Assembly: GCA_021513715.1 (NCBI GenBank)
Contig: CP084167.1
Span: 160,001 to 224,000 of the forward strand
Length of the DNA stretch: 64,000 bases
Reading direction: 5' to 3'
Source of the DNA: Candidatus Heimdallarchaeum endolithica
GTDB taxonomy: Archaea > Asgardarchaeota > Heimdallarchaeia > Heimdallarchaeales > Heimdallarchaeaceae
The position numbers and the translations under genes are program-made. Shown here piece by piece: positions 1-64,000 of the stretch (positions within the stretch are counted from its first letter, which is position 1; every line of letters starts with the position of its first letter). The notes beneath the pieces were generated by a model. It was not told the origin of the DNA. It saw nothing but the letters and a program-made list of their open reading frames with translations, and ran no database searches.

Positions 1-1065
1 TTAGAAGAATACAATAAGTATATTCCATCATCGTTATTATTTGTTATATTATTACCAGTAATAGTAGCATTAGAAGAAGAATACAAATATAGTCCATAAT
101 CGTTATTATTTGTTATATTATTACCAGTAATAGTAGCATTAGAAGAAGACCGCAAGTATATTCCATAATATTTATTGTTTGTTATAGTATTACCAGTAAT
201 AGTAGCAGAATCAGAATATTCCAAGAATATTCCAAACACGTTATTTGTTATAGTATTACCAGTAAGAGTAACAGAAGAAGAATCAACCAAGTATATTCCA
301 TAATCTTTATTGTTTGTTATAGTATTATCAGTAATAGTAGCAGAATCAGAATAAACCAAATATATTCCATAATCTTCATTGCTTGTTATAGTATTACCAG
401 TAATATTTAGATAGCTACAATACCATCCATATAGACCAATATCAGTATAACTCAAGTTCTGGTTAGCAATGGTAAGATGAGAACAGTTAATTAGAATAAG
501 CTGACCATAGTAATCCGATTGGTCAATAACCATATTAGAAGCATTAACAAAATAGCCTAAAGGTTTTCCATTTACCAGGTTGTCCTCTACAGTTAAAGAG
601 GAATAAACACTAAGTTCACTAGTACTAATGTACAGTCCATCATTAATAAAAACATTACCAGTAAGAGTAGCATTAGAAGAAGACCCCATGATTATTCCAT
701 CCCCGTTATTGCTTGTTATTGTATTACCAGTAAGAGTAGCAGAATCAGAATAGTGCAAGTTTATTCCATCATCTTTATTGCTTGTTATTGTATTACCAGT
801 AAGAGTAGCAGAATCAGAATAGTGCAAGTTTATTCCATCATCTTTATTGCTTGTTATTGTATTACCAGTAAGAGTAGCAGAATCAGAATCCAACAATTTT
901 ATTCCAGACCAGTTATTGTCTGTTATAATATTACCAGTAAGAGTAGCAGAAGAAGAAGACCGCAAGTATATTCCATATTCCGTATTGTTTGTTATAGTAT
1001 TATCAGTAAGAGTAGCAGAATCAGAATAATACAAATATATTCCATTACGGTTATTTGTTATAGTA
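1..1065 (-). repeat. Coding tandem repeats, ~69-bp unit (23 aa beta-helix rung), in two blocks (~1-405 and ~650-1065)
   Basis: Recurrent gtattaccagtaa(g/t)agtagca; units 711-779 and 780-848 are identical and identity continues ~40 bp into the next unit. Confidence 0.9.
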
Positions 1066-1463
1066 TTGTTGATGATTTTTGCTGTATTGTGGGCAACATG
1101 TGAAATAAAAACGCCATAGTCACTAGCATCTATGTAACAATTGCGTATAATAAAATATTTTGTAGTGAGGTGGATATAAATACCATAAGATGCATCAGTT
1201 GTAATGTTGTATCCTTCAATAATATAGGGATCTGTTTCTGTTCCTGAACCTGGGAAAGCACTGAAATCACTATCTGACGATATTTCTATTGTTTCGTGTT
1301 CACTAAGGGATAAGCTGACATCTCTAATGTTGCTAATCGAAGAGTTCACTTTAGATTGAAAAAGGAATTCTTCGTTTTTATCCATTTTAGTTTCATTGGT
1401 ATTTAATAATAATATTACCACTATCAAGCCCAACAGAATTTTTTTATTTCTTATTTTAATCAT
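1..1463 (-). CDS. Secreted/surface right-handed parallel beta-helix repeat protein (NosD/pectin-lyase-like); 3' end runs off the window; absent from ORF track
   Basis: Manual translation from ATG at 1463: MIKIRNKKILLGLIVVILLLN (signal/anchor), FPGSGTETDPYIIEGYNI motif, then repeats of type SATLTGNTITSNxxxGIxLxxSD; no stop seen in the stretch translated. Confidence 0.88.
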   Translation of the reverse strand, partial: MIKIRNKKILLGLIVVILLLNTNETKMDKNEEFLFQSKVNSSISNIRDVSLSLSEHETIEISSDSDFSAFPGSGTETDPYIIEGYNITTDASYGIYIHLTTKYFIIRNCYIDASDYGVFISHVAHNTAKIINNTITNNRNGIYLYYSDSATLTDNTITNNTEYGIYLRSSSSATLTGNIITDNNWSGIKLLDSDSATLTGNTITSNKDDGINLHYSDSATLTGNTITSNKDDGINLHYSDSATLTGNTITSNNGDGIIMGSSSNATLTGNVFINDGLYISTSELSVYSSLTVEDNLVNGKPLGYFVNASNMVIDQSDYYGQLILINCSHLTIANQNLSYTDIGLYGWYCSYLNITGNTITSNEDYGIYLVYSDSATITDNTITNNKDYGIYLVDSSSVTLTGNTITNNVFGIFLEYSDSATITGNTITNNKYYGIYLRSSSNATITGNNITNNNDYGLYLYSSSNATITGNNITNNNDDGIYLLYSS

Positions 1464-1949
1464 AAAAAAACCTTCTTCTCAAATAACTAGTGCTAACTCC
1501 ACATAGATGAATTACACTTTTTGCTTATTTGAATTAAATTAAAGGATGTTTAATAAAGTTTTTCCAGTATTAAGAAAATAGTGAATAGTTTTCATACCAC
1601 CCCCTAGATAAAAAGGTACTAAGCGGAGGACAGTCAAGACTCTGATGTGAGAGAAGGAAATTATAATAAACATGAAGCAAACAATAACAGGGCCAGATAT
1701 TTTGTCGGAAGAAAATTTAATCAACGGGAATATCACTTTAAAAAAAAACTAAAAACTAGACATTACAACCAGTGCTCTAAGGAAAGATTCATTAACCTTT
1801 AAGAACTCTCTTACCCTATGGGGTTTTTAATATTAGGAAAGAAGACATACTTCCAATTAACATAACCCTCTACATTAATAAAAATTAATTTTTGGATATG
1901 CTTCTTGATTCCAAATAGTAAATCTTTTTAACTATAGCTTAACTCTCAA

Positions 1950-2966
1950 TTGATTAAATTGAAAAGGGTTGTAATTGCAGGAACGATTCGTTCTGATGTT
2001 GGTTTACCTAAAGGGATTGAACTTCTATTACAAGGAAATAAAGCAATAGATGCGGTAGAAGAAACAATAAAGATTGTTGAAGATAATTTGGATGATTGGA
2101 CAGTAGGAACTGGAGGTTTGGCTAATTTACTTGGTGAAGTAGAATTAGATGCTTCTATGATGGATGGAACTACTTTAAAAGCTGGAGCAGTTGCAGGAGT
2201 TAGAAAACACAAAAATCCTATTTCAATTGCAAGAAAAGTATTAGAATTAACCCCACATGTTCTTCTAGTTGGGGAATTTGCTGATTTGTTTGCAGATGTT
2301 ATTGGATTCCCCCAATCAGAATTGCTTACAGAAAATGCCAAAGCTATATACAATGATTTCTTAAAAAAGAAAAAAATCGAGACTTATCCTTACGACAACG
2401 AGAAAACTATGAAACTTAAAGAGAGATATTTTAAATCTTTCAAGAAAATGGTCGAAAATAATGATTTAATGTCCTGGTATGAAAAATATGCCAAAGAGAA
2501 ACATGGAACAGTCAATGTTATTGGACGAGATATTAGAGGAAATATTTGTTCAGGAGTTTCAACAAGTGGTTTATCATTCAAGTTTCCTGGAAGAGCTGGT
2601 GATTCGCCTTTAATTGGTGCTGGTAATTATGCTGATAGCAGGTATGGAGCTGCTACTTGTGTTGGTGTAGGTGAAATTGCTATAAGGTTATCTCTTGCTA
2701 GAATTGCGGTTTACGAATTATCTAAAGGAAAAAGTGTAGAAGAGGCTGCAATTTGTGCTATAAAGATGATTAAAGACTTAGAACCTAAAGCTGGGACTCT
2801 ATCTATTTTGGTAATGGATAAGGAGGGAAATGTAGCTTCAGCAGCAAATTTTAGAGATTACCAATTTTGGATTGCAGATTCTCTGGATCCTATTCCACGA
2901 AAGAAAGAATGCATTTTTGTCGATTTAAAGGAAAAAGAGGATATCGGAGTTGGATACCACAGATAA
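1950..2966 (+). CDS. Isoaspartyl peptidase / glycosylasparaginase (Ntn-hydrolase, asparaginase_2)
   Basis: ELDASMMDG, HG-TVNVIG autocleavage Thr, STSG, GRAGDSPLIGAG. Confidence 0.9.
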   Translation: MIKLKRVVIAGTIRSDVGLPKGIELLLQGNKAIDAVEETIKIVEDNLDDWTVGTGGLANLLGEVELDASMMDGTTLKAGAVAGVRKHKNPISIARKVLELTPHVLLVGEFADLFADVIGFPQSELLTENAKAIYNDFLKKKKIETYPYDNEKTMKLKERYFKSFKKMVENNDLMSWYEKYAKEKHGTVNVIGRDIRGNICSGVSTSGLSFKFPGRAGDSPLIGAGNYADSRYGAATCVGVGEIAIRLSLARIAVYELSKGKSVEEAAICAIKMIKDLEPKAGTLSILVMDKEGNVASAANFRDYQFWIADSLDPIPRKKECIFVDLKEKEDIGVGYHR

Positions 2967-3076
2967 AGAAAAACATTTACACTTTTTTTCTATTTTCTCT
3001 TGACTTAGACTTTAAACTCTTTTTTTGTTAAAACATCATTCTTAAATAATTAGAAATTCAAATAACCTTTGATATT

Positions 3077-3553
3077 ATGACAAATTTAAAGATTGGAGAT
3101 AAAGCAATTGATTTTTGCTTAAAAGACCAAAATGGAAAAGAACACTGCCTTAAAGACTATTTAGGAAAATGGGTAGTAGTTTATTTCTATCCTAGAGCTA
3201 ATACTCCAGGTTGTACAATTGAAGCAAAAACTTTCTCTGAAAATATTGAAGAATTCAAGAAAAAAGAAGCGATAATCTTTGGTATTAGTGATGATCCTAT
3301 AAGCAAACTTAAGAAATTTGAGGAGAAAAAAAATCTCAAAGTAATTCTACTGAGTGACGAAACACACAAAATAATTAACGCTTATGGTTGCTGGATAAAG
3401 AAAAGGATTGGTCCAAAGGAGTATTTTGGAACAGCTAGAAAAACCTTCCTCATTTCTCCAGAGGGAAAAATAGCAGAAATATGGGAAAAAGTAAAAGTAA
3501 AAGAACATTCAATAGATGTTTTATCTACAATTTTAAGTAAGAATGGTGATTAA
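3077..3553 (+). CDS. bcp: Peroxiredoxin Bcp/PrxQ
   Basis: VYFYPRANTPGCTIEA peroxidatic motif. Confidence 0.92.
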   Translation: MTNLKIGDKAIDFCLKDQNGKEHCLKDYLGKWVVVYFYPRANTPGCTIEAKTFSENIEEFKKKEAIIFGISDDPISKLKKFEEKKNLKVILLSDETHKIINAYGCWIKKRIGPKEYFGTARKTFLISPEGKIAEIWEKVKVKEHSIDVLSTILSKNGD

Positions 3554-4105
3554 ATGAATTTTTCTGAAATAGTTAAAAAAAGGAGAGCATATAGATCCTT
3601 ACTCCCTTTTGAAGTAAAGGAAGAGATGATAAGAGAACTAGCTGAACTAGCAAGTTTAGCTCCTTCTTGTTTTAATAAACAACCTTGGAGATTTATTTTT
3701 ATTTATGAGAAAGAGAATCTTGAAAAAATCTTTTCTACTTTATCAGATGCAAATGCTTGGGCAAAAAATGCTTCAATGGTAATTGCTGTTTTTTCTAAAC
3801 CAGACTTAGATTGTATAGTGAAAGGAAAAGAGTATTACCTTTTTGACACAGGAATGGCTACAGCAAATATTATTCTACGACTTACTGAAATGGGATTGGT
3901 TGCCCACCCAATTGCTGGATTCAATGAAGAAAAAGCAAAAAAAGTTTTGAATATCCCTCAAGAATACAGAATTATTACGTTGATTATAACAGGAAAACAT
4001 AATGAAAACTATGCTGATGTATTAACAGAAAAAGCTGCGATTTCTGAAAAAACTAGGCCTTCAAGAAAGAATTTCAGAGAAGTGGCTTTTCTAAACACTT
4101 TCTAA
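3554..4105 (+). CDS. Nitroreductase family protein
   Basis: RRAYR, APSCFNKQPWRF, DTGMA motifs; abuts bcp stop (TAA-ATG). Confidence 0.9.
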   Translation: MNFSEIVKKRRAYRSLLPFEVKEEMIRELAELASLAPSCFNKQPWRFIFIYEKENLEKIFSTLSDANAWAKNASMVIAVFSKPDLDCIVKGKEYYLFDTGMATANIILRLTEMGLVAHPIAGFNEEKAKKVLNIPQEYRIITLIITGKHNENYADVLTEKAAISEKTRPSRKNFREVAFLNTF

Positions 4106-4180
4106 AGAATACTTTAGTAGTAGAAGAACATTTATTATTTATCAACACAATTAGTATATTATTGGCAAATAAGTGATATT

Positions 4181-4876
4181 ATGGGGAAACTAGATTTAAA
4201 GATAGCTGAGAAAGTTAAGAGTCTCTCAAATTACAATTTAGAACTTTTCAAAGAATCTACAAGTGATTTTGAAGTTTTTCTCTTTGCTATTTCTACATGC
4301 CAATGGTGCAAAAAAGGAAAAGAATGGCTAAAAGAGAAGAAAATATCATATTATTATATTGATATAGATCTTATTGACTATAATTTAAAAAAGGAAATAA
4401 AAAAAGAGATAAGGCAATCTTTTAATCTAGATTTTATAGCTTTTCCATTTATAGTTATTGATGGAGAAAAACATGAAATAGGTTTTAATAAAAAGAAATG
4501 GGAAAAACTCTTTAAGAATACTGAAAAAGGTATAAAATCCAAAACTTTTGAAGAAGTAAAAAACTATGTCCAGAAAATAGCCAAAAAAAAGAATTGGAAA
4601 TTACATTCAAATCATGATGGCACTTTAGATATGTTAATTCAAGGTTTAAGAGATAATTACAACAGAATAGGATATTTCAATTGTCCTTGCAGAGATACTA
4701 ATGAAAATATTCAACTTGACAAAGACATTTGTTGTCCTTGTGATTACGCTGAAAAAGATATCATTGAATATGGAAGATGCTATTGTGCACTGTTTTTTGA
4801 TTGTGATTACGATTTCACTAAAAACGAAGAAATTGAAATGATACCAGATAGGAGACCTAAAGAAAAATATACTTAG
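4181..4876 (+). CDS. Glutaredoxin domain fused to ferredoxin-thioredoxin reductase catalytic domain
   Basis: N-terminal CQWC plus cis-Pro (AFP); C-terminal CPC...CPC...CYC FTR-type motifs. Confidence 0.85.
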   Translation: MGKLDLKIAEKVKSLSNYNLELFKESTSDFEVFLFAISTCQWCKKGKEWLKEKKISYYYIDIDLIDYNLKKEIKKEIRQSFNLDFIAFPFIVIDGEKHEIGFNKKKWEKLFKNTEKGIKSKTFEEVKNYVQKIAKKKNWKLHSNHDGTLDMLIQGLRDNYNRIGYFNCPCRDTNENIQLDKDICCPCDYAEKDIIEYGRCYCALFFDCDYDFTKNEEIEMIPDRRPKEKYT

Positions 4877-4885
4877 GGGAAAAAA

Positions 4886-6934
4886 ATGGTTTTAGATTGG
4901 TACTTGCAATTATTAAATTCTAATGATAAAAATTGGTTAAAAAAGTATTTACAGCTAAAATCCATGAAAGAAGTGAAAGAGTACGATTTTTACAAAAATA
5001 TCTTAAATAATTGGAAAAAAATAAAAGAGTCTTCTATTCCCCTTGATATTCAATTTCTTATCTGTTATGTTCTTAACATGTATGTAGAATATGAAAAGTT
5101 GAAACTTCTTTATGAAAAACATAAATCAATTGAATGCTTAGGACCATTACTTAACATTTTGAGGTTAAAAAGAGGATTGATTGAAGCTCAAACATATATT
5201 GCAAATACTGATCTCTCTTCTGTTTTTAAATCTTCTATTTGTCCTAGATTTTACTTTTACACTTCTGAAGTAAAAGTGCTTTCTACAACTTTTAATAACG
5301 AATTATCTTCACAATTAATTTCACAATGTAAATTACTATTGAACAAAAGTGATGGCCAATTGTTTCTCTTACTTCAAGCAAATTTGTTTCAAACTCTTGG
5401 ATATTCTTTCTTTCGATACAGGGAAGTAGATAAAGCAATTTATTACTTTACTGAAGCAAAGGATATTTTAGAAAGCATTGAAAAAACAGATAAGTTTCTT
5501 TTAGCTGTCATCTATAATAGTCTTGGAAATGCTTATATGTTTAAAGGAATAATAAAGCAGTCAAAATCAAATTACTTCAAAGCATTTAAGCTATTTGATG
5601 AAATGAATAATAAAAGAGGAAAAATTGTTACAAAGGGAAATATTGCTTCATTAGATCTTAAAATTGGAAAACATAAAGAAGCATTACCTAAACTACTAAA
5701 TATCAAAGAATATTTCATAGAGAGCAAGGAATTAAGAAATGTAGCTTTAATTAATAGAGAGATTATGCAATGTCAAATAGAAATTGGAAAGACAGAAGAA
5801 GCAGTAAAATATTTACAAGATAATATAGATCTTCTAGAAACAAAATTAGTCTATGATGATGAAGTTCTGATTGCATCAATAGAGTTTGCAATTCAAATTC
5901 AAAAATTTGATATTGTTGAGAAGTTATTAAAAAGATTTGAAAATATTATACTAAAAGATAAAGAGAATATTAGCTTCCATAACGGAGCATATTGGGCTCT
6001 AAAAGGTTATTATGAATTAGCAAAAGGAAATTTATATAACGCATTTAACTTCTTACATAAAGGAATCGAAATTGCGAAAACTATCAAGAATTACACCTTA
6101 TATTTAACAGCACTGAAATATTACTCAATATACTTAATTAAAAAACTGCAGATTCAATATTCAGATGATGTTATAAATGAGCTAGAAGAGATTTGTGAAG
6201 AGATATCGCTAATATTACGAAAACATAGTAATATTTTCTTAAAAACAGATTTTCAGTTACTTCTAGCGAGAATTTATGCTATTAGAGAAAAATTTGATCT
6301 TGCTAAACACATTTATTCTTTAACTATAGAATTATGCAAAAATTATAATATGGATTCTCAACTAAAAGAAATCTTAAGAGAATTTCAAACACTAGAAAAA
6401 ATGGAAAAAAATCCTGAAAAAGTAGATAATAAAGCTCTTCAAATTTTTAGTTTGAATAGTATAACAAAAACATTGCAAAAACCATCTACAGAGATTAGAA
6501 ATATTGAAGTTAATCTAAATCAATATAATAAAGATCACCTAATAAATCTTATAATTATTCATTTCAATGGTTTACCTCTATATTCGCACCAATTTAAAGG
6601 AGAAAAAATTGAAGAAAAACAACTTCTTCTTTCAGGATTATTTAAAGCAATTGAATCATTTAGCGATTCACTTACTAAAAGGCATGGAATCTTTAAACTT
6701 ATTGAGTTTACAGACTTTATTGTAATGATAGAAAAAAGGAAAAAATATTCTGTGGTTCTATTTATTGATGAATTCTATTACTCTATAAAAGAGAGATTAA
6801 TTCTATTCGCTAATAAAGTAGAATTATTATTTCAGCAAACTGAAGTCCTTAACATTGATTATTTTACTAATAAGATTTTAACTCCAATAAAAAAAGAAAT
6901 TGATAACTTACGTATTGAAATTTTTGAAAAGTAG
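4886..6934 (+). CDS. TPR-repeat protein with C-terminal longin-like domain
   Basis: TPR helices (YNSLGNAY); C-terminal LIIIHFNGLPLY...LLSGLFKAIESF...VVLF pattern of longin fold. Confidence 0.72.
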   Translation: MVLDWYLQLLNSNDKNWLKKYLQLKSMKEVKEYDFYKNILNNWKKIKESSIPLDIQFLICYVLNMYVEYEKLKLLYEKHKSIECLGPLLNILRLKRGLIEAQTYIANTDLSSVFKSSICPRFYFYTSEVKVLSTTFNNELSSQLISQCKLLLNKSDGQLFLLLQANLFQTLGYSFFRYREVDKAIYYFTEAKDILESIEKTDKFLLAVIYNSLGNAYMFKGIIKQSKSNYFKAFKLFDEMNNKRGKIVTKGNIASLDLKIGKHKEALPKLLNIKEYFIESKELRNVALINREIMQCQIEIGKTEEAVKYLQDNIDLLETKLVYDDEVLIASIEFAIQIQKFDIVEKLLKRFENIILKDKENISFHNGAYWALKGYYELAKGNLYNAFNFLHKGIEIAKTIKNYTLYLTALKYYSIYLIKKLQIQYSDDVINELEEICEEISLILRKHSNIFLKTDFQLLLARIYAIREKFDLAKHIYSLTIELCKNYNMDSQLKEILREFQTLEKMEKNPEKVDNKALQIFSLNSITKTLQKPSTEIRNIEVNLNQYNKDHLINLIIIHFNGLPLYSHQFKGEKIEEKQLLLSGLFKAIESFSDSLTKRHGIFKLIEFTDFIVMIEKRKKYSVVLFIDEFYYSIKERLILFANKVELLFQQTEVLNIDYFTNKILTPIKKEIDNLRIEIFEK

Positions 6935-7062
6935 TTTTTTTAGGTTATATATCTAAAAAAACTTCTTCATTTGTTAGTAAATATAAGAATTCAATATTTG
7001 AAAATCAGATAAACTTTTAACGACTCACGAGATATACTATGATAAAGTAAGAATGAACTAAA

Positions 7063-9099
7063 ATGATGCAATTAAAGCGCTATGAGAGGTTTTTAGATGA
7101 AGACTTTTTACAAGGAAAATTGCATCCAAAGTTATTTATTACTTACTTTGATTACTACAATACAATCTTGAAATATTGGAAGAGAATTTTATCTTCTTCT
7201 ATTCCTTTAGATTATCAAGCTTTAATTGCGAAAATTCTACTAATTTATGATGATAGAGAAAAATTATCTGAATTTTATTCGAGGTTTAAATCATTTGAAA
7301 TTTTTGCTTCTTTTTCAAGAATTATTGCAATACAAGGAGAATATTCAAAAATCGAAAATATAATTGAAAAAGAAAATAAAGGTGAAATAGACACTCGAAT
7401 ATTTTATCTATTTGATTTTTATCTTCATGTAGTAGAATATTATTCAGTTGTTAATAACCTTGAAAGAGCAGAAGAGTATTTGAATAAAGCATCTATAACT
7501 TTAACCCAAATTTTTGAAATAGAAGAAGAAAAGAAACTTCGCAAATTATATGAAGTAATGTACCTTTATACAGAATCTCTGCTTAACTATATGAAGCACC
7601 TTTATATTAAAGGAATTTACATCTCAGAAAAAGCAGTTCAAAAAATACTAAAACATGACATCACAGATGTTTATTTGCATGCTTATTTATTAAATATGCA
7701 AGGAAATTGTCTTCTATACTCAGGTTCAATAATAGAAAGTAAAGTTGCTTATGCAGAGTCAATTAAATTATTTAACTCTGAAAACATTGAAAGAGGAAAA
7801 ATCGTAGCAAAAGCAAATTATGCTGTAGTTTTGTTAAAACAAGGATTCTTCAAAGAGGGTTTAAAGCACTTATTTAACATTCTTATTTTTATGGAAAAAA
7901 AGAAAGAATTGAGAAATATTGCGATGATCAATGCTGAAATCATCTATGCTTATAGATTGTTAAATAATATTCCTGAATCATTAAAGTTTCTCGAAAAAGC
8001 TATTAAAATCAGTGAAAAGTATAATATAGCTCTCGACTATATTTATCCTCTAGCATCAGAAACTTACTCAATAGTAAATAAGTTTGATAAAGCTGAAATG
8101 TATTTAGAAAAATATTCAAAGATATTTCAATTAAACGAACCCAAACTTAATGCCTATTATACTACATATATTACAACTAAAGGTATTTTTGAGTTTTATA
8201 AAATGAATTATTACTCATCAAGAGATTATCTATTAAAAGGAATAAATTATTCCAGAGAATTGAACCTTTTTCCTCAAGCACTAAATGCTTTACTTTATTT
8301 AATTGAATTATATCTTGTCATGTTTAAAATTGAGACAAACAAAGCAAACAGACAAAGGATTTTAGAAGAAATAGAACTATATTCACAAGAAATAATTATT
8401 TTGTTAAAGGAACTGAATGCTTTTTATCAACTAGTTAATTATATGTTGCTACTGGCTACAGTTTTCATTTATACAAACAAACTTTATCTTGCAGAAGATT
8501 TAATTAAAAGAGTAGAAACAATATGTAAAAAACATGACCTGAATTATAAAGAGGAAAATATTAAACAGATCAATCAATTACTTAAAAAGACGAAAACAAG
8601 TTCAAGATTTGAACAAACTCCCTTTTCTATGGATTTTTCTTTTGAAATTGACAATTTAATAAAGCAATATACAACAAAAGGCTTACTTACTTCTGAAATT
8701 AGAAGTAGTAGTAACAACTTTCGTCTTTTTCACTTTTTGATGATTATTGAAAACGTTCCCTTCTACAGCTACTCTTACGGAGATATTTTTCACTCTGATG
8801 AGCTATTAATTGTTGGAATGATCAATGCAATAAAAAATATAAGTAAAACACTAAGATTGAAGAAAGGCGAACTAAGAATTTTAGAACATTCTGAATATGT
8901 TATGATCTTACTAGGGAAAAATGAATTCACGATAGCACTGTTTGTTGATCGTTTTTCATATGCATTAAAGAAAAAAACTGAAGAAATAGCTGTATTAATT
9001 GAAAAAAAACTATTAGAATACCCTTACGAAAATATCTTAGAATTTGAAGAATTAAAAGAATATATCGATATTATGATAAAGGAAATTTACTTTAATTAA
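7063..9099 (+). CDS. TPR-repeat protein with C-terminal longin-like domain (tandem paralog of 4886-6934)
   Basis: Shared SSIPLD, RGKIV.K.N and KELRN.A.IN motifs; same C-terminal domain. Confidence 0.72.
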   Translation: MMQLKRYERFLDEDFLQGKLHPKLFITYFDYYNTILKYWKRILSSSIPLDYQALIAKILLIYDDREKLSEFYSRFKSFEIFASFSRIIAIQGEYSKIENIIEKENKGEIDTRIFYLFDFYLHVVEYYSVVNNLERAEEYLNKASITLTQIFEIEEEKKLRKLYEVMYLYTESLLNYMKHLYIKGIYISEKAVQKILKHDITDVYLHAYLLNMQGNCLLYSGSIIESKVAYAESIKLFNSENIERGKIVAKANYAVVLLKQGFFKEGLKHLFNILIFMEKKKELRNIAMINAEIIYAYRLLNNIPESLKFLEKAIKISEKYNIALDYIYPLASETYSIVNKFDKAEMYLEKYSKIFQLNEPKLNAYYTTYITTKGIFEFYKMNYYSSRDYLLKGINYSRELNLFPQALNALLYLIELYLVMFKIETNKANRQRILEEIELYSQEIIILLKELNAFYQLVNYMLLLATVFIYTNKLYLAEDLIKRVETICKKHDLNYKEENIKQINQLLKKTKTSSRFEQTPFSMDFSFEIDNLIKQYTTKGLLTSEIRSSSNNFRLFHFLMIIENVPFYSYSYGDIFHSDELLIVGMINAIKNISKTLRLKKGELRILEHSEYVMILLGKNEFTIALFVDRFSYALKKKTEEIAVLIEKKLLEYPYENILEFEELKEYIDIMIKEIYFN

Positions 9100-9223
9100 T
9101 CTCTAGTACCTTCACAAAAATGGATAAAAAACAGTTAAAAAAAGATTTTTAACCAAAAGGTGAAATAGTTTAGCTCAAAATAATAGTAAATATTTATTAA
9201 TATTCGATCGTTGCTGTTTCGAG

Positions 9224-10654
9224 ATGAAGACTATTGACGAGGATATTTTTGATTTACTGCATAAAGCAGTTAATAAAGGATTAGAATTAGGAGCTAATTT
9301 TGTTGAAGCTAGATATGATGACATGAGTTTAATGACAGTTAATCTTCTTAATGAGAGAATAAGAGAGGCTTCCACTAAACTTAGAAAAGGTTTTGGTATA
9401 ATGGCTTATTTTGATGGCTCTCCAGGTTTTTCATTCACTCCAGAAAGAAACTGGGAAAGTATCCATACAACAGTTGAAAATGCTGTTAAAATAGCCAAAG
9501 CAACAGCTCCAAGAAACAAAGTAAAAATGGAATTTGAGCGTCAAAAACCAATAGTTGATAAACAATTTACAGAAGTAAAGAAACACCCCAAAAATATGGA
9601 GTTTAATGAAAAATTATCAATGCTAAAAAGAGGAGTAAAAGCTATAGAAGAAAAAATTCAACCTAGCAGCACAACAGGCCTTTATGGAGAACTATTTGGA
9701 GATAAATATTTTGTTAATTCAGAAGAAAGTGAAATTTTTTGGCAACCTTTGATAGTTGATCTTCGAATACAAGCTATATCTATGGCAGAAGGTAAAAGAG
9801 CTAATGGTATTGATGGTGTTGGTTCATCTCTTGGTTTAGAATTATTCGATAAAGAAGAATATCTTCCAGAAACTATAGGAAGCAATGCTGGAAAATATTG
9901 TAAAGAACAATCAGAAGCAAAAGCAATTAAAGCAGGAAAACAAAAAGCTCTCATTGGATGGAGATTAGGTGGAGTATTAGCCCATGAATCCTTTGGTCAT
10001 TTATCTGAAAGCGATTTTGTTGTAACTGGAATGTCTCCATTATCAGATAAAATAGGGGAGGTTTTGGGAACAGAAATGACAACAATAATTGATGAAGGAA
10101 CAATACCTAGAGAAACAAATGGTTTATGGCTTCCTTATGATGATCAAGGAATCAAGACTGATAAAACTGTTCTATTAGAAAAAGGAATACTAAAAGGGTA
10201 TCTACACAACAGGGGTACAGCTAAAAAGATGAATGCAGAACCAACTGGAAATTCACGAGCTATTACTTTTATGTATCCACCTATTCCTAGAATGAAAAAC
10301 ACCTATTTTGCTCCTGGTGATTTGAGTCTTGAAGAAGCACTAGAACAGCTTAAAGATGGTTTTTATGCTGTTTCTTCTTCAGGTGGGCAAGTAGGTTTAG
10401 ATGGAAACTTCTTGTTTAATTGTAACAGAGGTTATTGGGTTGAAAATGGGGAAATAAAATATGCAGTAAGAGATTCTTCTCTATCTGGAAATATCTTGGA
10501 ATTAATCAAACATGTTCAAGGAGTAACTAAAGATTTCAACATTATGACAGGCTATTTTGGTGGATGCGGAAAAAGTGGACAATTTCCATTACCAGTTGGT
10601 CTAGGAGGAGCAGAATTACTTGTAGATGAAGTTTTAGTCGGAGGTGCAAAATAA
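9224..10654 (+). CDS. tldD: TldD metalloprotease
   Basis: HESFGH zinc motif, PRMKNT, C-terminal GCGK. Confidence 0.9.
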   Translation: MKTIDEDIFDLLHKAVNKGLELGANFVEARYDDMSLMTVNLLNERIREASTKLRKGFGIMAYFDGSPGFSFTPERNWESIHTTVENAVKIAKATAPRNKVKMEFERQKPIVDKQFTEVKKHPKNMEFNEKLSMLKRGVKAIEEKIQPSSTTGLYGELFGDKYFVNSEESEIFWQPLIVDLRIQAISMAEGKRANGIDGVGSSLGLELFDKEEYLPETIGSNAGKYCKEQSEAKAIKAGKQKALIGWRLGGVLAHESFGHLSESDFVVTGMSPLSDKIGEVLGTEMTTIIDEGTIPRETNGLWLPYDDQGIKTDKTVLLEKGILKGYLHNRGTAKKMNAEPTGNSRAITFMYPPIPRMKNTYFAPGDLSLEEALEQLKDGFYAVSSSGGQVGLDGNFLFNCNRGYWVENGEIKYAVRDSSLSGNILELIKHVQGVTKDFNIMTGYFGGCGKSGQFPLPVGLGGAELLVDEVLVGGAK

Positions 10655-12030
10655 TGGAATTAGAAGATATTAGAGAAAAAATATTGAACATTGCTGATAC
10701 GGCAATTAAATATGCCAGAGATCTAAACATCCCTACAGCAGAAGCTTTTGTATACAATTCATTTGAAACTAGTTTAGAAGAGAATAAAGGTAAAGTTGAC
10801 AGTAGAGATGGTATAGTTCAAGGTGTGGGTATTAGAGTAGCAGTAGGAAAAAGAGTAGGTTTTTCTTCTTGTACTGGCTTTTCTGAAAAATCAATTAAAG
10901 AAGCTTTAGAAAAAGCGCATGCAATTGCTAAAGCTAGTCCTGAAAATCCGCTTTTTGAAAGTTTTGTAAGTGAAAGTAAACAATCCAAAGACGGTATTCT
11001 TGACTCTGAAATTCTTTATCTAACTCCTGAAAAACTAGCTGACAAAGTGTCAGAACTACTTTATCAGGTTGACAAGAATGATCAAAGAATCACAGGTCTA
11101 GCTGTAAATGCAGATAAGGTTGTAAGAGGATATGCTATAGGAACAACAGAAGGATGTCTAGTTTCTACTTTAACAACTGTTTTTGGAGGTTCTGCATATG
11201 CAGTTGTAATGAAAGAAGGAGATAGAAAAACTGCTTCAGAATTTGTTATTAGCAGAAAAAATGAAGATATTAGCGAACTTGGTAAAAAAGCAGTAGCAAA
11301 AGGATTTCAACATTTAGGTTCAAAGCCATTTAATGCTACTGAAGAACTTCCAATTATACTTCATCCCTATACTTCTTCTGCTTTTCTCTCTGTACCTTTT
11401 ATACAATCACTTTCTGGAGCTGCATATGTAGAAAAGAGAAATCCTTTAGGAAACAAGCTAGATAAAAAAATAGCAGATGAGAGGTTTAATTTGATAGACA
11501 GTGGACAAATTCCAGAGAGTCAAAGTACAGTCGCTATTGATGGAGAAGGAAGCCCAGTAGGAGAAACTCAAATAATTGAAAAAGGAATATTGAAAACGTT
11601 TCTCTACGATCGAATGTATGCTAAAGCTGCTAATACTGAGACTACAGCAAATGCAAGCAGAGGGGGAATGATGGGAGGAATTCCTTTCGAAAGTATCCCT
11701 AGTGTTTCACCTAGAAAACTCATTGTTGAACCTGTTCAGAAAAACCTAGAAGAACAGATTGCAGAAATAGATAAGGGTATCTATATTGAAGAAACACCTA
11801 TTGGACTATTTACTGCAAATGTAATTACTGGAGACTTTAGTATAACTTCAAATAACGCTTTCCTAATTGAGAAAGGAGAACTTGCATTTCCTTTGAGATC
11901 AGTGAGCATTGCCGGAAACTATTTCAAAGTTTTTGAAAGCTTCATTTCAATAGGTAACGACTTAATTCAATCTCCTTGGCCCTTAAATGCTCCTTCTATT
12001 TCATTAGAAGATCTTACTATTTCTGGATAA
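10654..12030 (+). CDS. tldE: TldE/PmbA partner subunit
   Basis: DGEG, TANASRG, NVITGDFS; lacks HExxxH; coupled to tldD. Confidence 0.85.
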   Translation: MELEDIREKILNIADTAIKYARDLNIPTAEAFVYNSFETSLEENKGKVDSRDGIVQGVGIRVAVGKRVGFSSCTGFSEKSIKEALEKAHAIAKASPENPLFESFVSESKQSKDGILDSEILYLTPEKLADKVSELLYQVDKNDQRITGLAVNADKVVRGYAIGTTEGCLVSTLTTVFGGSAYAVVMKEGDRKTASEFVISRKNEDISELGKKAVAKGFQHLGSKPFNATEELPIILHPYTSSAFLSVPFIQSLSGAAYVEKRNPLGNKLDKKIADERFNLIDSGQIPESQSTVAIDGEGSPVGETQIIEKGILKTFLYDRMYAKAANTETTANASRGGMMGGIPFESIPSVSPRKLIVEPVQKNLEEQIAEIDKGIYIEETPIGLFTANVITGDFSITSNNAFLIEKGELAFPLRSVSIAGNYFKVFESFISIGNDLIQSPWPLNAPSISLEDLTISG

Positions 12031-12115
12031 AGATTCTTTTTTTTTTCTTTATTTTTTTTAATCAAACTAATAAAAATAGATATAAATAATAAAAAGTAGA
12101 CAATAGTGAAGATTA

Positions 12116-12886
12116 TTGAATAGCTATATAGTTTTCTTTATTGCTGTAGTTTCTATATTCTCATTAGTCCTTATTCTAATAATAGCCCTATTTTTATGGA
12201 ACAATCAATTAAGTAAAAATCTTAGAATTAAAACTAGAGAAATTGAGACTCAACATCAAAGAACAACAAAAATCATTAAAATACTAACTCATGACATGGG
12301 AAACCTTCTTCACACAGTATATAACTTAAGTATTTTATCAGCAATGAAAGAAGGGAGTTTTGAAAATAATGAATCATTAGTCCTTCTTGAAGAAAGTATA
12401 TTCAAAATAAAGTTCACAAGACAATTAATCACGCAATTATCAAAAAGATTGTTCAAGAAAACATTTACTAATTTACATGAATTTATAAAAGAACTAACTT
12501 CCCAATACCTTATCACCCATTATACTAAACAATCTCCAGACATTATTTTTCCTGAAGGTTTTTCTAATTTATGTATTGTTAAAGATGAAAATTTAGATAT
12601 CCTTTTTGAATATCTTATGTTTCAATCCCTTCTACAACAACAAAAAAATTCAGAGATAATAATTAAATACAGTCGAGAACAAAATATGTTAGATTTTATA
12701 TTCAATATTGATCTTTATAATAAATTTAAACTGGTTGAAACGATGGGAAAAAAAGAAAAAGTCAAATCAATTGAACAAGACTTTATTGAACACAGTGTTA
12801 AAGGATTGGGTGGATTAATTGTTTATTCAAAAGAACAATTTGTAATCAAATTACCCTTCATAAGGTTGCCAAACTTGAGAAAGTAG
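12116..12886 (+). CDS. Membrane-anchored degenerate histidine-kinase-like protein
   Basis: N-terminal TM, H-box LTHDMGNLL, C-terminal KGLGGLI...FVIKLP; N and G1 boxes not recognisable. Confidence 0.55.
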   Translation: MNSYIVFFIAVVSIFSLVLILIIALFLWNNQLSKNLRIKTREIETQHQRTTKIIKILTHDMGNLLHTVYNLSILSAMKEGSFENNESLVLLEESIFKIKFTRQLITQLSKRLFKKTFTNLHEFIKELTSQYLITHYTKQSPDIIFPEGFSNLCIVKDENLDILFEYLMFQSLLQQQKNSEIIIKYSREQNMLDFIFNIDLYNKFKLVETMGKKEKVKSIEQDFIEHSVKGLGGLIVYSKEQFVIKLPFIRLPNLRK

Positions 12887-12892
12887 TTTTTT

Positions 12893-13477
12893 TTACATTC
12901 CTAGTTCTACTTTCAGTTTTTCTAAATTGCGTACAAGTTGAAGTGCAAGCTCACTAAAAGCTTTTTCTACATTATCACCAGTTTTTGCACTTGTTTCTAT
13001 ATAAGATACATGGTATCCAGACCATAAGGTTAGCTTTTCAGCATAATCTTCAGCATAATTAATAGGAACTGTTTGAGAATTTTTATCTCTCAAATCAGAC
13101 TTATTACCAATTAAAATTATTGGCACTTTTTTCCCGCCATTATTTTTAATTAATTCGTTTGACCATTTAGGTAAAATTTCATATGTTTCAGGCCTGGAGA
13201 CATCAAAGACTAGTAAAGCACCTTTTGCTCCTCTATAATATGCTTCTCTTACAGCATCAAATCTTAATTGTCCAGCTAGATCCCATATCTGTAAGGTTAT
13301 TTTATAGTAATCTACTTCTAGCTTTTTTACTGCAAAATCAGCACCTACTGTCATCTTATATCCTTCAACGAATTCTTCACCCATATAAGTTCTTTTTAAA
13401 GATGTTTTTCCTACAGCTCCTTCTCCTAGGAGAACAATTTTAAAGATTTTTTGATTTAATGAGTTCATTTGTACCAC
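12893..13477 (-). CDS. Rab-like small GTPase (Ras superfamily)
   Basis: GEGAVGKT, WDLAGQ, NKSD, ETSAK; RabF-like VGADF, TLQIW, RFDAV, YYRGA, LVFDVS. Confidence 0.95.
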   Translation of the reverse strand: MVQMNSLNQKIFKIVLLGEGAVGKTSLKRTYMGEEFVEGYKMTVGADFAVKKLEVDYYKITLQIWDLAGQLRFDAVREAYYRGAKGALLVFDVSRPETYEILPKWSNELIKNNGGKKVPIILIGNKSDLRDKNSQTVPINYAEDYAEKLTLWSGYHVSYIETSAKTGDNVEKAFSELALQLVRNLEKLKVELGM

Positions 13478-13850
13478 TGGTTTACTTAATATAATTCACA
13501 TCTATTCTATTAAAACTTATCTACTCGTGCAAAAGTAAATTAAAAGAATAAATAGTTTTCCTTTGAAAATAAATTTTTAAAGAGAAATTTAAATTAGAAA
13601 AGTAAAAAACTATTTTTTTGTAATAGAATTTGTATAAATTATCAGATATTTCACAGAGCAAAAAATAATCAAAAATTCATATTATTGTCTCTATTTTATA
13701 AAAACTAATTTTCTCGTAAATCTTTTCTTTATTTGCCTTGTATTCATAAATAGGATTTAAAACATCTTTAAAATTTCAACTTTATATTTGTTTCACATAG
13801 AAAAGGAATAACCAGATGTAAAATATATAAATAATTAAGTAAATATTTAA

Positions 13851-14801
13851 TTGAAGAAATTGACAATAAGAGCTGATTCTCGAGTTTCAGTTGAATATTT
13901 ATGTGCATCATGTCATAAACAAAGAATAATCTTTATCCCAAAGACGATACTACCCTTTTTAAAAAAAGGTGCAGATATTTTTGAACTTGTTGATATACAT
14001 GAATGCAAGAATAACTCTTTAAGAGCTACAAAACTTTTTATTGATGCAAATAATGTTGTCAGATCGCATGTTCTTTTGAGAACAGAGATTGACAAAACAC
14101 CGTCCATTATTGGAGAACAAGATTTAGAATTCGGGATTCCTATTCCTTCAATTTCAAAATACAACCAGCGAACTCTTACTCCTACTATCGATTATGGAGG
14201 GGTATATCTATACTCTTTAAGAATAATTGATAAACTTAGAGAAGAGATATATGTTCTTAATACTTATCCCAATTCTAAAGGAAAAAAATTTAACGAAATT
14301 GATGAATATTCTACTCTTAACTTCATTGAAACAAAAGCTAACATAAACTTATCAATAAACACAAAAATAACACAATTGTGGATTAAAAAAATTAATGATT
14401 TAATAGAAAATCTTGTTTATTTAGATGACTTCTCACTATCTTTTATTCCTGCTTACTTTGATAGAATAATCGAAAATCCTCCAGAAGATTTAACGATGTT
14501 AGAATTGGATCTTTTATTTCAGTCTAGAATTGCTATTCCACACAGTTACAAAACAAACATTGATATTTTTGAAAAAAACTTTGATGAAATATTTCCTATG
14601 ACACCTATTAAGATTTACAAAATTTTTACAAAAATGTTAAGAGAATGCTGTGGAAATATAAAGAATACAATCTATGACATTTATGAGATATTTAAGAAAG
14701 AAGAGTTAATTATTTCTTTTCCTTATTTTCTTTCTCTGTTCTCCAAATTAGTAAGCTTTGGATTTATAACAATAGAGAAATTAGAGTTTTTGACAAAATA
14801 A
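13851..14801 (+). CDS. Hypothetical protein, N-terminal CxxC...HxC putative zinc site
   Basis: 316-aa ORF; CASC and HEC; possible C-terminal winged helix. Confidence 0.6.
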   Translation: MKKLTIRADSRVSVEYLCASCHKQRIIFIPKTILPFLKKGADIFELVDIHECKNNSLRATKLFIDANNVVRSHVLLRTEIDKTPSIIGEQDLEFGIPIPSISKYNQRTLTPTIDYGGVYLYSLRIIDKLREEIYVLNTYPNSKGKKFNEIDEYSTLNFIETKANINLSINTKITQLWIKKINDLIENLVYLDDFSLSFIPAYFDRIIENPPEDLTMLELDLLFQSRIAIPHSYKTNIDIFEKNFDEIFPMTPIKIYKIFTKMLRECCGNIKNTIYDIYEIFKKEELIISFPYFLSLFSKLVSFGFITIEKLEFLTK

Positions 14802-14863
14802 AAAAAGAATCTTCTATTTTCTTTTTTAAAAAAAGTAAAATGAAAAATATTAAGAAAAAAGGA

Positions 14864-16573
14864 TTATTTTACAACTTTTTCAATAGTTTCTTTTGGTAAC
14901 GATTGAGCAGATGTTATAGTTGATAAAGCTCTTAGTTCTTTTCTTAGAACTTTACCAAGTGCAGTGCGTGGAAGTTCTTCTAAGTATTCTATTTTTCTTG
15001 GAACCTTGTAAGGGGCTAAATGTTTCTTACAATATTCTCTAACTTCTTCAAGTGTTAATTCATCATGTCCTGGTTCTTTTACTAAATAGGCTTTTACTAT
15101 TTCTTTTGTTTCTTCTTTTTCTCCTATTACTGCAGCCATATTTATTGCTGGATGACTATAAAGAACATCTTCAACTTCATTAGGCCACACCTTATATCCT
15201 GAAACAATAATCATATCCTTTATTCTATCGACTATTGTAAAGAATCCTTTTTCATCCATAACTGCAACATCCCCAGTTCTTAACCAACCGTTTACTAGAG
15301 AATTATCAGTTGCTTCTTTATTATTCCAATAGCCTTTCATGACTGAAGGTCCACGAATCCACAGTTCTCCTGGTTTTCCAAATTCAGTTATTTCTTCCAA
15401 AGTATCAGTATCTACTATCATAGCTGTAACATTTGGAATTGGAATACCAATTGTTCCAATCTTTCTATATTTCCTATTAGCTGGGTTGACATGAGTAACA
15501 GGTGACGATTCAGTTAACCCATATCCTTCAACTAACACATTCCCTGTTTTTGACTCAAATTTTTCTATTGTTACTTTTGGTAAAGATTCTCCTCCAGAGA
15601 TACACATCAATAAAGAAGATAGATCATATTTATCTACATTAGGATGCTCTGATATTTTCAAAAACATAACTGGAATACCCATGAAAAATTGAATTTTGAA
15701 TTTATCAATTGATTTTATTATCACTTCCAACTTTCTTGGATCTGGAAATAAGAATATTGTTGCTCCAGAAATTGCTGGCCATAAAAACGATGTTGATAAA
15801 CCAAAAATATGTGAAAAAGGTAAAGCTCCAACTATTCTATATGGTTTTTCAGGAACATTAGCTACCCAGTTTTTCCAATAATCTAAAGTAATAGCTTGAG
15901 CAACTAAGTTTCTATGAGTAAGCATTGCACCTTTCATTACACCCGTTGTACCTCCTGTATATTGCAAAATAGCAATATCTTCTTTTGGGTTCACTTTAGT
16001 AATAATAGGTTCATTTGAACTTTGTTTTATTAGCTCTTTGTATTTAATTTCATTTTTAACTTTTGGATTCTTTCTTCCTATTATTAATTTATATAAAAAT
16101 GCTTTAATTGAAGATAACTCATCTGCTGCAGATGTAACTATAATATGTTCAAGTGAGGTTTCTTTTTTCACTTTTCTAACTTTGTCTAAGAATACATCAA
16201 ATGTTATAATCGCTTTTGCTCCACTATCTTCTAGTTGATATTGAAGTTCTTTTTGAGAACAGAGTGAACTTATACCAGTAAAAATAGCTCCTAATGAATC
16301 TACAGCTAAAAAGGTTACAATGAATTGAGGACTATTGGGTAGAAAAGCTGCTACTCTATCACCCTTTTTTATACCTAAATCTCTTAAACCATTTGCTAAT
16401 CGATTAATATCCTCAGTTACTTCTTTGTAAGTCTTGTATTTGCCTTCAAAATAAGTTAGTGGTAAATCTTGAAATTTACTTGCTGTTTCTCTAAATAATT
16501 CAATAATACTTTTATCAGGTAATTCAATTTCATCAGGAATTGAAGGTATATATTTCCATAATTTCTGAGGCAT
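14864..16573 (-). CDS. fadD: Long-chain fatty acid--CoA ligase
   Basis: YTGGTTGVMKG, GYGLTE, TGD, LPRTALGK. Confidence 0.92.
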   Translation of the reverse strand: MPQKLWKYIPSIPDEIELPDKSIIELFRETASKFQDLPLTYFEGKYKTYKEVTEDINRLANGLRDLGIKKGDRVAAFLPNSPQFIVTFLAVDSLGAIFTGISSLCSQKELQYQLEDSGAKAIITFDVFLDKVRKVKKETSLEHIIVTSAADELSSIKAFLYKLIIGRKNPKVKNEIKYKELIKQSSNEPIITKVNPKEDIAILQYTGGTTGVMKGAMLTHRNLVAQAITLDYWKNWVANVPEKPYRIVGALPFSHIFGLSTSFLWPAISGATIFLFPDPRKLEVIIKSIDKFKIQFFMGIPVMFLKISEHPNVDKYDLSSLLMCISGGESLPKVTIEKFESKTGNVLVEGYGLTESSPVTHVNPANRKYRKIGTIGIPIPNVTAMIVDTDTLEEITEFGKPGELWIRGPSVMKGYWNNKEATDNSLVNGWLRTGDVAVMDEKGFFTIVDRIKDMIIVSGYKVWPNEVEDVLYSHPAINMAAVIGEKEETKEIVKAYLVKEPGHDELTLEEVREYCKKHLAPYKVPRKIEYLEELPRTALGKVLRKELRALSTITSAQSLPKETIEKVVK

Positions 16574-16758
16574 TTTTAACTCCTTATTTTATCAAAAGAT
16601 AGAGGTTATTTATAAAATTATCTTAAAAACAATTATTTCTCAAATAAAGACACATTACAAATATTTACTTTTATGAAGTCTAAGTCTATTTTTTTTAGTC
16701 TCAAAATAACCTTATTTCTATTCAAAAAATATAATAACAAAGAAACTATGTTTATTTT

Positions 16759-16953
16759 ATGCAAATTATTGTCAATTCTAAAAAAGAAAAAGAATTACTA
16801 GTTAAACTTCTTGATTTCTTGAATAAGAAGGATTTAGAGCTCTTTCTCTATTTTAAGGACCCTGAATCTTTTAATATTGAAGAAATTTTCGACTCTCTTT
16901 GTGACTGTGATATCCGAATCGATCCAAAAGAAGAGCCAGTCATAATAGAATAA
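16759..16953 (+). CDS. Small hypothetical protein
   Basis: 64-aa ORF directly upstream of, and probably co-transcribed with, 16965. Confidence 0.55.
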   Translation: MQIIVNSKKEKELLVKLLDFLNKKDLELFLYFKDPESFNIEEIFDSLCDCDIRIDPKEEPVIIE

Positions 16954-16964
16954 GGAGCTAAAAA

Positions 16965-18311
16965 ATGTGGAAGAAAAAACCTTATTGTACTAAATGCAAC
17001 AAAGACACATTATCTATTAACTTTGATCTTTTTTGTCCTTATTGTGGTTCAATTCAAAATATAGACCCTATAGAAGGACCTTCAAAAAATGAGATAAAGA
17101 TAACAAATATGTGGTCATTTAATTCTTTTTTACCTTCTTTAAAGAAAGTTTATTCTCTTTCTGAAGGAAACACACCAGTTCTACATGTTAATAATCTTTC
17201 ATCTTTAAAAGGATTAAAACTTAAACTTGAATTTAGAAACCCAACTGGATCATTCAGAGACCGTGCATCGTCTCTTATTGCTTCTTATCTTTACTCCTCT
17301 TCTATTCTTAAATTAGTTTGTTCTAGTTCTGGTTCTCTAAGCATAAGTTTATCAGCTTACTCTGCATTAGCAGGTTTGGAACTAACCAATATTGTTCCTT
17401 CAAATCTAGAGTTATCAAAGATTGAACAGATGAAAGTATATGGAAGCAAAGTAGTAGAACATGGTTCTACAGTTGAAGAGGCAATAGAGAGAGGAAGAAA
17501 ACTGCAAGAGAGAGGAGTTTTTTTTGCTTCTTCTGACAACATTTTAACTGTAGAAGGACAAAAAACAATAGGTTTAGAAATTGCTCATTCATTTGAAACA
17601 ATAGAAAATATTATCATCCCAAAAGGTTCTGGATCTCTTTTCTATTCCATATATAGAGGCTTTAAAGATGCATTAGCTTCAGGTTGGATTGAACAAATTC
17701 CATCTTTTTTTGCTGTATCATTAAAACACGAAGATTTAGACTTTTATGTGGAATCGCTAAAGATTCCTACACCTCTTACTCTTTCTCAAAAAATAAATGA
17801 AATTCTTTTAGAAAGTAAAGGAAAGGAAATTGAAATTGAAGGAGAAAAAATGATTGACCAAGCTCTTCTTTTAGCAAAAAAAGAAGGACTGTTTATTGAA
17901 CCTGCTTCAGCCTCTGTAGTTGTTGCTGCTAAACAATTACTAGAAAAAGAAGGAATTAATATCGATTCTACAATTGCTCTTCTTTCTGGCTCTGGACTAA
18001 ATGCTTTAAACATATTTGCATCAAAATTAAGAGGAATTAGAAAAGCAGTATGGGGTCTTTCTGAGAAATCAACAACAAAGTTTGAAATATTGGATCTTAT
18101 TTCTCAAAAGAAAGCAAATCATGGTTATGCCATTTGGAAAGCTCTAGGAAAAAGAAAGTCTCTTCAATCAATCTACCAGCATTTAAATGAACTTGAAGAG
18201 AAAAATTTAGTATCTTCAAAAGTCAGAGGAAAAAACAAGAAATACTATTCAATCACAAGAAAAGGAATAGATGCTTACTCAAAAATGAGAGAACTTATTG
18301 ATTTTCTTTAG
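16965..18311 (+). CDS. Threonine-synthase-like PLP-fold protein lacking the catalytic Lys, fused to C-terminal PadR-type winged helix
   Basis: Zn ribbon, LSEGNTP, RNPTGSFRDR (K to R), EGQKT, EPASA; C-terminal HGYAIWK...IYQHLNELEEKNLV...KYYSITRKG; GGAG RBS upstream. Confidence 0.85.
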   Translation: MWKKKPYCTKCNKDTLSINFDLFCPYCGSIQNIDPIEGPSKNEIKITNMWSFNSFLPSLKKVYSLSEGNTPVLHVNNLSSLKGLKLKLEFRNPTGSFRDRASSLIASYLYSSSILKLVCSSSGSLSISLSAYSALAGLELTNIVPSNLELSKIEQMKVYGSKVVEHGSTVEEAIERGRKLQERGVFFASSDNILTVEGQKTIGLEIAHSFETIENIIIPKGSGSLFYSIYRGFKDALASGWIEQIPSFFAVSLKHEDLDFYVESLKIPTPLTLSQKINEILLESKGKEIEIEGEKMIDQALLLAKKEGLFIEPASASVVVAAKQLLEKEGINIDSTIALLSGSGLNALNIFASKLRGIRKAVWGLSEKSTTKFEILDLISQKKANHGYAIWKALGKRKSLQSIYQHLNELEEKNLVSSKVRGKNKKYYSITRKGIDAYSKMRELIDFL

Positions 18312-18795
18312 TAAACCAGGATAGAATTTTCTTTTTGGCGTTCATTACCTCATCACTTATTTTTCCCATGAATTCCACATTGGAAACTTGAATGCCAATA
18401 AAAACAAATTCTTTACCTTCGTTTTGGATTAATTCCACTAATTGTTTTATTGGAATAGTATGGGTGCTCAAACGTGTTTCTGCAACATTAATACTAGAAG
18501 ATACAATTAAACTTCCTATTTTAGTTTTAATATCACATGCATCAATTATAGTTACGCATTCAATTTTTTCATCTTCTAGAATTGTTAGAAGTTCATTAAT
18601 AGGATCTTCGAATTCTTCACTATAAACATGTGAAAAAAATCTTTTTAATTCTCTAGCTATAAGAAGACCTATAGCATCATCACTTCTATCTAGATTTCCA
18701 AAACAAAGAAAAGCAGTGTGTCCTGGTTTTAGAAAACAAGAAAAAGAAAAAAAGTTCGAATTTTCTTCAGTCAATTCCCCCACTTTATTTTTCAA
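18295..18795 (-). CDS. hycI: Hydrogenase maturation protease
   Basis: FGNLDRSDDAIG, IDA, STH; last gene of hydrogenase operon. Confidence 0.85.
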   Translation of the reverse strand: MKNKVGELTEENSNFFSFSCFLKPGHTAFLCFGNLDRSDDAIGLLIARELKRFFSHVYSEEFEDPINELLTILEDEKIECVTIIDACDIKTKIGSLIVSSSINVAETRLSTHTIPIKQLVELIQNEGKEFVFIGIQVSNVEFMGKISDEVMNAKKKILSWFTKENQ

Positions 18796-20068
18796 TGAGT
18801 TTTACCATATGACAACTGCAAGAAATACAAGGGTCATAGGCTCTAGCAATCATTTCAAGGTGTAATTCTGTTTCTTCATTTTTCTCTGCGATAAGTTTTT
18901 CTGCTGCTACTCTAATATACTCTTCAACATCATCAAGGAATTGAGCAGTGGGTGTAATAATATCTACGTTGACCATTTTTCCATCTTTAATTTCATAAGA
19001 GTGATAGAGTATTCCTCTAGGAGCTTCAACAGCTGCAGTAGCTTTTCCATTTAAGTTTTTCACTTCCACTATTTCAGAATCAGGAAGAGCTTTTATTTTC
19101 TCTACTAGTTCTGGAATTTGTTCAAAAGACCAGAGAGCTTCAATTGCTTGAGCTAAATTATTGTACAAGGGGTTAACTTTCCATTTTTCAGTATAATATT
19201 TTTCAAATTTTTCTTTAGCTAGTCCTGTCAGTCTATCACCGATTAAAATGAGTCTTGCAAGTGCACCTACAGTAAATGGTTTATCATTGTACCTTGATCT
19301 TTTTGCATAAGAATGAGGAACAACTCTCTCGTTTGTTAGCTTCTTATATTCTTCAACTGGATATTCCTCTCCTGTGGAAATAAGAATAGAATCTCCTTCA
19401 AATCCAAACTCATTATTTGGAGGATTGCAACACATAAATGTTGTTTCTCTCTCACAATAGTCTGGTATTTCAAGCGAAGCTAGAACATCAATAAATGCTG
19501 CCAGTTGTGGAATATATTCTTTTGCTTTTTCTGCAAATTCGTCTAGTTCTTTATTAGTGGGAAGTCTTCCAAACCCTCCTACTTGAGGATTTTCTCCATG
19601 AATCTTTCTCCCCATTAATAGTTTCATCAATTCTGTTCCATACTTCTTCAAAGTTATTGCTTCTACTACAGTCTCTTTGTGTGTAGGAAGTAAAGCAATA
19701 GCACTAGGTTTTCTGAAGAAATCAGGAAGAGCTAAGAAATAAACGTGTAAAATATGTGATTCTATATATTCTGCCAAGTGCAGGAGCTTTCTCAGTAATT
19801 GTATTTTTTCAGGAACTTCAACTTTTAGAGCTTTCTCTATTGCTTTGATTGAAGCATAGCGGTGAGAAACTGTACAAATAGCACAAATCCTTGACACAAG
19901 AGAAACATTCTCTTGAAAAGTCTTTCCTCTTACTAAAGCTTCGATCATTCTTGGTCCTTCAAAAATATCTACTAATACTTGCTCTACTTTATTATTTTTC
20001 ACATATACCTTTATTCCTCCGTCACCCTCAACACGAGAGAGAACTTTTACATTAATACCTTTACTCAT
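18785..20068 (-). CDS. hydA: [NiFe] sulfhydrogenase (group 3b) large/alpha subunit
   Basis: RVEG, RICAIC (L1), EAPRG, DPCISCSCH (L2) plus cleavable tail. Confidence 0.93.
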   Translation of the reverse strand: MSKGINVKVLSRVEGDGGIKVYVKNNKVEQVLVDIFEGPRMIEALVRGKTFQENVSLVSRICAICTVSHRYASIKAIEKALKVEVPEKIQLLRKLLHLAEYIESHILHVYFLALPDFFRKPSAIALLPTHKETVVEAITLKKYGTELMKLLMGRKIHGENPQVGGFGRLPTNKELDEFAEKAKEYIPQLAAFIDVLASLEIPDYCERETTFMCCNPPNNEFGFEGDSILISTGEEYPVEEYKKLTNERVVPHSYAKRSRYNDKPFTVGALARLILIGDRLTGLAKEKFEKYYTEKWKVNPLYNNLAQAIEALWSFEQIPELVEKIKALPDSEIVEVKNLNGKATAAVEAPRGILYHSYEIKDGKMVNVDIITPTAQFLDDVEEYIRVAAEKLIAEKNEETELHLEMIARAYDPCISCSCHMVKLIEK

Positions 20069-20856
20069 TTTATCACCTTCTCCAATTCCTCTTCTGCTTT
20101 ACTTCCGCCAAATAATTTGAGCTTTCGTAACGCTGTTTCTTTATCTACTCCTATTTCTTCTAGTTTATCAAGCATAGATTTATAGTTCGCTGCTTCATAA
20201 GGACCCCAACAGCCAACACAAGGAAGATTGTGACTAGGACAAATGGCTCCGCAACCAGCTGATACTACAGGTCCTATACAAGGAATTCCATGTAGTAAAA
20301 GACAATCATTACCTTCTAGTTTACACTCAACACAAACAGGTGCAGGATATTTTTGAGGCTTAATTCCTTTTATTAATTTAGTGTAAATTGGCAAAAGATT
20401 ATCTTTTTCTATAGGACATCCTGGAACCATGGCATCGACTTTTACAAAGTTGCACAAAGGTTGAGGAGGAATGGCTTCTCCAACAGTGAAATCTTCCTTC
20501 TTGATATTTGAGCCATATACATGTTTAAATCTCTCCTCAAAAGCTTTATCTTTTTCATTCAAATATTGAATCCCTCCAAAACATGCACAAGTTCCTAATG
20601 CAACGAGAAAAGTAGATTTTTCACGTATTTCTTTTAACTCTTCGAGCTGTTTCTTAGTATTTATACTACCTTCAACTAGTGCAATATCTACATGGTCAAC
20701 TTCTTGATGAGATTGGGCCATATGGAAGAATTTGATCTCTGCAGTAGTAAACAATGTAACTAATTCATCTTCCATATGAACTAAACGCAACTGATCACCA
20801 GCACAACCACTGAAACCAAAAACACCAACAACAGGTTTATGTTCACTTGTCCACAT
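20065..20856 (-). CDS. hydD: Sulfhydrogenase small/delta subunit
   Basis: VEGS, GTCACFGG, PGCP, C-terminal Cys clusters. Confidence 0.9.
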   Translation of the reverse strand: MWTSEHKPVVGVFGFSGCAGDQLRLVHMEDELVTLFTTAEIKFFHMAQSHQEVDHVDIALVEGSINTKKQLEELKEIREKSTFLVALGTCACFGGIQYLNEKDKAFEERFKHVYGSNIKKEDFTVGEAIPPQPLCNFVKVDAMVPGCPIEKDNLLPIYTKLIKGIKPQKYPAPVCVECKLEGNDCLLLHGIPCIGPVVSAGCGAICPSHNLPCVGCWGPYEAANYKSMLDKLEEIGVDKETALRKLKLFGGSKAEEELEKVIK

Positions 20857-20857
20857 C

Positions 20858-21718
20858 TTAAATCAACTCTACCATTCGTTCATAATCCCAGAAGTTAAAA
20901 ACTGGTCCGTCCAAGCAAGTATAAACACCATGGATTGCACAATGTCCACAATGTCCTTGACCACATTTCATTCTTCTTTCTAGCGTCATCAGTATATTTT
21001 TCTTTGAAAAATCCATTTCTAGTAATTCTTTAATAACGAATTTATACATAACTGGAGGTCCACAGATTAAAGCGTAAGCATTGTCGTTATCCACTCTTCC
21101 ATTTATTTTCTCAAATAATGTCGTTACTACTCCAACATTATGGTTCCATTCTCCAGTAGGATCTTTATCAACTGTCAAATGAGTTTCGATTATCTCTCTT
21201 GCGTGCATTGCTAAAAAGTCTTCTTTAAAAAGCATATCATCTGGCGTTCTAGCTCCATTTAGGAAGAATACATTATTATATAATTCTCTTTTATCTTCAA
21301 GATAAAGTAAAACAGATCTTAAAGGTACAGCTCCTAGTCCTCCACTCACTATAACAATGTCTTTTCCTTCCATACGTTCCATGTCAAAACCGTTTCCATA
21401 AGGTCCTCTAATGTAGACAGTATCTCCTTCTTTTTTCTTAAAAAGAGCATCAGTAAATGAACCTACTTTTCTAATTCCAAATTCTAGAAAAGCTGGTCTT
21501 GTTGGAGTCGATGATATAGAGAATGGAGCTTCTCCAACCCCTGGAATAGAGAACATAGCAAACTGTCCTGGTCTGTAATCACCAGTATGCTTTTGTATCT
21601 CAGGATCAACAAATTTCAACTTATAATACCTTGTATCGCTTGTCAAATCGCGATAATCAATTATTGTAGCTAAATGATCCTCATATGGATTTTCTAATTT
21701 TGATCTATCTGATATCAT
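20858..21718 (-). CDS. hydG: Sulfhydrogenase gamma subunit (FAD/NAD(P), 2Fe-2S)
   Basis: PGQF, RGPYGNGF, GGLG, ICGPP, MKCGQGHCGHC. Confidence 0.9.
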   Translation of the reverse strand: MISDRSKLENPYEDHLATIIDYRDLTSDTRYYKLKFVDPEIQKHTGDYRPGQFAMFSIPGVGEAPFSISSTPTRPAFLEFGIRKVGSFTDALFKKKEGDTVYIRGPYGNGFDMERMEGKDIVIVSGGLGAVPLRSVLLYLEDKRELYNNVFFLNGARTPDDMLFKEDFLAMHAREIIETHLTVDKDPTGEWNHNVGVVTTLFEKINGRVDNDNAYALICGPPVMYKFVIKELLEMDFSKKNILMTLERRMKCGQGHCGHCAIHGVYTCLDGPVFNFWDYERMVELI

Positions 21719-22761
21719 ATTTTCTTAACCTCCCGAACACATTGAATCGCTTCGTAAAAAGCATTTGATACTGTTTTAACATTTATTCCAACTGGACAAT
21801 AAGTTACACATCTTCCGCAACCAACACAAGCTGGTTGACCCCATTTTCCAATATACTCTTTTAATTTATGAGTGTAATAGAGCTTTAGTCTCTTTGTCCT
21901 ATCAGGCCTAAAATCATGATCCCCTGCTACTACTGAATAGTAAGGTAGAGTACAACTATCTAACATTCTTTCTCTTACTACTTCATCAGCATTAATAAGT
22001 ATCTTATCTTCAACATTAAAACAGTTACATGTTGGGCATACAAGACTGCAAGTTCCGCAACTTAGACATTTTTCTCCAAATTGATTCCAAAGTTCATCTT
22101 TTTCATAAATTAAGTGAATTATATCAGGCATTAGATGGAAAGGTATAGTTGTTTTGAAAGAATTTTGTCTGTTTTCTTGCCAAGTTGTGTATTCTGCTAT
22201 ATCACACATATCTATTTTTTCACTAAACAAATCTTCTGAAGACATAATAATAAATAATCCTTTACTAGATCCTACCCATACTAAGTAGAAATCTTGTAAT
22301 TCTGTCAAAAACAAGTCAAATCCATCTGATACCATATCAGTTCCTGTTGAAGTACATAGACAATTCTCATCTGGCATACAGGAGTGTCCTACAATTACTA
22401 AGTTTTCTCTACGTTTTTTATAGTATGGATCCTTGATCTGTCCTAGGAATAATTTATCAAGAATTTTCATTGCATGAATATCACAAGGATGAGCACCAAT
22501 TACAATATTTGTCTCATTTTCTGGGATTATATCCTCTGAACCAGATTTGTCAAAATGCTTTACTTTATATCTGGGAGGAGTAACAAATTTCTTTAACCCC
22601 ATCAAGGTCCTTGTGTAGTTGAAAGTCAACTTAGACAAATCATCAATCTTTTCAAAAGAATAATGATTTTTTGACTTTACTGGACCATATAGATTCCCCT
22701 TCTCCTGCAGAAGACTTAGAAATTGAGGAAAATCTTCTTTCATTAATTTATAGGTCTTCAT
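21715..22761 (-). CDS. hydB: Sulfhydrogenase beta subunit (4Fe-4S dicluster)
   Basis: CLSCGTCSLVCPTC, CVGCGRCVTYCP. Confidence 0.9.
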   Translation of the reverse strand: MKTYKLMKEDFPQFLSLLQEKGNLYGPVKSKNHYSFEKIDDLSKLTFNYTRTLMGLKKFVTPPRYKVKHFDKSGSEDIIPENETNIVIGAHPCDIHAMKILDKLFLGQIKDPYYKKRRENLVIVGHSCMPDENCLCTSTGTDMVSDGFDLFLTELQDFYLVWVGSSKGLFIIMSSEDLFSEKIDMCDIAEYTTWQENRQNSFKTTIPFHLMPDIIHLIYEKDELWNQFGEKCLSCGTCSLVCPTCNCFNVEDKILINADEVVRERMLDSCTLPYYSVVAGDHDFRPDRTKRLKLYYTHKLKEYIGKWGQPACVGCGRCVTYCPVGINVKTVSNAFYEAIQCVREVKKI

Positions 22762-22765
22762 TTTA

Positions 22766-22792
22766 ATGTGTGAGATTCAACACATATAAAAA
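22766..22792 (-). promoter_or_regulatory. Candidate hyd operon TATA box with adjacent imperfect palindrome (putative operator)
   Basis: ATGTGT-N8-ACACAT at 22766-22785 between a minus-strand TTTTTATA and the hydB start. Confidence 0.35.
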
Positions 22793-23017
22793 CTTTCGCC
22801 CTAGGTTTTGTAGTGCAAGAATATTACACATATAGTTTTGAATTATCATTCAAATTAGTAAATAATTTTAAAAGAAAAATTTTTAGCTTTTTGCAATAAA
22901 TCGGCCTATAAGATCATTCTAATTATTTAATCTTAATACAGTGAAAAAAAGAAAATGAATTTATTTTTTTTATACTGAGCAATAGTTATAAAAATATGTT
23001 AATAAACAAAAGATTGA

Positions 23018-24013
23018 ATGATTAAAGTATTAGTTACTGGAGCCTCAGGGTGTATAGGACAAGGAGTATTAGGATATCTTAGCAAAAATACAGACTATGA
23101 ACTATTTGGACTGGTTAGAAGACCAATAAAGAATTTGATTAAAGGAGTTACATATCTAATCTGTGATTTAACAGACTATGAAAGTTTAGATGTTTTAATT
23201 AAAGAAACAGGAATTACAGATATTTATCACTTTGCTGCTGCAGTTAATAATGAACATAAAGAACTCTATGAAAAGGTAAATGTTCAAGGAACAATAAATT
23301 TGATTGAAGCTGCCAAAAAAAATAATGTAAAAAGATTCTTCTATACTAGCAGTGCTGCAGTTTATGGAATATTTAAGGAGTGTCCTGTTACAGAGAAACA
23401 TCCTGTTAATCCCATTGGATACTATGCTAAATCGAAAGCAAAAGCTGAAGAATATATTAAGCAATTATGTGAAGAAGCAAAGATCAAAGGAGCAATTATT
23501 AGAATTCCTTTAGTTCTTGGCAAAGGCAGTAGGCATTTTTATACCTTTGCTCGCAAATTAATCAAAAGAAATCTTTTTCCAATTATGGGAAAGAGAAATC
23601 ATAAAATTGGAACAATTCATGCTTACGACGTTGCCAGAGCAATACTTGTCGCTACTGAAAATAGTAATAATAAAATAGAAATATATAATGTTTCAAGTTA
23701 TGATGCTGAATTTGAGGAACTTATTAGAAAAATAGAACTAATAGCTTTTAATAAACAAAGATTTAAACTGAGATTACCTTATACTATACTATTATTCAGT
23801 GCAATAATTTTTGAGAAAATTTCTAGAATAATTAACCCCCATAGAGAACCTCTCTTTAATAGAGAATACGCTCAAATGATAGGAAAATGCTGGACACTTT
23901 CAAATGAAAAAATAATGAAAATTGGTTATAAACCGATGATGTCATTAGAAGATATGATAAAAGACTCAGAAAGAGATTATATTAACATAAAAAAAGGAAA
24001 AAGAAAAAAATGA
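23018..24013 (+). CDS. NAD-dependent epimerase/dehydratase (extended SDR)
   Basis: TGASGCIG, YAKSK. Confidence 0.88.
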   Translation: MIKVLVTGASGCIGQGVLGYLSKNTDYELFGLVRRPIKNLIKGVTYLICDLTDYESLDVLIKETGITDIYHFAAAVNNEHKELYEKVNVQGTINLIEAAKKNNVKRFFYTSSAAVYGIFKECPVTEKHPVNPIGYYAKSKAKAEEYIKQLCEEAKIKGAIIRIPLVLGKGSRHFYTFARKLIKRNLFPIMGKRNHKIGTIHAYDVARAILVATENSNNKIEIYNVSSYDAEFEELIRKIELIAFNKQRFKLRLPYTILLFSAIIFEKISRIINPHREPLFNREYAQMIGKCWTLSNEKIMKIGYKPMMSLEDMIKDSERDYINIKKGKRKK

Positions 24014-24039
24014 AATAGAGCAAATATACAAAAGTATAG

Positions 24040-24984
24040 TTATTTTTTTCTATTTTTTATAAAATCTATCAGATTTAGAATGATCGTAGGGTCTGATAGT
24101 GTAAATATCTCACTTAGTTCTCTTTCACCATCTAACCTTGCTACATTAAGTTCTATAGAGTCATCTTCTGTAAGAACATAACTGGCTAGAGAAGTGAGAG
24201 GGCGTGCATAAACGTCTTTTCCTGGAATTTTGATAAAAAATCTTTCAGGAGAGAGCCATATTGTGCCATATTGTCCAAAAACATAGCCAGAAGAAGTCAA
24301 AACAGAATCAATATATAAAATAGGTTCACCCATACTAATTTCATACATCTCTTCTGTTATATGCCGATTTGAGGGAGATAAAGCTAGTAACGTGTCAATC
24401 ATTCTAGAAAAAATTTGGTCTTCAATTTTAATGTATTGTACTCCATGATCCTTTTCTATTAATAAAATTGTATATTTATCGCCTACTGCTATTAACGAAT
24501 TTGAAGGACCCCCTACCTTGAAGTAATTATGTATTTTTCTCTCGAAAAACTTTTTGAATAAATTGTCACTCATATCAAAAATGTACAAATAATCTGTTGC
24601 TTGTAGTTTTCCTGAAAAGTTACCTTTAGTTACAAAACCGTACTTACTCTCTGCTCCTGCACTGTTATAAATCTCATTCAAGTAATCTGCTAATTCAGCA
24701 AAATTTTCTAGAAACTTTAAAAACTGCTCCTTTGGTTTTTCTACTATAAAAGATGCAGGTGTAACATCCTCTATTTTAGTTATAAAACCTCGTTCATAAA
24801 GGTCATCTAAAACACCATATATTTTGGCTTGAGGTATCTCTGCTTTTTTAGCTATTTCTGAGGCAGTTCCTTTTCCTAGTCTTACCAGAGCTAAGTAAGC
24901 TTTAGCGCTATACTGTGAAAATCCTAGTTGTTGTAATCTTCTTATATTTTTTTCCAACTGCTCTCTCTTTGACAATTGTCTCAC
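24040..24984 (-). CDS. TrmB-family transcriptional regulator with atypical C-terminal PH/GRAM-like domain
   Basis: LGFSQYSAKAYLAL...ASEIAK..IPQAKIYGVL TrmB wHTH; C-terminal GTIWLSPERFFI. Confidence 0.75.
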   Translation of the reverse strand: MRQLSKREQLEKNIRRLQQLGFSQYSAKAYLALVRLGKGTASEIAKKAEIPQAKIYGVLDDLYERGFITKIEDVTPASFIVEKPKEQFLKFLENFAELADYLNEIYNSAGAESKYGFVTKGNFSGKLQATDYLYIFDMSDNLFKKFFERKIHNYFKVGGPSNSLIAVGDKYTILLIEKDHGVQYIKIEDQIFSRMIDTLLALSPSNRHITEEMYEISMGEPILYIDSVLTSSGYVFGQYGTIWLSPERFFIKIPGKDVYARPLTSLASYVLTEDDSIELNVARLDGERELSEIFTLSDPTIILNLIDFIKNRKK

Positions 24985-25101
24985 TTACATGTCTTTTCAC
25001 ACTTGATTGTATATAAATATTACTACTTGAGTAGTAAAAAATCGTAATTAAATGGATAAGTTTATAAATAGGCCAATACTACTACTATAGTAGTAAAAGA
25101 A

Positions 25102-26520
25102 GTGATAGAAATGGGAAATCATGCGAAATATTTGAACGGACTAGCAGTAACATCAATTGTGTTCATTGCAATTGCAACAATTCCTCTAGGAATTGTAGCT
25201 ACAGTAGGAGGATTAAATTCAAATTATAATGAAAGTACAATAACTCTTGATCCTGGAAATTACACTATTCTTAAGTTAGATAGGTCATATTACCATTTTA
25301 TTCAATACTATGTAAATGCTGGCGAAGATGTAAAGGTAACAACGTATCATATAGAAAATTATGTAGAAGACGTATACAACGAAATAGATTTGTATAATAT
25401 GTCTAAAAATGATAAACATAACGAAATAATTTTTGGTAATGATGAAAATAATGCAGCTATATATTTAATAAATAACAATAATTTCTCAATCTCTGTTTAC
25501 TATATAATCGTGAGCATACCAAGAGCTTTTGTTATTTCAGCTTTTGTTTTTGGTGTAATAGATGGATTTTTCTTATTGTTGCTAACTCTTCATACACTTG
25601 GATATATTATTAAAAATTTATTAATAGTCCCTATTACTGGAGGATATTCAAAATATGATGAACGAAAGAGCTATGATAAAAAAGTTAGATATGAAAGTTA
25701 TTATTATCCAAAGGCGAGTAAGCAAAGCCCAAAAGAGAAAGGAAAACCATCTAGCACATCAATTTCTATGACTGAAAGCAATTATGATAACGACAGAATA
25801 AAAACTTCAACAGGAACTACTGTAACTGCTTCAGTTGAAACTAAAAGAAGATACATTCCTGCAATAGCAAATATCTCAGAGAATTTTGTTGTAGCAAGAT
25901 CACCTAAAACTTATAATAACAAACACAGATTTGTAAACACTTTTCGTTATTATTATGATCAAACAGACATAAACGAACGAGTTCTTATACTATTTGCAAC
26001 TTTCTTCTTCTTGATTGGTTGTTTCACAGGTACTTTTTGGAATATCTTTGCTATGCCCATTATAATAGGTATAATTACAGCAATTGTATTTTATAATTCA
26101 AGAAACAGAAGAGAAAAAATAGTTCAACTAGTACAAGCTTATGGAGCAATATATGTTCGAGATCTTGCAAAAATGGTTAATGCCCCATATAAGATAGTTC
26201 AACGTGATGTCTGGAAGATTATCAACTTGGGACTTGCAAATATAGCATATGATATAAAAAACGATATTATTTTTATTCCTGGAATACAAAATTCAGAGCA
26301 AGCTAAAAAAGCAAAGCATGAATACTCTACAAGAAGAGCGACTTTTCCAACACATCAACCTTTATCAACCAGCAAGCAATCAACTGAATTTGACAAAATT
26401 CTTTCTGTATCTTCCTCTGTTGATGATAAAGAAATAATTTGCCCCTTCTGTGAGGCAAAAAACCCTGGAGACAGTTCATTTTGTATAAAATGTGGTGCTT
26501 CACTAAAACCTGCTAAATAA
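25102..26520 (+). CDS. Membrane protein with PCI-like winged helix and C-terminal zinc ribbon
   Basis: Several hydrophobic TM segments; IYVRDLAKMVN...IINLGLANIAYD; CPFC...CIKCG. Confidence 0.65.
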   Translation: MIEMGNHAKYLNGLAVTSIVFIAIATIPLGIVATVGGLNSNYNESTITLDPGNYTILKLDRSYYHFIQYYVNAGEDVKVTTYHIENYVEDVYNEIDLYNMSKNDKHNEIIFGNDENNAAIYLINNNNFSISVYYIIVSIPRAFVISAFVFGVIDGFFLLLLTLHTLGYIIKNLLIVPITGGYSKYDERKSYDKKVRYESYYYPKASKQSPKEKGKPSSTSISMTESNYDNDRIKTSTGTTVTASVETKRRYIPAIANISENFVVARSPKTYNNKHRFVNTFRYYYDQTDINERVLILFATFFFLIGCFTGTFWNIFAMPIIIGIITAIVFYNSRNRREKIVQLVQAYGAIYVRDLAKMVNAPYKIVQRDVWKIINLGLANIAYDIKNDIIFIPGIQNSEQAKKAKHEYSTRRATFPTHQPLSTSKQSTEFDKILSVSSSVDDKEIICPFCEAKNPGDSSFCIKCGASLKPAK

Positions 26521-26591
26521 TATTTACAATCTTTCCTCTTTTTCCTCTTTTTTTCTTTTTTTATCTTTCTTCTTCTTTAGAAGGAATCTAG

Positions 26592-28439
26592 TTATCTTAT
26601 ATGTTCTCCTGGGCATTCTACTTTATCAATTTCATCATAGTTTCCTATAGTTTTTTGAATAAAACAACTATCTACTAGTTCTCCTTTTAAGTTATAAAAT
26701 CTCCACCACATATGATCTTTTAATTTAGAAATAATTTTTTCATTAACAAAAGATCTTAATTTATCTTGATCTGTAAATATTTCTTTATTTTTTCTTTTTT
26801 CTTTTTTAGTAAAATAATAATAAAGTTTGATATTTTTTACTGCTCTTTTTCGAACCTCCTCAATTAACATATCAAACTCTCTTCTCTGTTCTTCATTTTT
26901 CTTATTTTCTTTTGGTGGAATATAAATAACTGCATATCCTCTTGCCTTTTCTCCTTCTTCATCTCTATCTATTTTATAATCTACAATGTTTCTTAAGAAA
27001 TCAAAATAGTTTATTGGAGTCTTTCCAGATAGTCCTATACAACAATAATGAGTTTTGTCCACTTCTGATCTTTGATACATGTGATCATGCCCAAATACTG
27101 CTAGATTAATATCATATGAGCTAAATAGAGGAATTAAGCTTCTATTTGCTAGAGCATCAGAGGATTTTCCTTGTGTTCTCCCAAAGTAACCTATTGTTAG
27201 AATTGCTGAATGTAGAAAAACCATACAAAATTCTGGTTCTTCATCATTTTTCTTCTGATTTTTTCTCCACTCTCTAAGTTGATATTTTATCCATTCATAT
27301 TGTCTACTTCCACAATATATTGATTCATTTCCCCAATTCAATCCCATTGAGTCTAGGTGAATAATTTTTACATTCCCATTCATATGGGTATAAAAGGCTC
27401 CATGAGGATTAGTTCTTGGAATGTGAAAGAGTGAATGGAAGCTTTTTTGAGTTTTTTTCCAACAAGAAAGATAAGTTCCTCTAAATATCCCTCCAAATAG
27501 ATAATCATGGTTTCCTATAGTGGGATAAATAGGAATTCTAGATAGAACTTTTGAGCTACAATCAAAGAAATCTTCCCAATATTCATGATAAGAACCATTA
27601 TCTATATTGTCTCCAGAAGTCAAAAAAGCGTTGTAACCATGATTAAAACTATATATATTCTCATTTTCTGTAATATCATTCATTAATTCTTTCAGATGTT
27701 TATTGTTTCGTGGAAATAAGCCCCATACTCTTCCTCTTTTAAATTTAGCTCCTGCACCTGCATGTAAATCTGATGCTGCAACAAAGAAAAAAGGTTCATA
27801 GGGACTATTTTTATAGGTTTTAAACGACAATAAATCTGTTCCACAGATAATCCTATTAATATCAGAATAACAGACTATTTGATAAAAATATACTTGATTT
27901 TCTTTTAATTTTGGAAGGAAACACAAAAAAATTTGAGGAGCTAAAGAAACAGGATGCCCTTGAAAGCTTGAAGAATGTAAAAAAGGTACTTCTGCGATCT
28001 TTACTTTTTTTTCATTATAAAGAGAAAAAATTACTTTTCCTTTAGGCTTACTCTGTGAAGGATATTTTTTGTTTATTAAAACTACTTTTTTAGCAAGATT
28101 TTTTCCTAGATATCCATAATCAACTGCTAAAACAAACAAATGGTCAGTTGGCTCAAGAGTTGGTTTTTGGATCATTACTTTGTTTAACAAATAAGGAATA
28201 TCTTTTTCACTTATTGGTTCTCCTTCCATTTCTTCATAAGAAACAGCTGGAAAAAGAGAGAGATCCAATAAGGGAATATTTTCTTCTTGTGTAATTCTTC
28301 TTGCTGATTCTTTTAAACTAGAATATTCTGTTATTTTTTGACGATAGACCCACGAGTCAATCTTATCTTCAGGAGGAATAATTTCTTGCTTAACCATTTT
28401 CAGTCTTAGAGAACATTCATTAATTAAAAATTTTGTCAA
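26592..28439 (-). CDS. Metallophosphoesterase (purple acid phosphatase-like)
   Basis: DLH, GDNID, GNHD, H, GHDH motifs. Confidence 0.85.
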   Translation of the reverse strand: MTKFLINECSLRLKMVKQEIIPPEDKIDSWVYRQKITEYSSLKESARRITQEENIPLLDLSLFPAVSYEEMEGEPISEKDIPYLLNKVMIQKPTLEPTDHLFVLAVDYGYLGKNLAKKVVLINKKYPSQSKPKGKVIFSLYNEKKVKIAEVPFLHSSSFQGHPVSLAPQIFLCFLPKLKENQVYFYQIVCYSDINRIICGTDLLSFKTYKNSPYEPFFFVAASDLHAGAGAKFKRGRVWGLFPRNNKHLKELMNDITENENIYSFNHGYNAFLTSGDNIDNGSYHEYWEDFFDCSSKVLSRIPIYPTIGNHDYLFGGIFRGTYLSCWKKTQKSFHSLFHIPRTNPHGAFYTHMNGNVKIIHLDSMGLNWGNESIYCGSRQYEWIKYQLREWRKNQKKNDEEPEFCMVFLHSAILTIGYFGRTQGKSSDALANRSLIPLFSSYDINLAVFGHDHMYQRSEVDKTHYCCIGLSGKTPINYFDFLRNIVDYKIDRDEEGEKARGYAVIYIPPKENKKNEEQRREFDMLIEEVRKRAVKNIKLYYYFTKKEKRKNKEIFTDQDKLRSFVNEKIISKLKDHMWWRFYNLKGELVDSCFIQKTIGNYDEIDKVECPGEHIR

Positions 28440-28471
28440 TTAAAAACTCAAATTAAAAAAAATAAAGGATG

Positions 28472-29473
28472 TTAATGAACAACTCTTGTAAGTTTAGTTC
28501 CACAACGAGGACAAGAATAGGTGTTTGGAGGTATTTCCAATCCACAACTTGGACAGAACTTTATTTTTGGCCCCTCTCTTCTTTCTGGGGATTTAATAGG
28601 TTTAAGTAAAAGACCTTGTTCTGTAACTTGCCAAGAAAAAAGAAAGACCCCACCTAACTGTCTCATTGCTTCTTCAGGAATACTTAATCTTCCTTGATTA
28701 TCAGGAACAAGTAATCTAGTTTGGTCTAGATTTTCTAAATCGAATCCCATTCCATGTTCTCCAATAATTATCCCATCCCTAATTTCTAGTGACCTATTTG
28801 AGAAATCAGCTACAATAGGGTCATGAGAGCAGATAAGATAACTTGTTCCAAATTCATTAGAGAGTTCTGTAAACAATTCTAAAATTTGTACTGAGGTTTC
28901 AGCATCTACAGCGCCTGTTGGTTCATCTGCAAGTATTATCTCTGGGTTGTTAGCTAAAGCTCTAGCAATAGCTACTCTTTGCCTTTCTCCTCCAGAAAGT
29001 TTTGTAGGAATATGATGTCTTCTATGATAAATACCCAATCTTTGCATAAGTTCTTTTGATTTTCTTTTTATTTCTAAATAAGGAGTATTTAAGAGTTTCA
29101 TTGGCATTTCAATATTTTTCTCTGCACTTAGATGTGGTAAAAGGTTTTGTTCTTGAAAAACATAACCTATCTTCTTTCTTCTAAACTCAAAAAGAAACTT
29201 TTCTGGTAATTTAGTTATATCTGTTCCATCGCTAAATATTATTTGACCTGCTGATGGTTTTAACATTCCACCTAAGCTTAGAAGCAATGTTGATTTTCCT
29301 GCTCCTGAAGGTCCAATGATCGAAAGTATCTCTCCTTTTTTAATGTCAAAACTTACTCCTCTTAGAGCCACTACTTTATTTTCTAGTTCAGTCCCATATA
29401 CATGATAAAGGTCTAAACACTGTAAAGCAAGATCCTCAGGTAGTTCTTTTTTTTCTGTAATTCCTGTATACAT
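28472..29473 (-). CDS. ABC transporter ATPase (LolD/MacB-like) with AbrB-like and zinc-ribbon extension
   Basis: GPSGAGKS, LSGGE, DEPTG; DNQGRLSIP; CPSC...CPRC. Confidence 0.9.
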   Translation of the reverse strand: MYTGITEKKELPEDLALQCLDLYHVYGTELENKVVALRGVSFDIKKGEILSIIGPSGAGKSTLLLSLGGMLKPSAGQIIFSDGTDITKLPEKFLFEFRRKKIGYVFQEQNLLPHLSAEKNIEMPMKLLNTPYLEIKRKSKELMQRLGIYHRRHHIPTKLSGGERQRVAIARALANNPEIILADEPTGAVDAETSVQILELFTELSNEFGTSYLICSHDPIVADFSNRSLEIRDGIIIGEHGMGFDLENLDQTRLLVPDNQGRLSIPEEAMRQLGGVFLFSWQVTEQGLLLKPIKSPERREGPKIKFCPSCGLEIPPNTYSCPRCGTKLTRVVH

Positions 29474-29484
29474 TTTTTAATCAC

Positions 29485-32331
29485 CTAGACTACTCTCATT
29501 TCCTCTACTACGTTCACTTCTGACGCACTAATAGCAGGAATTAACGTAGCTATTATTATTGAAGCAAAGGATACCAATATTGTAATCGTCAATGAAACTA
29601 TCGGTATGTACAATGTCCGTTTAAAGGTTACTTGAGCAAATCCTAACACTGAATCAAAGAATGAAATAAAAATGTTGAATTGATAAGCAAATAAATAACC
29701 TATCAACGAACCAAACAGAGTAGCAAATATAGCTATTGAAAATATTTCACTTATTACTAAAAGAATTAATTGTTTCTTCGAGGCACCTTCAGCAATCAAA
29801 ATTGCAAATTCTTTTCTTCTTTTGTTAATAATTAACATCATAAAAATAAATACTCCAATAATTGAAATTGTAATAGCAATAATATAGTTAATTGAAAGGA
29901 GACCTGGTATTCCAAAGCTACGGCCTTCTGCTTTCTGTAAATCATCTAGCACCTCATTGTACGTATAAATATCACTTATCCAATCAAAATTCTTCTTGAA
30001 CTCAAAAGCCAATTTTTCTTTTTCTACATTTACCCCAGATTTGAAGTTCACGATTACTCTTACAATTCTTGTTGTATCTGGAAAATGAGCAATAAGGAAT
30101 CTTTTATCAACTAGTGCATGAAATCCCCACCCATTTTCTACATCCAACAATGCCGGCGCATGTTCATAGACGATTTTAGCTTCTGCGTTAATTGTTTTGT
30201 TGTTTGTAGTTAATGAAATAGTTGAATTTGTATCTATTTCAAGATAATTTGCAGTCAATTTGTCTACAGCAATATTAGTAAGTGGATCTGCAAGTAGAAC
30301 TGCTAAACCATCTTTTGGATTTGTATAATCTTCTATTGCATTTTTATGCCAGAAGCATTTATCAGAGTATAGTTCGAGGTCTACCCCGAAGATAAATATC
30401 TTACCACCCCAATACAGTTCTGTAGATTTGTAGTAAATAGGAACAATACTCTCTATTTTGTCTTCAAAACCAGTGAAATTGGATACACTTAAAGAGTTGA
30501 TATCTCCAACTAATTCTATTCTCATATCTCCCCCCACATTGGTTTCTGCTTGTTGAATTATAAATTCATTTCCTGTGGCTCCTTGAATAGCTGTGAAAAC
30601 AGAAAGAGAAACAGATAAGCAGAGAAGTAAAGTTATTCTTGGGAAATACTGGTGTCTTCGACCTAAACTTCCTTTTATTAAAAGTCCAATCTTCTTAAAT
30701 ACCTTAACAATGTATTTATCCAAAACTTGAGGGATTTTAGGAGCTATTCTTGAAGCTACCAATCCAGAAGCATACCAGAGGAGAATAGGGGAAGTAACCT
30801 GAAGAAAGATTGCCCAACCTTGGAACTTAACATTTTCATTTATTTCTCTCAAGAATGATAAAAACACGCCTATTATTCCTGCAGAAAAAGCAAAAACATC
30901 AGCATATATACGTTTAAGGAAACCTATTTTAGGTTTATCAATAGTTTTCACTATTGCTACTTCTTGTTGTAAGAATGTTTTTGTTTTTTTGTTTGTTGTA
31001 ATAAGTAAAATACCAAGAGTGACAATTACTGTACTAATTATTTCCCCAGCCCCAATACTTAGAAAACTAAAAGCTTCATTAAATTGTGAGATGTTCACAT
31101 TCATAAAGCTATAAGATGAAACTACAACTGATGCCCCAATTGTTCCTAAACCTATTCCAATGGTTTCTCCTATAATACCAATAATAATAATCTCAGTAAA
31201 TATCATCCTTTTAATCTGTTTAGGGCTTGCACCTTGTGCTTTCAGTACGCCTACTTCGTATTTTCGCTCTTGTAAAGCGAGATCAGCTCCAAAGTTAATT
31301 AATATTATAGAAAGAATTAAGGCTGGAATATAGAGAACAAAGTCAATTACTTGCATTATTAATGTTAAAATAGAGTTAGATTGCAACACTATCCCAACAA
31401 GATTTAATCCTTCTACTTGATTCGGGTGACGTCTGACTATTCTATCAATAAAGATATCAATTTCTTCACTCATTTTTTTGATATCATCAGTTGACAAGTT
31501 GCTATAGTCTAATTTCACTCCTATTAAATAATATCCATGTTTTACAAGTGTCTCAACCATTTTGTCATTTAAATTTGATGACGAAAAAATTACATCGTCA
31601 GAATTGAAGAAACTTATTCCAGTTCTAATTCTTTCAATATTAAAGAAACCTGAAATAGTAAGATTAGAAACAATAATGATTGAATCAGTAACAGTAAAAT
31701 TCTGCGTAAGCTCGTTATATACAAGTGTCACTGCACTAATATTAACAGATAACACATCTCCTACTTCTAAACCATATAATAAAGACAGAGTTTCAGGAAC
31801 TATACATTCTCCTTCATTTAAAGATAAGTTACCATTAACTAAATCAATTGAGTGAACAAAATCATTATTTACATCATGTTCATCTATAACAATAGGATTC
31901 AAAGATTCAGGTTGATTTTTAGTATCACTAACGTTTTCTGTAAGTTCAAAATCAAATTGAAATAATTCGTTTCCAGTAATATAACCGAAACTTTCAGTAT
32001 AAATAATTGTTGTCTCTTTTGCTTCTTGTTCATTTGCGATTTCATTAGAAAGAGATGTAGGATCATTAAAACCTAGATCATTAGGATAGAAAACAACTTC
32101 AGCTTCAATATTGTTAACTACATCCATAACAGCTATGGTTTTTACTATTGATCCATAGAAGAAAATACTTGAAAAAATAGCTGCACCAAGAATAAGCCCA
32201 GCAACAATTGAAAGAGATCTTCGCTTATATGAAATAATTGATTTAAGTGCAAGTTGTATATAATTCATCATAGCTGTATATTTTCCTGAAATACTCTTCA
32301 TCATTGAAGTAAGTTTGTTTGAAATATTCAT
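29485..32331 (-). CDS. FtsX/MacB-type ABC permease
   Basis: Two ERKYEVGVLKAQGAS / RRKEFAILIAEGAS FtsX motifs, multiple TMs. Confidence 0.88.
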   Translation of the reverse strand: MNISNKLTSMMKSISGKYTAMMNYIQLALKSIISYKRRSLSIVAGLILGAAIFSSIFFYGSIVKTIAVMDVVNNIEAEVVFYPNDLGFNDPTSLSNEIANEQEAKETTIIYTESFGYITGNELFQFDFELTENVSDTKNQPESLNPIVIDEHDVNNDFVHSIDLVNGNLSLNEGECIVPETLSLLYGLEVGDVLSVNISAVTLVYNELTQNFTVTDSIIIVSNLTISGFFNIERIRTGISFFNSDDVIFSSSNLNDKMVETLVKHGYYLIGVKLDYSNLSTDDIKKMSEEIDIFIDRIVRRHPNQVEGLNLVGIVLQSNSILTLIMQVIDFVLYIPALILSIILINFGADLALQERKYEVGVLKAQGASPKQIKRMIFTEIIIIGIIGETIGIGLGTIGASVVVSSYSFMNVNISQFNEAFSFLSIGAGEIISTVIVTLGILLITTNKKTKTFLQQEVAIVKTIDKPKIGFLKRIYADVFAFSAGIIGVFLSFLREINENVKFQGWAIFLQVTSPILLWYASGLVASRIAPKIPQVLDKYIVKVFKKIGLLIKGSLGRRHQYFPRITLLLCLSVSLSVFTAIQGATGNEFIIQQAETNVGGDMRIELVGDINSLSVSNFTGFEDKIESIVPIYYKSTELYWGGKIFIFGVDLELYSDKCFWHKNAIEDYTNPKDGLAVLLADPLTNIAVDKLTANYLEIDTNSTISLTTNNKTINAEAKIVYEHAPALLDVENGWGFHALVDKRFLIAHFPDTTRIVRVIVNFKSGVNVEKEKLAFEFKKNFDWISDIYTYNEVLDDLQKAEGRSFGIPGLLSINYIIAITISIIGVFIFMMLIINKRRKEFAILIAEGASKKQLILLVISEIFSIAIFATLFGSLIGYLFAYQFNIFISFFDSVLGFAQVTFKRTLYIPIVSLTITILVSFASIIIATLIPAISASEVNVVEEMRVV

Positions 32332-33062
32332 TTTCTTTCACTCCTACGTTTGTTTAAAATAGAAACTTGTTCTTCAGCAAGTTTTCCATTACGTAAAATA
32401 TATAAACGATCTGTCTGTTTTGCAGCTTCATGATCATGCGTAACCATAACGACAGTTATATTCTTCTCTTTACTCAATTGCTTGAACAAACTAATTATTT
32501 CACGTCCAGTTACAGTATCAAGATTACCACTAGGTTCATCACAATAGATAATTTTTGGTTCATGAGCCAAAGCACGTGCTATTGCCACTCGTTGTTGTTC
32601 TCCCCCTGAAAGTTGCTCTGGTAAATGATTCATTCTTCCATAAAGACCTACACTTTCTAGAAAAGAAACAGCTTTTGCTGTAGCTGTTTTATCTTCTTCT
32701 CCTCTTAAAATCATTGGAAGTTTTACATTTTCTAAAGCTGTAAGGTAAGGAATTAAACTGAAATTCTGAAAAACAATTGAAGAGGTTTTTCTTCTAATTT
32801 CCAAGTATTCTTTGTTTGTTAACTTTTTTAGATTTGAGCCTACAATATATACATCGCCATCCGTTATTGTCTCTAAAGTTGATAAAATATTTACTAAAGT
32901 GCTTTTTCCTGAACCACTTGGCCCCATTATGGCTACAAATTCTCCCTTTTTTATTTTCATGTTAACTCCTGTAAGAACTTTAACTATTGTATCCTTATCT
33001 AGTTTAAAGTTCTTTATCAGACTTCTAGTTATTATAATATTTTCTGCACTATTGTTACTCAT
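32328..33062 (-). CDS. ABC transporter ATPase (LolD-like)
   Basis: GPSGSGKS, LSGGEQQR, DEPSG, VTHD. Confidence 0.92.
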   Translation of the reverse strand: MSNNSAENIIITRSLIKNFKLDKDTIVKVLTGVNMKIKKGEFVAIMGPSGSGKSTLVNILSTLETITDGDVYIVGSNLKKLTNKEYLEIRRKTSSIVFQNFSLIPYLTALENVKLPMILRGEEDKTATAKAVSFLESVGLYGRMNHLPEQLSGGEQQRVAIARALAHEPKIIYCDEPSGNLDTVTGREIISLFKQLSKEKNITVVMVTHDHEAAKQTDRLYILRNGKLAEEQVSILNKRRSERK

Positions 33063-33588
33063 TAAGCTCCGAGTTATATGGAAAAATATAAAGGTATCTT
33101 TATAAAAAACGATTAATATTAATCAAAAAACTTTGAATTCTTTTCAAACTCCTTTAAAACCCATATTCCTTCTCATAGAATAAAATAAAATATGAGAATG
33201 ACTGCAGAAACACCTAACAAGCAAAAACCTAATATTAAACCTACTATTCTATTCTTTAAGTGCCTTTTTATTAAATCCCCAATGAACCCTCCAATAGGTA
33301 AAAAAATTGATAACACAATAAACAAATACAAATCAAAATGACCTTGTACTACGTGAGTTGTACCTCCTACAACAGCTTTAACTAAAATAATAAAAAGAGA
33401 AGTACCAGAAGCTACAATAGGAGTATATCCAAAACCTAATATCATCAATGGAGAAATAAGCCATCCTCCAGAAGAACCAAGAAGGCCAGTAATAAAACCA
33501 ATTAATAATCCAAAAACTACAATAACGGGAATACTTATTCTAAACTCATAGTCATCCCTTTTTATAGTTATAAAAGGTTTCAACCATG

Positions 33589-33963
33589 AGTTGAAATTTT
33601 ACGTAATTTCTTCAGGACTCTACCCAACCAATCAACAAACTTAGCGAAAGTTGTGAAGACTGGATTAAGAGAACATGAAAGACACAGTCTTAATTAAGTT
33701 CTCTAAGGGGTTCATCTCCTTATCCCGGGCACTCATAACTCCCAAAGGGAAGACCGGGTGTCGTAGGAATGAAACCTACGTCTTTAAGCATATAGCTCAA
33801 GACACTAGATAAATGAGAATTAAATATATAAAGATAGCTGAAAAGTTGTGACACTCCCTAATATCTTGTATGTATTCTTTATTTTTGCAAATGTGTTTCA
33901 GGTTGTTATTGGTATGATAACTCCACAAACTAAAAATTTAGTTTATTATGTAAAAAAGTATCT
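33589..33963. mobile_element. Non-autonomous insertion (MITE-like or intron-like) with CATG direct repeats and sub-terminal inverted repeats
   Basis: CATG at 33585-33588 and 33964-33967; both ends read AG-N6-TTTTACRTAAT inward; in-frame restoration of host gene. Confidence 0.75.
33600..33806 (-). ncRNA. Putative ~200-nt structured RNA inside the insertion
   Basis: Minus-strand TTTATATA ~27 nt upstream; locally raised GC; stems GTGTC/GACAC, GAGC/GCTT, GTAGG/CCTAC, CCCGG/CCGGG, interleaved AGAGAAC/GTTCTCT and AAGACTG/CAGTCTT. Confidence 0.6.
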
Positions 33964-34534
33964 CATGGATAATGAAACCTTGCAAAAAAAGCTATCTTAT
34001 GTCTATGCTCTTCTTGTTCTTTTCTTACTTGTTTCAATTCGTGAATTTTATCTCTTCTATATGTTTCGATACCTAGTTTCTTCTTTTTTCTTGATTCAAA
34101 TAACATTTTAACGCTTAGTAATAGAGCTAATGAGAACAATATTGAAAGTAAAACTACTTCAGGTATCATATCTGTAATTAAAGCTCCCAAAAAAGTAGAA
34201 ATCATAGCAGGAATTAAAAAAGCAAAGGCAAATTTAAAATCAATTTCCTTCCTTTTTCTTGCTCCAAGCACACCAACCAGAGAAATAAAAACTGTAGAAG
34301 ATAAAGTTGTTCCTACAACAGTAGGCATTTCATATTCAAATAATACTGCTAAGATAGGAACAATGAATACTCCCCCACCAAGTCCAGCTATTACGCTTAA
34401 TATGCCAACAACAAGTGCAATTATCGAAATCAAGAATAGTATAGTGGGAGACAATAGCATAACTCTTGATGATAAAAACATATTTATAAAACTTTTTCGA
34501 ATTAAAAACCTAAAAGAAGTTAGAAATTAAATTT

Positions 34535-35494
34535 TTATTTTTTTATGTTATTTCTTAAATAAAGTAAATGGCTTCTTAACGTTGCAGGGCTGACTTTACA
34601 TGTTCGCGCTAGAAAAGCTTGATTAAATAAACTAATATTGATTTTTTCAGCAATCATTTCTGATGCTAAAAAAATACATGCTACACTTAGGACACTAGGT
34701 CGTCTGCTTTTAGCATCTATTTTAGAAAGTTTAACTGCAAATAGCTCTATTGATGTTAAAATTTTATCAATATCTAGTTCAGTAATCTCTAGAGTGTTTC
34801 CGACATTTTGTAACTCTTGCCTAATTTGCCCCCTAATTGATAAATCAGATCTTAAGGTTGCCATATGTTTTGTTACCCAAACACTTGTAGATGACTTAGT
34901 ATAAGTTAAATTATTTGTGATAATATAATCTCGAACTGCTTTGGAGCTAATCTTACAGCCATAGCTTTTAAAAATATCAACTACAGTACGAATACTTACT
35001 GGAATATTTAGATTTTTTGAAAATATTATTGCTAAAGCCGATGCTAGCAAAAAAATGTTTGAAACCTTATTTCCTGCTCTTTTTTCTGCTTCGTATCTCT
35101 TTCTTAATTCATACATTATTTGGTTTTTTTGATTTGATGAAAAACCTAATTTTGTTAAAATGTTTAATAATCTTGATTTATTCTCTTCTATTGCATCATA
35201 TTCCAATTTTTTTTCAGCAAACCACATTCTCTGAAATTGTGCTCTACTTTCTCCTGGAGATACTTCAAAAGATGAAAAATAAGTATTTTTACTTCTTCTA
35301 CTTTCTGGGCTGCCAAAACGATTTTTTCTCCAATCAGTTGAATCACTATCAATAAAATGATCTGAACTATACCTTTGGTCAATAACAAGACCACATTTTC
35401 TACAAACAACATCTGAAACTGTTTCAATAAAATTACTTCCCCCACACTCAGGACACACAATTTTAACCTTTTTCTCTTGCTCTGTTCTCATCAT
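34535..35494 (-). CDS. Divergent TFIIB/TFB-like protein
   Basis: CPECG...VCRKCGLVID Zn ribbon, DWR...RFGSP reader-like segment, two cyclin-like repeats (RRPSVLSVACIFLA). Confidence 0.78.
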   Translation of the reverse strand: MMRTEQEKKVKIVCPECGGSNFIETVSDVVCRKCGLVIDQRYSSDHFIDSDSTDWRKNRFGSPESRRSKNTYFSSFEVSPGESRAQFQRMWFAEKKLEYDAIEENKSRLLNILTKLGFSSNQKNQIMYELRKRYEAEKRAGNKVSNIFLLASALAIIFSKNLNIPVSIRTVVDIFKSYGCKISSKAVRDYIITNNLTYTKSSTSVWVTKHMATLRSDLSIRGQIRQELQNVGNTLEITELDIDKILTSIELFAVKLSKIDAKSRRPSVLSVACIFLASEMIAEKINISLFNQAFLARTCKVSPATLRSHLLYLRNNIKK

Positions 35495-35753
35495 TTCTCT
35501 TCATGAAACTTTTCTAATTGTACTATTTAAAGCGACAGAGAGGGTGCATTGAAAGTGAATATTATTGTTAAACAAATTAAGTCGATTAAATTTTTTAGTT
35601 GAGCTCAGTAAGTGTTTTTTATGTCATGTAAATATTACAAAAACATAGTTTGGAGTATTACATATTTTATATTAAAGATGAAAAATCAATAAAAGAAGAA
35701 ATTACTTTCAAAACTTACATAGTCATTTTGTAGTAAGTTCATAATAAAAAAGA

Positions 35754-36650
35754 TTATTTAGAAAGAAAAGCACTTAATCTTTTAGCTAAAACAAAAGTTT
35801 GAACATTTCTTCCTCCATAAGTGAATGTTTTAAATGTCCGTAATTCTAGTTGCTTAATTATTTTTTTAGTTTTAACTACAGGCCATACATATTCTTCTTT
35901 CTTTATTTTACTTTTGATGAACTTAATAACATAAGATAAATTCTTGAAGAAGTTAAGAATAATATTAAAAACAGAAACAGTTTCTTCTGTAATAAAGAGA
36001 AGACCAGAGGAGTATAATAGTTGTTTACATTTCTTTACAATAGTGTAGTTCTCTTCTTTTTTTCTTCCTTTAAGCGCAAAAAGGAGAATGATGTTCATAA
36101 AAGGGCCATCAAGGTTATTCATTTTTTCAAGAGAAAAGGGCTTCAATTCCATTTTCTCCAATATTTTTACATTATTAACCTCTGCCTTGGGACTGATGAA
36201 AGTAATTGAAGTATCACGAGCAATTACACCTATTCCTTTCTCTGTCATTCTTTCTGCAAAAGCTCCTACATTCTTTCCAATAAGCAAAGTTTTTCCATCC
36301 TTAAGTAGAACTTCGATATCTTTTTCTATTTGAGGGCGTAATTTGTTAATATTTACAACTTGTTCAACTTTTTCTTTTAAACCATGCATTTTCTGACTAA
36401 AAACACTACTTTTCTTTACTTCCTTATCTTCTTTTTTTTCCTTTTTCTCAGCTTTTACTTTTGGAATACTAGCGATTTCCTCTGTCTCTTCTTTCTTTTC
36501 ATGTCTAAAAATCTCTGGTAGATCAGGAATAGTTTCATTTTCTGCATTATTTCCAACATTTATATTTCTATCTTTGTCTTCTCTTTTATTTTTGCTCACT
36601 TTTATTCCCCTAATTTTTTTATTTAGAGATAAGTTCTTGCCAACTTGCAA
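35754..36650 (-). CDS. Hypothetical protein, charged N-terminus plus SAM-methyltransferase-like domain
   Basis: LLIGKNVGAF (degenerate motif I), LLYSSGLLFITE. Confidence 0.5.
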   Translation of the reverse strand: MQVGKNLSLNKKIRGIKVSKNKREDKDRNINVGNNAENETIPDLPEIFRHEKKEETEEIASIPKVKAEKKEKKEDKEVKKSSVFSQKMHGLKEKVEQVVNINKLRPQIEKDIEVLLKDGKTLLIGKNVGAFAERMTEKGIGVIARDTSITFISPKAEVNNVKILEKMELKPFSLEKMNNLDGPFMNIILLFALKGRKKEENYTIVKKCKQLLYSSGLLFITEETVSVFNIILNFFKNLSYVIKFIKSKIKKEEYVWPVVKTKKIIKQLELRTFKTFTYGGRNVQTFVLAKRLSAFLSK

Positions 36651-37257
36651 TTTCTTCTAATATATCATATTTTGTTGGTAACTCATCATTAGCTCTTTTA
36701 AGTTTTTGTGCATATTGAGTAAATTTATGCAAAGTAACTCCAGAAATACCTGATTGCATAAGTTTATCTTTTGTATCTTCAATTTCACTTATAACTTGAG
36801 TAATTGTTTCTTTAGTTATCTTTCCTATTTCTTTTATTTTTGATCTTAAAGTTTCTAAATGCTCTGTTGGGCTTAACCCCATAGTTACTCTTGTTTCAAA
36901 TCCTGAAGAAATAACTTCCAGAACTTCTTCTTTTGCTTCACTCCAACTACTCACATCATTGTCATTGTAATATAAAACTGCTAAATGTACTGCTAATTGC
37001 TTCAATATTGTTTCTAATGAATCATCAGTTATTTCAGGAAGATTATGAATAAGACCCATCCTTATTAAAATTAAATCTCGATTTATATTAGCGTATGTAT
37101 ATTCCTTTTCTGATAATTCATTAATAGCTTTTAACCTTTTAATAAGACTGATATATCGATCTTTATCCATAGAAATAAAGTCATCTCTTGTTAAATAAGG
37201 TGTAAGTTTCTCTCCTATTTTCTTCCATAAAGGAATAGATTCAGTACTTTTTTCCAT
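36619..37257 (-). CDS. Hypothetical helical protein
   Basis: 212-aa ORF, same strand as neighbours. Confidence 0.65.
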   Translation of the reverse strand: MEKSTESIPLWKKIGEKLTPYLTRDDFISMDKDRYISLIKRLKAINELSEKEYTYANINRDLILIRMGLIHNLPEITDDSLETILKQLAVHLAVLYYNDNDVSSWSEAKEEVLEVISSGFETRVTMGLSPTEHLETLRSKIKEIGKITKETITQVISEIEDTKDKLMQSGISGVTLHKFTQYAQKLKRANDELPTKYDILEEIASWQELISK

Positions 37258-37332
37258 ATTTTATTTTATTTTCTCTATATTTAATAATGTTTTTGGGAGA
37301 TTTTAAAAAAAGAAAGAAAAAATAGAATTCAA

Positions 37333-39075
37333 CTATTTTTCTAAAACACTAGAATCTACATATCCATACTCAACCAATTTAGCTAATACTTTATGAACAG
37401 ATTCTTCTATTGTTTCTTTATCAGTTTCGCAAACAATTTCAGGATTAGTTGGAGGTTCATAAGGATCATTGACTCCAGTGAAATTTAGTATTTCACCTGC
37501 TTTTGCTTTCTTGTATAATCCTTTTACATCTCTAGATTCACATACTTCTATGGGAGCTTTCACATATACTTCCATAAAGTCTCCTATCAGTTGTCTTATC
37601 TCATCTCTTACTGCTTGATAAGGGGCGATATTAGCCATCAAAACAATAACGTTATTACGAGTTAGCATATGAGCAACAAAACCAACTCTTCTGATATTTT
37701 CATCTCTATCATGTTTACTGAAACCTAAATCTTTGGTTAGATATTGTCTTACAACATCCCCATCAAGACGTTCTACATGATATCCTCTTTTCTTTAATTC
37801 TTGAGCAAGAGCTTTAGTTATTGTTGTTTTTCCAGACCCGCTAAGTCCAGTGAATAGTAGAGTAACACCTTTCTGTTCTACTTTTACTTTACCATTATAA
37901 GCATCAGTTAAAATCATAGCTACTTCAGGACGAGTAAACTCTCTAGGAAGCATTTGTCCTTCTTTTAACATTTGTCTAACCTTTGTTCCTGAAAGATAGA
38001 CATGACTCTCTTTTCCATGAGGACAAGTCTTTTGAGTAGCCATTTGCTCACATATTTTACAATAAAAAGCATGCTCAAATTTAAATGGTTTAATCTTTAG
38101 ATCATTATCACTGAATTGATCAAAAATCTCTTGGGCTTCATAAGTACCATAATAATTACCAACACCAGCATGGTCACGACCTATAATAATATGAGAACAA
38201 CCATAGTTTTGCCTAGCTATAGCATGCATGATAGCCTCTCTTGGACCTGCATAACGCATGTTTGCTGGAAATACACCTAAAAAGAATCTGTCTTTTGGAT
38301 AATATGCATTTAGAATCACTTTGTAAGTTTCCATTCTAGTTTGAACTGGAACATCATCACTTTTTGTTGAACCAACAAGAGGATTAATAAATAAACCATC
38401 TACAGACTCTAAAGCTACTTTTTGTAGATATTCATGAGCTCTGTGTATTGGATTTCTTGTTTGGAAAGCCACAACTGTTTTCCACCCTCTTTTGGTAAAT
38501 TCAGCCCTAGTTTGTTTTGGGGTGAAACGATATTCAACAAAATCTTTATGAGGAAGATCATCGATTAACAGAATTTCTCCTCCTAGGTAATAGCTTTCTG
38601 TTTGATAAAGAGCAGCTACTCCTGGATGAGCACTATCCTCTGTTTTATAAACATTAAGTGCTTCTTTCTTTTTATTTGGATTATAAATGTCAGAAACTGT
38701 CATTAAACCCATATATACGCCATTCCACTTTAGTGTAATTTCATCTCCTTTACTTAAACTTCCAGCAAAAGAATCATCAACTGGAAGAGTTACTGGAATT
38801 GGCCAAACAACTCCATTTTTTAATCGCATTGTTTCAACAACGCTAATATAGTCTTCTTCAGTCATAAATCCAGTTAGAGGTGAATAAACCCCTGTAGCTA
38901 TGCATTCAAGATCAGCTAGTGTTCTTTCATTTAATTCTAAGACAGGTAATGTTTTTGCTTTTTCAACATAATTATATCTTTCTTCTTCGCTTATTATATG
39001 TTTGTCTATAAGTTTTCCTCCATGGGGAGGAACAAGCTTTTGAAGGTTTTTTTCTAATTCTTTATTGTCACTCAT
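37333..39075 (-). CDS. sat-cysC: Bifunctional sulfate adenylyltransferase / APS kinase (PAPS synthase)
   Basis: [16 protein letters not shown]; [22 protein letters not shown]. Confidence 0.95.
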
Positions 39076-39326
39076 TTACTTCACCTATAATTTACGTAAA
39101 CAACGTAACTATTCAGAAAAGCAAAAAACTAGTTACTTATAAATTATTTGATAAAACAGTAACAAGATAGTTATTAATTCAATTTTTGGACAGTAAAGAA
39201 TTAAAAAATTAAATTAAATAATATAAAATAATAGGAAATCAAAAAGTAGGAAAATAATACTATATTAATGCGAATATACCTAATCATTTAAAAATCAAAC
39301 ATTAATTTGAGAAAATAACTATTAGA

Positions 39327-40238
39327 GTGAAAGCTATGAAATTAAAAGAACTTCCAGATAGAGCACAGTTTGTAAGTGGAGACAGTGCATGTTCAGGTTG
39401 TATGGCTTCAAATATTGCAATAAATGTTATGCGCATTTTAGGGAAGAAAACAATTGTAAGTGTTCCTCCTTGTTGTCTAAGTGTTTTTGGAGGAACTTTT
39501 CCTAATCTTAACTGGGATGTTCCCTATTTTCATCTACAATTTGCAAATACTGCATCAACAGTCACTGGAATTTCAAGAGCATTAAAAGCTCAGAATAAGG
39601 ATGATATAGTAGTATTAGGAATGGCAGGAGATGGAGGTACAGCAGATATAGGATTACAAGCTTTATCAGGAGCTGCTCAAAGAGATGAAAATATACTATA
39701 TATTTGTTATAATAATCAAGCTTATGAAAATACAGGAATACAAGCATCAGGATTAACTCCTTATGGTTCTTGGTCGTCTACAACCCCTGTAAGGGGCAAA
39801 TCTAGAGGAAATGAATGGTTCCCAAAAGATATCCCAAGAATACTTATTGCACATGAAGCTACATATGTTGCAACTGCATCAACTGCTTTCATTCAAGACT
39901 TTATAAACAAAGTAGAAAAAGCAAAGAAGATGAAGGGGTTCAGATATTTAGAAGTCTTATCTGTCTGCACACCAGGATGGAAAGTACCAACCCATTTGGG
40001 CCCACAATTAGCAAAAGAAGCTGTTGAATCAGGTTATTGGTTACTGATTGAATATGAAAATGGTATAGTAAAAATTAACAGAAAACCTAAATTTAAAGGA
40101 TTAGAAGGATTTTTGGCAAAACAAGGAAGATTCAAGAATATAACTCCAGAACAAGTTGAAAAACTCAAGGAATATATTGATAGAAGATGGAAAATATATA
40201 GAGGATTAGAAAAAGCGACGAATCCTAAAGAAACCTAA
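39327..40238 (+). CDS. porB: Pyruvate/2-oxoacid:ferredoxin oxidoreductase beta subunit
   Basis: ACSGC, GDGGTADIG, YENTGIQ, CTPGW. Confidence 0.88.
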   Translation: MKAMKLKELPDRAQFVSGDSACSGCMASNIAINVMRILGKKTIVSVPPCCLSVFGGTFPNLNWDVPYFHLQFANTASTVTGISRALKAQNKDDIVVLGMAGDGGTADIGLQALSGAAQRDENILYICYNNQAYENTGIQASGLTPYGSWSSTTPVRGKSRGNEWFPKDIPRILIAHEATYVATASTAFIQDFINKVEKAKKMKGFRYLEVLSVCTPGWKVPTHLGPQLAKEAVESGYWLLIEYENGIVKINRKPKFKGLEGFLAKQGRFKNITPEQVEKLKEYIDRRWKIYRGLEKATNPKET

Positions 40239-40321
40239 GATAAAAATTAAGTTCCTAATATTATTTTTTTAATATCGGAAAAGAATAAATATGAGACTAT
40301 ATACAAAAATATAGGTGCTTA

Positions 40322-40684
40322 TTGTTGGCAGAATCAGTAGACACTGAAAAAGAGATTGAAGAAGTAAAATTGATCTTGAAAAATATGGTTCAATCAGTAA
40401 TTGACTTCTGTTCAAAATCTGGAAAAATAACAGCTTCAGAAAAAAGAATTATTAAAGCAATGAAAGAAGCAACAAAAGATCTTGAAGATGATATAATTGC
40501 TTTATATAAAGAGCAAGCTGATAATATTGAGGATATGACTTTACTCGATGTAGTAAACAAAAATAGAGCTAAAATACTGAACGACATTTATAAAGCTGCT
40601 ATTACTCCTAAAAGACATCTACTATCTAAAGAAGCACAAGAAGTAATTAATATGGTAGCCAACGACTTGTTAGGGCATGGATAA
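40322..40684 (+). CDS. Hypothetical helical protein
   Basis: 120-aa ORF with AGGTG RBS upstream. Confidence 0.6.
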   Translation: MLAESVDTEKEIEEVKLILKNMVQSVIDFCSKSGKITASEKRIIKAMKEATKDLEDDIIALYKEQADNIEDMTLLDVVNKNRAKILNDIYKAAITPKRHLLSKEAQEVINMVANDLLGHG

Positions 40685-40769
40685 TAAAATTTCATTATTT
40701 ATTCTATATCTTTTATACAAGAAGTTTTCCAAAAGAGAAAATTAAAAAACCCAGTGAAATCTTTTATTT

Positions 40770-40835
40770 GTTGAGAAAATGATTAAGTTACCCCTGTCTG
40801 AACTATGATGATAATTGCATATTATGATTCTCAAC
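40770..40835 (+). ncRNA. Box C/D sRNA (snR38/SNORD1-like guide)
   Basis: Terminal stem GTTGAGAA/TTCTCAAC; C ATGATTA 40779; 12-nt guide AGTTACCCCTGT; D' CTGA 40798; C' ATGATGA 40805; 12-nt guide; D-like ATGA 40824; T-tract follows. Confidence 0.78.
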
Positions 40836-40899
40836 TTTTTCTATTTTTACACATTTTAAAAGAAAGATATTATATAGATGCAAATTAAAAAAGATTCTG

Positions 40900-43890
40900 A
40901 TGAACTATTACAGTTGTACAAACTGTAACTCAAAAATTGAGATAGAATGGGATTTCTGTGAAAATTGCAGAGCTGAAATTATTAAATGTAAAATATGTTT
41001 TACACCCTTTAACAAAGAAGATTTAGCTTATCAATGTCCTTTTTGCAGAAGTCTATTTCACACTGATCATTTAGAGCAATGGTATAAAATAAACGAATAT
41101 TGTCCACATTGTAAAAAAGTGGAAAAAATAAGCGATTTTATTAAAATCTCACTTAGTTCATTTCGTGAATATAGATTTGATTTAGACAAAGATGGAAAAA
41201 TTGACCCTTCTTTACTTACACAGATGAATTTTCAAGGAGGTTTTTGGCAATCTCAGAAGTTAATTCTTGAAAAATTTGAACAAAAGATTAGTTCTGTTGA
41301 AAAGAAGTTTTACGTAGCGTCTCCTCCAGGTTCAGGAAAAACGATTGTGGGTCTTGAAATTGCAAAAAGGATAGCAAAGAACACTCTAGTCTTGACACCT
41401 AATTTTTCTACTCAAGAACAATGGATAGATAAAATAAAATTGTTTCTTAATAAAGAATCTAATATTATTAACACAATGATAGGTGCAAATGACCCGAAAT
41501 CAAGTGCTCCGATAACAGTAATGACCTATCAACGTTTTTCAGTTTATTCTCAAGATGAAGAAATGTTAATTCATTTTGCAGAACAGATGTGGTTAAAAGA
41601 TATAAATGAAGATGATAAAGAATTTATTGAATCCTTGAAAAAAAACAATTACGAAGAATATAGCATAAGATTAAATGAATATATCAATAAAATAAGACAT
41701 AAAATAATAAAAGGAGATTTTACATTTTCTGATATAAAAATTAGAGATATTCTACATAAAAACACTCTAGAAATAATTGATACACTAAAAAACAAAGGAA
41801 TTGGACTAATAATTTTAGATGAATGCCATCATCTTACATCAATATGGGCATATATTGTAAATTACCTTATTAAGGAATTTAACAGCCCTTTCATTTTAGG
41901 ATTAACTGCAACCCCTCCAATTGATATGAATACCGAAAGTGAAGAAGTAGGAATATATGAACTACTTTTTGGAACGGTTGATATTGAAATTCCTACTCCT
42001 GCGGCTGTGAAACAAAAAAACATTGCACCTTATCAAGATTTGTTATATCTCACCTATCCCCAAGAGGATGAAATAAGAGAAATAGAAGAAGAATTCAAAC
42101 CTTTAAGAAAACTTTTTTCTTCATTTAAATATAGAGATCTTAAAGGACCTCTTGAATTTCTTAAAGAAGAATATAAAAATAATCAGTTAAACACATTAAA
42201 AAAATATAAAAACGATGATCTACTGAATAAAATAAATCAACTTTTTGAAGAACAAGAAGAAATTGATCAAGAAATTTTTACATTAAATGAATTATTTATA
42301 ATTCTCCATTCTTACTACTGGAATTATGTTAAAAAACAAGAGAACTTCAATTCTAAAAAAACCTTGGACTATTATAATAAATTAGAGAGATTTTTCGAGA
42401 AATTTGTGAATGTAGAAGATTTAATAAAAGAAAAAGAAAAAACATTTAGATTTCTTAATTCTAGTAAATCAAGACTAAATGCAGTTGTTGATATTTTGGA
42501 GCACGAATTTTTACATTTAAAAGAGAAACTGCGTTCAGTCGTAATTTATGATTTTTCTGCAGAAAATTTATCGTTGAATATTCTAGAAAAACTCATTTCA
42601 AATTCAACAACTAATCAATTAGATCCAGTTTCTATCTCATCATCGTCAATATTTACAGATAAAGATATAGCCAATCAAATACTAAAAGAAAGTGAAAGAT
42701 GGAAAGAGAATTTTAAATTTGACATCAAACTATCAATCAAAGAAACAGAAAATAATAAAATCGTTCAAATCGAAGGAAATGGACTAGATTGGAGAACAGG
42801 AATATATACTCTTCTTTTTACTTATTTGCTTGAGAAGGGGATAACAAAATGTTTGATTGGTCCAAGAAACATATTAGGAGAGGGTTGGGATTCTGTTAAA
42901 TTAAATACACTTGTAGATCTAACTTCAGTATCAGCCTACCAAACTGTTATCCAAACTAAAGGAAGAGCATATAGAGTAGACGAAACAGATTACCTAAAAA
43001 TAAGTAATATTTGGGATATAGCAGTAATTGATCCTAGTTTACCTTTTGGACTTAGCACTTTTTATAATATACAAAGAAAACATGAACACTTTTATGGATT
43101 ATCAGAAGATGGTATAATAGAAAAAGGGATAGGTCATATTTATCCCTCAATTTATGAAGATATAAGTGAGATAGCAAAAGACATCAGTAAATTTAACAAA
43201 ATTATGATAAACAAGGCATTACAAAGAGAAAAAACTTATAACCAGTGGAAAATTGGAGAAAAATATGATAATGTAGAATTATTATCTTATGACTTAAAAT
43301 TTGAAGATAGAAACTTTATCATTCCTGTTGTGAATGATGCTTATGGAGTTATACGATATAAAAATTATGGAAAAAGGTTTTCACGCAAGGGGTATATAGA
43401 TTTTGAAGAGAAACTAATCACAGACTTACTATCTAATGCTTTTCAGAGTCTTATTCTATTAAATGAATATAAAATATCTCAAGAAAAGAAAAATGAAACC
43501 TTATCCTTAATAAGTGATGAAATAAAAAATGCAACTTTTAGTCAAAGAATGGGAAATTATTATCGTTTATTGCTTCCAAGTATTAATCCAAAAGTCGAGT
43601 CTGTACTAGATACCATGCTTATGCTTCAAAATGCGAATATTGGAATTTCAATTAAAGAGTTAACTGAAAATGGAACAATAATCAAGAATAGCAACAAGAT
43701 TGAAGAAACAATGCTTAAACAGTTAATTGTTTTTGGATTTTCATTCTTAAAAACTGAAGAAATTAATCAACTTCTGGTTATTTGGAATAGAGTAGTTGCA
43801 CTTGGAGAAATAATAAAAGAAGAAATTGTTCAAGAGAAAGAAAGACATAAAAGGATCTTCAAGGTAAATAAAAAAATAATATGGATGTAG
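40900..43890 (+). CDS. Zinc ribbon + RING-finger fused SF2 (DEAH/ResIII-like) helicase
   Basis: CKIC...CPFC...HTDH...W...CPHC; SPPGSGKT, DECHH, TAT, GEGWD, QTKGRAYR. Confidence 0.85.
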   Translation: MNYYSCTNCNSKIEIEWDFCENCRAEIIKCKICFTPFNKEDLAYQCPFCRSLFHTDHLEQWYKINEYCPHCKKVEKISDFIKISLSSFREYRFDLDKDGKIDPSLLTQMNFQGGFWQSQKLILEKFEQKISSVEKKFYVASPPGSGKTIVGLEIAKRIAKNTLVLTPNFSTQEQWIDKIKLFLNKESNIINTMIGANDPKSSAPITVMTYQRFSVYSQDEEMLIHFAEQMWLKDINEDDKEFIESLKKNNYEEYSIRLNEYINKIRHKIIKGDFTFSDIKIRDILHKNTLEIIDTLKNKGIGLIILDECHHLTSIWAYIVNYLIKEFNSPFILGLTATPPIDMNTESEEVGIYELLFGTVDIEIPTPAAVKQKNIAPYQDLLYLTYPQEDEIREIEEEFKPLRKLFSSFKYRDLKGPLEFLKEEYKNNQLNTLKKYKNDDLLNKINQLFEEQEEIDQEIFTLNELFIILHSYYWNYVKKQENFNSKKTLDYYNKLERFFEKFVNVEDLIKEKEKTFRFLNSSKSRLNAVVDILEHEFLHLKEKLRSVVIYDFSAENLSLNILEKLISNSTTNQLDPVSISSSSIFTDKDIANQILKESERWKENFKFDIKLSIKETENNKIVQIEGNGLDWRTGIYTLLFTYLLEKGITKCLIGPRNILGEGWDSVKLNTLVDLTSVSAYQTVIQTKGRAYRVDETDYLKISNIWDIAVIDPSLPFGLSTFYNIQRKHEHFYGLSEDGIIEKGIGHIYPSIYEDISEIAKDISKFNKIMINKALQREKTYNQWKIGEKYDNVELLSYDLKFEDRNFIIPVVNDAYGVIRYKNYGKRFSRKGYIDFEEKLITDLLSNAFQSLILLNEYKISQEKKNETLSLISDEIKNATFSQRMGNYYRLLLPSINPKVESVLDTMLMLQNANIGISIKELTENGTIIKNSNKIEETMLKQLIVFGFSFLKTEEINQLLVIWNRVVALGEIIKEEIVQEKERHKRIFKVNKKIIWM

Positions 43891-43894
43891 AGAA

Positions 43895-45397
43895 ATGGAA
43901 AGTAAAAAAAGAAATCAACTTATCTCTAAAAAGAGGAAAGAAGTTAGAGTAAAAACTAACAATTTCATAAAAAAAGGAGGAGTTGAAGATTACAACTTTT
44001 ATTCCAAAAATATTTCATATAATCAAAGAGAATTATTAATAGATTTTCTTAATTGGAAGATAAAAAATCAAAGGGAGATTATTTTTGATGGCTACTACTC
44101 CAGAAACACAAAAAATGATGATAGTAATCAAGAAACACTTTCTGATTTGTATCCTCTTAATAGAACAACTGACACAAAGAAAATATTAGAAGAGACATTT
44201 ACAATATGGAGTTTTATTTTTCCTAATATCTTCCTTTTAGGTTTCTCATCTCTACTTAATTTTCTTATTCTCTGCTCATTTTCTAGAGCTGAAAGTAGCA
44301 CTCAATCATCTTTAGTTTCAACATGGTTATATATATTTATGTTCGCATTTTACCCTATATTCTCTTTTCTAATTGGTTATGAAGCCTTTAAATTACTATT
44401 TTATTTATTAAAAAAATCTGTTGATAGAACTAGGCATCAGAATTTTAGAATCGAAAACAGTGCTCAAGCAATAGGTATTTTAATATTGATGGTTCTTTCA
44501 CCCGTTCTGCTTTATGTCTCTTTCAATAAGAATATAAATCTAACAACTGCATATTACGCTACTTTCATACTTATTTTAGCTAGTTCTTTTTTCCCTATCA
44601 TCCTCATTTTTTCATATTTTATTGTAACAAGACTAGTAGAAACTTCAAAAAACAAGAAAAATATAAAAGCAATATTCTCAAAATTAAAAGAAAAAGAGGA
44701 ACTACCTGAAGAATGGAATTTATCTCAAGTTTCTTTTGGTAATAAAAAAGAAATGTTTTACAAAGTCCCTCGCAGAGAAGTTAAATGGAAAAAACTTTTA
44801 CAACCTTTTTACTTTAAAGATTACGAAAACAACTATGAAAAATTTCTAAACTTCAAGTATTTCACTTCTTATAAACAAAGAACAAAAATCAAAGAAGATT
44901 TGAAAAAAGATTACAAGTATTTTGCCCTGATTTTAGGTAGTCTAATTGTCCTAATTGTTTCTGTAGTCTTTTTTGTTATTTACTTTTGGGAAGAAAATTA
45001 CACCTATAAGCTCATAGTTCTCTATCTGTTGTTCAGTTTTATAATAGAAGCAATGATAAAAACAGAACAAGTCTTTTTTGACGATCTTTACATGAGCTCA
45101 ATAAATGATGTACTAAAAAAAGAATATGTAGTTAAATGGAAAATCATAGATAATCATTTATTCATACTAACAACGAAAAACAAGGTTCTAAAATCAACAC
45201 CGATAATAAAAATAAAAAGCATAAAATCAGACTTAGTCATGCCTGAAATTTTTCTTAACAAAAATCAAGAAATGTCTTTAGAGATTACTTTTGAAAATTC
45301 TCGAAAGTTTATACTATTTGGATATAAAAAAGAACGATTAGAAGGTATTAGAAAAAAAGTCATTAAGTTAAAAAATAAGGTATCTAGCTTGAGTTAA
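43895..45397 (+). CDS. Multi-pass membrane protein, possible C-terminal PH-like domain
   Basis: About 6 TM segments; starts 4 bp after helicase stop. Confidence 0.65.
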   Translation: MESKKRNQLISKKRKEVRVKTNNFIKKGGVEDYNFYSKNISYNQRELLIDFLNWKIKNQREIIFDGYYSRNTKNDDSNQETLSDLYPLNRTTDTKKILEETFTIWSFIFPNIFLLGFSSLLNFLILCSFSRAESSTQSSLVSTWLYIFMFAFYPIFSFLIGYEAFKLLFYLLKKSVDRTRHQNFRIENSAQAIGILILMVLSPVLLYVSFNKNINLTTAYYATFILILASSFFPIILIFSYFIVTRLVETSKNKKNIKAIFSKLKEKEELPEEWNLSQVSFGNKKEMFYKVPRREVKWKKLLQPFYFKDYENNYEKFLNFKYFTSYKQRTKIKEDLKKDYKYFALILGSLIVLIVSVVFFVIYFWEENYTYKLIVLYLLFSFIIEAMIKTEQVFFDDLYMSSINDVLKKEYVVKWKIIDNHLFILTTKNKVLKSTPIIKIKSIKSDLVMPEIFLNKNQEMSLEITFENSRKFILFGYKKERLEGIRKKVIKLKNKVSSLS

Positions 45398-46100
45398 GAA
45401 CATAAGGTATTTTATTCATTATTCTTAATTCCTTTTTTTCTGGAGAAAAAGCGCACCTTACAGCTATTATTTTTACTCCTCCTTTTGAACTTTCAACTAG
45501 TTCATTAGCAAAATTTCTATCACGTTTCCAATTAGGACTAAAACTCTTAGCATCTGATCTTTTTACTATAAAAACAATAAAAGCTTCATATTTTTTTTCT
45601 TGAACTGCTTTTTCAAGTTCTTTTAAGTGTTTTACTCCTCTCCTTGTCGGGGCATCAGGAAAAAAAGCAATGTTTTTTTCCACTAATGTTACGCTTTTTA
45701 CTTCAACTAAAGCTTGCTTATTTTCTTTTAAATTTTCTAGTAAAAAATCAATTCTACTATCACCAAAACTAAATTCACTCTTAAGAATCTTATAGTTTTG
45801 GAAATCTTTGATTTTACTCATGTCAGATTGAAAGAGTTTGTTACTAACCTGTGAATCAATGTTTACCCAAGTGCTGTTTTCTGCTTTAACACCAATTAGA
45901 GAATATTTTGTTTTTCTATTCATCCTAGTCTCTTTTCTTACAAAGACTTCAACACCAGGTAAAAGCAATTCTTTTAATCGTCCAGGATCTGGAACGTGGC
46001 AATACTCAACTTTTTCATTAGAGTAGAGTTCTATTTTAGCTAAAAATCTGTTAGGCCTATCTAGAAATCTAGCATAAGTATATTCTCCTTCTATTATCAT
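45384..46100 (-). CDS. sfsA: DNA/RNA nuclease SfsA
   Basis: RPNRF, DPGRLKEL, SRIDF, EVKSVTL, FPDAPTRRGVKHL. Confidence 0.93.
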   Translation of the reverse strand: MIIEGEYTYARFLDRPNRFLAKIELYSNEKVEYCHVPDPGRLKELLLPGVEVFVRKETRMNRKTKYSLIGVKAENSTWVNIDSQVSNKLFQSDMSKIKDFQNYKILKSEFSFGDSRIDFLLENLKENKQALVEVKSVTLVEKNIAFFPDAPTRRGVKHLKELEKAVQEKKYEAFIVFIVKRSDAKSFSPNWKRDRNFANELVESSKGGVKIIAVRCAFSPEKKELRIMNKIPYVLNSS

Positions 46101-46221
46101 TATTGAGGAGAGAGTTATTTAAAAACTATTAATGTTTTTGGTAAAAAAACCTAAAACCTTAATATTTGTCCGACAAAAAAATAGAAAGAAATAAAAAGAG
46201 ATAATTATTTTTATACTTAAG

Positions 46222-46250
46222 GAAGATTCAACTTAGTTGAGTCTTCTTTT
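46222..46250. terminator. Hairpin with T-tract between histone gene and sfsA
   Basis: GAAGATTCAAC-TTA-GTTGAGTCTTC then TTTT. Confidence 0.35.
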
Positions 46251-46275
46251 TCCCTATCAAATCTTGTCGAGAATT

Positions 46276-46479
46276 TTATACATCTCTAGCAGAGAGTGTC
46301 TTTCTGTTGTTAGCCTTTGTTCTTTCAGCAGCAGATTGAATCAATCCAGCTACTTCAGTATTGAGTGCCTCAATAAAGTCTGAACTCATTTGGAATTCTC
46401 CAAGGCTCTTAACATATTCTCGAACTTTTGATTTGACGATAAGGATATCAGCTTTTGATGCAGTCTTCTTTTTCGCCAT
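46276..46479 (-). CDS. Histone-fold protein (truncated-alpha3 type) with short Lys-rich N-tail
   Basis: LIVKSKVREYVK...RKTLSARDV; tail AKKKTASK; strong AGGAGG RBS. Confidence 0.88.
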   Translation of the reverse strand: MAKKKTASKADILIVKSKVREYVKSLGEFQMSSDFIEALNTEVAGLIQSAAERTKANNRKTLSARDV

Positions 46480-46505
46480 AGTTCTAACCTCCTAAAAGGT
46501 TCAAG

Positions 46506-46540
46506 TACTAGTTATAAAAGAACTAGTATTTAAACTTTAG
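46506..46540 (-). promoter_or_regulatory. Histone promoter: TTTAAATA box plus palindrome TACTAGTT-N7-AACTAGTA
   Basis: Perfect 8-bp arms at 46506-46513 and 46521-46528, immediately downstream of the TATA-like box. Confidence 0.45.
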
Positions 46541-46724
46541 TCTAAAATTAAAGAAAAAAACCTCTAAGTTAATCCTATAACTTGTCTGAATCTAAATAGT
46601 AATCTAACCGCTTGTAATTAATAAAGAAAGTAATAGCGCGTCTAGATGGAAAATATCGAAATATAAGGTTTTGAACGTGACTTTTAATAGTATTTCTAGA
46701 AAAGAGATTATAAAAAAGATTTTT

Positions 46725-47921
46725 CTAAAATCGAGTATTTACAAAAACAATTGGGTCTTCAGGCTGCTCTTTATCCTTTAATTCTTCGATTTTAGTAATC
46801 ATTGTTCTTATATCTTCTTCTCTAATATCTCTTCCACCCAACCCTGCAATAAAGTTTATTATAGGAATATTAAGACCATATAGTGCGTTTCTGACTTCAG
46901 CAAAAAACTGTCCTGTTGATCCATAAGACAAACTTCTATCAAAAACTCCAATTGCTTTCTTATCTTTCAAGGCTTCTCTTATTTCTTCAAAGGGGAAAGG
47001 TCTGAAGAACCTGATTTTAAGAAGACCTATCTTTATTCCTTTTTCTCTTAATTCATCAACTACTGTCCTTGCTGTTCCTGTTGTTGACCCCACAACTGTT
47101 AAGGCTATTTCAGCGTCTTCTAACTTGTAAACATCTACTAATCCTCCATAATTTCGTCCGAATCTTTTTGCGAATTCTTCATTTACTTCTTGAATGACGC
47201 TTTTTGCTTTTCTCATTGCCATATGCATTTGATATTTGGCTTCCATGTGATAAGCTGGAGGAACAATTATTCCTTGAGCTAAAGGTCTTTCTATATCCAA
47301 ATAAGCATGCTCAGGTTTATAAGGAGGAAGAAACTCATCAACTTCTTTTTCTCCCAAAATTTCAACAGTATCAGAAGTGTGGGTAAGAATATATCCATCA
47401 CCACAGACCATTATTGGGAGTAATACATCCTTATTTTCAGCAATTTTGTAAGCTTGAATAATCATATCAAAAACTTCCTGATTATCCTCAACATAAACTT
47501 GAAGCCAAGCAGTATCTCGTTCAGGCATAGTGTCTGAATATTCAGGCCAGATACCCCCAGGACTCATGAGTGTACGGTTAGCTACAAACATCACAACAGG
47601 TAAACGCATTCCACCAGTAGCAGCTACTACTTCATGCATATAAGCTAAACCTTGAGAAGCAGTTGCAGTAAAAGTTCGAACTCCTGTACCTTGTGCTGCT
47701 GCTACAACAGTCATTGCACTATGTTCAGACTCTACTCTAACATATTCAGCATCAAGATCACCTGAAGCACAGTAATCAGCAAGGTATTCAACGATCGTTG
47801 TTTGAGGAGATATAGGATAAGCAGCAATAACTTTTGGTTTTGCACGAACAGCTGCTAAAGCTACTGCTTGATTTGCTGTAATCATATCTTTATAGGTCTC
47901 TTTTTTGAGCATGCTAAACAA
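46725..47921 (-). CDS. porA: Pyruvate/2-oxoacid:ferredoxin oxidoreductase alpha subunit
   Basis: AAYPISPQT, ESEHSA, TATASQGL, GLGGRD. Confidence 0.9.
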   Translation of the reverse strand: MFSMLKKETYKDMITANQAVALAAVRAKPKVIAAYPISPQTTIVEYLADYCASGDLDAEYVRVESEHSAMTVVAAAQGTGVRTFTATASQGLAYMHEVVAATGGMRLPVVMFVANRTLMSPGGIWPEYSDTMPERDTAWLQVYVEDNQEVFDMIIQAYKIAENKDVLLPIMVCGDGYILTHTSDTVEILGEKEVDEFLPPYKPEHAYLDIERPLAQGIIVPPAYHMEAKYQMHMAMRKAKSVIQEVNEEFAKRFGRNYGGLVDVYKLEDAEIALTVVGSTTGTARTVVDELREKGIKIGLLKIRFFRPFPFEEIREALKDKKAIGVFDRSLSYGSTGQFFAEVRNALYGLNIPIINFIAGLGGRDIREEDIRTMITKIEELKDKEQPEDPIVFVNTRF

Positions 47922-48122
47922 AAAAAAGACAATTATTTATTAAAGTTCACTATACAACTCTATTTTTATATAAGTAATTCTAGTCAAAAAAAAACTTACA
48001 CAATCTTCATCCTTATAATTAGAAATAATATCATTCAAGATAACAATATTCAAAACAATAAATAAAAACAATAACAAAAATAGAAACAAAACAAATAAAA
48101 TTTTGAAAGATAATACAAAAAA

Positions 48123-48266
48123 CTACTCTTCTTCTTTAGGTTTTGTCGGGATTTTACCTTCCAACTTTTTAGCTATTTCATCTACATCTGAACTTGATTC
48201 CCCAGTTTTTTCAAGTAATTCTTTTTTCAATTCTGGATCCATTTTTCTATCTTCTTCTTCTGACAT
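48123..48266 (-). CDS. Small charged protein (47 aa) below ORF-track cutoff
   Basis: MSEEEDRKMDPELKKELLEKTGESSSDVDEIAKKLEGKIPTKPKEEE; GAGTGG RBS-like upstream; genome-typical codon usage. Confidence 0.6.
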   Translation of the reverse strand: MSEEEDRKMDPELKKELLEKTGESSSDVDEIAKKLEGKIPTKPKEEE

Positions 48267-48359
48267 TTTAACCACTCAAGAATTCTTTAATTTATAGAGA
48301 GTTTTAAAAAATAAAAAGATTGTGTTTGTTCTAGCATATTTTTTCCTAATTAGTTAAAA

Positions 48360-49363
48360 AAGCATGTCCAAAAATTAATTTTTATTAATGTGGGGGTTTA
48401 TGTCGGAATTATGACTTACTTTCAGATCATAGACCCCCACAAAGTAAGAGAATTCATAATCATTAATGAACCTTTCCTTAAGAAACTGGTGAAAGAGGAA
48501 CCGAGAGAAAGTAAGAGAGGGAGAAAAAGAATAGCAGAAAGGTGGGTGATACTGGCTTTAGCAATTATTGCGAGAATAGAAGGAATAGCTTGGAGGAAGT
48601 TAGAGGAAAAGTTGTCTTTATGCGCTTTTTTGATAGAAGAGGGGTGGATGAAGAAGATTCCTTCCAAATCTACTTTTCATGCAGTGTGGAGAGCGACAGA
48701 AAGTAAGTTGCTGGAGCGGTGGATAATAGATTTAGGTAGGGAAATAGTGAGGAAAAAAGGCTTGAAATCTATGGCAGTGGACAGTTCAGGTTTTAAAATT
48801 CGTCAGGCTTCTGTTTGGCGTTTTCTCAAGTGGGCAAGAGGAGGACTAAAGAAAACCTCTAAACTTTTCTGGAAGATACACCTTATAGTTGGTTTACCCT
48901 CTCGAGCTATAGTCTCTTTAGCTCATTCTGCTAGTAACACTCACGATAGTAAAGTCTTCGGTTTGCTCTGGCAGAAACTTCCTTCTGCACTCTTGAGACC
49001 TTTCTTGCGATTTTATGGAGACTGTGCCTACTGGACAGAAAATATCGTGGGACTTCTAAAACAACATTCTTTCTTCCCCGTCATTCCTCCAAAAAGTAAT
49101 GCTCGTTATCCCTCTCCTCCTCCCCTCGGACCAATAATTCAAGCTCATCGTCTCTACCCTGGTCTGTATCGCCATAATCATCATCCCGAGTATCGTAGTA
49201 GTATTGAACACGTCTTTGGTCTCCTCAAACTCTCTCTTCCCCCAATCCTTGATCGTTTACCCTCCACCATCCTCTCTACCTTGTACAGTTCTCTCTTCTG
49301 TTACAACTACCTTTTACTCCTTCGGACCGTTTAGTTGGTGAAAAAGAATTTTTGGACATGCTT
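48360..49363 (+). mobile_element. Insertion sequence (IS4/IS5-type DDE), copy 1, 1004 bp
   Basis: 17-bp TIR AAGCATGTCCAAAAATT; 6-bp TSD TTAAAA. Confidence 0.93.
48390..49334 (+). CDS. DDE transposase (start may be ATG 48411)
   Basis: AVDSSG, YGDCAY, YRSSIEHVFGLLK (YREK-type). Confidence 0.9.
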   Translation: MGVYVGIMTYFQIIDPHKVREFIIINEPFLKKLVKEEPRESKRGRKRIAERWVILALAIIARIEGIAWRKLEEKLSLCAFLIEEGWMKKIPSKSTFHAVWRATESKLLERWIIDLGREIVRKKGLKSMAVDSSGFKIRQASVWRFLKWARGGLKKTSKLFWKIHLIVGLPSRAIVSLAHSASNTHDSKVFGLLWQKLPSALLRPFLRFYGDCAYWTENIVGLLKQHSFFPVIPPKSNARYPSPPPLGPIIQAHRLYPGLYRHNHHPEYRSSIEHVFGLLKLSLPPILDRLPSTILSTLYSSLFCYNYLLLLRTV

Positions 49364-49625
49364 TTAAAAAAAAACATTTGAGAACGACTATAATTTAAGA
49401 ATAGCAAATTACTATTAAAATTGTTTTAAATATTTTTATATTTAATAGTTCTCTTTATTAAAGAAAGACGGGGTTTTATTATATATCTCTTTTTTCTACT
49501 ATTAGAAGTTTTTATTACTATAATAAATAAAAAGAGGAAAAAAGTTGTAAAAATTTCTCAATTTTTTATAACTTTCTGAGATAAAAATAATGCTTAAAAA
49601 TAGAGGGGATATTTAACCTATAATT

Positions 49626-50216
49626 ATGATTAGTGAAAAAGACGCATCACAAAGAGAACCAAGGTTTGATTTAAATAAAGAAGAATTGCTAAAAGCAATT
49701 GTTGATGCAGTTGAATCATTTAGAGACTTTGAACACAAGGTAGATTGGCAACCGGTAGCTATTGACACTTCAACTATTGCTAGATATATAGCATATGGAC
49801 AATTTGAATCATTTTTAGGAGCATCACAACATCCATCATGGGTCAACTTGTATAACAGAATAAACTATTTTCTTAAAAAATTCGTAGAAAGAAAAGGTGG
49901 AAAGTGGTATTTTCCAAAGGATTTCTCAAAAAAAGTTGAAGAATATCTTAAAGAAAATCTAGAAACATTAGATTTTCCTCCTGACTTGCTAGATCCCCAA
50001 AAAGTTACTGACAAGAGGAGCAATTTTATGAAAAATCAGGAAAAGGAATCAAGTTTTAAATCTGATTTTGTTGTCATAAATTTTGGAGATTATATCCAAG
50101 AGAAGAAAATATTTGTATGCAAGATCTGCAAAGAAACCTTTGAAACAAAAAAATCTATAATAGAACATATAAAGAATCATTCTCTGGAATCATTTTTATC
50201 AGTAAGTAATCTTTAA
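49626..50216 (+). CDS. Hypothetical protein with C-terminal C2H2 zinc finger
   Basis: FVCKICKETFETKKSIIEHIKNH. Confidence 0.72.
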   Translation: MISEKDASQREPRFDLNKEELLKAIVDAVESFRDFEHKVDWQPVAIDTSTIARYIAYGQFESFLGASQHPSWVNLYNRINYFLKKFVERKGGKWYFPKDFSKKVEEYLKENLETLDFPPDLLDPQKVTDKRSNFMKNQEKESSFKSDFVVINFGDYIQEKKIFVCKICKETFETKKSIIEHIKNHSLESFLSVSNL

Positions 50217-50318
50217 CTTTCTAACTAGCAACTGTTTTTTCTTTTTTTGATATTATGCTTATTTTAAATAATTATCAGCAATGAATTTTTAAGTGTTAAA
50301 TACAATATTTCTTAAAGG

Positions 50319-51383
50319 ATGTCTATTAAAACTCTTGAGAAAAAAATTACTCCAACAGTTAAAAAATTAGTAGAAGAATATTGGTTATTAGAAGAAACTG
50401 ATAAAATTTTGATTATAAGTGATTATCCTACATCAACTGACTTTGTTAACAAGCAGATTCATTTGCTTTCTAATATGATAGAAAGAAATTTACTAGCAAG
50501 AAGTATAAAAAGAATTATTGAAACAAATTTTCCTAATCCAACTAAAATCTATTTTATTGAACCCACATATCGACATCATACTGATCCTAACGACCCTATA
50601 TTAAACAAAAAAGTGAATGAAAGTGATCTTGTATTCACATTAACTTATTTTTCTCTTACAGGAGTCAAAATTTTTAATGATTTACTCAAAAAAAAGAAAA
50701 TTAAACAATGTTCATCTCCCCAAATTTCTATAGATGATTTTCTCCCAAATGGGCCAATAGATGTTGATGTGCCCTATTTAGAAAAACTAACAACCACACT
50801 TTATAAAATAATGAATAAATCTAATGAATTTAGAGTTTTTGACCCTTCTGGGAGTTTTCTTGAAATTAAAATCAATAAACGAACAGATATTTACTGTGAC
50901 ACAGGAATTTTCAAGGAAAAAGGACAAATAATGAATATTCCTTCTGGAGAAGTAGGAATAGATATTATTGAACCAGAGAAGGATAGCGTACTTATTAATG
51001 GAAAACTGAATATTTTTCCAGGTTGGACTGAAGATCTTTCTGAGCAGATAACTTTGTGGATAAAAGACAATTTTATTACAGAAGTAAAGGGAGGAGGAAA
51101 AAAAGGAAAAATGATGTCAAAGCTTATAGAAAAAACTACTCTCTATGTTGATCAGTTTGGTATAGGAACAAACCCTAATGCTAAAAACCCTCTCTCTCTT
51201 ATTGTTGCTGATAAAATACAAGGAATGGCACATGTATCTATTAATCCTGTTAAATTTGAGGAAAATCACTTTTTCTTTCCTGTAGATCACTTAATAATCG
51301 ATAACGCAAAATATACTAGATCTCATCTTTTTTATTTGGGGGAGAAAAAGAATAATAATCATCTTTTCTCGTTCTTTTTATAA
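50319..51383 (+). CDS. Aminopeptidase T/M29-like protein, possibly degenerate
   Basis: NIPSGEV, FGIGTNP, GMAH; some metal-ligand Glu appear replaced. Confidence 0.65.
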   Translation: MSIKTLEKKITPTVKKLVEEYWLLEETDKILIISDYPTSTDFVNKQIHLLSNMIERNLLARSIKRIIETNFPNPTKIYFIEPTYRHHTDPNDPILNKKVNESDLVFTLTYFSLTGVKIFNDLLKKKKIKQCSSPQISIDDFLPNGPIDVDVPYLEKLTTTLYKIMNKSNEFRVFDPSGSFLEIKINKRTDIYCDTGIFKEKGQIMNIPSGEVGIDIIEPEKDSVLINGKLNIFPGWTEDLSEQITLWIKDNFITEVKGGGKKGKMMSKLIEKTTLYVDQFGIGTNPNAKNPLSLIVADKIQGMAHVSINPVKFEENHFFFPVDHLIIDNAKYTRSHLFYLGEKKNNNHLFSFFL

Positions 51384-51453
51384 AATAACTAATTCACTTA
51401 CTTAAAATATATTCTTCCCAAAATTTTTTATTGGTCTATTATTAGACCATATC

Positions 51454-52746
51454 ATGCCCGAAAATTATAAATTTGCAGATGAAGTCAAACCTACAGATTC
51501 ACTTGTTAGGTTAAGAGGTTGGATTTATAGAATAAGAACAATGAAAAAGAAAATATTCATTGTTTTAAGAGATGCATCAGGACTTATACAGTGTGTTGCA
51601 AGTAAAGAAGAATTACCAGAAAAGGTTTGGAATAATTTAGAAAATGCTGCTGTTGAAAACTCAATTATCATAGAAGGAAAACCTGTAGAAGACAATCGGG
51701 CAATAAATAATGTTGAAGTTCATATAACTGACTTTAAATTTATTCACAAAGGCGAAGTCTTTCCTATTTCTAAAGATCAAAGTCAAGAATTCATCCGTGA
51801 TAATGCTCACTTATTCCTAAGAAGTCAAAAAGCTGTTAACATTATGAAAGTAAAAGCTTCTGTTCTTAGAGCAGCTAGAGAATGGTTTTACAACAACAGT
51901 TTTTATGAAACGACTCCTCCTATACTAACTGGTTCTGCTTGTGAAGGTGGAGCAACACTTTTCAGTCTTAAATACTTTGATAAAACTGCTTATCTTAGTC
52001 AAAGTGCTCAATTATATTTAGAAGCGCTAATATATGGTTTAGAAAAAGTTTATTCTGTCACACCTAGTTTTAGAGCAGAAAAAATGCGAACAAAAAGACA
52101 TGTCAACGAGTTCTGGCATATTGAAGGAGAAGAAGCTTTTGTAGACTTTGAAGGAAATATGAATATACAAGAGGAGCTTGTAACTTACATAGTTCACTAT
52201 GTTCTTGAAAACAATAAAAAAGAATTGAAAGCTCTTAATAGAGATACAACAGAACTTGAAAAAATCAAAACTCCATTTAAAAGAATAACTTACAAAGAAG
52301 CAATTGATATTTTGAATGATAACGGATTTAACTTAAAATGGGATGATGACATAAAAACAGAAGAAGAAAGAACTTTATCTAAAATTATTGGAGAACCTTT
52401 CTTTATTACAATGTATCCTGCTCACCATAAACCATTCTATGTTAAAATCGATCAAAATGACCCTAAATGGTGTTTTTCTGCAGATCTGATTGCGCCTGAA
52501 GGTTTTGGAGAGATTATTACTGGTGGACAAAGAGAAGACGATTTAGAAACACTTGTTCGACGAATTGAAGAAGAAGGATGGAGCACTGAGGATTATAAAT
52601 GGTATATTGATTTAAGGAAATATGGTTCTGTTCCTCACTCTGGGTTTGGTCTTGGAGCAGAAAGGATCACTTGGTGGTTATGCGGTTTAGACTCTATTCA
52701 AGAAACTTTACCTTTCCCCAGAACTAGAAATAGAGTTTATCCTTAA
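51454..52746 (+). CDS. asnS: Asparagine--tRNA ligase
   Basis: OB fold LRGWIYRIR, CEGGATLF, QSAQLYLE, FRAE, PHSGFGLGAER. Confidence 0.93.
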   Translation: MPENYKFADEVKPTDSLVRLRGWIYRIRTMKKKIFIVLRDASGLIQCVASKEELPEKVWNNLENAAVENSIIIEGKPVEDNRAINNVEVHITDFKFIHKGEVFPISKDQSQEFIRDNAHLFLRSQKAVNIMKVKASVLRAAREWFYNNSFYETTPPILTGSACEGGATLFSLKYFDKTAYLSQSAQLYLEALIYGLEKVYSVTPSFRAEKMRTKRHVNEFWHIEGEEAFVDFEGNMNIQEELVTYIVHYVLENNKKELKALNRDTTELEKIKTPFKRITYKEAIDILNDNGFNLKWDDDIKTEEERTLSKIIGEPFFITMYPAHHKPFYVKIDQNDPKWCFSADLIAPEGFGEIITGGQREDDLETLVRRIEEEGWSTEDYKWYIDLRKYGSVPHSGFGLGAERITWWLCGLDSIQETLPFPRTRNRVYP

Positions 52747-52751
52747 TTTTT

Positions 52752-53720
52752 TTATTTTCCATATATCTCTTTATTTATTATATTTGGAGGAATATTACCC
52801 TTTAGGCATTCAATCATATTTTCTGCAGCCATTACAGCCATCTTATTCCTTGTTTCTATACTTGCTGAACCAATATGTGGGAGAATAACTACATTAGGAA
52901 GTGAATAAAATGCTTTTGGAACTTCTGGTTCATTGTAAAACACATCTAATCCTGCGCCCATTATTCTTTTATCTTGTAAAACTTTGATCAATGCCTTCTC
53001 ATTAACTACTTTTCCTCTTGCTGTGTTTATCAAGTAAGTTGAGTGTTTCATTAATTCAAACTCCTCCCAATCAATTAAATGGTGTGTTTCTGATGTATAA
53101 GGGCAATGGATGCTTATATAATCACTTTCTTTTAACAAAGTATCAAGTGAAACAAATTTAGCATTTAATTCTTTCTCTAAATCTTTTTTTCTTGTTCTAT
53201 TAAAATAAATTATTTTCATCCCGAATCCTATTGCTCTTCTTGCTACTGCTTCTCCTATTCTTCCCATTCCTATGATACCAATAGTTTTATTTTTGAAATC
53301 TCCACCAAGAAAAAGCATTGGCCCCCACCCTTTGAATCTTTGTTCTCTTACAAATTTATCTGCTTCTACAATCCTTCTACTTACTGCGAGAATTAAAGCC
53401 CATGTCAAATCTGCTGTTGCATCAGTAAGAACTCCAGGAGTGTTTGTTACAGGAATTTTTAGTTCAGTAGCTGCCTGGATATCTATATTGTCATATCCTA
53501 CTGCATAGTTTGATATAGCTTTAATCCCTGTTTTTTCTATAATCTCTTTGTCGATTTTATCAGTTAACAAGCAAATTAATCCATCTGCACCTTTTGCTCT
53601 ACTTAGAAGTTCTTCTCTTGAAATAGGTTCATTTTTTTCGAAAACTTCAACTTCAAAGCCATTCTTTAACAATAGTTCTATTCCTTCTCTTGGTATTTTG
53701 CGAGTAACAAAAATTTTCAT
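52752..53720 (-). CDS. gyaR: Glyoxylate reductase / D-2-hydroxyacid dehydrogenase
   Basis: AVGYDNID, GMGRIG, NTARG, PHIGSA. Confidence 0.88.
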   Translation of the reverse strand: MKIFVTRKIPREGIELLLKNGFEVEVFEKNEPISREELLSRAKGADGLICLLTDKIDKEIIEKTGIKAISNYAVGYDNIDIQAATELKIPVTNTPGVLTDATADLTWALILAVSRRIVEADKFVREQRFKGWGPMLFLGGDFKNKTIGIIGMGRIGEAVARRAIGFGMKIIYFNRTRKKDLEKELNAKFVSLDTLLKESDYISIHCPYTSETHHLIDWEEFELMKHSTYLINTARGKVVNEKALIKVLQDKRIMGAGLDVFYNEPEVPKAFYSLPNVVILPHIGSASIETRNKMAVMAAENMIECLKGNIPPNIINKEIYGK

Positions 53721-53760
53721 TTCAAATTAGAAAAAATGAAAAATAATAAAAAAGTAGTGT

Positions 53761-54549
53761 TTAGACGAAGCTTTCTCTCAAAGAAGATCTGGGAGGAAGA
53801 ATTTTTTCTTTTTCTATTTGTTGTTGTTTTTGAGACATTAAAGTTAGTTGTTTCTTAATATTTTCAGATTCTTTTATTAAAGGTTGAGTATCTATACCCA
53901 ATTTGAAAAAGTCATTTATAACCTCAACTATGTGTAGAGCTGCTTCTGGGTCAGGAAAGTTAATTGTAGCTGGGGTTAGCAAAGCTATTCCTACTATTTT
54001 TCTCAGCAATGCTTCACTCATTATAGCTCCTGATAAACCCAAAACAACCCCATCTTCATATATTTCAACTGCATATTTCTTCAATTCATCGGCAATTTCT
54101 TTTTCTGCTGCTGTAATAACTATTTTTTTATCAGGTCGTACTTGAACAGGAATAGCGTCTAAACATACTATATATTTTGCATTTAATTCTCTATCAACCC
54201 AATTAATCAATCCTTCAGCAACTGCGAGATAAGAACTTTGAGGGACAGGGTAGTTAATCGATATTAACACAATTGACCCGTCATCATTTGAATAAATAAG
54301 GTAAGGATGTTTAAGTACGTTGTCAGTAAAGATTACAACTGGAGAAAGGAACTTAGATTTGAAAAAACCTATTTCTTTTAACTTTAAAGAAGAGATCATT
54401 TGATTTGAAATAATAGGCCCTATTACTCCTGAAGTAGGATATGTAAGGAAAACTACGGGGTTCTTGAATTCGATATCCTTTTCTTGAACAATCAAAAACT
54501 CATCTTTACTTATACAAATATCTTCATTTATCATTTTCAACTTTATCAC
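53761..54549 (-). CDS. Proteasome assembly chaperone (PAC2 family)
   Basis: YPTSGVIG, GLSGAIM, PDPEAA. Confidence 0.8.
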   Translation of the reverse strand: MIKLKMINEDICISKDEFLIVQEKDIEFKNPVVFLTYPTSGVIGPIISNQMISSLKLKEIGFFKSKFLSPVVIFTDNVLKHPYLIYSNDDGSIVLISINYPVPQSSYLAVAEGLINWVDRELNAKYIVCLDAIPVQVRPDKKIVITAAEKEIADELKKYAVEIYEDGVVLGLSGAIMSEALLRKIVGIALLTPATINFPDPEAALHIVEVINDFFKLGIDTQPLIKESENIKKQLTLMSQKQQQIEKEKILPPRSSLRESFV

Positions 54550-54601
54550 TACATAATAGTTTTTCTTTAAACAGATAAATTTTTCTGATTTCTTAATTTA
54601 T

Positions 54602-55537
54602 TTATTCTTGTACTATTTCTGTCTCCTTTTCAACTATAAACAAACCAACTATTATTAGAATAGCACCAATAGCAAAAACAAAAGTGATTGTTTCTCCAAG
54701 GAAAAAAACAGCTAATAGTGCAGAAATAACTGGAACTAATACTTGAATAACTCCTACTTCAGTTGTGTGCATATAAGCAAGAATATCTAACCAGAAAGTA
54801 TAAGCTAAAGCAGTAGATACTATTGCTAACAAAAATACTAGAACTAGTCCTAAAAAGTTAATAGAAATTGAATAAGGAAAAATAAAAAAGGCTATAGGAA
54901 ATAACAAAATACTACTTAATAATAAATTTAGAAAGGTAATAAATAGTGGATCATCTTCAGTATAGAATTTTTTAAGCAAAACTGTATATATTGCCCAACT
55001 TAAACCAGAAATTAAGGCAAGTAAATTTCCAACTACAGTAGAAGAAGAAAAAGAAGATAGTGAAAAATCAAGTGATTTTATCTCATTGTCAAAAATAACT
55101 AGAAAACTTCCTATTATAGTCACAGAAACGCCTATTATTTGATTTCTTTTAATCTTCTCTTTAACTAAAACAAATGCTATTAACGGAATAAAAGCTACAT
55201 TAATATTTAACAAGAATGAAGATGAAGAAGCTGTAGTTTTTTTTACTGCAAAAAACAAACAAATTGGCATCAAAGAAACAAAAACGCTTGTAATAAGAAG
55301 AAAATGCCATTTCTCTTTAATTATTTTTTCTACATCTTGTTTTGAAGGTCTCTTTTCTCTACTTTTAAAGAAAAAAATTACCACTAAAGTGAGAGCAGCT
55401 AGAAAATATCTAAAGAAAGAAAGTTGAAAAGGAGACAATTGTTTAGTTTGATCTATTATATACTCTCCAATTACAGGAGCAAGAGCCCATCCAAAAACTA
55501 TGACTCCAACCTTCAAATAATGTAATGTGTTTTTCAA
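54602..55537 (-). CDS. EamA/DMT transporter
   Basis: About 10 TMs, two EamA repeats (FFRY; FLGE). Confidence 0.88.
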   Translation of the reverse strand: MKNTLHYLKVGVIVFGWALAPVIGEYIIDQTKQLSPFQLSFFRYFLAALTLVVIFFFKSREKRPSKQDVEKIIKEKWHFLLITSVFVSLMPICLFFAVKKTTASSSSFLLNINVAFIPLIAFVLVKEKIKRNQIIGVSVTIIGSFLVIFDNEIKSLDFSLSSFSSSTVVGNLLALISGLSWAIYTVLLKKFYTEDDPLFITFLNLLLSSILLFPIAFFIFPYSISINFLGLVLVFLLAIVSTALAYTFWLDILAYMHTTEVGVIQVLVPVISALLAVFFLGETITFVFAIGAILIIVGLFIVEKETEIVQE

Positions 55538-55645
55538 ACTATTCAGAGATAAAAAAGAATTTTTTTAAATGTACTGTAATATTTCTCCCGTTTCAAGCAA
55601 ATTTTTATAACTACCTTCTTTTCTGTTCAATCTGTTGATGTTCCA

Positions 55646-56725
55646 ATGTTCTTAATGGGAGCAAGTTTTGTAAAATGGATAAAACTTCTATGGGAGAACA
55701 AATTTAAGATACACATCAAATATTGGCCAAAAGCTTTAGCAATTACATTAGTAACTTTTCTTTTTTCACCTTTTGTAATATTTGAGCAAATTATATGGAA
55801 CAGAAAAATTAAGAAACTTAAAATAGAAAATGACCCAATATTTATTATAGGACATTGGAGAGGAGGAACAACTTTTCTGCAGGAATTGATGTTAAAGGAT
55901 AAAAGGTACTATTATCTCAATATGGTTGAAGCAACTTTTCCACATCAATTTCTAACTAGTTATTGGTTTACAAAAGCAATAATGTCTCCACTTATTCCAA
56001 AAAAACGTCCAATGGATAATATGAGAATGAGTGCAAAAACTCCTCAGGAGCATGAGTTTGCTCTTACTAATTATTGTTTACTTTCTCCTCTTACAGCTCT
56101 TTTCTTCCCGAAAAATAAAGAAAAATATTTGAAGTATTGCTCTTTTGAGCAATCTAGTGAAAAAGAATTAAGAAAGTGGAAAGAATCCTTTAGATATTTA
56201 ATTAACAAACTCACAATTAGAGGAAAAGGAAAACAACTATTACTCAAAAATCCCTTAGATACTTTTAGAGTTAAACTTATTCTCGATTTATATCCTAATG
56301 CAAAATTCATTCACATTTATAGAGACCCTTACAAAGTATTTTTCTCTACAGTAAAGTTATACAATACAAATACAAGACTATTCTTTTTGCAAAAACCAGA
56401 TTTTAATATAAGAGATTTTATTTTTGATATGTACAAAGAAATGTACAAGAAGTTTTACAAAGACTTTGATTCTATTCCTAAAGAAAATATTATAGAAATT
56501 AAATATGAAGATTTTTGCCAAAAACCTATTGAACAATTAGAAAAAATCTATTCTCATCTTCAATTAGGGGATTTCAGTAAGGTTAAACCAGATATTCAAT
56601 CATACTTAGATACTCTTCGTGAATACAAACCAGATAATTACAAAATTGACCCTATAGTTGAAAAAGAGATTTATGAAAACTGGAAAGAAACTATTGAAAG
56701 ATGGAATTATAAAAGACCTATTTAA
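55646..56725 (+). CDS. PAPS-dependent sulfotransferase
   Basis: 5'-PSB loop IGHWRGGTT, LKNP, IHIYRDPY..F.S, IKYEDF. Confidence 0.88.
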   Translation: MFLMGASFVKWIKLLWENKFKIHIKYWPKALAITLVTFLFSPFVIFEQIIWNRKIKKLKIENDPIFIIGHWRGGTTFLQELMLKDKRYYYLNMVEATFPHQFLTSYWFTKAIMSPLIPKKRPMDNMRMSAKTPQEHEFALTNYCLLSPLTALFFPKNKEKYLKYCSFEQSSEKELRKWKESFRYLINKLTIRGKGKQLLLKNPLDTFRVKLILDLYPNAKFIHIYRDPYKVFFSTVKLYNTNTRLFFLQKPDFNIRDFIFDMYKEMYKKFYKDFDSIPKENIIEIKYEDFCQKPIEQLEKIYSHLQLGDFSKVKPDIQSYLDTLREYKPDNYKIDPIVEKEIYENWKETIERWNYKRPI

Positions 56726-56752
56726 ATTAGTTAAAATTATTAAAAAAAGAAA

Positions 56753-57775
56753 TTATTTTCTTTTCTTCCTGTATATTACGAATTTAGATAATTCTACAGA
56801 AAAGAAAACTAAGTAAGGATATAGAAATATGGGTGTTAGGTATTCTGTAAAATACGGACTTGAATAAACATCTCTGAATATTTCACCCATTTTAATGAAT
56901 GGGTAGAGAATAGAATAAGCAGGATTATGTTTATGTTCAACAGGGTAAGGAGAAGCTGCACCAGTATAAATGTATCCTGTTTTCTTTGCTTTTAATTCAT
57001 TAAAAATTGCATTTTCTGAAAACTCAGAAACATTAAGTGTTGTCCATGAATAAACAGGTTCTGGTTTGTGCATATCTGTCCCCGTAATTATACCTAGATT
57101 ATTTTCTAAACAGAAGTCTTCAGAAATTTTATCATATGTTTCTTGGTTAACTATTTCAATATAATCTACACCCCACTCAAGAAACTGTTCTCTTGAAGGC
57201 TGATCATGGCAAAACTCTTCTGACCAAGGAATGTGGTTTACTACTACCAGCCCTCCAATAGAATGTGCTGATTCTATTATTTTTTTAAATTCTTCATCAG
57301 AAGGAGTATAAGAATAGCTACTATGTGTCTTTAATTTTTCATAATCTTCAGCTGAAACTTCAGGAGGGAGAATAATATTAAGATGACTTCTATCTGTAGT
57401 CCATTCCATTCCCCTCAACACTTTAATGGTGTCATTAAATTCTTTTCTCGCTAATTCTAATATTTCTTCAACGCCATCAAATGTATTATGATCAGTAAGA
57501 ACCATAGCATTAAAGCCCATGGAGATATGCCAAAGGATATTCTGTCTAGGAGAAAGATAACCGTCAGAATAATAAGTATGAGAATGAGCATCTAATAATA
57601 TATTCCACTGAGAATGATTATATTCAGGAGTGTAAGAGAAATTATCCCAATCATTATCTGAATATATATATTCTGATGGCTCAACATAAGCAAATTTTAC
57701 AGAAATTGCAATAAATGTTCCAAAAAGAAGAGTAAAAATAAAAAATCTAATTAGAAATTTATAAATCCATTTCAT
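56753..57775 (-). CDS. PHP-domain phosphoesterase with N- and C-terminal TM segments
   Basis: HSHTYYSDG, TDHN, GMEWT, NHIP, GTDMH. Confidence 0.85.
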   Translation of the reverse strand: MKWIYKFLIRFFIFTLLFGTFIAISVKFAYVEPSEYIYSDNDWDNFSYTPEYNHSQWNILLDAHSHTYYSDGYLSPRQNILWHISMGFNAMVLTDHNTFDGVEEILELARKEFNDTIKVLRGMEWTTDRSHLNIILPPEVSAEDYEKLKTHSSYSYTPSDEEFKKIIESAHSIGGLVVVNHIPWSEEFCHDQPSREQFLEWGVDYIEIVNQETYDKISEDFCLENNLGIITGTDMHKPEPVYSWTTLNVSEFSENAIFNELKAKKTGYIYTGAASPYPVEHKHNPAYSILYPFIKMGEIFRDVYSSPYFTEYLTPIFLYPYLVFFSVELSKFVIYRKKRK

Positions 57776-57829
57776 ATCAAAAAAAAAACAAAGAAGATTT
57801 TAACTCTTTTTAATCTATGATGTTTTACT

Positions 57830-58642
57830 TCACTTTATTTCTTCAAAAAACAGATCTTTGATTTTAGTATCAAAAAAAGCGAGGAAATAAGGCACTCTAT
57901 TAAAGTCTGGGTCATATTTTATTGGTTCCCCTTCAAGGTTAGTACATACTCCTCCTGCTTCTTCAAGAATTAGTTGAGGAATGCCAAAATCATGAGGACT
58001 TGCCATATGATACATCTGAATAGCTGCTTTTCCCTCTAAAATAGAAATCATGCTGTGATGAGCACTCATTGAATCTAACTTTGTAAAGCCTAATTTTTCT
58101 AGAATGTTTACGTACTCGTCACATCTTTTTTGTGCATATTTTTTTTCTGGTGAAGAAGGTCTCTTAAATGAAATTTTTTCTCCTAAACTATTAGTAACTA
58201 GAACACCTTTTCCTTTTTCTGCATAAAAAAGTCTGTCAACTGCAGGAAAATATATTCCACTAGCTATAAATGTTAATTTATCAGATAAAGCTACACCAAT
58301 AGCAAAATCTGATCTATTTTTTGTATATGCAAGTGTTCCATCTAAAGGATCAAGATGAAAACAAAGTCCTGTTTTGTCTTGTTTAAACCATTTTACTCTA
58401 TCTGTAACTTCTTCTGCATTTATTCCAACATCAGGTAGAGAAGAATAAAGAATTTCAAGAGCAATATCTTGTACAAAATCATCAATGTCTGTATGCGCAG
58501 TAGAACTTTCTTTAACCAATTCTGGAGGAAGATCACTTTCTTTTGGTTGATTAGTTACTTTACCTCTCATGAGGTTTAATATCATTCCTCCAGTGACTAA
58601 AATAGGTTTTAATACATTATAATACTTATAATTAGACATCAT
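57830..58642 (-). CDS. Inositol monophosphatase / CysQ family phosphatase
   Basis: AEE, DPLDGT, HDFG..LILEEAGG. Confidence 0.85.
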   Translation of the reverse strand: MMSNYKYYNVLKPILVTGGMILNLMRGKVTNQPKESDLPPELVKESSTAHTDIDDFVQDIALEILYSSLPDVGINAEEVTDRVKWFKQDKTGLCFHLDPLDGTLAYTKNRSDFAIGVALSDKLTFIASGIYFPAVDRLFYAEKGKGVLVTNSLGEKISFKRPSSPEKKYAQKRCDEYVNILEKLGFTKLDSMSAHHSMISILEGKAAIQMYHMASPHDFGIPQLILEEAGGVCTNLEGEPIKYDPDFNRVPYFLAFFDTKIKDLFFEEIK

Positions 58643-58716
58643 TGTTCAAAACAAAAAAATAAGTTAATATTAAATCTTTTTAGTTTAATGATTAAGAATA
58701 AAAATGTAAAACTTTT

Positions 58717-59823
58717 TTAGATTTCATTTAAAAAGAAACATCTCAGCATTTTCTTACCAAAATTGTTAGGTTGTAAACATCTTAAACAATCAATGCAAGC
58801 TGAACGGCTTTGTCCGTTTTTTAATTTTGCAGGAAAATCAGGTTCTATAATAAATGGTTTACTCATTGAAATTAAGTCAACAATTTTGTTATCGAGTAAA
58901 GCATCCATTGTTTCTTTTGTCCGTATTCCATCAACAAGAGCAAGTGGAGTGTTTTTAATCTCTTTTTTTATTCTCATTGCATGACCGCCAAATGTTGGTT
59001 GTTCCAAAGGCGACTTTCCTTTACTTGAATCTACATATCGCGCTCTTTTCTTTCTAATTTCTCTATTTTCTTCAGGTCCTCCTCCTGATATTTCAATAAA
59101 GCTGATTGAATTTTTTGACAACCATTTCATTACTTGAATTGATTGTTCTATTGTCAATCCCCCTTCTGTAGCAAAATCATCACTGTTGATTTTTACACCT
59201 ACCACTTCATCTTTTCCTATTCTATCTCTAATTGCTAAATAGACATCTAGTAGTAAACGAGCTCTATTTTCTAAACTTCCACCATATTCATCTTTTCTTT
59301 TATTAACAATATCAGATAAAAATTGGCTTATTAGGTATCCATGAGCTGCATGAATTTGTACTCCATCAAAACCTGCTTCTAAAGCAAATTCTGCTGAATC
59401 AGCAAAATCATTGATTATTTTTTTTATTTCAGCCATAGAAGCTTGTCTAGATTGCCATTTTTCAGATCTGTACTTTGATGCACTAATTCTGTCATCTCTA
59501 CAATAGTATCCTCCATGGTTCAATTGAGCAATAATTGGAGTATCATAAGTATGAACAATTTCAGTTAACATTTTCATTTTTTTAACATGCTCATTGTTAC
59601 ATAATCCAGATTGCCTTTGGTGAGCTTTTGCTTTTTCATTAATATATGAATGACCTTTGATAATTAATCCTACTCCCCCTTTTGCAAGTTTCTCATAGTA
59701 GTCAAAAATAGGTTCTGTAAGTAAGCCATCGTTTGTTGACCAATATGAAGTAGTTGCTGACCTTACTAATCTATTTTTTAGTTCAAGTTTTCCTAGTTTA
59801 AAGGGAGTAAATATTTTACTCAT
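58717..59823 (-). CDS. NADH:flavin oxidoreductase (Old Yellow Enzyme family)
   Basis: LKNRLVRSAT, QLNHGG, GFDGVQIHAAHGYLISQF; start placed at ATG 59823. Confidence 0.9.
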   Translation of the reverse strand: MSKIFTPFKLGKLELKNRLVRSATTSYWSTNDGLLTEPIFDYYEKLAKGGVGLIIKGHSYINEKAKAHQRQSGLCNNEHVKKMKMLTEIVHTYDTPIIAQLNHGGYYCRDDRISASKYRSEKWQSRQASMAEIKKIINDFADSAEFALEAGFDGVQIHAAHGYLISQFLSDIVNKRKDEYGGSLENRARLLLDVYLAIRDRIGKDEVVGVKINSDDFATEGGLTIEQSIQVMKWLSKNSISFIEISGGGPEENREIRKKRARYVDSSKGKSPLEQPTFGGHAMRIKKEIKNTPLALVDGIRTKETMDALLDNKIVDLISMSKPFIIEPDFPAKLKNGQSRSACIDCLRCLQPNNFGKKMLRCFFLNEI

Positions 59824-59975
59824 GTAATGCTTTGATTTTTGCTTGTTTTTTAATTTTTCTAGGATAAAAATAAATTTCACTTAAATTTACCTTTCAAATA
59901 AATATTTTAATTCATTAAAATGATATATCTTATTGAATTACTGATAAAAAGAAAAATATTCTTTTTAACATACTA

Positions 59976-60979
59976 AAGCATGTCCAAAAATTAATTTTTA
60001 TTAATGTGGGGGTTTATGTCGGAAGTATGAATTTCTTTCAGATCATAGACCCCCACAAAGCAAGAGAATTCATAATCATTAATGAACCTTTCCTTAAGAA
60101 ACTGGTGAAAGAGGAACCGAGAGAAAGCAAGAGAGGGAGAAAGAGAATAGCAGAAAGATGGGTGATACTGGCTTTAGCAATCATTGCTAGAATAGAAGGG
60201 ATAGCTTGGAGGAAGTTAGAGGAAAAGTTGTCTTTATGCGATTTTTTGATAGAAGAGGGGTGGATGAAGAAGATTCCTTCTAAATCTACTTTTCATGCAG
60301 TGTGGAGAGCGACAGAAAGTAAAATCTTAGAGCAGTGGATAATAGATTTAGGTAGGGAAATAGTGAGGAAAAAAGGCTTGAAAGCTATGGCAGTGGATAG
60401 TTCAGGGTTTAAAATCCGTCAAGCTTCTGTTTGGCGTTTTCTCAAATGGTCAAGAGGGACACTAAAGAAAACCTCTAAACTTTTCTGGAAGATACACCTT
60501 ATAGTTGGTTTACCCTCTCGAGCTATAGTCTCTCTCGCTCATTCTGCTAGTAACACTCACGATAGTAAAGTCTTCGGTTTACTCTGGCAGAAACTTCCTT
60601 CTGCACTCTTGAGACCTTTCTTGCGATTTTATGGAGACTGTGCCTACTGGACAGAAAATATCGTTGGACTTCTTAGCCAACATTCCTTTTTCCCTGTTAT
60701 TCCCCCAAAAAGTAATGCTCGTTATCCCTCTCCTCCTCCCCTCGGACCAATAGTTCAAGCTCATCGTCTCTACCCTGGTCTGTATCGTCGTAATCATCAT
60801 CCCGAGTATCGTAGTAGTATTGAACACGTCTTTGGTCTCCTTAAACTCTCTCTTCCCCCAATCCTTGATCGTTTACCCTCCACCATCCTCTCTACCTTGT
60901 ACAGTTCTCTTCTCTGTTACAACTACCTTTTACTCCTTCGGACCGTTTAGTTGGTGAAAAAGAATTTTTGGACATGCTT
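59976..60979 (+). mobile_element. Insertion sequence, copy 2, 1004 bp
   Basis: Same 17-bp TIR; 6-bp TSD ATACTA. Confidence 0.93.
60006..60950 (+). CDS. DDE transposase (paralog of 48390-49334)
   Basis: Same motifs; about 14 aa differences by manual count. Confidence 0.9.
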   Translation: MGVYVGSMNFFQIIDPHKAREFIIINEPFLKKLVKEEPRESKRGRKRIAERWVILALAIIARIEGIAWRKLEEKLSLCDFLIEEGWMKKIPSKSTFHAVWRATESKILEQWIIDLGREIVRKKGLKAMAVDSSGFKIRQASVWRFLKWSRGTLKKTSKLFWKIHLIVGLPSRAIVSLAHSASNTHDSKVFGLLWQKLPSALLRPFLRFYGDCAYWTENIVGLLSQHSFFPVIPPKSNARYPSPPPLGPIVQAHRLYPGLYRRNHHPEYRSSIEHVFGLLKLSLPPILDRLPSTILSTLYSSLLCYNYLLLLRTV

Positions 60980-61121
60980 ATACTAAATAAAAAACAATAT
61001 TCCTTTTAACAACTTCACCATCATCTTAATTTTTATTCATAATATCCACGTTTTTCTCAAAGATTGTTAGGAAAAAAGTGAATAATCTAAATTTCTATGA
61101 TTTATTTCTCAAAAACCTTTT

Positions 61122-63206
61122 CTAAATATGAACAGCTCCTTCGTATAACATCAAGTTTTCTCCAAAAACATTTTTAACTTCTTCATTAATTTTTAATGCT
61201 ATTTTAGGGTTTAATTCTCCAATATATTGTTGAGGAAGTTCGATATCTTGTAGATTTTGAGTTAGTCGATGAATTTTTCTTCTTAAAATAAAACTATCTT
61301 TTGAAGATAAAATAATTACACTAAAGTTTCTTTTAGGACTATGCTCCATTATTATCTTATTGTTTCCATAACTAATGATCATTACTTTACTTTGCATTGG
61401 ATTAGAGAATAACTCTTCTATCATATCTTTTACTGCAACGATAAAACCTCCAAACATCAATTCATCTCTAAATTGGCTGGATCTTTTGATTGTATAGTTC
61501 AGTAGAGGGATTCCTGAAGGATGAACTATTAAAAGTGCTAATATCGAAGTTCTTAATTCTTTTTCATACTCTGATAATTGTCTAATGCTAATACTTTCCA
61601 TTTCTTTTATTTCAAATTGGAAAGTTTCCTTTTGAAATGATGTTTCTGTTTTATCTCTTGAAAAAAGTTCTTCAAGTTCATTTATTCTATTTTCTATTAA
61701 ATGGTAATATTTATCCTTCTTTCTTTCTTTTTTAGTTAAATTTAAGCGATCTTTTGCTTTTTGTAGAATATTAAAAGAATTAGTATATTTTCCTTTTAAT
61801 GCGTATATTTTTGAAAGAACCAAGAGGATTATTACATGTTCTATTGTCTTATTTAACTCTTCATAGAATGGTTCTAAATCAGTTATGTATTGTTTTGCTT
61901 TTTCTAAGTATTCTTCTTCTTGAAAAGAATCATATTGCTTTAAATTTACCAAAGATAGTTGAAGAAGTATTTTTGCAGAGAAAAATCCTGTTCCTCTTGT
62001 ATCACTTATAGACAATGCTTTCTCCAGGTATTCACTTGCTTTTCCATAATTCATATTATCAATTTCTAAAAGAGCACTAAAGAGATTGTAATAACCGTGA
62101 ATGAATCCTTCTTTCTTTTTATTAGTTTCTTGAAGAAAATTCATTATTATTTTCATTTTTTCTTTGTTGCCCAGAAAATAATAGAGTTCACCTAAAGAGC
62201 AATAAACCTGTAGTTCATGTGCGTTAATTTGTTCTAATATACTAACAGATTCTTCATATAATTCTAAGGCTGATTGAAAATCTCCTTTAGCTATAGCAAT
62301 TTCTCCTAGAGAAAAATGTATTAAAGATTGATTCTTATAATCACCTACTTCCAAAAAAATCGAGAGTGATTCTTTTAGCAACTTCTCAGCTTTATCTAGC
62401 TCATATCTAATTGTGCAAATTGTTGCCAGATTTGCTTTTGCTGCAGCTATACCTCTTTTAGCTCCTACAGCTTTATAGTATTTTATTGCTTCACTTATAA
62501 ACTCAAATGAATCAGAGATTCGTCCTACATATCTGTAAATTACTCCTCGTATATTATACAACCTTCCAAGATGATAACGATCTCCTAGTTCCTTTGCAAT
62601 CTGAAAAGCTACATCAATTTTGTTTTCAAGTTTTAAAAGAGGTGCAGATATTCTCTCTTTCCAAATGTCAATAGCATGAGCAAAAAGAAGGAGGTCATTT
62701 ATAACGAACTTTTCTTTATCTAAATCCTTATGAAAAATGATTGATTCATGATAAAGTTCTTGCATATAATGCCTATATTGATTTTCACTTTCCATATTTG
62801 CATATGCATTAGCTAATAGAGAATAGCAATGCAACCTAACTATTTTTTCTTCAGGATTCTTGTTTAGTATTTTCAAAGCAATATTAATTACTTTATCATT
62901 TTCTGTTCTTCTTATTAGAGCGTTCCCCCACCATAACTCAATACTTTCGCTCTGATACTTATCAAGAAGTTCTTCAAGAAGATTATAATTACTAGAAATG
63001 AATAGAACTTTGCCTAGTGAATATAAGAAATAAAGTGAAGGAGAAGAGAGATTATCTAAAACTTCCAAAAGAATATCTTTCAATACATCCATTGAAGTTT
63101 TTTTATTTACTTTTGATGAATAATTATTTATCATATCCTGTTCTTCTCTGGTGAAAAGAGGAATATAATGACTATATTCCCTAGGAAAACTGTATGCTAC
63201 TGACAT
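61122..63206 (-). CDS. TPR-repeat protein with C-terminal longin-like domain
   Basis: Clear TPRs (LYNIRGVIY, FSLGEI, CSLGELY); LLIVHPSGIPL...DELMFGGFIVAV...FSVIILS. Confidence 0.75.
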   Translation of the reverse strand: MSVAYSFPREYSHYIPLFTREEQDMINNYSSKVNKKTSMDVLKDILLEVLDNLSSPSLYFLYSLGKVLFISSNYNLLEELLDKYQSESIELWWGNALIRRTENDKVINIALKILNKNPEEKIVRLHCYSLLANAYANMESENQYRHYMQELYHESIIFHKDLDKEKFVINDLLLFAHAIDIWKERISAPLLKLENKIDVAFQIAKELGDRYHLGRLYNIRGVIYRYVGRISDSFEFISEAIKYYKAVGAKRGIAAAKANLATICTIRYELDKAEKLLKESLSIFLEVGDYKNQSLIHFSLGEIAIAKGDFQSALELYEESVSILEQINAHELQVYCSLGELYYFLGNKEKMKIIMNFLQETNKKKEGFIHGYYNLFSALLEIDNMNYGKASEYLEKALSISDTRGTGFFSAKILLQLSLVNLKQYDSFQEEEYLEKAKQYITDLEPFYEELNKTIEHVIILLVLSKIYALKGKYTNSFNILQKAKDRLNLTKKERKKDKYYHLIENRINELEELFSRDKTETSFQKETFQFEIKEMESISIRQLSEYEKELRTSILALLIVHPSGIPLLNYTIKRSSQFRDELMFGGFIVAVKDMIEELFSNPMQSKVMIISYGNNKIIMEHSPKRNFSVIILSSKDSFILRRKIHRLTQNLQDIELPQQYIGELNPKIALKINEEVKNVFGENLMLYEGAVHI

Positions 63207-63287
63207 TCTTATTTACATTATATTAACTAATCTTAAAAATATTATCTTGTTGCGTCTACAAGAAAAAGTGTTCAAGAGTATTAGTAA

Positions 63288-64000
63288 TTAATTTTTTTTG
63301 ACTTTAAACAGTTTCTCAACAAATGAATCAATATCTCTTAAAGCAAGTTCATCAATTTTACCGAAATATTTTTCTTTAAACAAGCTTTTTGAAGCTACAA
63401 AATTAACTAATTGATGCATCTTCCTACGTAATAAGAAACTATCTCTAACTGTAAGAATTACAATTGAAAACAAATTTTTGTAAAACTCAATCAAAAGTTT
63501 ATACTGCCCATGATCAACACTTAAAGACTTTGATTCTTGTGAATAGAATAATTCATCAAGTAAATGTCTTATTGCTGAAACAAAACCACCAAAAATCATA
63601 TCGTCACTTATATATAACTCTTCAGAGCGATAGGTTCGAATAGGGATACCGCTTGAATGAAAGATTAATACAGCTATTGTTATACTTTCAATAGGAGAAC
63701 CTAGTTTTTTAGTTTGTCTAATAAGAATTTGAAAAATTGTATCGATATCTTCCTTAAAATCAATATAAGCAGTTTCTGTTTCAGCAATAGTCTCTGAATT
63801 TAAACATTTACTAATCTCTGTTATATTTTCTTCATATTTATTAATAAGTTCTGGAAAATACTGTCTAGCTATATTCTCTCCAGTTTTCAATAAAAATAAA
63901 GAAGTTTCAAAGTCTAAAAGTATTTTTCTTATTTTAGCTCGAATTAAATATATCTGAGCAAGTTCTTTGAATTTCGCCTTTTCTTCTAAAAATGTGATTA
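63288..64000 (-). CDS. 3' part of a fourth (TPR)-longin-like protein; 5' end outside the window
   Basis: Frame stays open from 63890 to the window edge; LIFHSSGIPI...DDMIFGGFVSAI...DSFLLRRKMH matches neighbour. Confidence 0.75.
   Translation of the reverse strand, partial: ITFLEEKAKFKELAQIYLIRAKIRKILLDFETSLFLLKTGENIARQYFPELINKYEENITEISKCLNSETIAETETAYIDFKEDIDTIFQILIRQTKKLGSPIESITIAVLIFHSSGIPIRTYRSEELYISDDMIFGGFVSAIRHLLDELFYSQESKSLSVDHGQYKLLIEFYKNLFSIVILTVRDSFLLRRKMHQLVNFVASKSLFKEKYFGKIDELALRDIDSFVEKLFKVKKN

Follow-up and report, generated by a model that had tools for sequence, protein, structure and literature searches.

The insertion that splits tauE in the window, the 64,000-nucleotide stretch of the Candidatus Heimdallarchaeum endolithica genome analyzed here, is a stand-alone TnpB omegaRNA element, an assignment to which we give a probability of roughly 0.93. 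That this identity holds jointly with a serine-type mechanism acting at the element's core is probable, at a clearly lower level of confidence. Stand-alone omegaRNA elements are already known, and the present case stands out because the search for a cognate transposase found none.

The window lies in a closed 3.33-Mb chromosome. The interrupted gene is represented by two parts, which match positions 3-114 and 122-235 of the Pfam TauE family:

33967..34481, minus strand: 5' part of tauE (Pfam match), in which the insertion junction creates an in-frame TGA
33173..33585, minus strand: 3' part of tauE (Pfam match)

Deleting 379 bp leaves a single open TauE of 309 aa that reads HYP-WLKP across the join, in agreement with the initial annotation, which held that an element splits tauE and that its precise removal restores the frame. 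The empty allele that had been sought among tauE orthologs was found in two relatives. In Ca. H. aukensis PM71 the gene is intact, 88% identical and aligned without gaps, and GCA_054387635.1 (98% DNA identity) is empty at precisely this position, with a single CATG, indicating that the insertion is real and recent. Most likely, tauE is simply disrupted by the element and inactive in this strain. Upstream of tauE, a TFIIB-like zinc-ribbon protein of 319 aa is encoded at 34535-35494 of the window, and this arrangement is syntenic in relatives.

The genome of H. endolithica contains 18 full-length and seven partial copies of the element, and its sister species H. aukensis has 12 matches; a DNA search of 39 other relatives returned no copy. 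Three young copies are only 1-2 bases apart from each other. Together with the empty alleles, these copies establish the non-autonomous mobile element suggested initially, which, as also stated there, encodes no transposase; it holds no protein gene of any kind. We considered the partial copies as autonomous parents and rejected them, as they are remnants. The anatomy of the element is as follows:

33586..33966, minus strand (functional orientation): whole element from AT core to AT core, with a 377-bp interior that together with one AT makes the net insertion of 379 bp
33965..33966, no strand: left AT core at the promoter-side junction, invariant in all copies and present as a single AT in empty sites
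33586..33587, no strand: right AT core at the guide-side junction, forming the final two bases of the RNA scaffold, as placed from copies and empty sites
33945..33955, no strand: left subterminal inverted repeat, 10-19 bp from the core and common to the TnpB-only elements of family A described below
33597..33607, no strand: right subterminal inverted repeat, in the same register as the left one
33674..33677, no strand: internal CATG, the endpoint of two remnants of about 93 bp elsewhere in the genome

The two inverted repeats and the two CATG tetranucleotides (33585-88 and 33964-67) agree with the initial annotation, but CATG is not the repeated unit that it was taken for. The flanks of other copies read TATG, AATG, GATG, CATA and CATC, and AT alone is invariant at both junctions, which defines a core of 2 bp with nothing duplicated beyond it. 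One AT is present at each of eight empty sites orthologous to insertions of the mini-element or of its larger TnpB relative; at one of these sites the end call is off by one. The two remnants (G000:C1:1375194 and 1184362) stop exactly at the element's internal CAT, which suggests recombination at a cryptic core; one of them abuts the start codon of a transporter.

The ends of the mini-element also bound 12 near-full-length TnpB-only elements of about 1.86 kb in this genome and 11 in H. aukensis (family A), each with one ORF of about 483 aa that family and fold searches identified as TnpB. D241, E399 and D433 are invariant in these proteins, and the canonical RuvC-II glutamate is replaced by glycine. 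A second family of TnpB elements (family B) is accompanied by a mini-element of its own, 357 bp long; both likewise have an AT core, with a different inverted-repeat sequence. This second gene-less element (G000:C1:396404-396760 and about six more copies) is derived from family B and contains the 3' RNA region of the family B TnpB. An apparent mini-element with tnpB in H. aukensis was rejected, as it consists of a family B element sitting inside a mini-element copy (L088 and L092, H. aukensis 2585767-2604300), where it was inserted at TCAT. Its right flank has been exchanged with that of a second copy in inverted orientation, as an inversion between the two would produce. The TnpB clade is present in 15 of 28 Heimdallarchaeaceae genomes and in 47 of 76 genomes of a Thorarchaeota family.

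The link between the mini-element and TnpB lies in its conserved RNA region, for which we assigned the following features:

33826..33833, minus strand: TATA-like box of a predicted archaeal promoter, lying some 25 nt ahead of the conserved RNA
33781..33804, minus strand: what is left of the final codons of a deleted tnpB (V-L-S-Q-W-L in relatives) at the RNA start, aligning with the tnpB 3' end in L034-L042
33586..33804, minus strand: predicted omegaRNA scaffold of about 219 nt, whose profile matches directly downstream of tnpB in relatives
33731..33736, minus strand: 5' arm of a pseudoknot, AUGAGU (RNAalifold and covariation)
33586..33591, minus strand: 3' arm of the pseudoknot, ACUCAU, at the end of the scaffold (RNAalifold and covariation)
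33566..33585, minus strand: predicted guide segment in the tauE flank, positioned by analogy with TnpB systems, which would target the empty tauE site

The RNA profile has matches immediately downstream of tnpB in at least six related genomes, with E-values from 1e-6 to 6e-5, and in the alignment the last bases, AACTCAT, are common to the element RNA and the tnpB 3' regions of relatives, along with other shared motifs. Divergence among copies is 0.09 in the RNA block and 0.21 in the left part, a difference of more than twofold. The TTTATAT of the TATA-like box is invariant in 13 aligned copies, and a few variants occur among the most diverged ones; a sigma-70 scan was uninformative because the host is an archaeon. 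The scaffold folds with a z-score of -2.4. RNAalifold predicted the AUGAGU/ACUCAU helix unprompted, and two independent compensatory changes, from G-C to U-A in family A and to A-U in L036, support it. This pair matches a pseudoknot that is conserved in omegaRNAs (10.1101/2023.11.20.567912). Many of the predicted stems also have pair-breaking variants (34 broken and 28 kept). We propose that the mini-element arose by an internal deletion of a TnpB-only element, which would have fused the left end and its tnpB promoter to the omegaRNA and the right end. In another genus, six independent tnpB-less copies have the same design. Guide-only mini-elements arose several times in Heimdallarchaeaceae and disrupt host genes.

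TnpBs of the same clade reside in the genome and are candidate partners. However, the TnpB subfamily with the RNA closest to that of the mini-element was found in neither Heimdallarchaeum genome, and the RNA profile had no match at the loci of two resident TnpB types, family A and the 504-aa protein, so that any pairing with a resident nuclease is tentative.

An intron in the tauE mRNA that keeps tauE functional had been offered as one explanation of the split gene; it would be removed either by the archaeal endonuclease or through self-splicing. Exact removal does restore the frame, the junctions can pair at the tauE locus, where the junction-junction duplex described earlier is present in the minimum-energy fold, and IStrons provide a precedent for an omegaRNA combined with an intron. 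The other copies make this reading very improbable. Of the 18, 12 overlap an ORF with 100 or more codons, in sense orientation in four cases and in antisense orientation in eight, and some of these overlaps fall at the first or last codon. Flank pairing is neither enriched nor conserved among the copies, none of the 18 has a canonical bulge-helix-bulge on either strand, and a cut centered on the CAUG helix at tauE would keep the UGA stop. Rfam gave no ribozyme or intron match near the gathering score, only chance matches.

We assigned a target motif at the core from the junctions:

33965..33968, minus strand: predicted transposon-adjacent motif (TAM) CCAT, consensus VCAT

Read in the RNA orientation, C precedes AT in 34 of 36 insertions of the mini-element and family A, a count in which a few insertions common to both species may appear twice. 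The element itself ends in TCAT, and yet a T precedes CAT in only one of 34 insertions, compared with 37% in the background (p=3e-6), a pattern reminiscent of the way in which IS607 tells self from non-self. Family B prefers TCAT as a target and ends in TGAT. These pairs (VCAT and TCAT, TCAT and TGAT) parallel CboIStron, where the TAM is TGGG and the end TCGG (10.1101/2023.11.20.567912), and we infer that VCAT and TCAT serve as TAMs. The element transcript would run into the flank, and a TnpB supplied in trans could take up this RNA with the adjoining 20 nt (33566..33585) as its putative guide. The loaded nuclease would then cut empty sites composed of (V)CAT and the guide sequence and spare the element's own TCAT end, a preference that would favor retention of the element. 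Among the first eight matches listed for each predicted guide, there was no second match preceded by CAT. Neither the element end nor the empty site turned up in a search of viral contigs. The predicted guide of one copy (G000:C1:1237053-1237433) matches a CRISPR repeat at 14 of 16 bases; the repeat has no preceding CAT, and the match is probably due to chance.

The same junctions do not bear out the site-specific or palindrome-specific targeting proposed initially, since near-identical copies occupy unrelated targets with only CAT in common, and the only requirement is (V)CAT. The palindrome at tauE had been read as a trait of the element, but 3.6% of comparable sites fold equally well, which gives a probability of 0.48 of seeing one or more such sites among 18 copies. 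As a group, the copies do not differ from the background in target folding (p=0.11), and we regard the tauE palindrome as incidental. These observations also bear on a derivation from IS110/IS1111 elements with a bridge or seek RNA, a link drawn in the initial annotation. The mini-element resembles the IS1111 group in its subterminal inverted repeats, short 2-bp core, internal promoter and structured non-coding RNA. In contrast to that group, it has no DEDD recombinase and no specific target, its RNA is unrelated to theirs and homologous to the tnpB 3' regions, and neither IS110 domain was found in the genome. Such a derivation is therefore highly unlikely.

How the stand-alone omegaRNA element moves has to be read from its junction anatomy, as no transposase was found inside or beside any AT-core element. 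The 2-bp core without other duplication and the symmetric arms fit an exchange by a serine recombinase via a circle, a route described previously (PMC6188088). The element would be excised as a 379-bp circle and integrated by exchange over the AT core, comparable to the exchange of IS607 over GG. The circle junction that follows from this model is the one predicted in the initial annotation.

The best candidates for the recombinase, which we name tentatively and at somewhat less than even odds, are two host genes resembling short large serine recombinases. They encode proteins of 240 and 249 aa (G000:C1:316728-317450, L028, and 405348-406097, L029) that have intact catalytic motifs, a catalytic and a recombinase domain, and no zinc ribbon. 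Such genes occur in 26 of 28 Heimdallarchaeaceae genomes and are almost absent elsewhere in the phylum sample. The first has conserved synteny and a predicted model closest to the Bxb1 integrase. Beyond these two, no IS110, IS630 DDE_3, Pfam Recombinase or IS607 TnpA was found in the two closed genomes. It is conceivable, if on balance doubtful, that transposase-free TnpB elements and guide-only mini-elements are moved in general by these vertically inherited host serine recombinases of about 240 aa, with just (V/T)CAT as the target. Several observations argue against such a role. The recombinases are syntenic, vertically inherited and never near tnpB; the inverted repeat differs between genera, yet the recombinase is about 75% conserved. 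A search for a chromosomal site resembling the circle junction, as expected of a host att site, found none. We treat the role of the host recombinases as a hypothesis because the co-distribution reflects one lineage and is not independent evidence. Since a single Phage_integrase match, at 29735, is all that the genome contains, the host serine recombinases might also serve chromosome resolution.

Alternatively, the same element may be moved by an unrecognized, divergent or recently lost transposase, either an IS607 TnpA or a DDE enzyme with a 2-bp AT duplication. We judge this unlikely, if well worth weighing. Mobilization in trans is common among solo TnpBs (PMC10691335), the element ends have short tandem motifs like those of IS607, and Thorarchaeota TnpBs of the clade adjoin a protein without a Pfam match. 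That protein, however, has no match here, and IS607 TnpA scored below the cut-off in both closed genomes. The element has spread recently in both species. True IS607 elements do occur in other Heimdallarchaeaceae (L306-L319), with other ends and a TnpB of about 640 aa; the search of the two closed genomes found none. As for a DDE enzyme, IS630 DDE_3 was not found in five genomes, the terminal repeats of the resident DDE elements are ordinary and differ in sequence, and in family B the terminal bases adjoining AT lack symmetry. A MITE of an IS630-like DDE element was rejected on the same grounds and because its repeats would be terminal rather than subterminal.

A derivative of IS200/IS605, moved by a Y1 enzyme through peel-and-paste with the left AT as part of the target motif and the right AT as part of the element end, is quite improbable. 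The target consensus is asymmetric, as this mechanism would have it, PATE elements with an omegaRNA are known (10.1101/2023.03.14.532601), and the genome has one Y1 tnpA. This tnpA has its own hairpin ends, however, and is itself interrupted near its start by a copy of the mini-element (L030:1875-2260, G000:C1:925509-925883). Y1 was found in only four of 31 family genomes and was found neither in the closed H. aukensis genome nor in 25 genomes of a genus in which these elements abound. In another genus, the ends are true C-rich/G-rich inverted repeats rather than local hairpins.

Compared with known systems, the element resembles stand-alone omegaRNA loci and PATEs (PMC10691335; 10.1101/2023.03.14.532601) in being protein-less and multi-copy, in combining transposon ends with an omegaRNA, and in depending on a transposase and TnpB in trans. 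PATEs, however, end in Y1-type hairpins and share their genome with a tnpA. In the mini-element, the AT core is accompanied by double-stranded inverted repeats, and the search for a matching transposase was unsuccessful. With IS607 and CboIStron (10.1101/2023.11.20.567912; PMC6188088) it shares a 2-bp core without further duplication and a target motif ending in the core. As in CboIStron, a single upstream base distinguishes the element end from the target motif and the pseudoknot stops at the element end, and the TnpB of the family, like that of IS607, has a shifted RuvC-II glutamate. On the other hand, the core is AT rather than the GG of IS607, the subterminal repeats at +10 to +19 are symmetric, unlike those of IS607, neither element nor genome has a TnpA with an N-terminal HTH, and there is no group I intron. 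The element would work like an IS607-derived guide cassette and falls outside IS607 by its core and its transposase.

The family A protein conforms to the D-phi-G type of TnpBs with an alternative RuvC-II glutamate (PMC10711439): it has GIDLG, a G in place of the canonical E, an E located six residues ahead of the zinc finger, and the RuvC-III D. It is not of the DPG pro-Fanzor type and was found only in Asgard genomes among those searched.

We found no description of this AT-core family in the literature searched, the coverage of which was limited, so that this absence is not proof of novelty. The elements provide an Asgard TnpB system ready for testing, with a protein, RNA boundaries, a pseudoknot and predicted TAMs (VCAT for family A and TCAT for family B). 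Should the host recombinases prove to move the elements, they would represent compact integrases that need only 3-4 bp of target sequence, and the elements would live as mobile DNA without a transposase of their own. This would be a serine counterpart of Xer-exploiting elements, with nuclease, guide and recombinase at three loci.

Asgard TnpBs linked to aCas1 carry an GTTCACTCA motif (PMC10691335), and the Thorarchaeota homologs of the TnpBs described here (33-37% identity) have GTTCACTCA downstream, whereas the Heimdallarchaeaceae TnpB elements have other ends and no partner gene. In Thorarchaeota (L163-L166, L227-L272), TnpB lies head-to-head with a conserved protein of more than 1200 aa at 26 loci, between GAGTGAAC/GTTCACTC repeats. 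This protein had no match in Pfam or in the ESM Atlas, and the pairs are possibly the aCas1 elements reported previously (PMC10691335).

Follow-up and report, generated by a model that had tools for sequence, protein, structure and literature searches.

The insertion that splits a tauE/safE gene in the window (the whole 64,000-nucleotide stretch of the Candidatus Heimdallarchaeum endolithica genome analysed here) is a protein-less mobile element, and we consider it likely that this element is a non-autonomous, tnpB-less "ghost" derivative of the tnpB elements of Heimdallarchaeaceae, which inserts at C-AT and carries a TnpB omegaRNA scaffold. This element moves, is present in many copies and has AT at its junctions; its RNA is homologous to the one encoded at tnpB 3' ends, with covariation of the structure, and a TATA box stands at a fixed distance from it. 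By sequence comparison, this RNA is the scaffold of a TnpB omegaRNA (reRNA) and not a tRNA mimic or a ribozyme.

A protein-less element in tauE

The source genome is a single contig of 3.33 Mb with 31% GC; its sole congener within the genome collection is Ca. Heimdallarchaeum aukensis, and both organisms were described in PMC8813620. The ORFs that flank the element are two halves of one TauE/SafE protein:

33586..33966, minus strand: protein-less mobile element, whole, 381 bp from AT to AT, one AT being the repeated target or core
33967..34481, minus strand: tauE/safE (TSUP), 5' part, interrupted, Pfam PF01925 positions 3-114
33173..33585, minus strand: tauE/safE (TSUP), 3' part, interrupted, Pfam PF01925 positions 122-235
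33945..33955, minus strand: left subterminal inverted repeat, consensus TTTTACGTAA, with one change in the window copy, 9 nt inside the AT
33597..33607, minus strand: right subterminal inverted repeat ATTACGTAAAA, within the predicted transcript

In-silico deletion of 33966-33586, with one AT kept, restores a 309-aa TauE, and the orthologous gene is uninterrupted in the congener. For insertions found in the congener, the matching empty sites of the source genome carry a single AT. Since AT is found at both junctions and only once in empty sites, the element repeats AT; this repeat is either a 2-bp duplication or a recombination core, two outcomes that look alike here. The inverted repeat, of 10-11 bp and located ~9 nt inward of each element end, shares its core with the ends of the local elements that encode 483-aa TnpBs.

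With the RNA model, 18 full-length copies and seven fragments were found in the element's own genome and 11 matches in the congener; BLAST with the region returned 14 additional near-full copies of 92-98% identity, along with divergent and truncated ones. The copies occupy interrupted ORFs in both orientations, and the element is an active mutagen in the source genome, with tauE and several other ORFs split. As to the surroundings of the interrupted gene, a gene for a TFIIB-like zinc-ribbon protein (window 34535-35494) lies immediately upstream of tauE, and sat/cysC (window 37333-39075) is near it, which may place the split tauE in a region for sulfur assimilation.

The RNA and its homology to tnpB 3' ends

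The original prediction placed in this insertion a separately transcribed functional RNA with its own TATA box, and every motif that it listed is present at its place, namely, the TATA box TTTATATA at 33832-33825, GTGTC at 33805 and all of the stems. The RNA is real, structured and probably expressed; covariation, the TATA box at fixed spacing and the better conservation of the RNA than of the spacer all speak for such a transcript. The proposed span of 33600-33835 holds in part, inasmuch as the RNA extends further, up to the boundary of the element at 33586, and would continue from there into the flank. Its features are:

33825..33832, minus strand: archaeal TATA box TTTATATA, kept in copies with an only 34-61% identical upstream spacer
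33780..33804, minus strand: hairpin H1, homologous to the final tnpB codons (VLSQWLQT in parents, VLSYMLKD here)
33763..33779, minus strand: hairpin H2 ("T-like arm"), 5 of 5 pairs double-changed, 98.7% of cells paired
33724..33758, minus strand: hairpin H3, with bulged AUGAGU (33736-33731) as the pseudoknot 5' strand, from the homologue alignment
33708..33720, minus strand: K-turn-like strand with bulge, AGGA-GAU-GA-ACCC, at the closure of the large domain, pattern kept in three RNA families
33668..33704, minus strand: helix H5 with apical AAGAC-UGU-GUCUU hairpin, double changes in 6 of 7 and 3 of 5 pairs
33628..33663, minus strand: helix H6, apical part variable, double changes in 4 of 6 pairs
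33614..33625, minus strand: K-turn-like partner strand GGGUA-GA-G-UCCU, from pattern comparison of three RNA families
33586..33591, minus strand: terminal ACUCAU, pseudoknot 3' strand and scaffold end, taking in the repeated AT, from pairing counts

Transcription would start at about G33803 (range 33806-33802). The TATA box precedes TGTC by 20 nt in the window copy, a spacing shared by 11 of 11 related tnpB-less cassettes; the cassettes are related to one another and do not count as 11 independent events. The claim of an own TATA box gains from this common spacing. In divergent copies, the RNA is 79-96% identical as against 34-87% for the upstream spacer, and the TATA box is retained where the spacer drops to 34-61% and the RNA holds at 79-88%. 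The tnpB-less cassettes of the 492-aa type that are found in relatives join the RNA to the parental left end and tnpB promoter; the parents use this TATA box to drive tnpB, and there it stands at an equal distance from the TG that opens a short tnpB leader. A second protein-less family, of ~357 bp, bears the RNA of the 445-aa TnpB; its copies lie at TCAT sites (genome 396404-396760, 699973-700328, 2204200-2204556, 2657960-2658316, 2845702-2846058 and 238535-238876). Cassettes of RNA without tnpB thus arose at least three times.

Folding of the 220-nt region beats shuffled sequences with a z of -2.47 on the minus strand and -2.52 on the plus strand, values so alike that the strand is not given by folding alone. 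For covariation, 31 sequences were aligned by fitting them to a covariance model, because the 5' half came out misaligned between lineages with plain MAFFT; the resulting pair counts, which lean to the model, show 96.2% of the cells paired and double changes in 36 of 56 pairs, mostly from one split between two lineages. None of 500 shuffles reaches the observed level, and slid controls pair in 35-51% of cells. In particular, H2, H5 and H6 are almost entirely rewritten among homologues with pairing kept. Of the stems originally proposed, GTAGG/CCTAC, CCCGG/CCGGG, AGAGAAC/GTTCTCT and GAGC/GCTT are upheld by the homologues. The H-type pseudoknot of AAGACTG with CAGTCTT is not supported, since local partners are available to AAGAC as well as to CAGTC: only 52 of 129 cells pair in homologues, and 6 of 12 own-family copies have A-C at one pair. 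The AACTT/AAGTT hairpin likewise falls away, lying in a variable loop region.

The pseudoknot that does emerge joins the AUGAGU bulged from H3 to the terminal ACUCAU, with 72 of 72 and 111 of 114 cells paired and all six pairs formed. It has changed in a compensatory manner twice independently, from ATGAGT/ACTCAT to ATGATT/AATCAT in the 483-aa family and to ATAAGT/ACTTAT in locus L115. A pseudoknot with the scaffold 3' end is a conserved hallmark of TnpB RNAs (10.1101/2023.11.20.567912; PMC10711439). Elsewhere in the scaffold, a GAU bulge followed by GA, opposite GA-G, recurs in three RNA families, the partner strand having one extra G. The K-turn consensus comprises a canonical stem, a 3-nt bulge ending in U, and tandem G-A and A-G pairs, and by this consensus we take GAUGA/AGAG to be a K-turn-like motif. 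The K-turn originally suggested at TGATTG...CTGA, a different place, is not supported, since CTGA is CTCA or CTCG in homologues. The source genome encodes L7Ae; a literature search yielded no description of a K-turn in an omegaRNA.

The affiliation of the RNA follows from a covariance model, R1, built exclusively from protein-less copies. In 300 kb of fetched loci, R1 has 30 matches, one of which is a copy of the family itself; the remaining ones are tnpB 3' ends on the coding strand or other tnpB-less cassettes. Specifically, loci of the 492-aa type from other Heimdallarchaeaceae score 28-56 bits (E 4e-6 to 1e-14) and the local RNAs of the 483-aa type 20-30 bits (E 6e-7 to 8e-4), with no match in the 445-aa TnpB family or in the Thorarchaeota loci searched. 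In other Heimdallarchaeaceae, the 3' end of the 492-aa tnpB and the DNA that follows it are colinear with the RNA from its first motif to its last, and H1 is best read as a relic of the last TnpB codons. The matches at tnpB 3' ends, together with the covariation of most stems, lead us to view the RNA as a TnpB omegaRNA scaffold, and the "guide scaffold" option of the original prediction is the one that fits. Other traits point the same way: the RNA is located at the right end, overlapping or adjoining the tnpB 3' end in homologues; an internal loop pairs with the scaffold 3' end; and sequence conservation ends at ACTCAT, beyond which there are 22 different flanks. The statement that no known family could be assigned is true of Rfam, insofar as no Rfam 15 model matches and searches of the region at gathering and E-value thresholds gave nothing relevant, but not of the RNA as such, given its homology to TnpB omegaRNAs.

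The source genome contains 25 matches to TnpB domains, most of them in tnpB-only elements of 1.5-1.9 kb that likewise have CAT-ended inverted repeats. In 12 ORFs the pattern of this TnpB clade, D, E six residues before the zinc finger, and D, is kept, that is, the alternative-glutamate arrangement of PMC10711439 with DLG replacing DPG. Separately, among the Thorarchaeota-type loci (L197:1-3754, L199:476-3748, L213:1-3722 and L221:1-3764, all minus, and ~20 more), about half have a 550-610-aa TnpB homologue head to head with a large gene, the product of which (>1200 aa) has no Pfam match, shows a PD-(D/E)XK-like motif by eye and was not found in the source genome; the pair may represent a domesticated partnership of TnpB or else a large element.

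Target motif, presumed guide and mobilisation

The site of insertion and the presumed guide are:

33965..33968, minus strand: target motif CCAT, of which the AT also belongs to the element; consensus VCAT, a predicted TAM from flank counts
33566..33585, minus strand: putative guide, host flank starting GGUUGAAAC, different in every copy; guide role by TnpB analogy

The base that precedes the left AT is C at 21 of 24 sites, and T stands before CAT at 1 of 21 sites compared with a genome background of 35% (p=0.0014); in the 445-aa family, TCAT is found at 8 of 9 sites. The elements' own right ends read TCAT in the family considered here and TGAT in the 445-aa family, so that each differs from the respective left-flank motif, which fits a TAM that spares the filled site. 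Insertion at (C/G/A)CAT predicts a 5'-VCAT TAM combined with a flank-derived guide, and the flank bias suggests that VCAT is the TAM of TnpB; it could also be explained by a preference of the transposase. When the guides were compared with other genome sites adjoining CAT, there was no match at up to 2 mismatches in 16 nt, which would make the empty allele the natural target. A 10-nt match of the H2 loop to the left flank of the window copy, AGGTTTCATT, is taken as chance because copies with unrelated flanks have the identical loop.

The following sequence of events can be envisaged. Transcription from ~33803 would cross the right end and enter the host flank, the AUGAGU:ACUCAU pseudoknot would close the scaffold, and the next 16-20 nt would serve as the guide. 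Supplied from another locus of the genome, a TnpB would load the RNA and cut an empty allele that offers a VCAT TAM and a match to the flank, whereupon repair from the filled chromosome copy would restore or spread the element. Its movement would be due to a transposase or recombinase provided in trans, and, as the weakest step, the K-turn-like motif would probably bind the host L7Ae. TnpB biology (10.1101/2023.03.14.532601) is the model here for transcription across the right end, a guide taken from the flank, cleavage of the empty allele and its repair.

Among the enzymes examined, no mover of the element was found. All three Cas1 loci sit in CRISPR operons, the one Y1 element of the genome is an ordinary IS605-like one with different ends, the single tyrosine integrase is located in another element, and the multicopy DDE families (IS5-like of 325 aa, IS481-like of 314 aa, one of 233 aa and ISH3-like of 387 aa) have other ends. 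These DDE insertion sequences, exemplified by genome 208348-209376, 701726-702761, 780102-780871 and 3304291-3305541, have ~35, 27, 13 and 6-8 matches, respectively; one variant of the local IS481-like ends reads TGTTCACTCA, a motif reported beside aCas1-linked TnpBs (PMC10691335). The neighbours of 72 tnpB loci include no recurring transposase. Two stand-alone small serine recombinases (genome 316731-317450 and 405384-406091; L235, L236) occur in 28 of 30 Heimdallarchaeaceae genomes, were not found in other families of the class and score below the IS607 cut-off. These host enzymes are candidates for a mover in trans, with no link found; in particular, none of 25 loci of serine-recombinase homologues has tnpB or such ends alongside.

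Several unusual copies were noted on the way. L154:1779-1990 and L148 show an inversion of the 3' part, bounded by the internal ATGAGT and the terminal ACTCAT, and several copies are 5'-truncated exactly at the internal CATG (genome 1184271 and 1375285; L109, L110), both of which suggest that the mover also recombines internal AT sites. Near 1465-1523 of L263, a 56-bp element consisting only of the left and right ends is flanked by CATG sites; it offers transposition assays a natural minimal substrate. In L018 (congener 2602747), a tnpB element of the 445-aa type is inserted in a copy of the element at the ATG of the pseudoknot strand.

Alternative readings and known systems

The first alternative to be weighed is that the RNA is by now an orphan, with the element spreading as a MITE via its ends alone, the omegaRNA as a passenger, and the cognate TnpB lost from the genome. 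Indeed, the TnpB of the 492-aa type, the cognate of the closest RNA, was not found in the source genome, where the best match has 46% identity, and no tnpB-bearing parent closer than the 492-aa type turned up in 83 genomes, a metagenome scan and four further contigs. With this type missing, and with the 483-aa RNAs having a different pseudoknot pair, loading in trans by a local TnpB is something that we infer. Moreover, relatives contain deletion derivatives that lack the RNA (L252, L263), mobility requires an end with which the RNA overlaps in its right part, and many copies are so young (92-98% identical) that conservation among them tells little. Against this, divergent copies retain the RNA and the TATA box while the spacer is lost, the derivatives that were amplified, in at least three lineages, consist of the promoter and the entire RNA, and the flank bias agrees with a TAM. 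On balance, we regard the orphan status of the RNA as doubtful.

Far less probable, in our opinion, is that the RNA guides or assists its own insertion in the manner of a bridge or seek RNA, or acts as a decoy that binds TnpB to dampen it. The subterminal inverted repeats with a dinucleotide core do recall IS1111, a protein mover was not found, and the internal ATGAGT is the junction sequence on the other strand, and L154 shows an inversion between it and the terminal ACTCAT. However, an IS110/IS1111 bridge RNA is rejected, as neither of the IS110 domains, PF01548 and PF02371, was found in the single-contig genome; the pseudoknot accounts for ATGAGT; there is no target-matching loop that varies with the insertion site; and the homology is to the tnpB 3' RNA.

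A tRNA mimic, a ribozyme or a self-splicing intron is hardly credible: the window copy does have a 5-bp stem with a 7-nt loop and a possible 5-bp closure, but this acceptor-like GTGTC/GACAC closure has a pair probability of ~0.01 here, pairs in 43 of 94 cells in tnpB-type homologues and lacks support because TGTCTT pairs with AAAGAC within one long hairpin, so that no conserved acceptor stem closes D and T arms as in a tRNA, tmRNA or Y RNA; ARAGORN finds nothing in the region; Rfam is negative for ribozymes, including group I or II cores of an intron or IStron, and the RNA is homologous to that of tnpB 3' ends; and copies lie in both orientations, and an intron could not mend the long ORFs that antisense copies interrupt.

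The ghost reading of the element is best appreciated by comparison with ghost Spu-1, the elements that belong to Spizellomyces Fanzor1 (Saito et al. 2023, PMC10432273). Both are bounded by inverted repeats, have lost the nuclease ORF and kept an omegaRNA at the right end; in both, conserved bases outside the left end (CA there, C here) form, together with the junction dinucleotide, the TAM, which is a predicted one here; and for neither has a transposase with those repeats been found. The element of Heimdallarchaeum is multicopy, and its ends resemble those of nuclease-bearing elements in the same genome. The RNA scaffolds of ghost Spu-1 function with the nuclease supplied in trans (PMC10432273). 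Whereas ghost Spu-1 comes from a eukaryote, with Fanzor1, a 75-nt scaffold, 30-nt repeats and a CATA TAM, the present element comes from an archaeon, has a 220-nt multi-helix scaffold with a pseudoknot and a K-turn-like motif, an AT junction and a TATA box, and is known from its sequence alone.

Other TnpB-associated elements are similar in part. The omegaRNA-encoding PATEs of IS200/IS605 (Meers et al. 2023, 10.1101/2023.03.14.532601) are likewise protein-less, often encode an omegaRNA and rely on TnpB and TnpA in trans; their ends, though, are asymmetric subterminal hairpins for a Y1 transposase and they insert after the TAM without a repeated core, as opposed to the inverted-repeat pair, AT at both junctions and single AT in empty sites seen here, so that membership in this group is rejected. 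Elements of IS607 with tnpB (ISXfa1, the C. botulinum IStron; PMC10711439, 10.1101/2023.11.20.567912) share with the present element a matching dinucleotide at the two ends that is single in the empty site, the use of junction bases in the scaffold (seen in eukaryotic elements too), a pseudoknot with the scaffold 3' end, and partner TnpBs (here, candidate partners) whose alternative glutamate precedes the zinc finger by six residues. Their core, however, is GG and not AT, inverted repeats are described as missing there, and here no serine TnpA is tied to the ends and there is no intron; with inverted repeats present and TnpA not found, assignment of the element to IS607 is not established. Pro-Fanzors differ in the RuvC-I motif, which is DPG there and DLG here. 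Finally, the DDE- and aCas1-associated TnpB branches (Altae-Tran et al. 2023, PMC10691335) include, with Asgard examples, solo tnpB between inverted repeats and mobilisation in trans, but aCas1 was not found here, the four local DDE families have other ends, and the motif GTTCACTCA of that study matches local IS481-like ends and not this element. A literature search found no paper on the elements described here.

The supposed new RNA class is thereby removed, the RNA being an archaeal variant of the known ghost elements. What is gained is a worked omegaRNA model that no Rfam 15 model matches, with helices, pseudoknot, start site, guide boundary and a predicted VCAT TAM, which suffices for direct tests of these Asgard TnpBs. 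A K-turn in an omegaRNA, if true, would tie OMEGA systems to the host L7Ae. A more far-reaching scenario, which we deem unlikely, is an Asgard system of the Fanzor-ghost kind, in which many cassettes with a promoter and no nuclease would constitute a genome-wide guide repertoire for TnpBs acting in trans, the scaffold would be assembled through the K-turn with host L7Ae, giving the OMEGA complex a snoRNP-like component, and the entire AT-core family would be moved by a host-encoded or novel recombinase rather than by a described TnpA. Guide cassettes of the inverted-repeat ghost type have previously been described for eukaryotic Fanzor, and the same arrangement, with several origins in a lineage close to eukaryotes, bears on the adaptation of TnpB to inverted-repeat transposons.

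Follow-up and report, generated by a model that had tools for sequence, protein, structure and literature searches.

The window analysed here is a 64,000-nt stretch of the Candidatus Heimdallarchaeum endolithica genome, which consists of one contig of 3,326,783 bases. A putative small RNA gene of the box C/D type is located in an intergenic gap of 215 nt, between an upstream forward-strand ORF ending at position 40684 and a downstream gene on the same strand (40900-43890) that encodes a 996-aa ResIII/DEAD-type helicase with an N-terminal zinc-ribbon- or RING-like region. For the upstream ORF of 120 aa no Pfam match was found. Elsewhere in the window, at 37333-39075 on the reverse strand, ATP sulfurylase and APS kinase are fused in one gene. 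The C-D'-C'-D layout with two 12-nt guides and an 8-bp terminal stem, as described in the earlier note, was found with all elements in place, including the variant D box ATGA (Table 1).

Table 1. Features of the sRNA locus (positions in the window) and the intron in the 23S rRNA target site (E. coli numbering for rRNA residues unless indicated)
Feature	Position	Strand	Remarks
Whole box C/D sRNA gene	40770-40835	+	about 66 nt including terminal stem
Terminal stem, 5' arm, 8 bp	40770-40777	+	across 14 orthologs, 99% of the cells are paired
Box C, variant ATGATTA	40779-40785	+	its sixth base, U, can form a pair with A in the variant D box
D' guide, 12 nt	40786-40797	+	bases 2-11 complementary to 23S 2443-2452, base 5 opposite G2446; nearly invariant in orthologs
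Box D' CTGA	40798-40801	+	sequence
Box C' ATGATGA	40805-40811	+	sequence
D guide, 12 nt	40812-40823	+	positions 1-11 pair with 23S helix-35 loop, position 5 faces U747 (host 23S nt 866)
Box D, variant ATGA	40824-40827	+	sequence
Terminal stem, 3' arm	40828-40835	+	pairs with 40770-40777
Candidate BRE/TATA-like promoter element	40735-40749	+	lead only; AT-rich genome; sequence retained in H. aukensis
T-rich tract, candidate terminator	40836-40848	+	lead only
Host 23S intron, relaxed bulge-helix-bulge, A2450/A2451	L001 1986-2408; genome 2131916-2132338	-	423 nt, ORF-less

Several features expected of archaeal box C/D sRNAs are present. The boxes occur in the order C, D', C', D within about 50-70 nt, the 8-bp terminal stem closes the K-turn, and the guides form 10 and 11 bp with the host 23S rRNA, the +5 base being part of a Watson-Crick pair in both cases. 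Genes for fibrillarin, Nop5 and an L7Ae-family protein are present in the host genome. The fold of the sRNA has a z-score of -2.64, and with 21 paired guide bases the sRNA ranked first among 187 intergenic stem-closed C...D candidates genome-wide; in controls with reversed or complemented rRNA at most 16-17 guide bases were paired. Two points speak against this reading, namely that the C and D boxes are both variant (the GA/AG core is retained) and that no ortholog was found in 14 of 31 genomes of the family. On balance, the locus is very probably a genuine stand-alone dual-guide archaeal box C/D sRNA, predicted to direct methylation of G2446. Two further candidate signals were discarded: the double changes in the terminal stem are produced by a register offset of one base in G011 and G037 and were discounted as covariation, and a U-A compensation between the C and D boxes, which is present here and in several orthologs, is not a general rule, since other orthologs have U opposite C.

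The host genome seems to carry just a handful of C/D RNAs. Outside the window, another stem-bearing C/D sRNA (G000:C1:2956867-2956942, + strand) has a D' guide forming 11 bp with the 530 loop of 16S rRNA (predicted target U531) and a D guide forming 7 bp near C518. The residue U531 is the site of yeast snR77 and human SNORD65. Additionally, two stem-bearing C/D-like RNAs were observed at G000:C1:3268252-3268322 and 2147873-2147936 (both + strand), one whose guides match helices 92-93 of 23S rRNA and the other, which resembles an RNA in G046 (L224), with no good rRNA match and possibly a tRNA guide.

The targets of both guides were assigned on the 23S rRNA of the host, which is encoded by a single gene of 4136 nt, its length being due to two inserts. 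In the spliced 23S rRNA, all 10 pairs of the D' guide (Table 1) are of the Watson-Crick type. The target proposed in the earlier note, the G equivalent to E. coli G2446 and yeast Gm2815, is thereby confirmed in its register on the host sequence; the complementarity proposed there holds for these 10 nt, and the complete 12-nt complement was absent from the host rRNA in an exact search. With the unspliced precursor 11 instead of 10 pairs are formed. The second guide had previously been left unassigned; it forms 11 bp (duplex energy -10.5 kcal/mol) with 23S nt 862-872 in the helix-35 loop, and nt 866, opposite its fifth base, is U747 by a published alignment. For each guide, the observed pairing run was equalled by shuffled guides in 2 of 300 trials. 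Moreover, guides and targets co-vary: G2448/A2444 in the host family is accompanied by C/U in the guide, and A2448/G2444 in Methanothermococcus and two Nanobdellota by U/C. From these pairings the sRNA most likely directs 2'-O-methylation of G2446 in the peptidyl-transferase centre, and the D guide probably directs methylation of U747 in the helix-35 loop. The latter assignment is less sure, because the D guide is A/U-rich, is exchanged in most orthologs of one genus (g5), in several of them for a C2498 guide, and has a G-U pair adjoining position 5 in two orthologs.

With a model built from 14 orthologs, the sRNA was found in 17 of the 31 genomes of the family Heimdallarchaeaceae, some of which contain two copies. 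No ortholog was found in the other 14 (incomplete MAGs) or in 16 genomes of three sister families. Among the family orthologs there is hardly any variation in stem, C box and D' guide, and the helix-35 target of the D guide is retained in four genera and part of g5. The flanking genes are shared with H. aukensis only. In G011, a decayed third copy (L228) lies at a distance of about 4 kb from an intact copy. In four g5 orthologs (L015 in G039, L013, L014 and L033) the guide for G2446 is accompanied by one for C2498. A presumed case of covariation in G010 turned out to be coding sequence, and the rarity at first suggested by a strict pattern search, in which only two Heimdallarchaeum species matched among 400 Asgard genomes, was dismissed, since the pattern was too strict and missed variant C' boxes.

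The G2446 target site is interrupted in the family. All 14 of the 23S genes covering the site contain an ORF-less insert of 335-423 nt, and A2450/A2451 is the only junction that preserves both universal A residues in all 14 introns. On the 5' side, a helix, a bulge of 3 nt and a helix of 4 bp follow one another in textbook fashion; on the side of the 3' exon the structure is loose. Compensatory changes occur in the intron stem. Two splicing endonuclease genes are present in the host genome. In ten intron-less genomes of the order, belonging to sister families, the site is uninterrupted, and nine of these read exactly as the predicted spliced product with G2448. Accordingly, the A2448G change was rejected as a product of the intron. 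A group I intron with a junction after U2449 was rejected as well, since no Rfam group I match was obtained and since with this junction A2450 or the terminal G would be disrupted in G034 and G013. In Crenarchaeota, BHB introns are known from the vicinity of the A2450/A2451 position. A eukaryotic parallel is a lichen intron at yeast position 2818, within the snR38 target (10.1101/2021.05.01.442275). The second 23S intron of the host (about 677 nt, L001 ~3055-3731, reverse strand) lies near E. coli position 1785 and carries a LAGLIDADG-like ORF with two motifs and a length of about 185 aa; the 23S gene of H. aukensis is about 710 nt shorter, and this intron is therefore probably missing there.

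The central 4-bp helix of the A2450/A2451 intron is built from G2445-G2448. Binding of the guide and formation of this splice helix are mutually exclusive and would have to take place one after the other. Because intron and downstream exon have their first two bases in common, pairing of the guide is almost equally good with precursor and product (-19.9 versus -18.8 kcal/mol). This overlap, which is seen in 14 of 14 genes, and the slightly stronger pairing with the unspliced RNA raise the alternative that the sRNA is mainly a chaperone or timing device. Paired with 2443-2452 and with the initial bases of the A2450 intron, it would steer how this intron folds or is spliced, or would bridge domains II and V; a chaperone role has been proposed for sRNAs with distant double targets (PMC4644070). 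We regard such a main function as unlikely. The same guide is present where there is no intron, the partner guide is exchangeable, and three intron-bearing genomes (G016, G017 and G034) have no detected guide. In addition, the extra pair with the precursor is formed by guide position 12, and this position is usually occupied by G or A in intron-less lineages, too (23S rRNA read in three); among 24 non-Asgard guides, 17 carry one of these two bases there. The extra pair was therefore rejected as a sign of an intron-specific action.

The preferred reading, a methylation guide for G2446, invites comparison with eukaryotic snR38/SNORD1, since yeast Gm2815 and human Gm4362 are snR38 sites. The best match of the sRNA in Rfam was snoR38 (RF00213; snR38/SNORD1/AtsnoR38Y) with 39.1 bits and an E-value of 2.9e-4, so that the relationship suggested earlier is reflected in the top match, although the score lies below the curated cut-off of 45; the best RF00213 score among 83 genomes of the class was 40.2 bits. 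The predicted target G of the sRNA is that of snR38; both RNAs use the D' position, in a register that agrees with the Rfam consensus, and they have 11 of 12 guide bases and CUGAA in common. This corroborates the earlier assignment of the site and of the guide position. The likeness in 11 of 12 bases is mostly due to the conserved rRNA, which dictates the guide: the single differing base pairs with host G2448, and the two end bases of the D' guide vary freely among homologs. Beyond boxes and guide no letters are shared with snoR38, and a non-Asgard copy scores equally high. The Heimdallarchaeum sRNA differs from snR38 by its compact size (66 nt versus about 91 model positions), its second guide, which is predicted to work, and its variant C and D boxes.

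In other archaea, predicted guides for this G are already on record. For M. maripaludis sR101, M. kandleri sR7 and I. hospitalis sR414, the target predicted by Dennis et al. 2015 (PMC4644070, Additional file 1) is position G2720 of their alignment, which we count as E. coli G2446. sR101, which is expressed in M. maripaludis (RNA-seq coverage 9835; PMC4644070), is similar in size to the Heimdallarchaeum sRNA and shares the succession of C box, one base, the same D' guide and CTGA. For A2448/G2444 the guide of sR101 has U/C, where the Heimdallarchaeum sRNA has C/U for G2448/A2444. No target is predicted for the D guide of sR101, in contrast to the predicted U747 guide, and the methanococcal target site, read in Methanothermococcus, contains no intron. 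In sR7 and sR414 the predicted G2446 guide is partnered with guides for C2510 and C2498, respectively, instead of U747, and sR414 holds the G2446 guide in the D position. The second guide of sR414, a D' guide, is letter-identical to the C2498 guide in the D position of the G039 ortholog, with the D and D' positions being swapped. The G2446 site is also matched by the D guide of Sulfolobus Sac-sR11, though position 5 is then in a G-U pair (PMC4644070, Additional file 1).

A scan of 185,579 species genomes, which was able to detect copies in the D' position only, yielded 62 matches. These comprise 21 bacterial and 6 archaeal chance-like matches, 11 of the Asgard type and 24 non-Asgard sRNAs with clean boxes. 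In direct counts the guide was present in 14 of 40 genomes from the phylum Methanococci and in 6 of the 151 from Nanobdellota, with 0 matches for the reversed-pattern control. A copy from Hydrothermarchaeota has the exact snR38 core and reaches 39.8 bits against snoR38, compared with 39.1 bits for the Heimdallarchaeum sRNA. Among the Asgard archaea, the guide occurs in 17 of 22 genomes of a Hodarchaeota-type family, and the two largest families, like most others, gave background-level matches only. The genome-by-genome survey covered Asgard archaea, Methanococci and Nanobdellota. In Hodarchaeales the guide is partnered by a C2510 guide in 9 of 9 copies read, as in sR7; no 23S sequence spanning the G2446 site was recovered there, and their match to G2446 is a prediction from the guide sequence. 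This guide pair is common to Hodarchaeales, archaeon S141 and Methanopyrus sR7 (L067, L114-L132). By sequence reading, the Nanobdellota copies combine the G2446 guide with guides for U2438 or U2479. One record titled Methanosarcinales (L071, L140; G402; 0.77 Mb) was placed with the Nanobdellota, and other titles may also be wrong (L075, titled 'Thorarchaeota', is the G070 sequence). The Heimdallarchaeum sRNA thus belongs to a patchy, archaea-wide set of G2446 guides in which the partner guide is often exchanged.

This distribution bears on the suggestion of the earlier note that the sRNA might be an Asgard ortholog of snR38, which was to be regarded as less special if the same guide proved widespread in other archaea. 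An Asgard-specific snR38/SNORD1 ortholog marking the Asgard origin of the eukaryotic snoRNA would be consistent with snoR38 as top Rfam match, with the identical D' position and register, and with the guides in 17 of 31 Heimdallarchaeaceae and 17 of 22 genomes of the Hodarchaeota-type family. We consider it highly improbable, as guides for the same G exist in Methanococci, Methanopyrus, Ignicoccus, Nanobdellota and Hydrothermarchaeota, comprising the 24 clean copies, the direct counts and the three published sRNAs given above, and as most other Asgard families are at background level. The interpretation as a C/D sRNA aimed at G2446/Gm2815 stands, and the special link between Asgard archaea and eukaryotes is given up.

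Two broader explanations of the likeness to snR38 are about evenly balanced. According to the first, whose probability falls only just short of one half, an old archaeal G2446 guide in the D' position was patchily kept and became ancestral to snR38 via the Asgard host lineage, without being unique to Asgard archaea. The D' position is used by snR38 and nearly all archaeal copies read, pairs of guides recur in distant lineages (G2446 with C2510 in Methanopyrus sR7, Hodarchaeales and archaeon S141; G2446 with C2498 in Ignicoccus sR414 and genus g5), the guide is retained in genomes poor in C/D RNAs, and snR38 is assigned to LECA (PMC3511168). Set against such deep descent are the shared letters, all of which belong to boxes or are dictated by the target, the score below the Rfam cut-off, the patchy spread, the D position of the Ignicoccus copy together with the blindness of the collection scan to copies outside the D' position, and the known convergent origin of guides (PMC4644070). 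The patchiness fits the second explanation equally well, namely that selection for methylation or for help in folding produced the same guide repeatedly, so that the likeness to snR38 reflects conserved rRNA only. Stems, spacers and partner guides differ between the lineages and the end bases of the guide vary, as expected from convergence; the recurring partner guides and the fixed D' position in distant lineages argue against it, and we hold it to be nearly an even chance. Shared descent with snR38 is possible and goes beyond what sequence can show. With a probability slightly lower still, the G2446 guides of Methanococci, Methanopyrus, Nanobdellota, Hydrothermarchaeota and Asgard archaea might constitute one old lineage that predates eukaryotes and led to snR38/SNORD1, the guide of the Heimdallarchaeaceae being in addition timed against intron splicing.

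In the literature searched, no statement of a lineage link between archaeal G2446 guides and snR38 and no mention of 'Gm2446' or of Asgard C/D guides was found. In PMC3511168 and PMC3486863 no archaeal family is firmly called homologous to a eukaryotic snoRNA by the authors; other candidate pairs are given in PMC3511168, none of them firmly accepted, and in the passages considered the pairing of G2446 guides with snR38 was not found among them. The sharing of any single snoRNA between archaea and eukaryotes is an open question (PMC3511168, PMC3486863), for which Gm2446 is a good candidate site.

If expressed, the sRNA would fold with a K-turn at C/D and a K-loop at C'/D' and bind L7Ae, Nop5 and fibrillarin. 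The resulting RNP would 2'-O-methylate G2446 in the peptidyl-transferase centre, the site of snR38/SNORD1 in eukaryotes, through the D' guide, and probably U747 in the helix-35 loop through the D guide. As the G2446 target is split by an intron, guide pairing and splicing would be sequential. The sRNA is a C/D guide of the ordinary archaeal type, its site having been predicted before in other archaea, and it adds a Heimdallarchaeum member to the broad range of archaeal guides directed at the snR38 site; its second target is newly assigned, and its G2446 target site is split by an intron. For an enrichable Asgard archaeon two rRNA modifications are hereby predicted, and the Heimdallarchaeaceae would provide a natural case of competition between a modification guide and an intron of the tRNA type for the same bases of the active centre.
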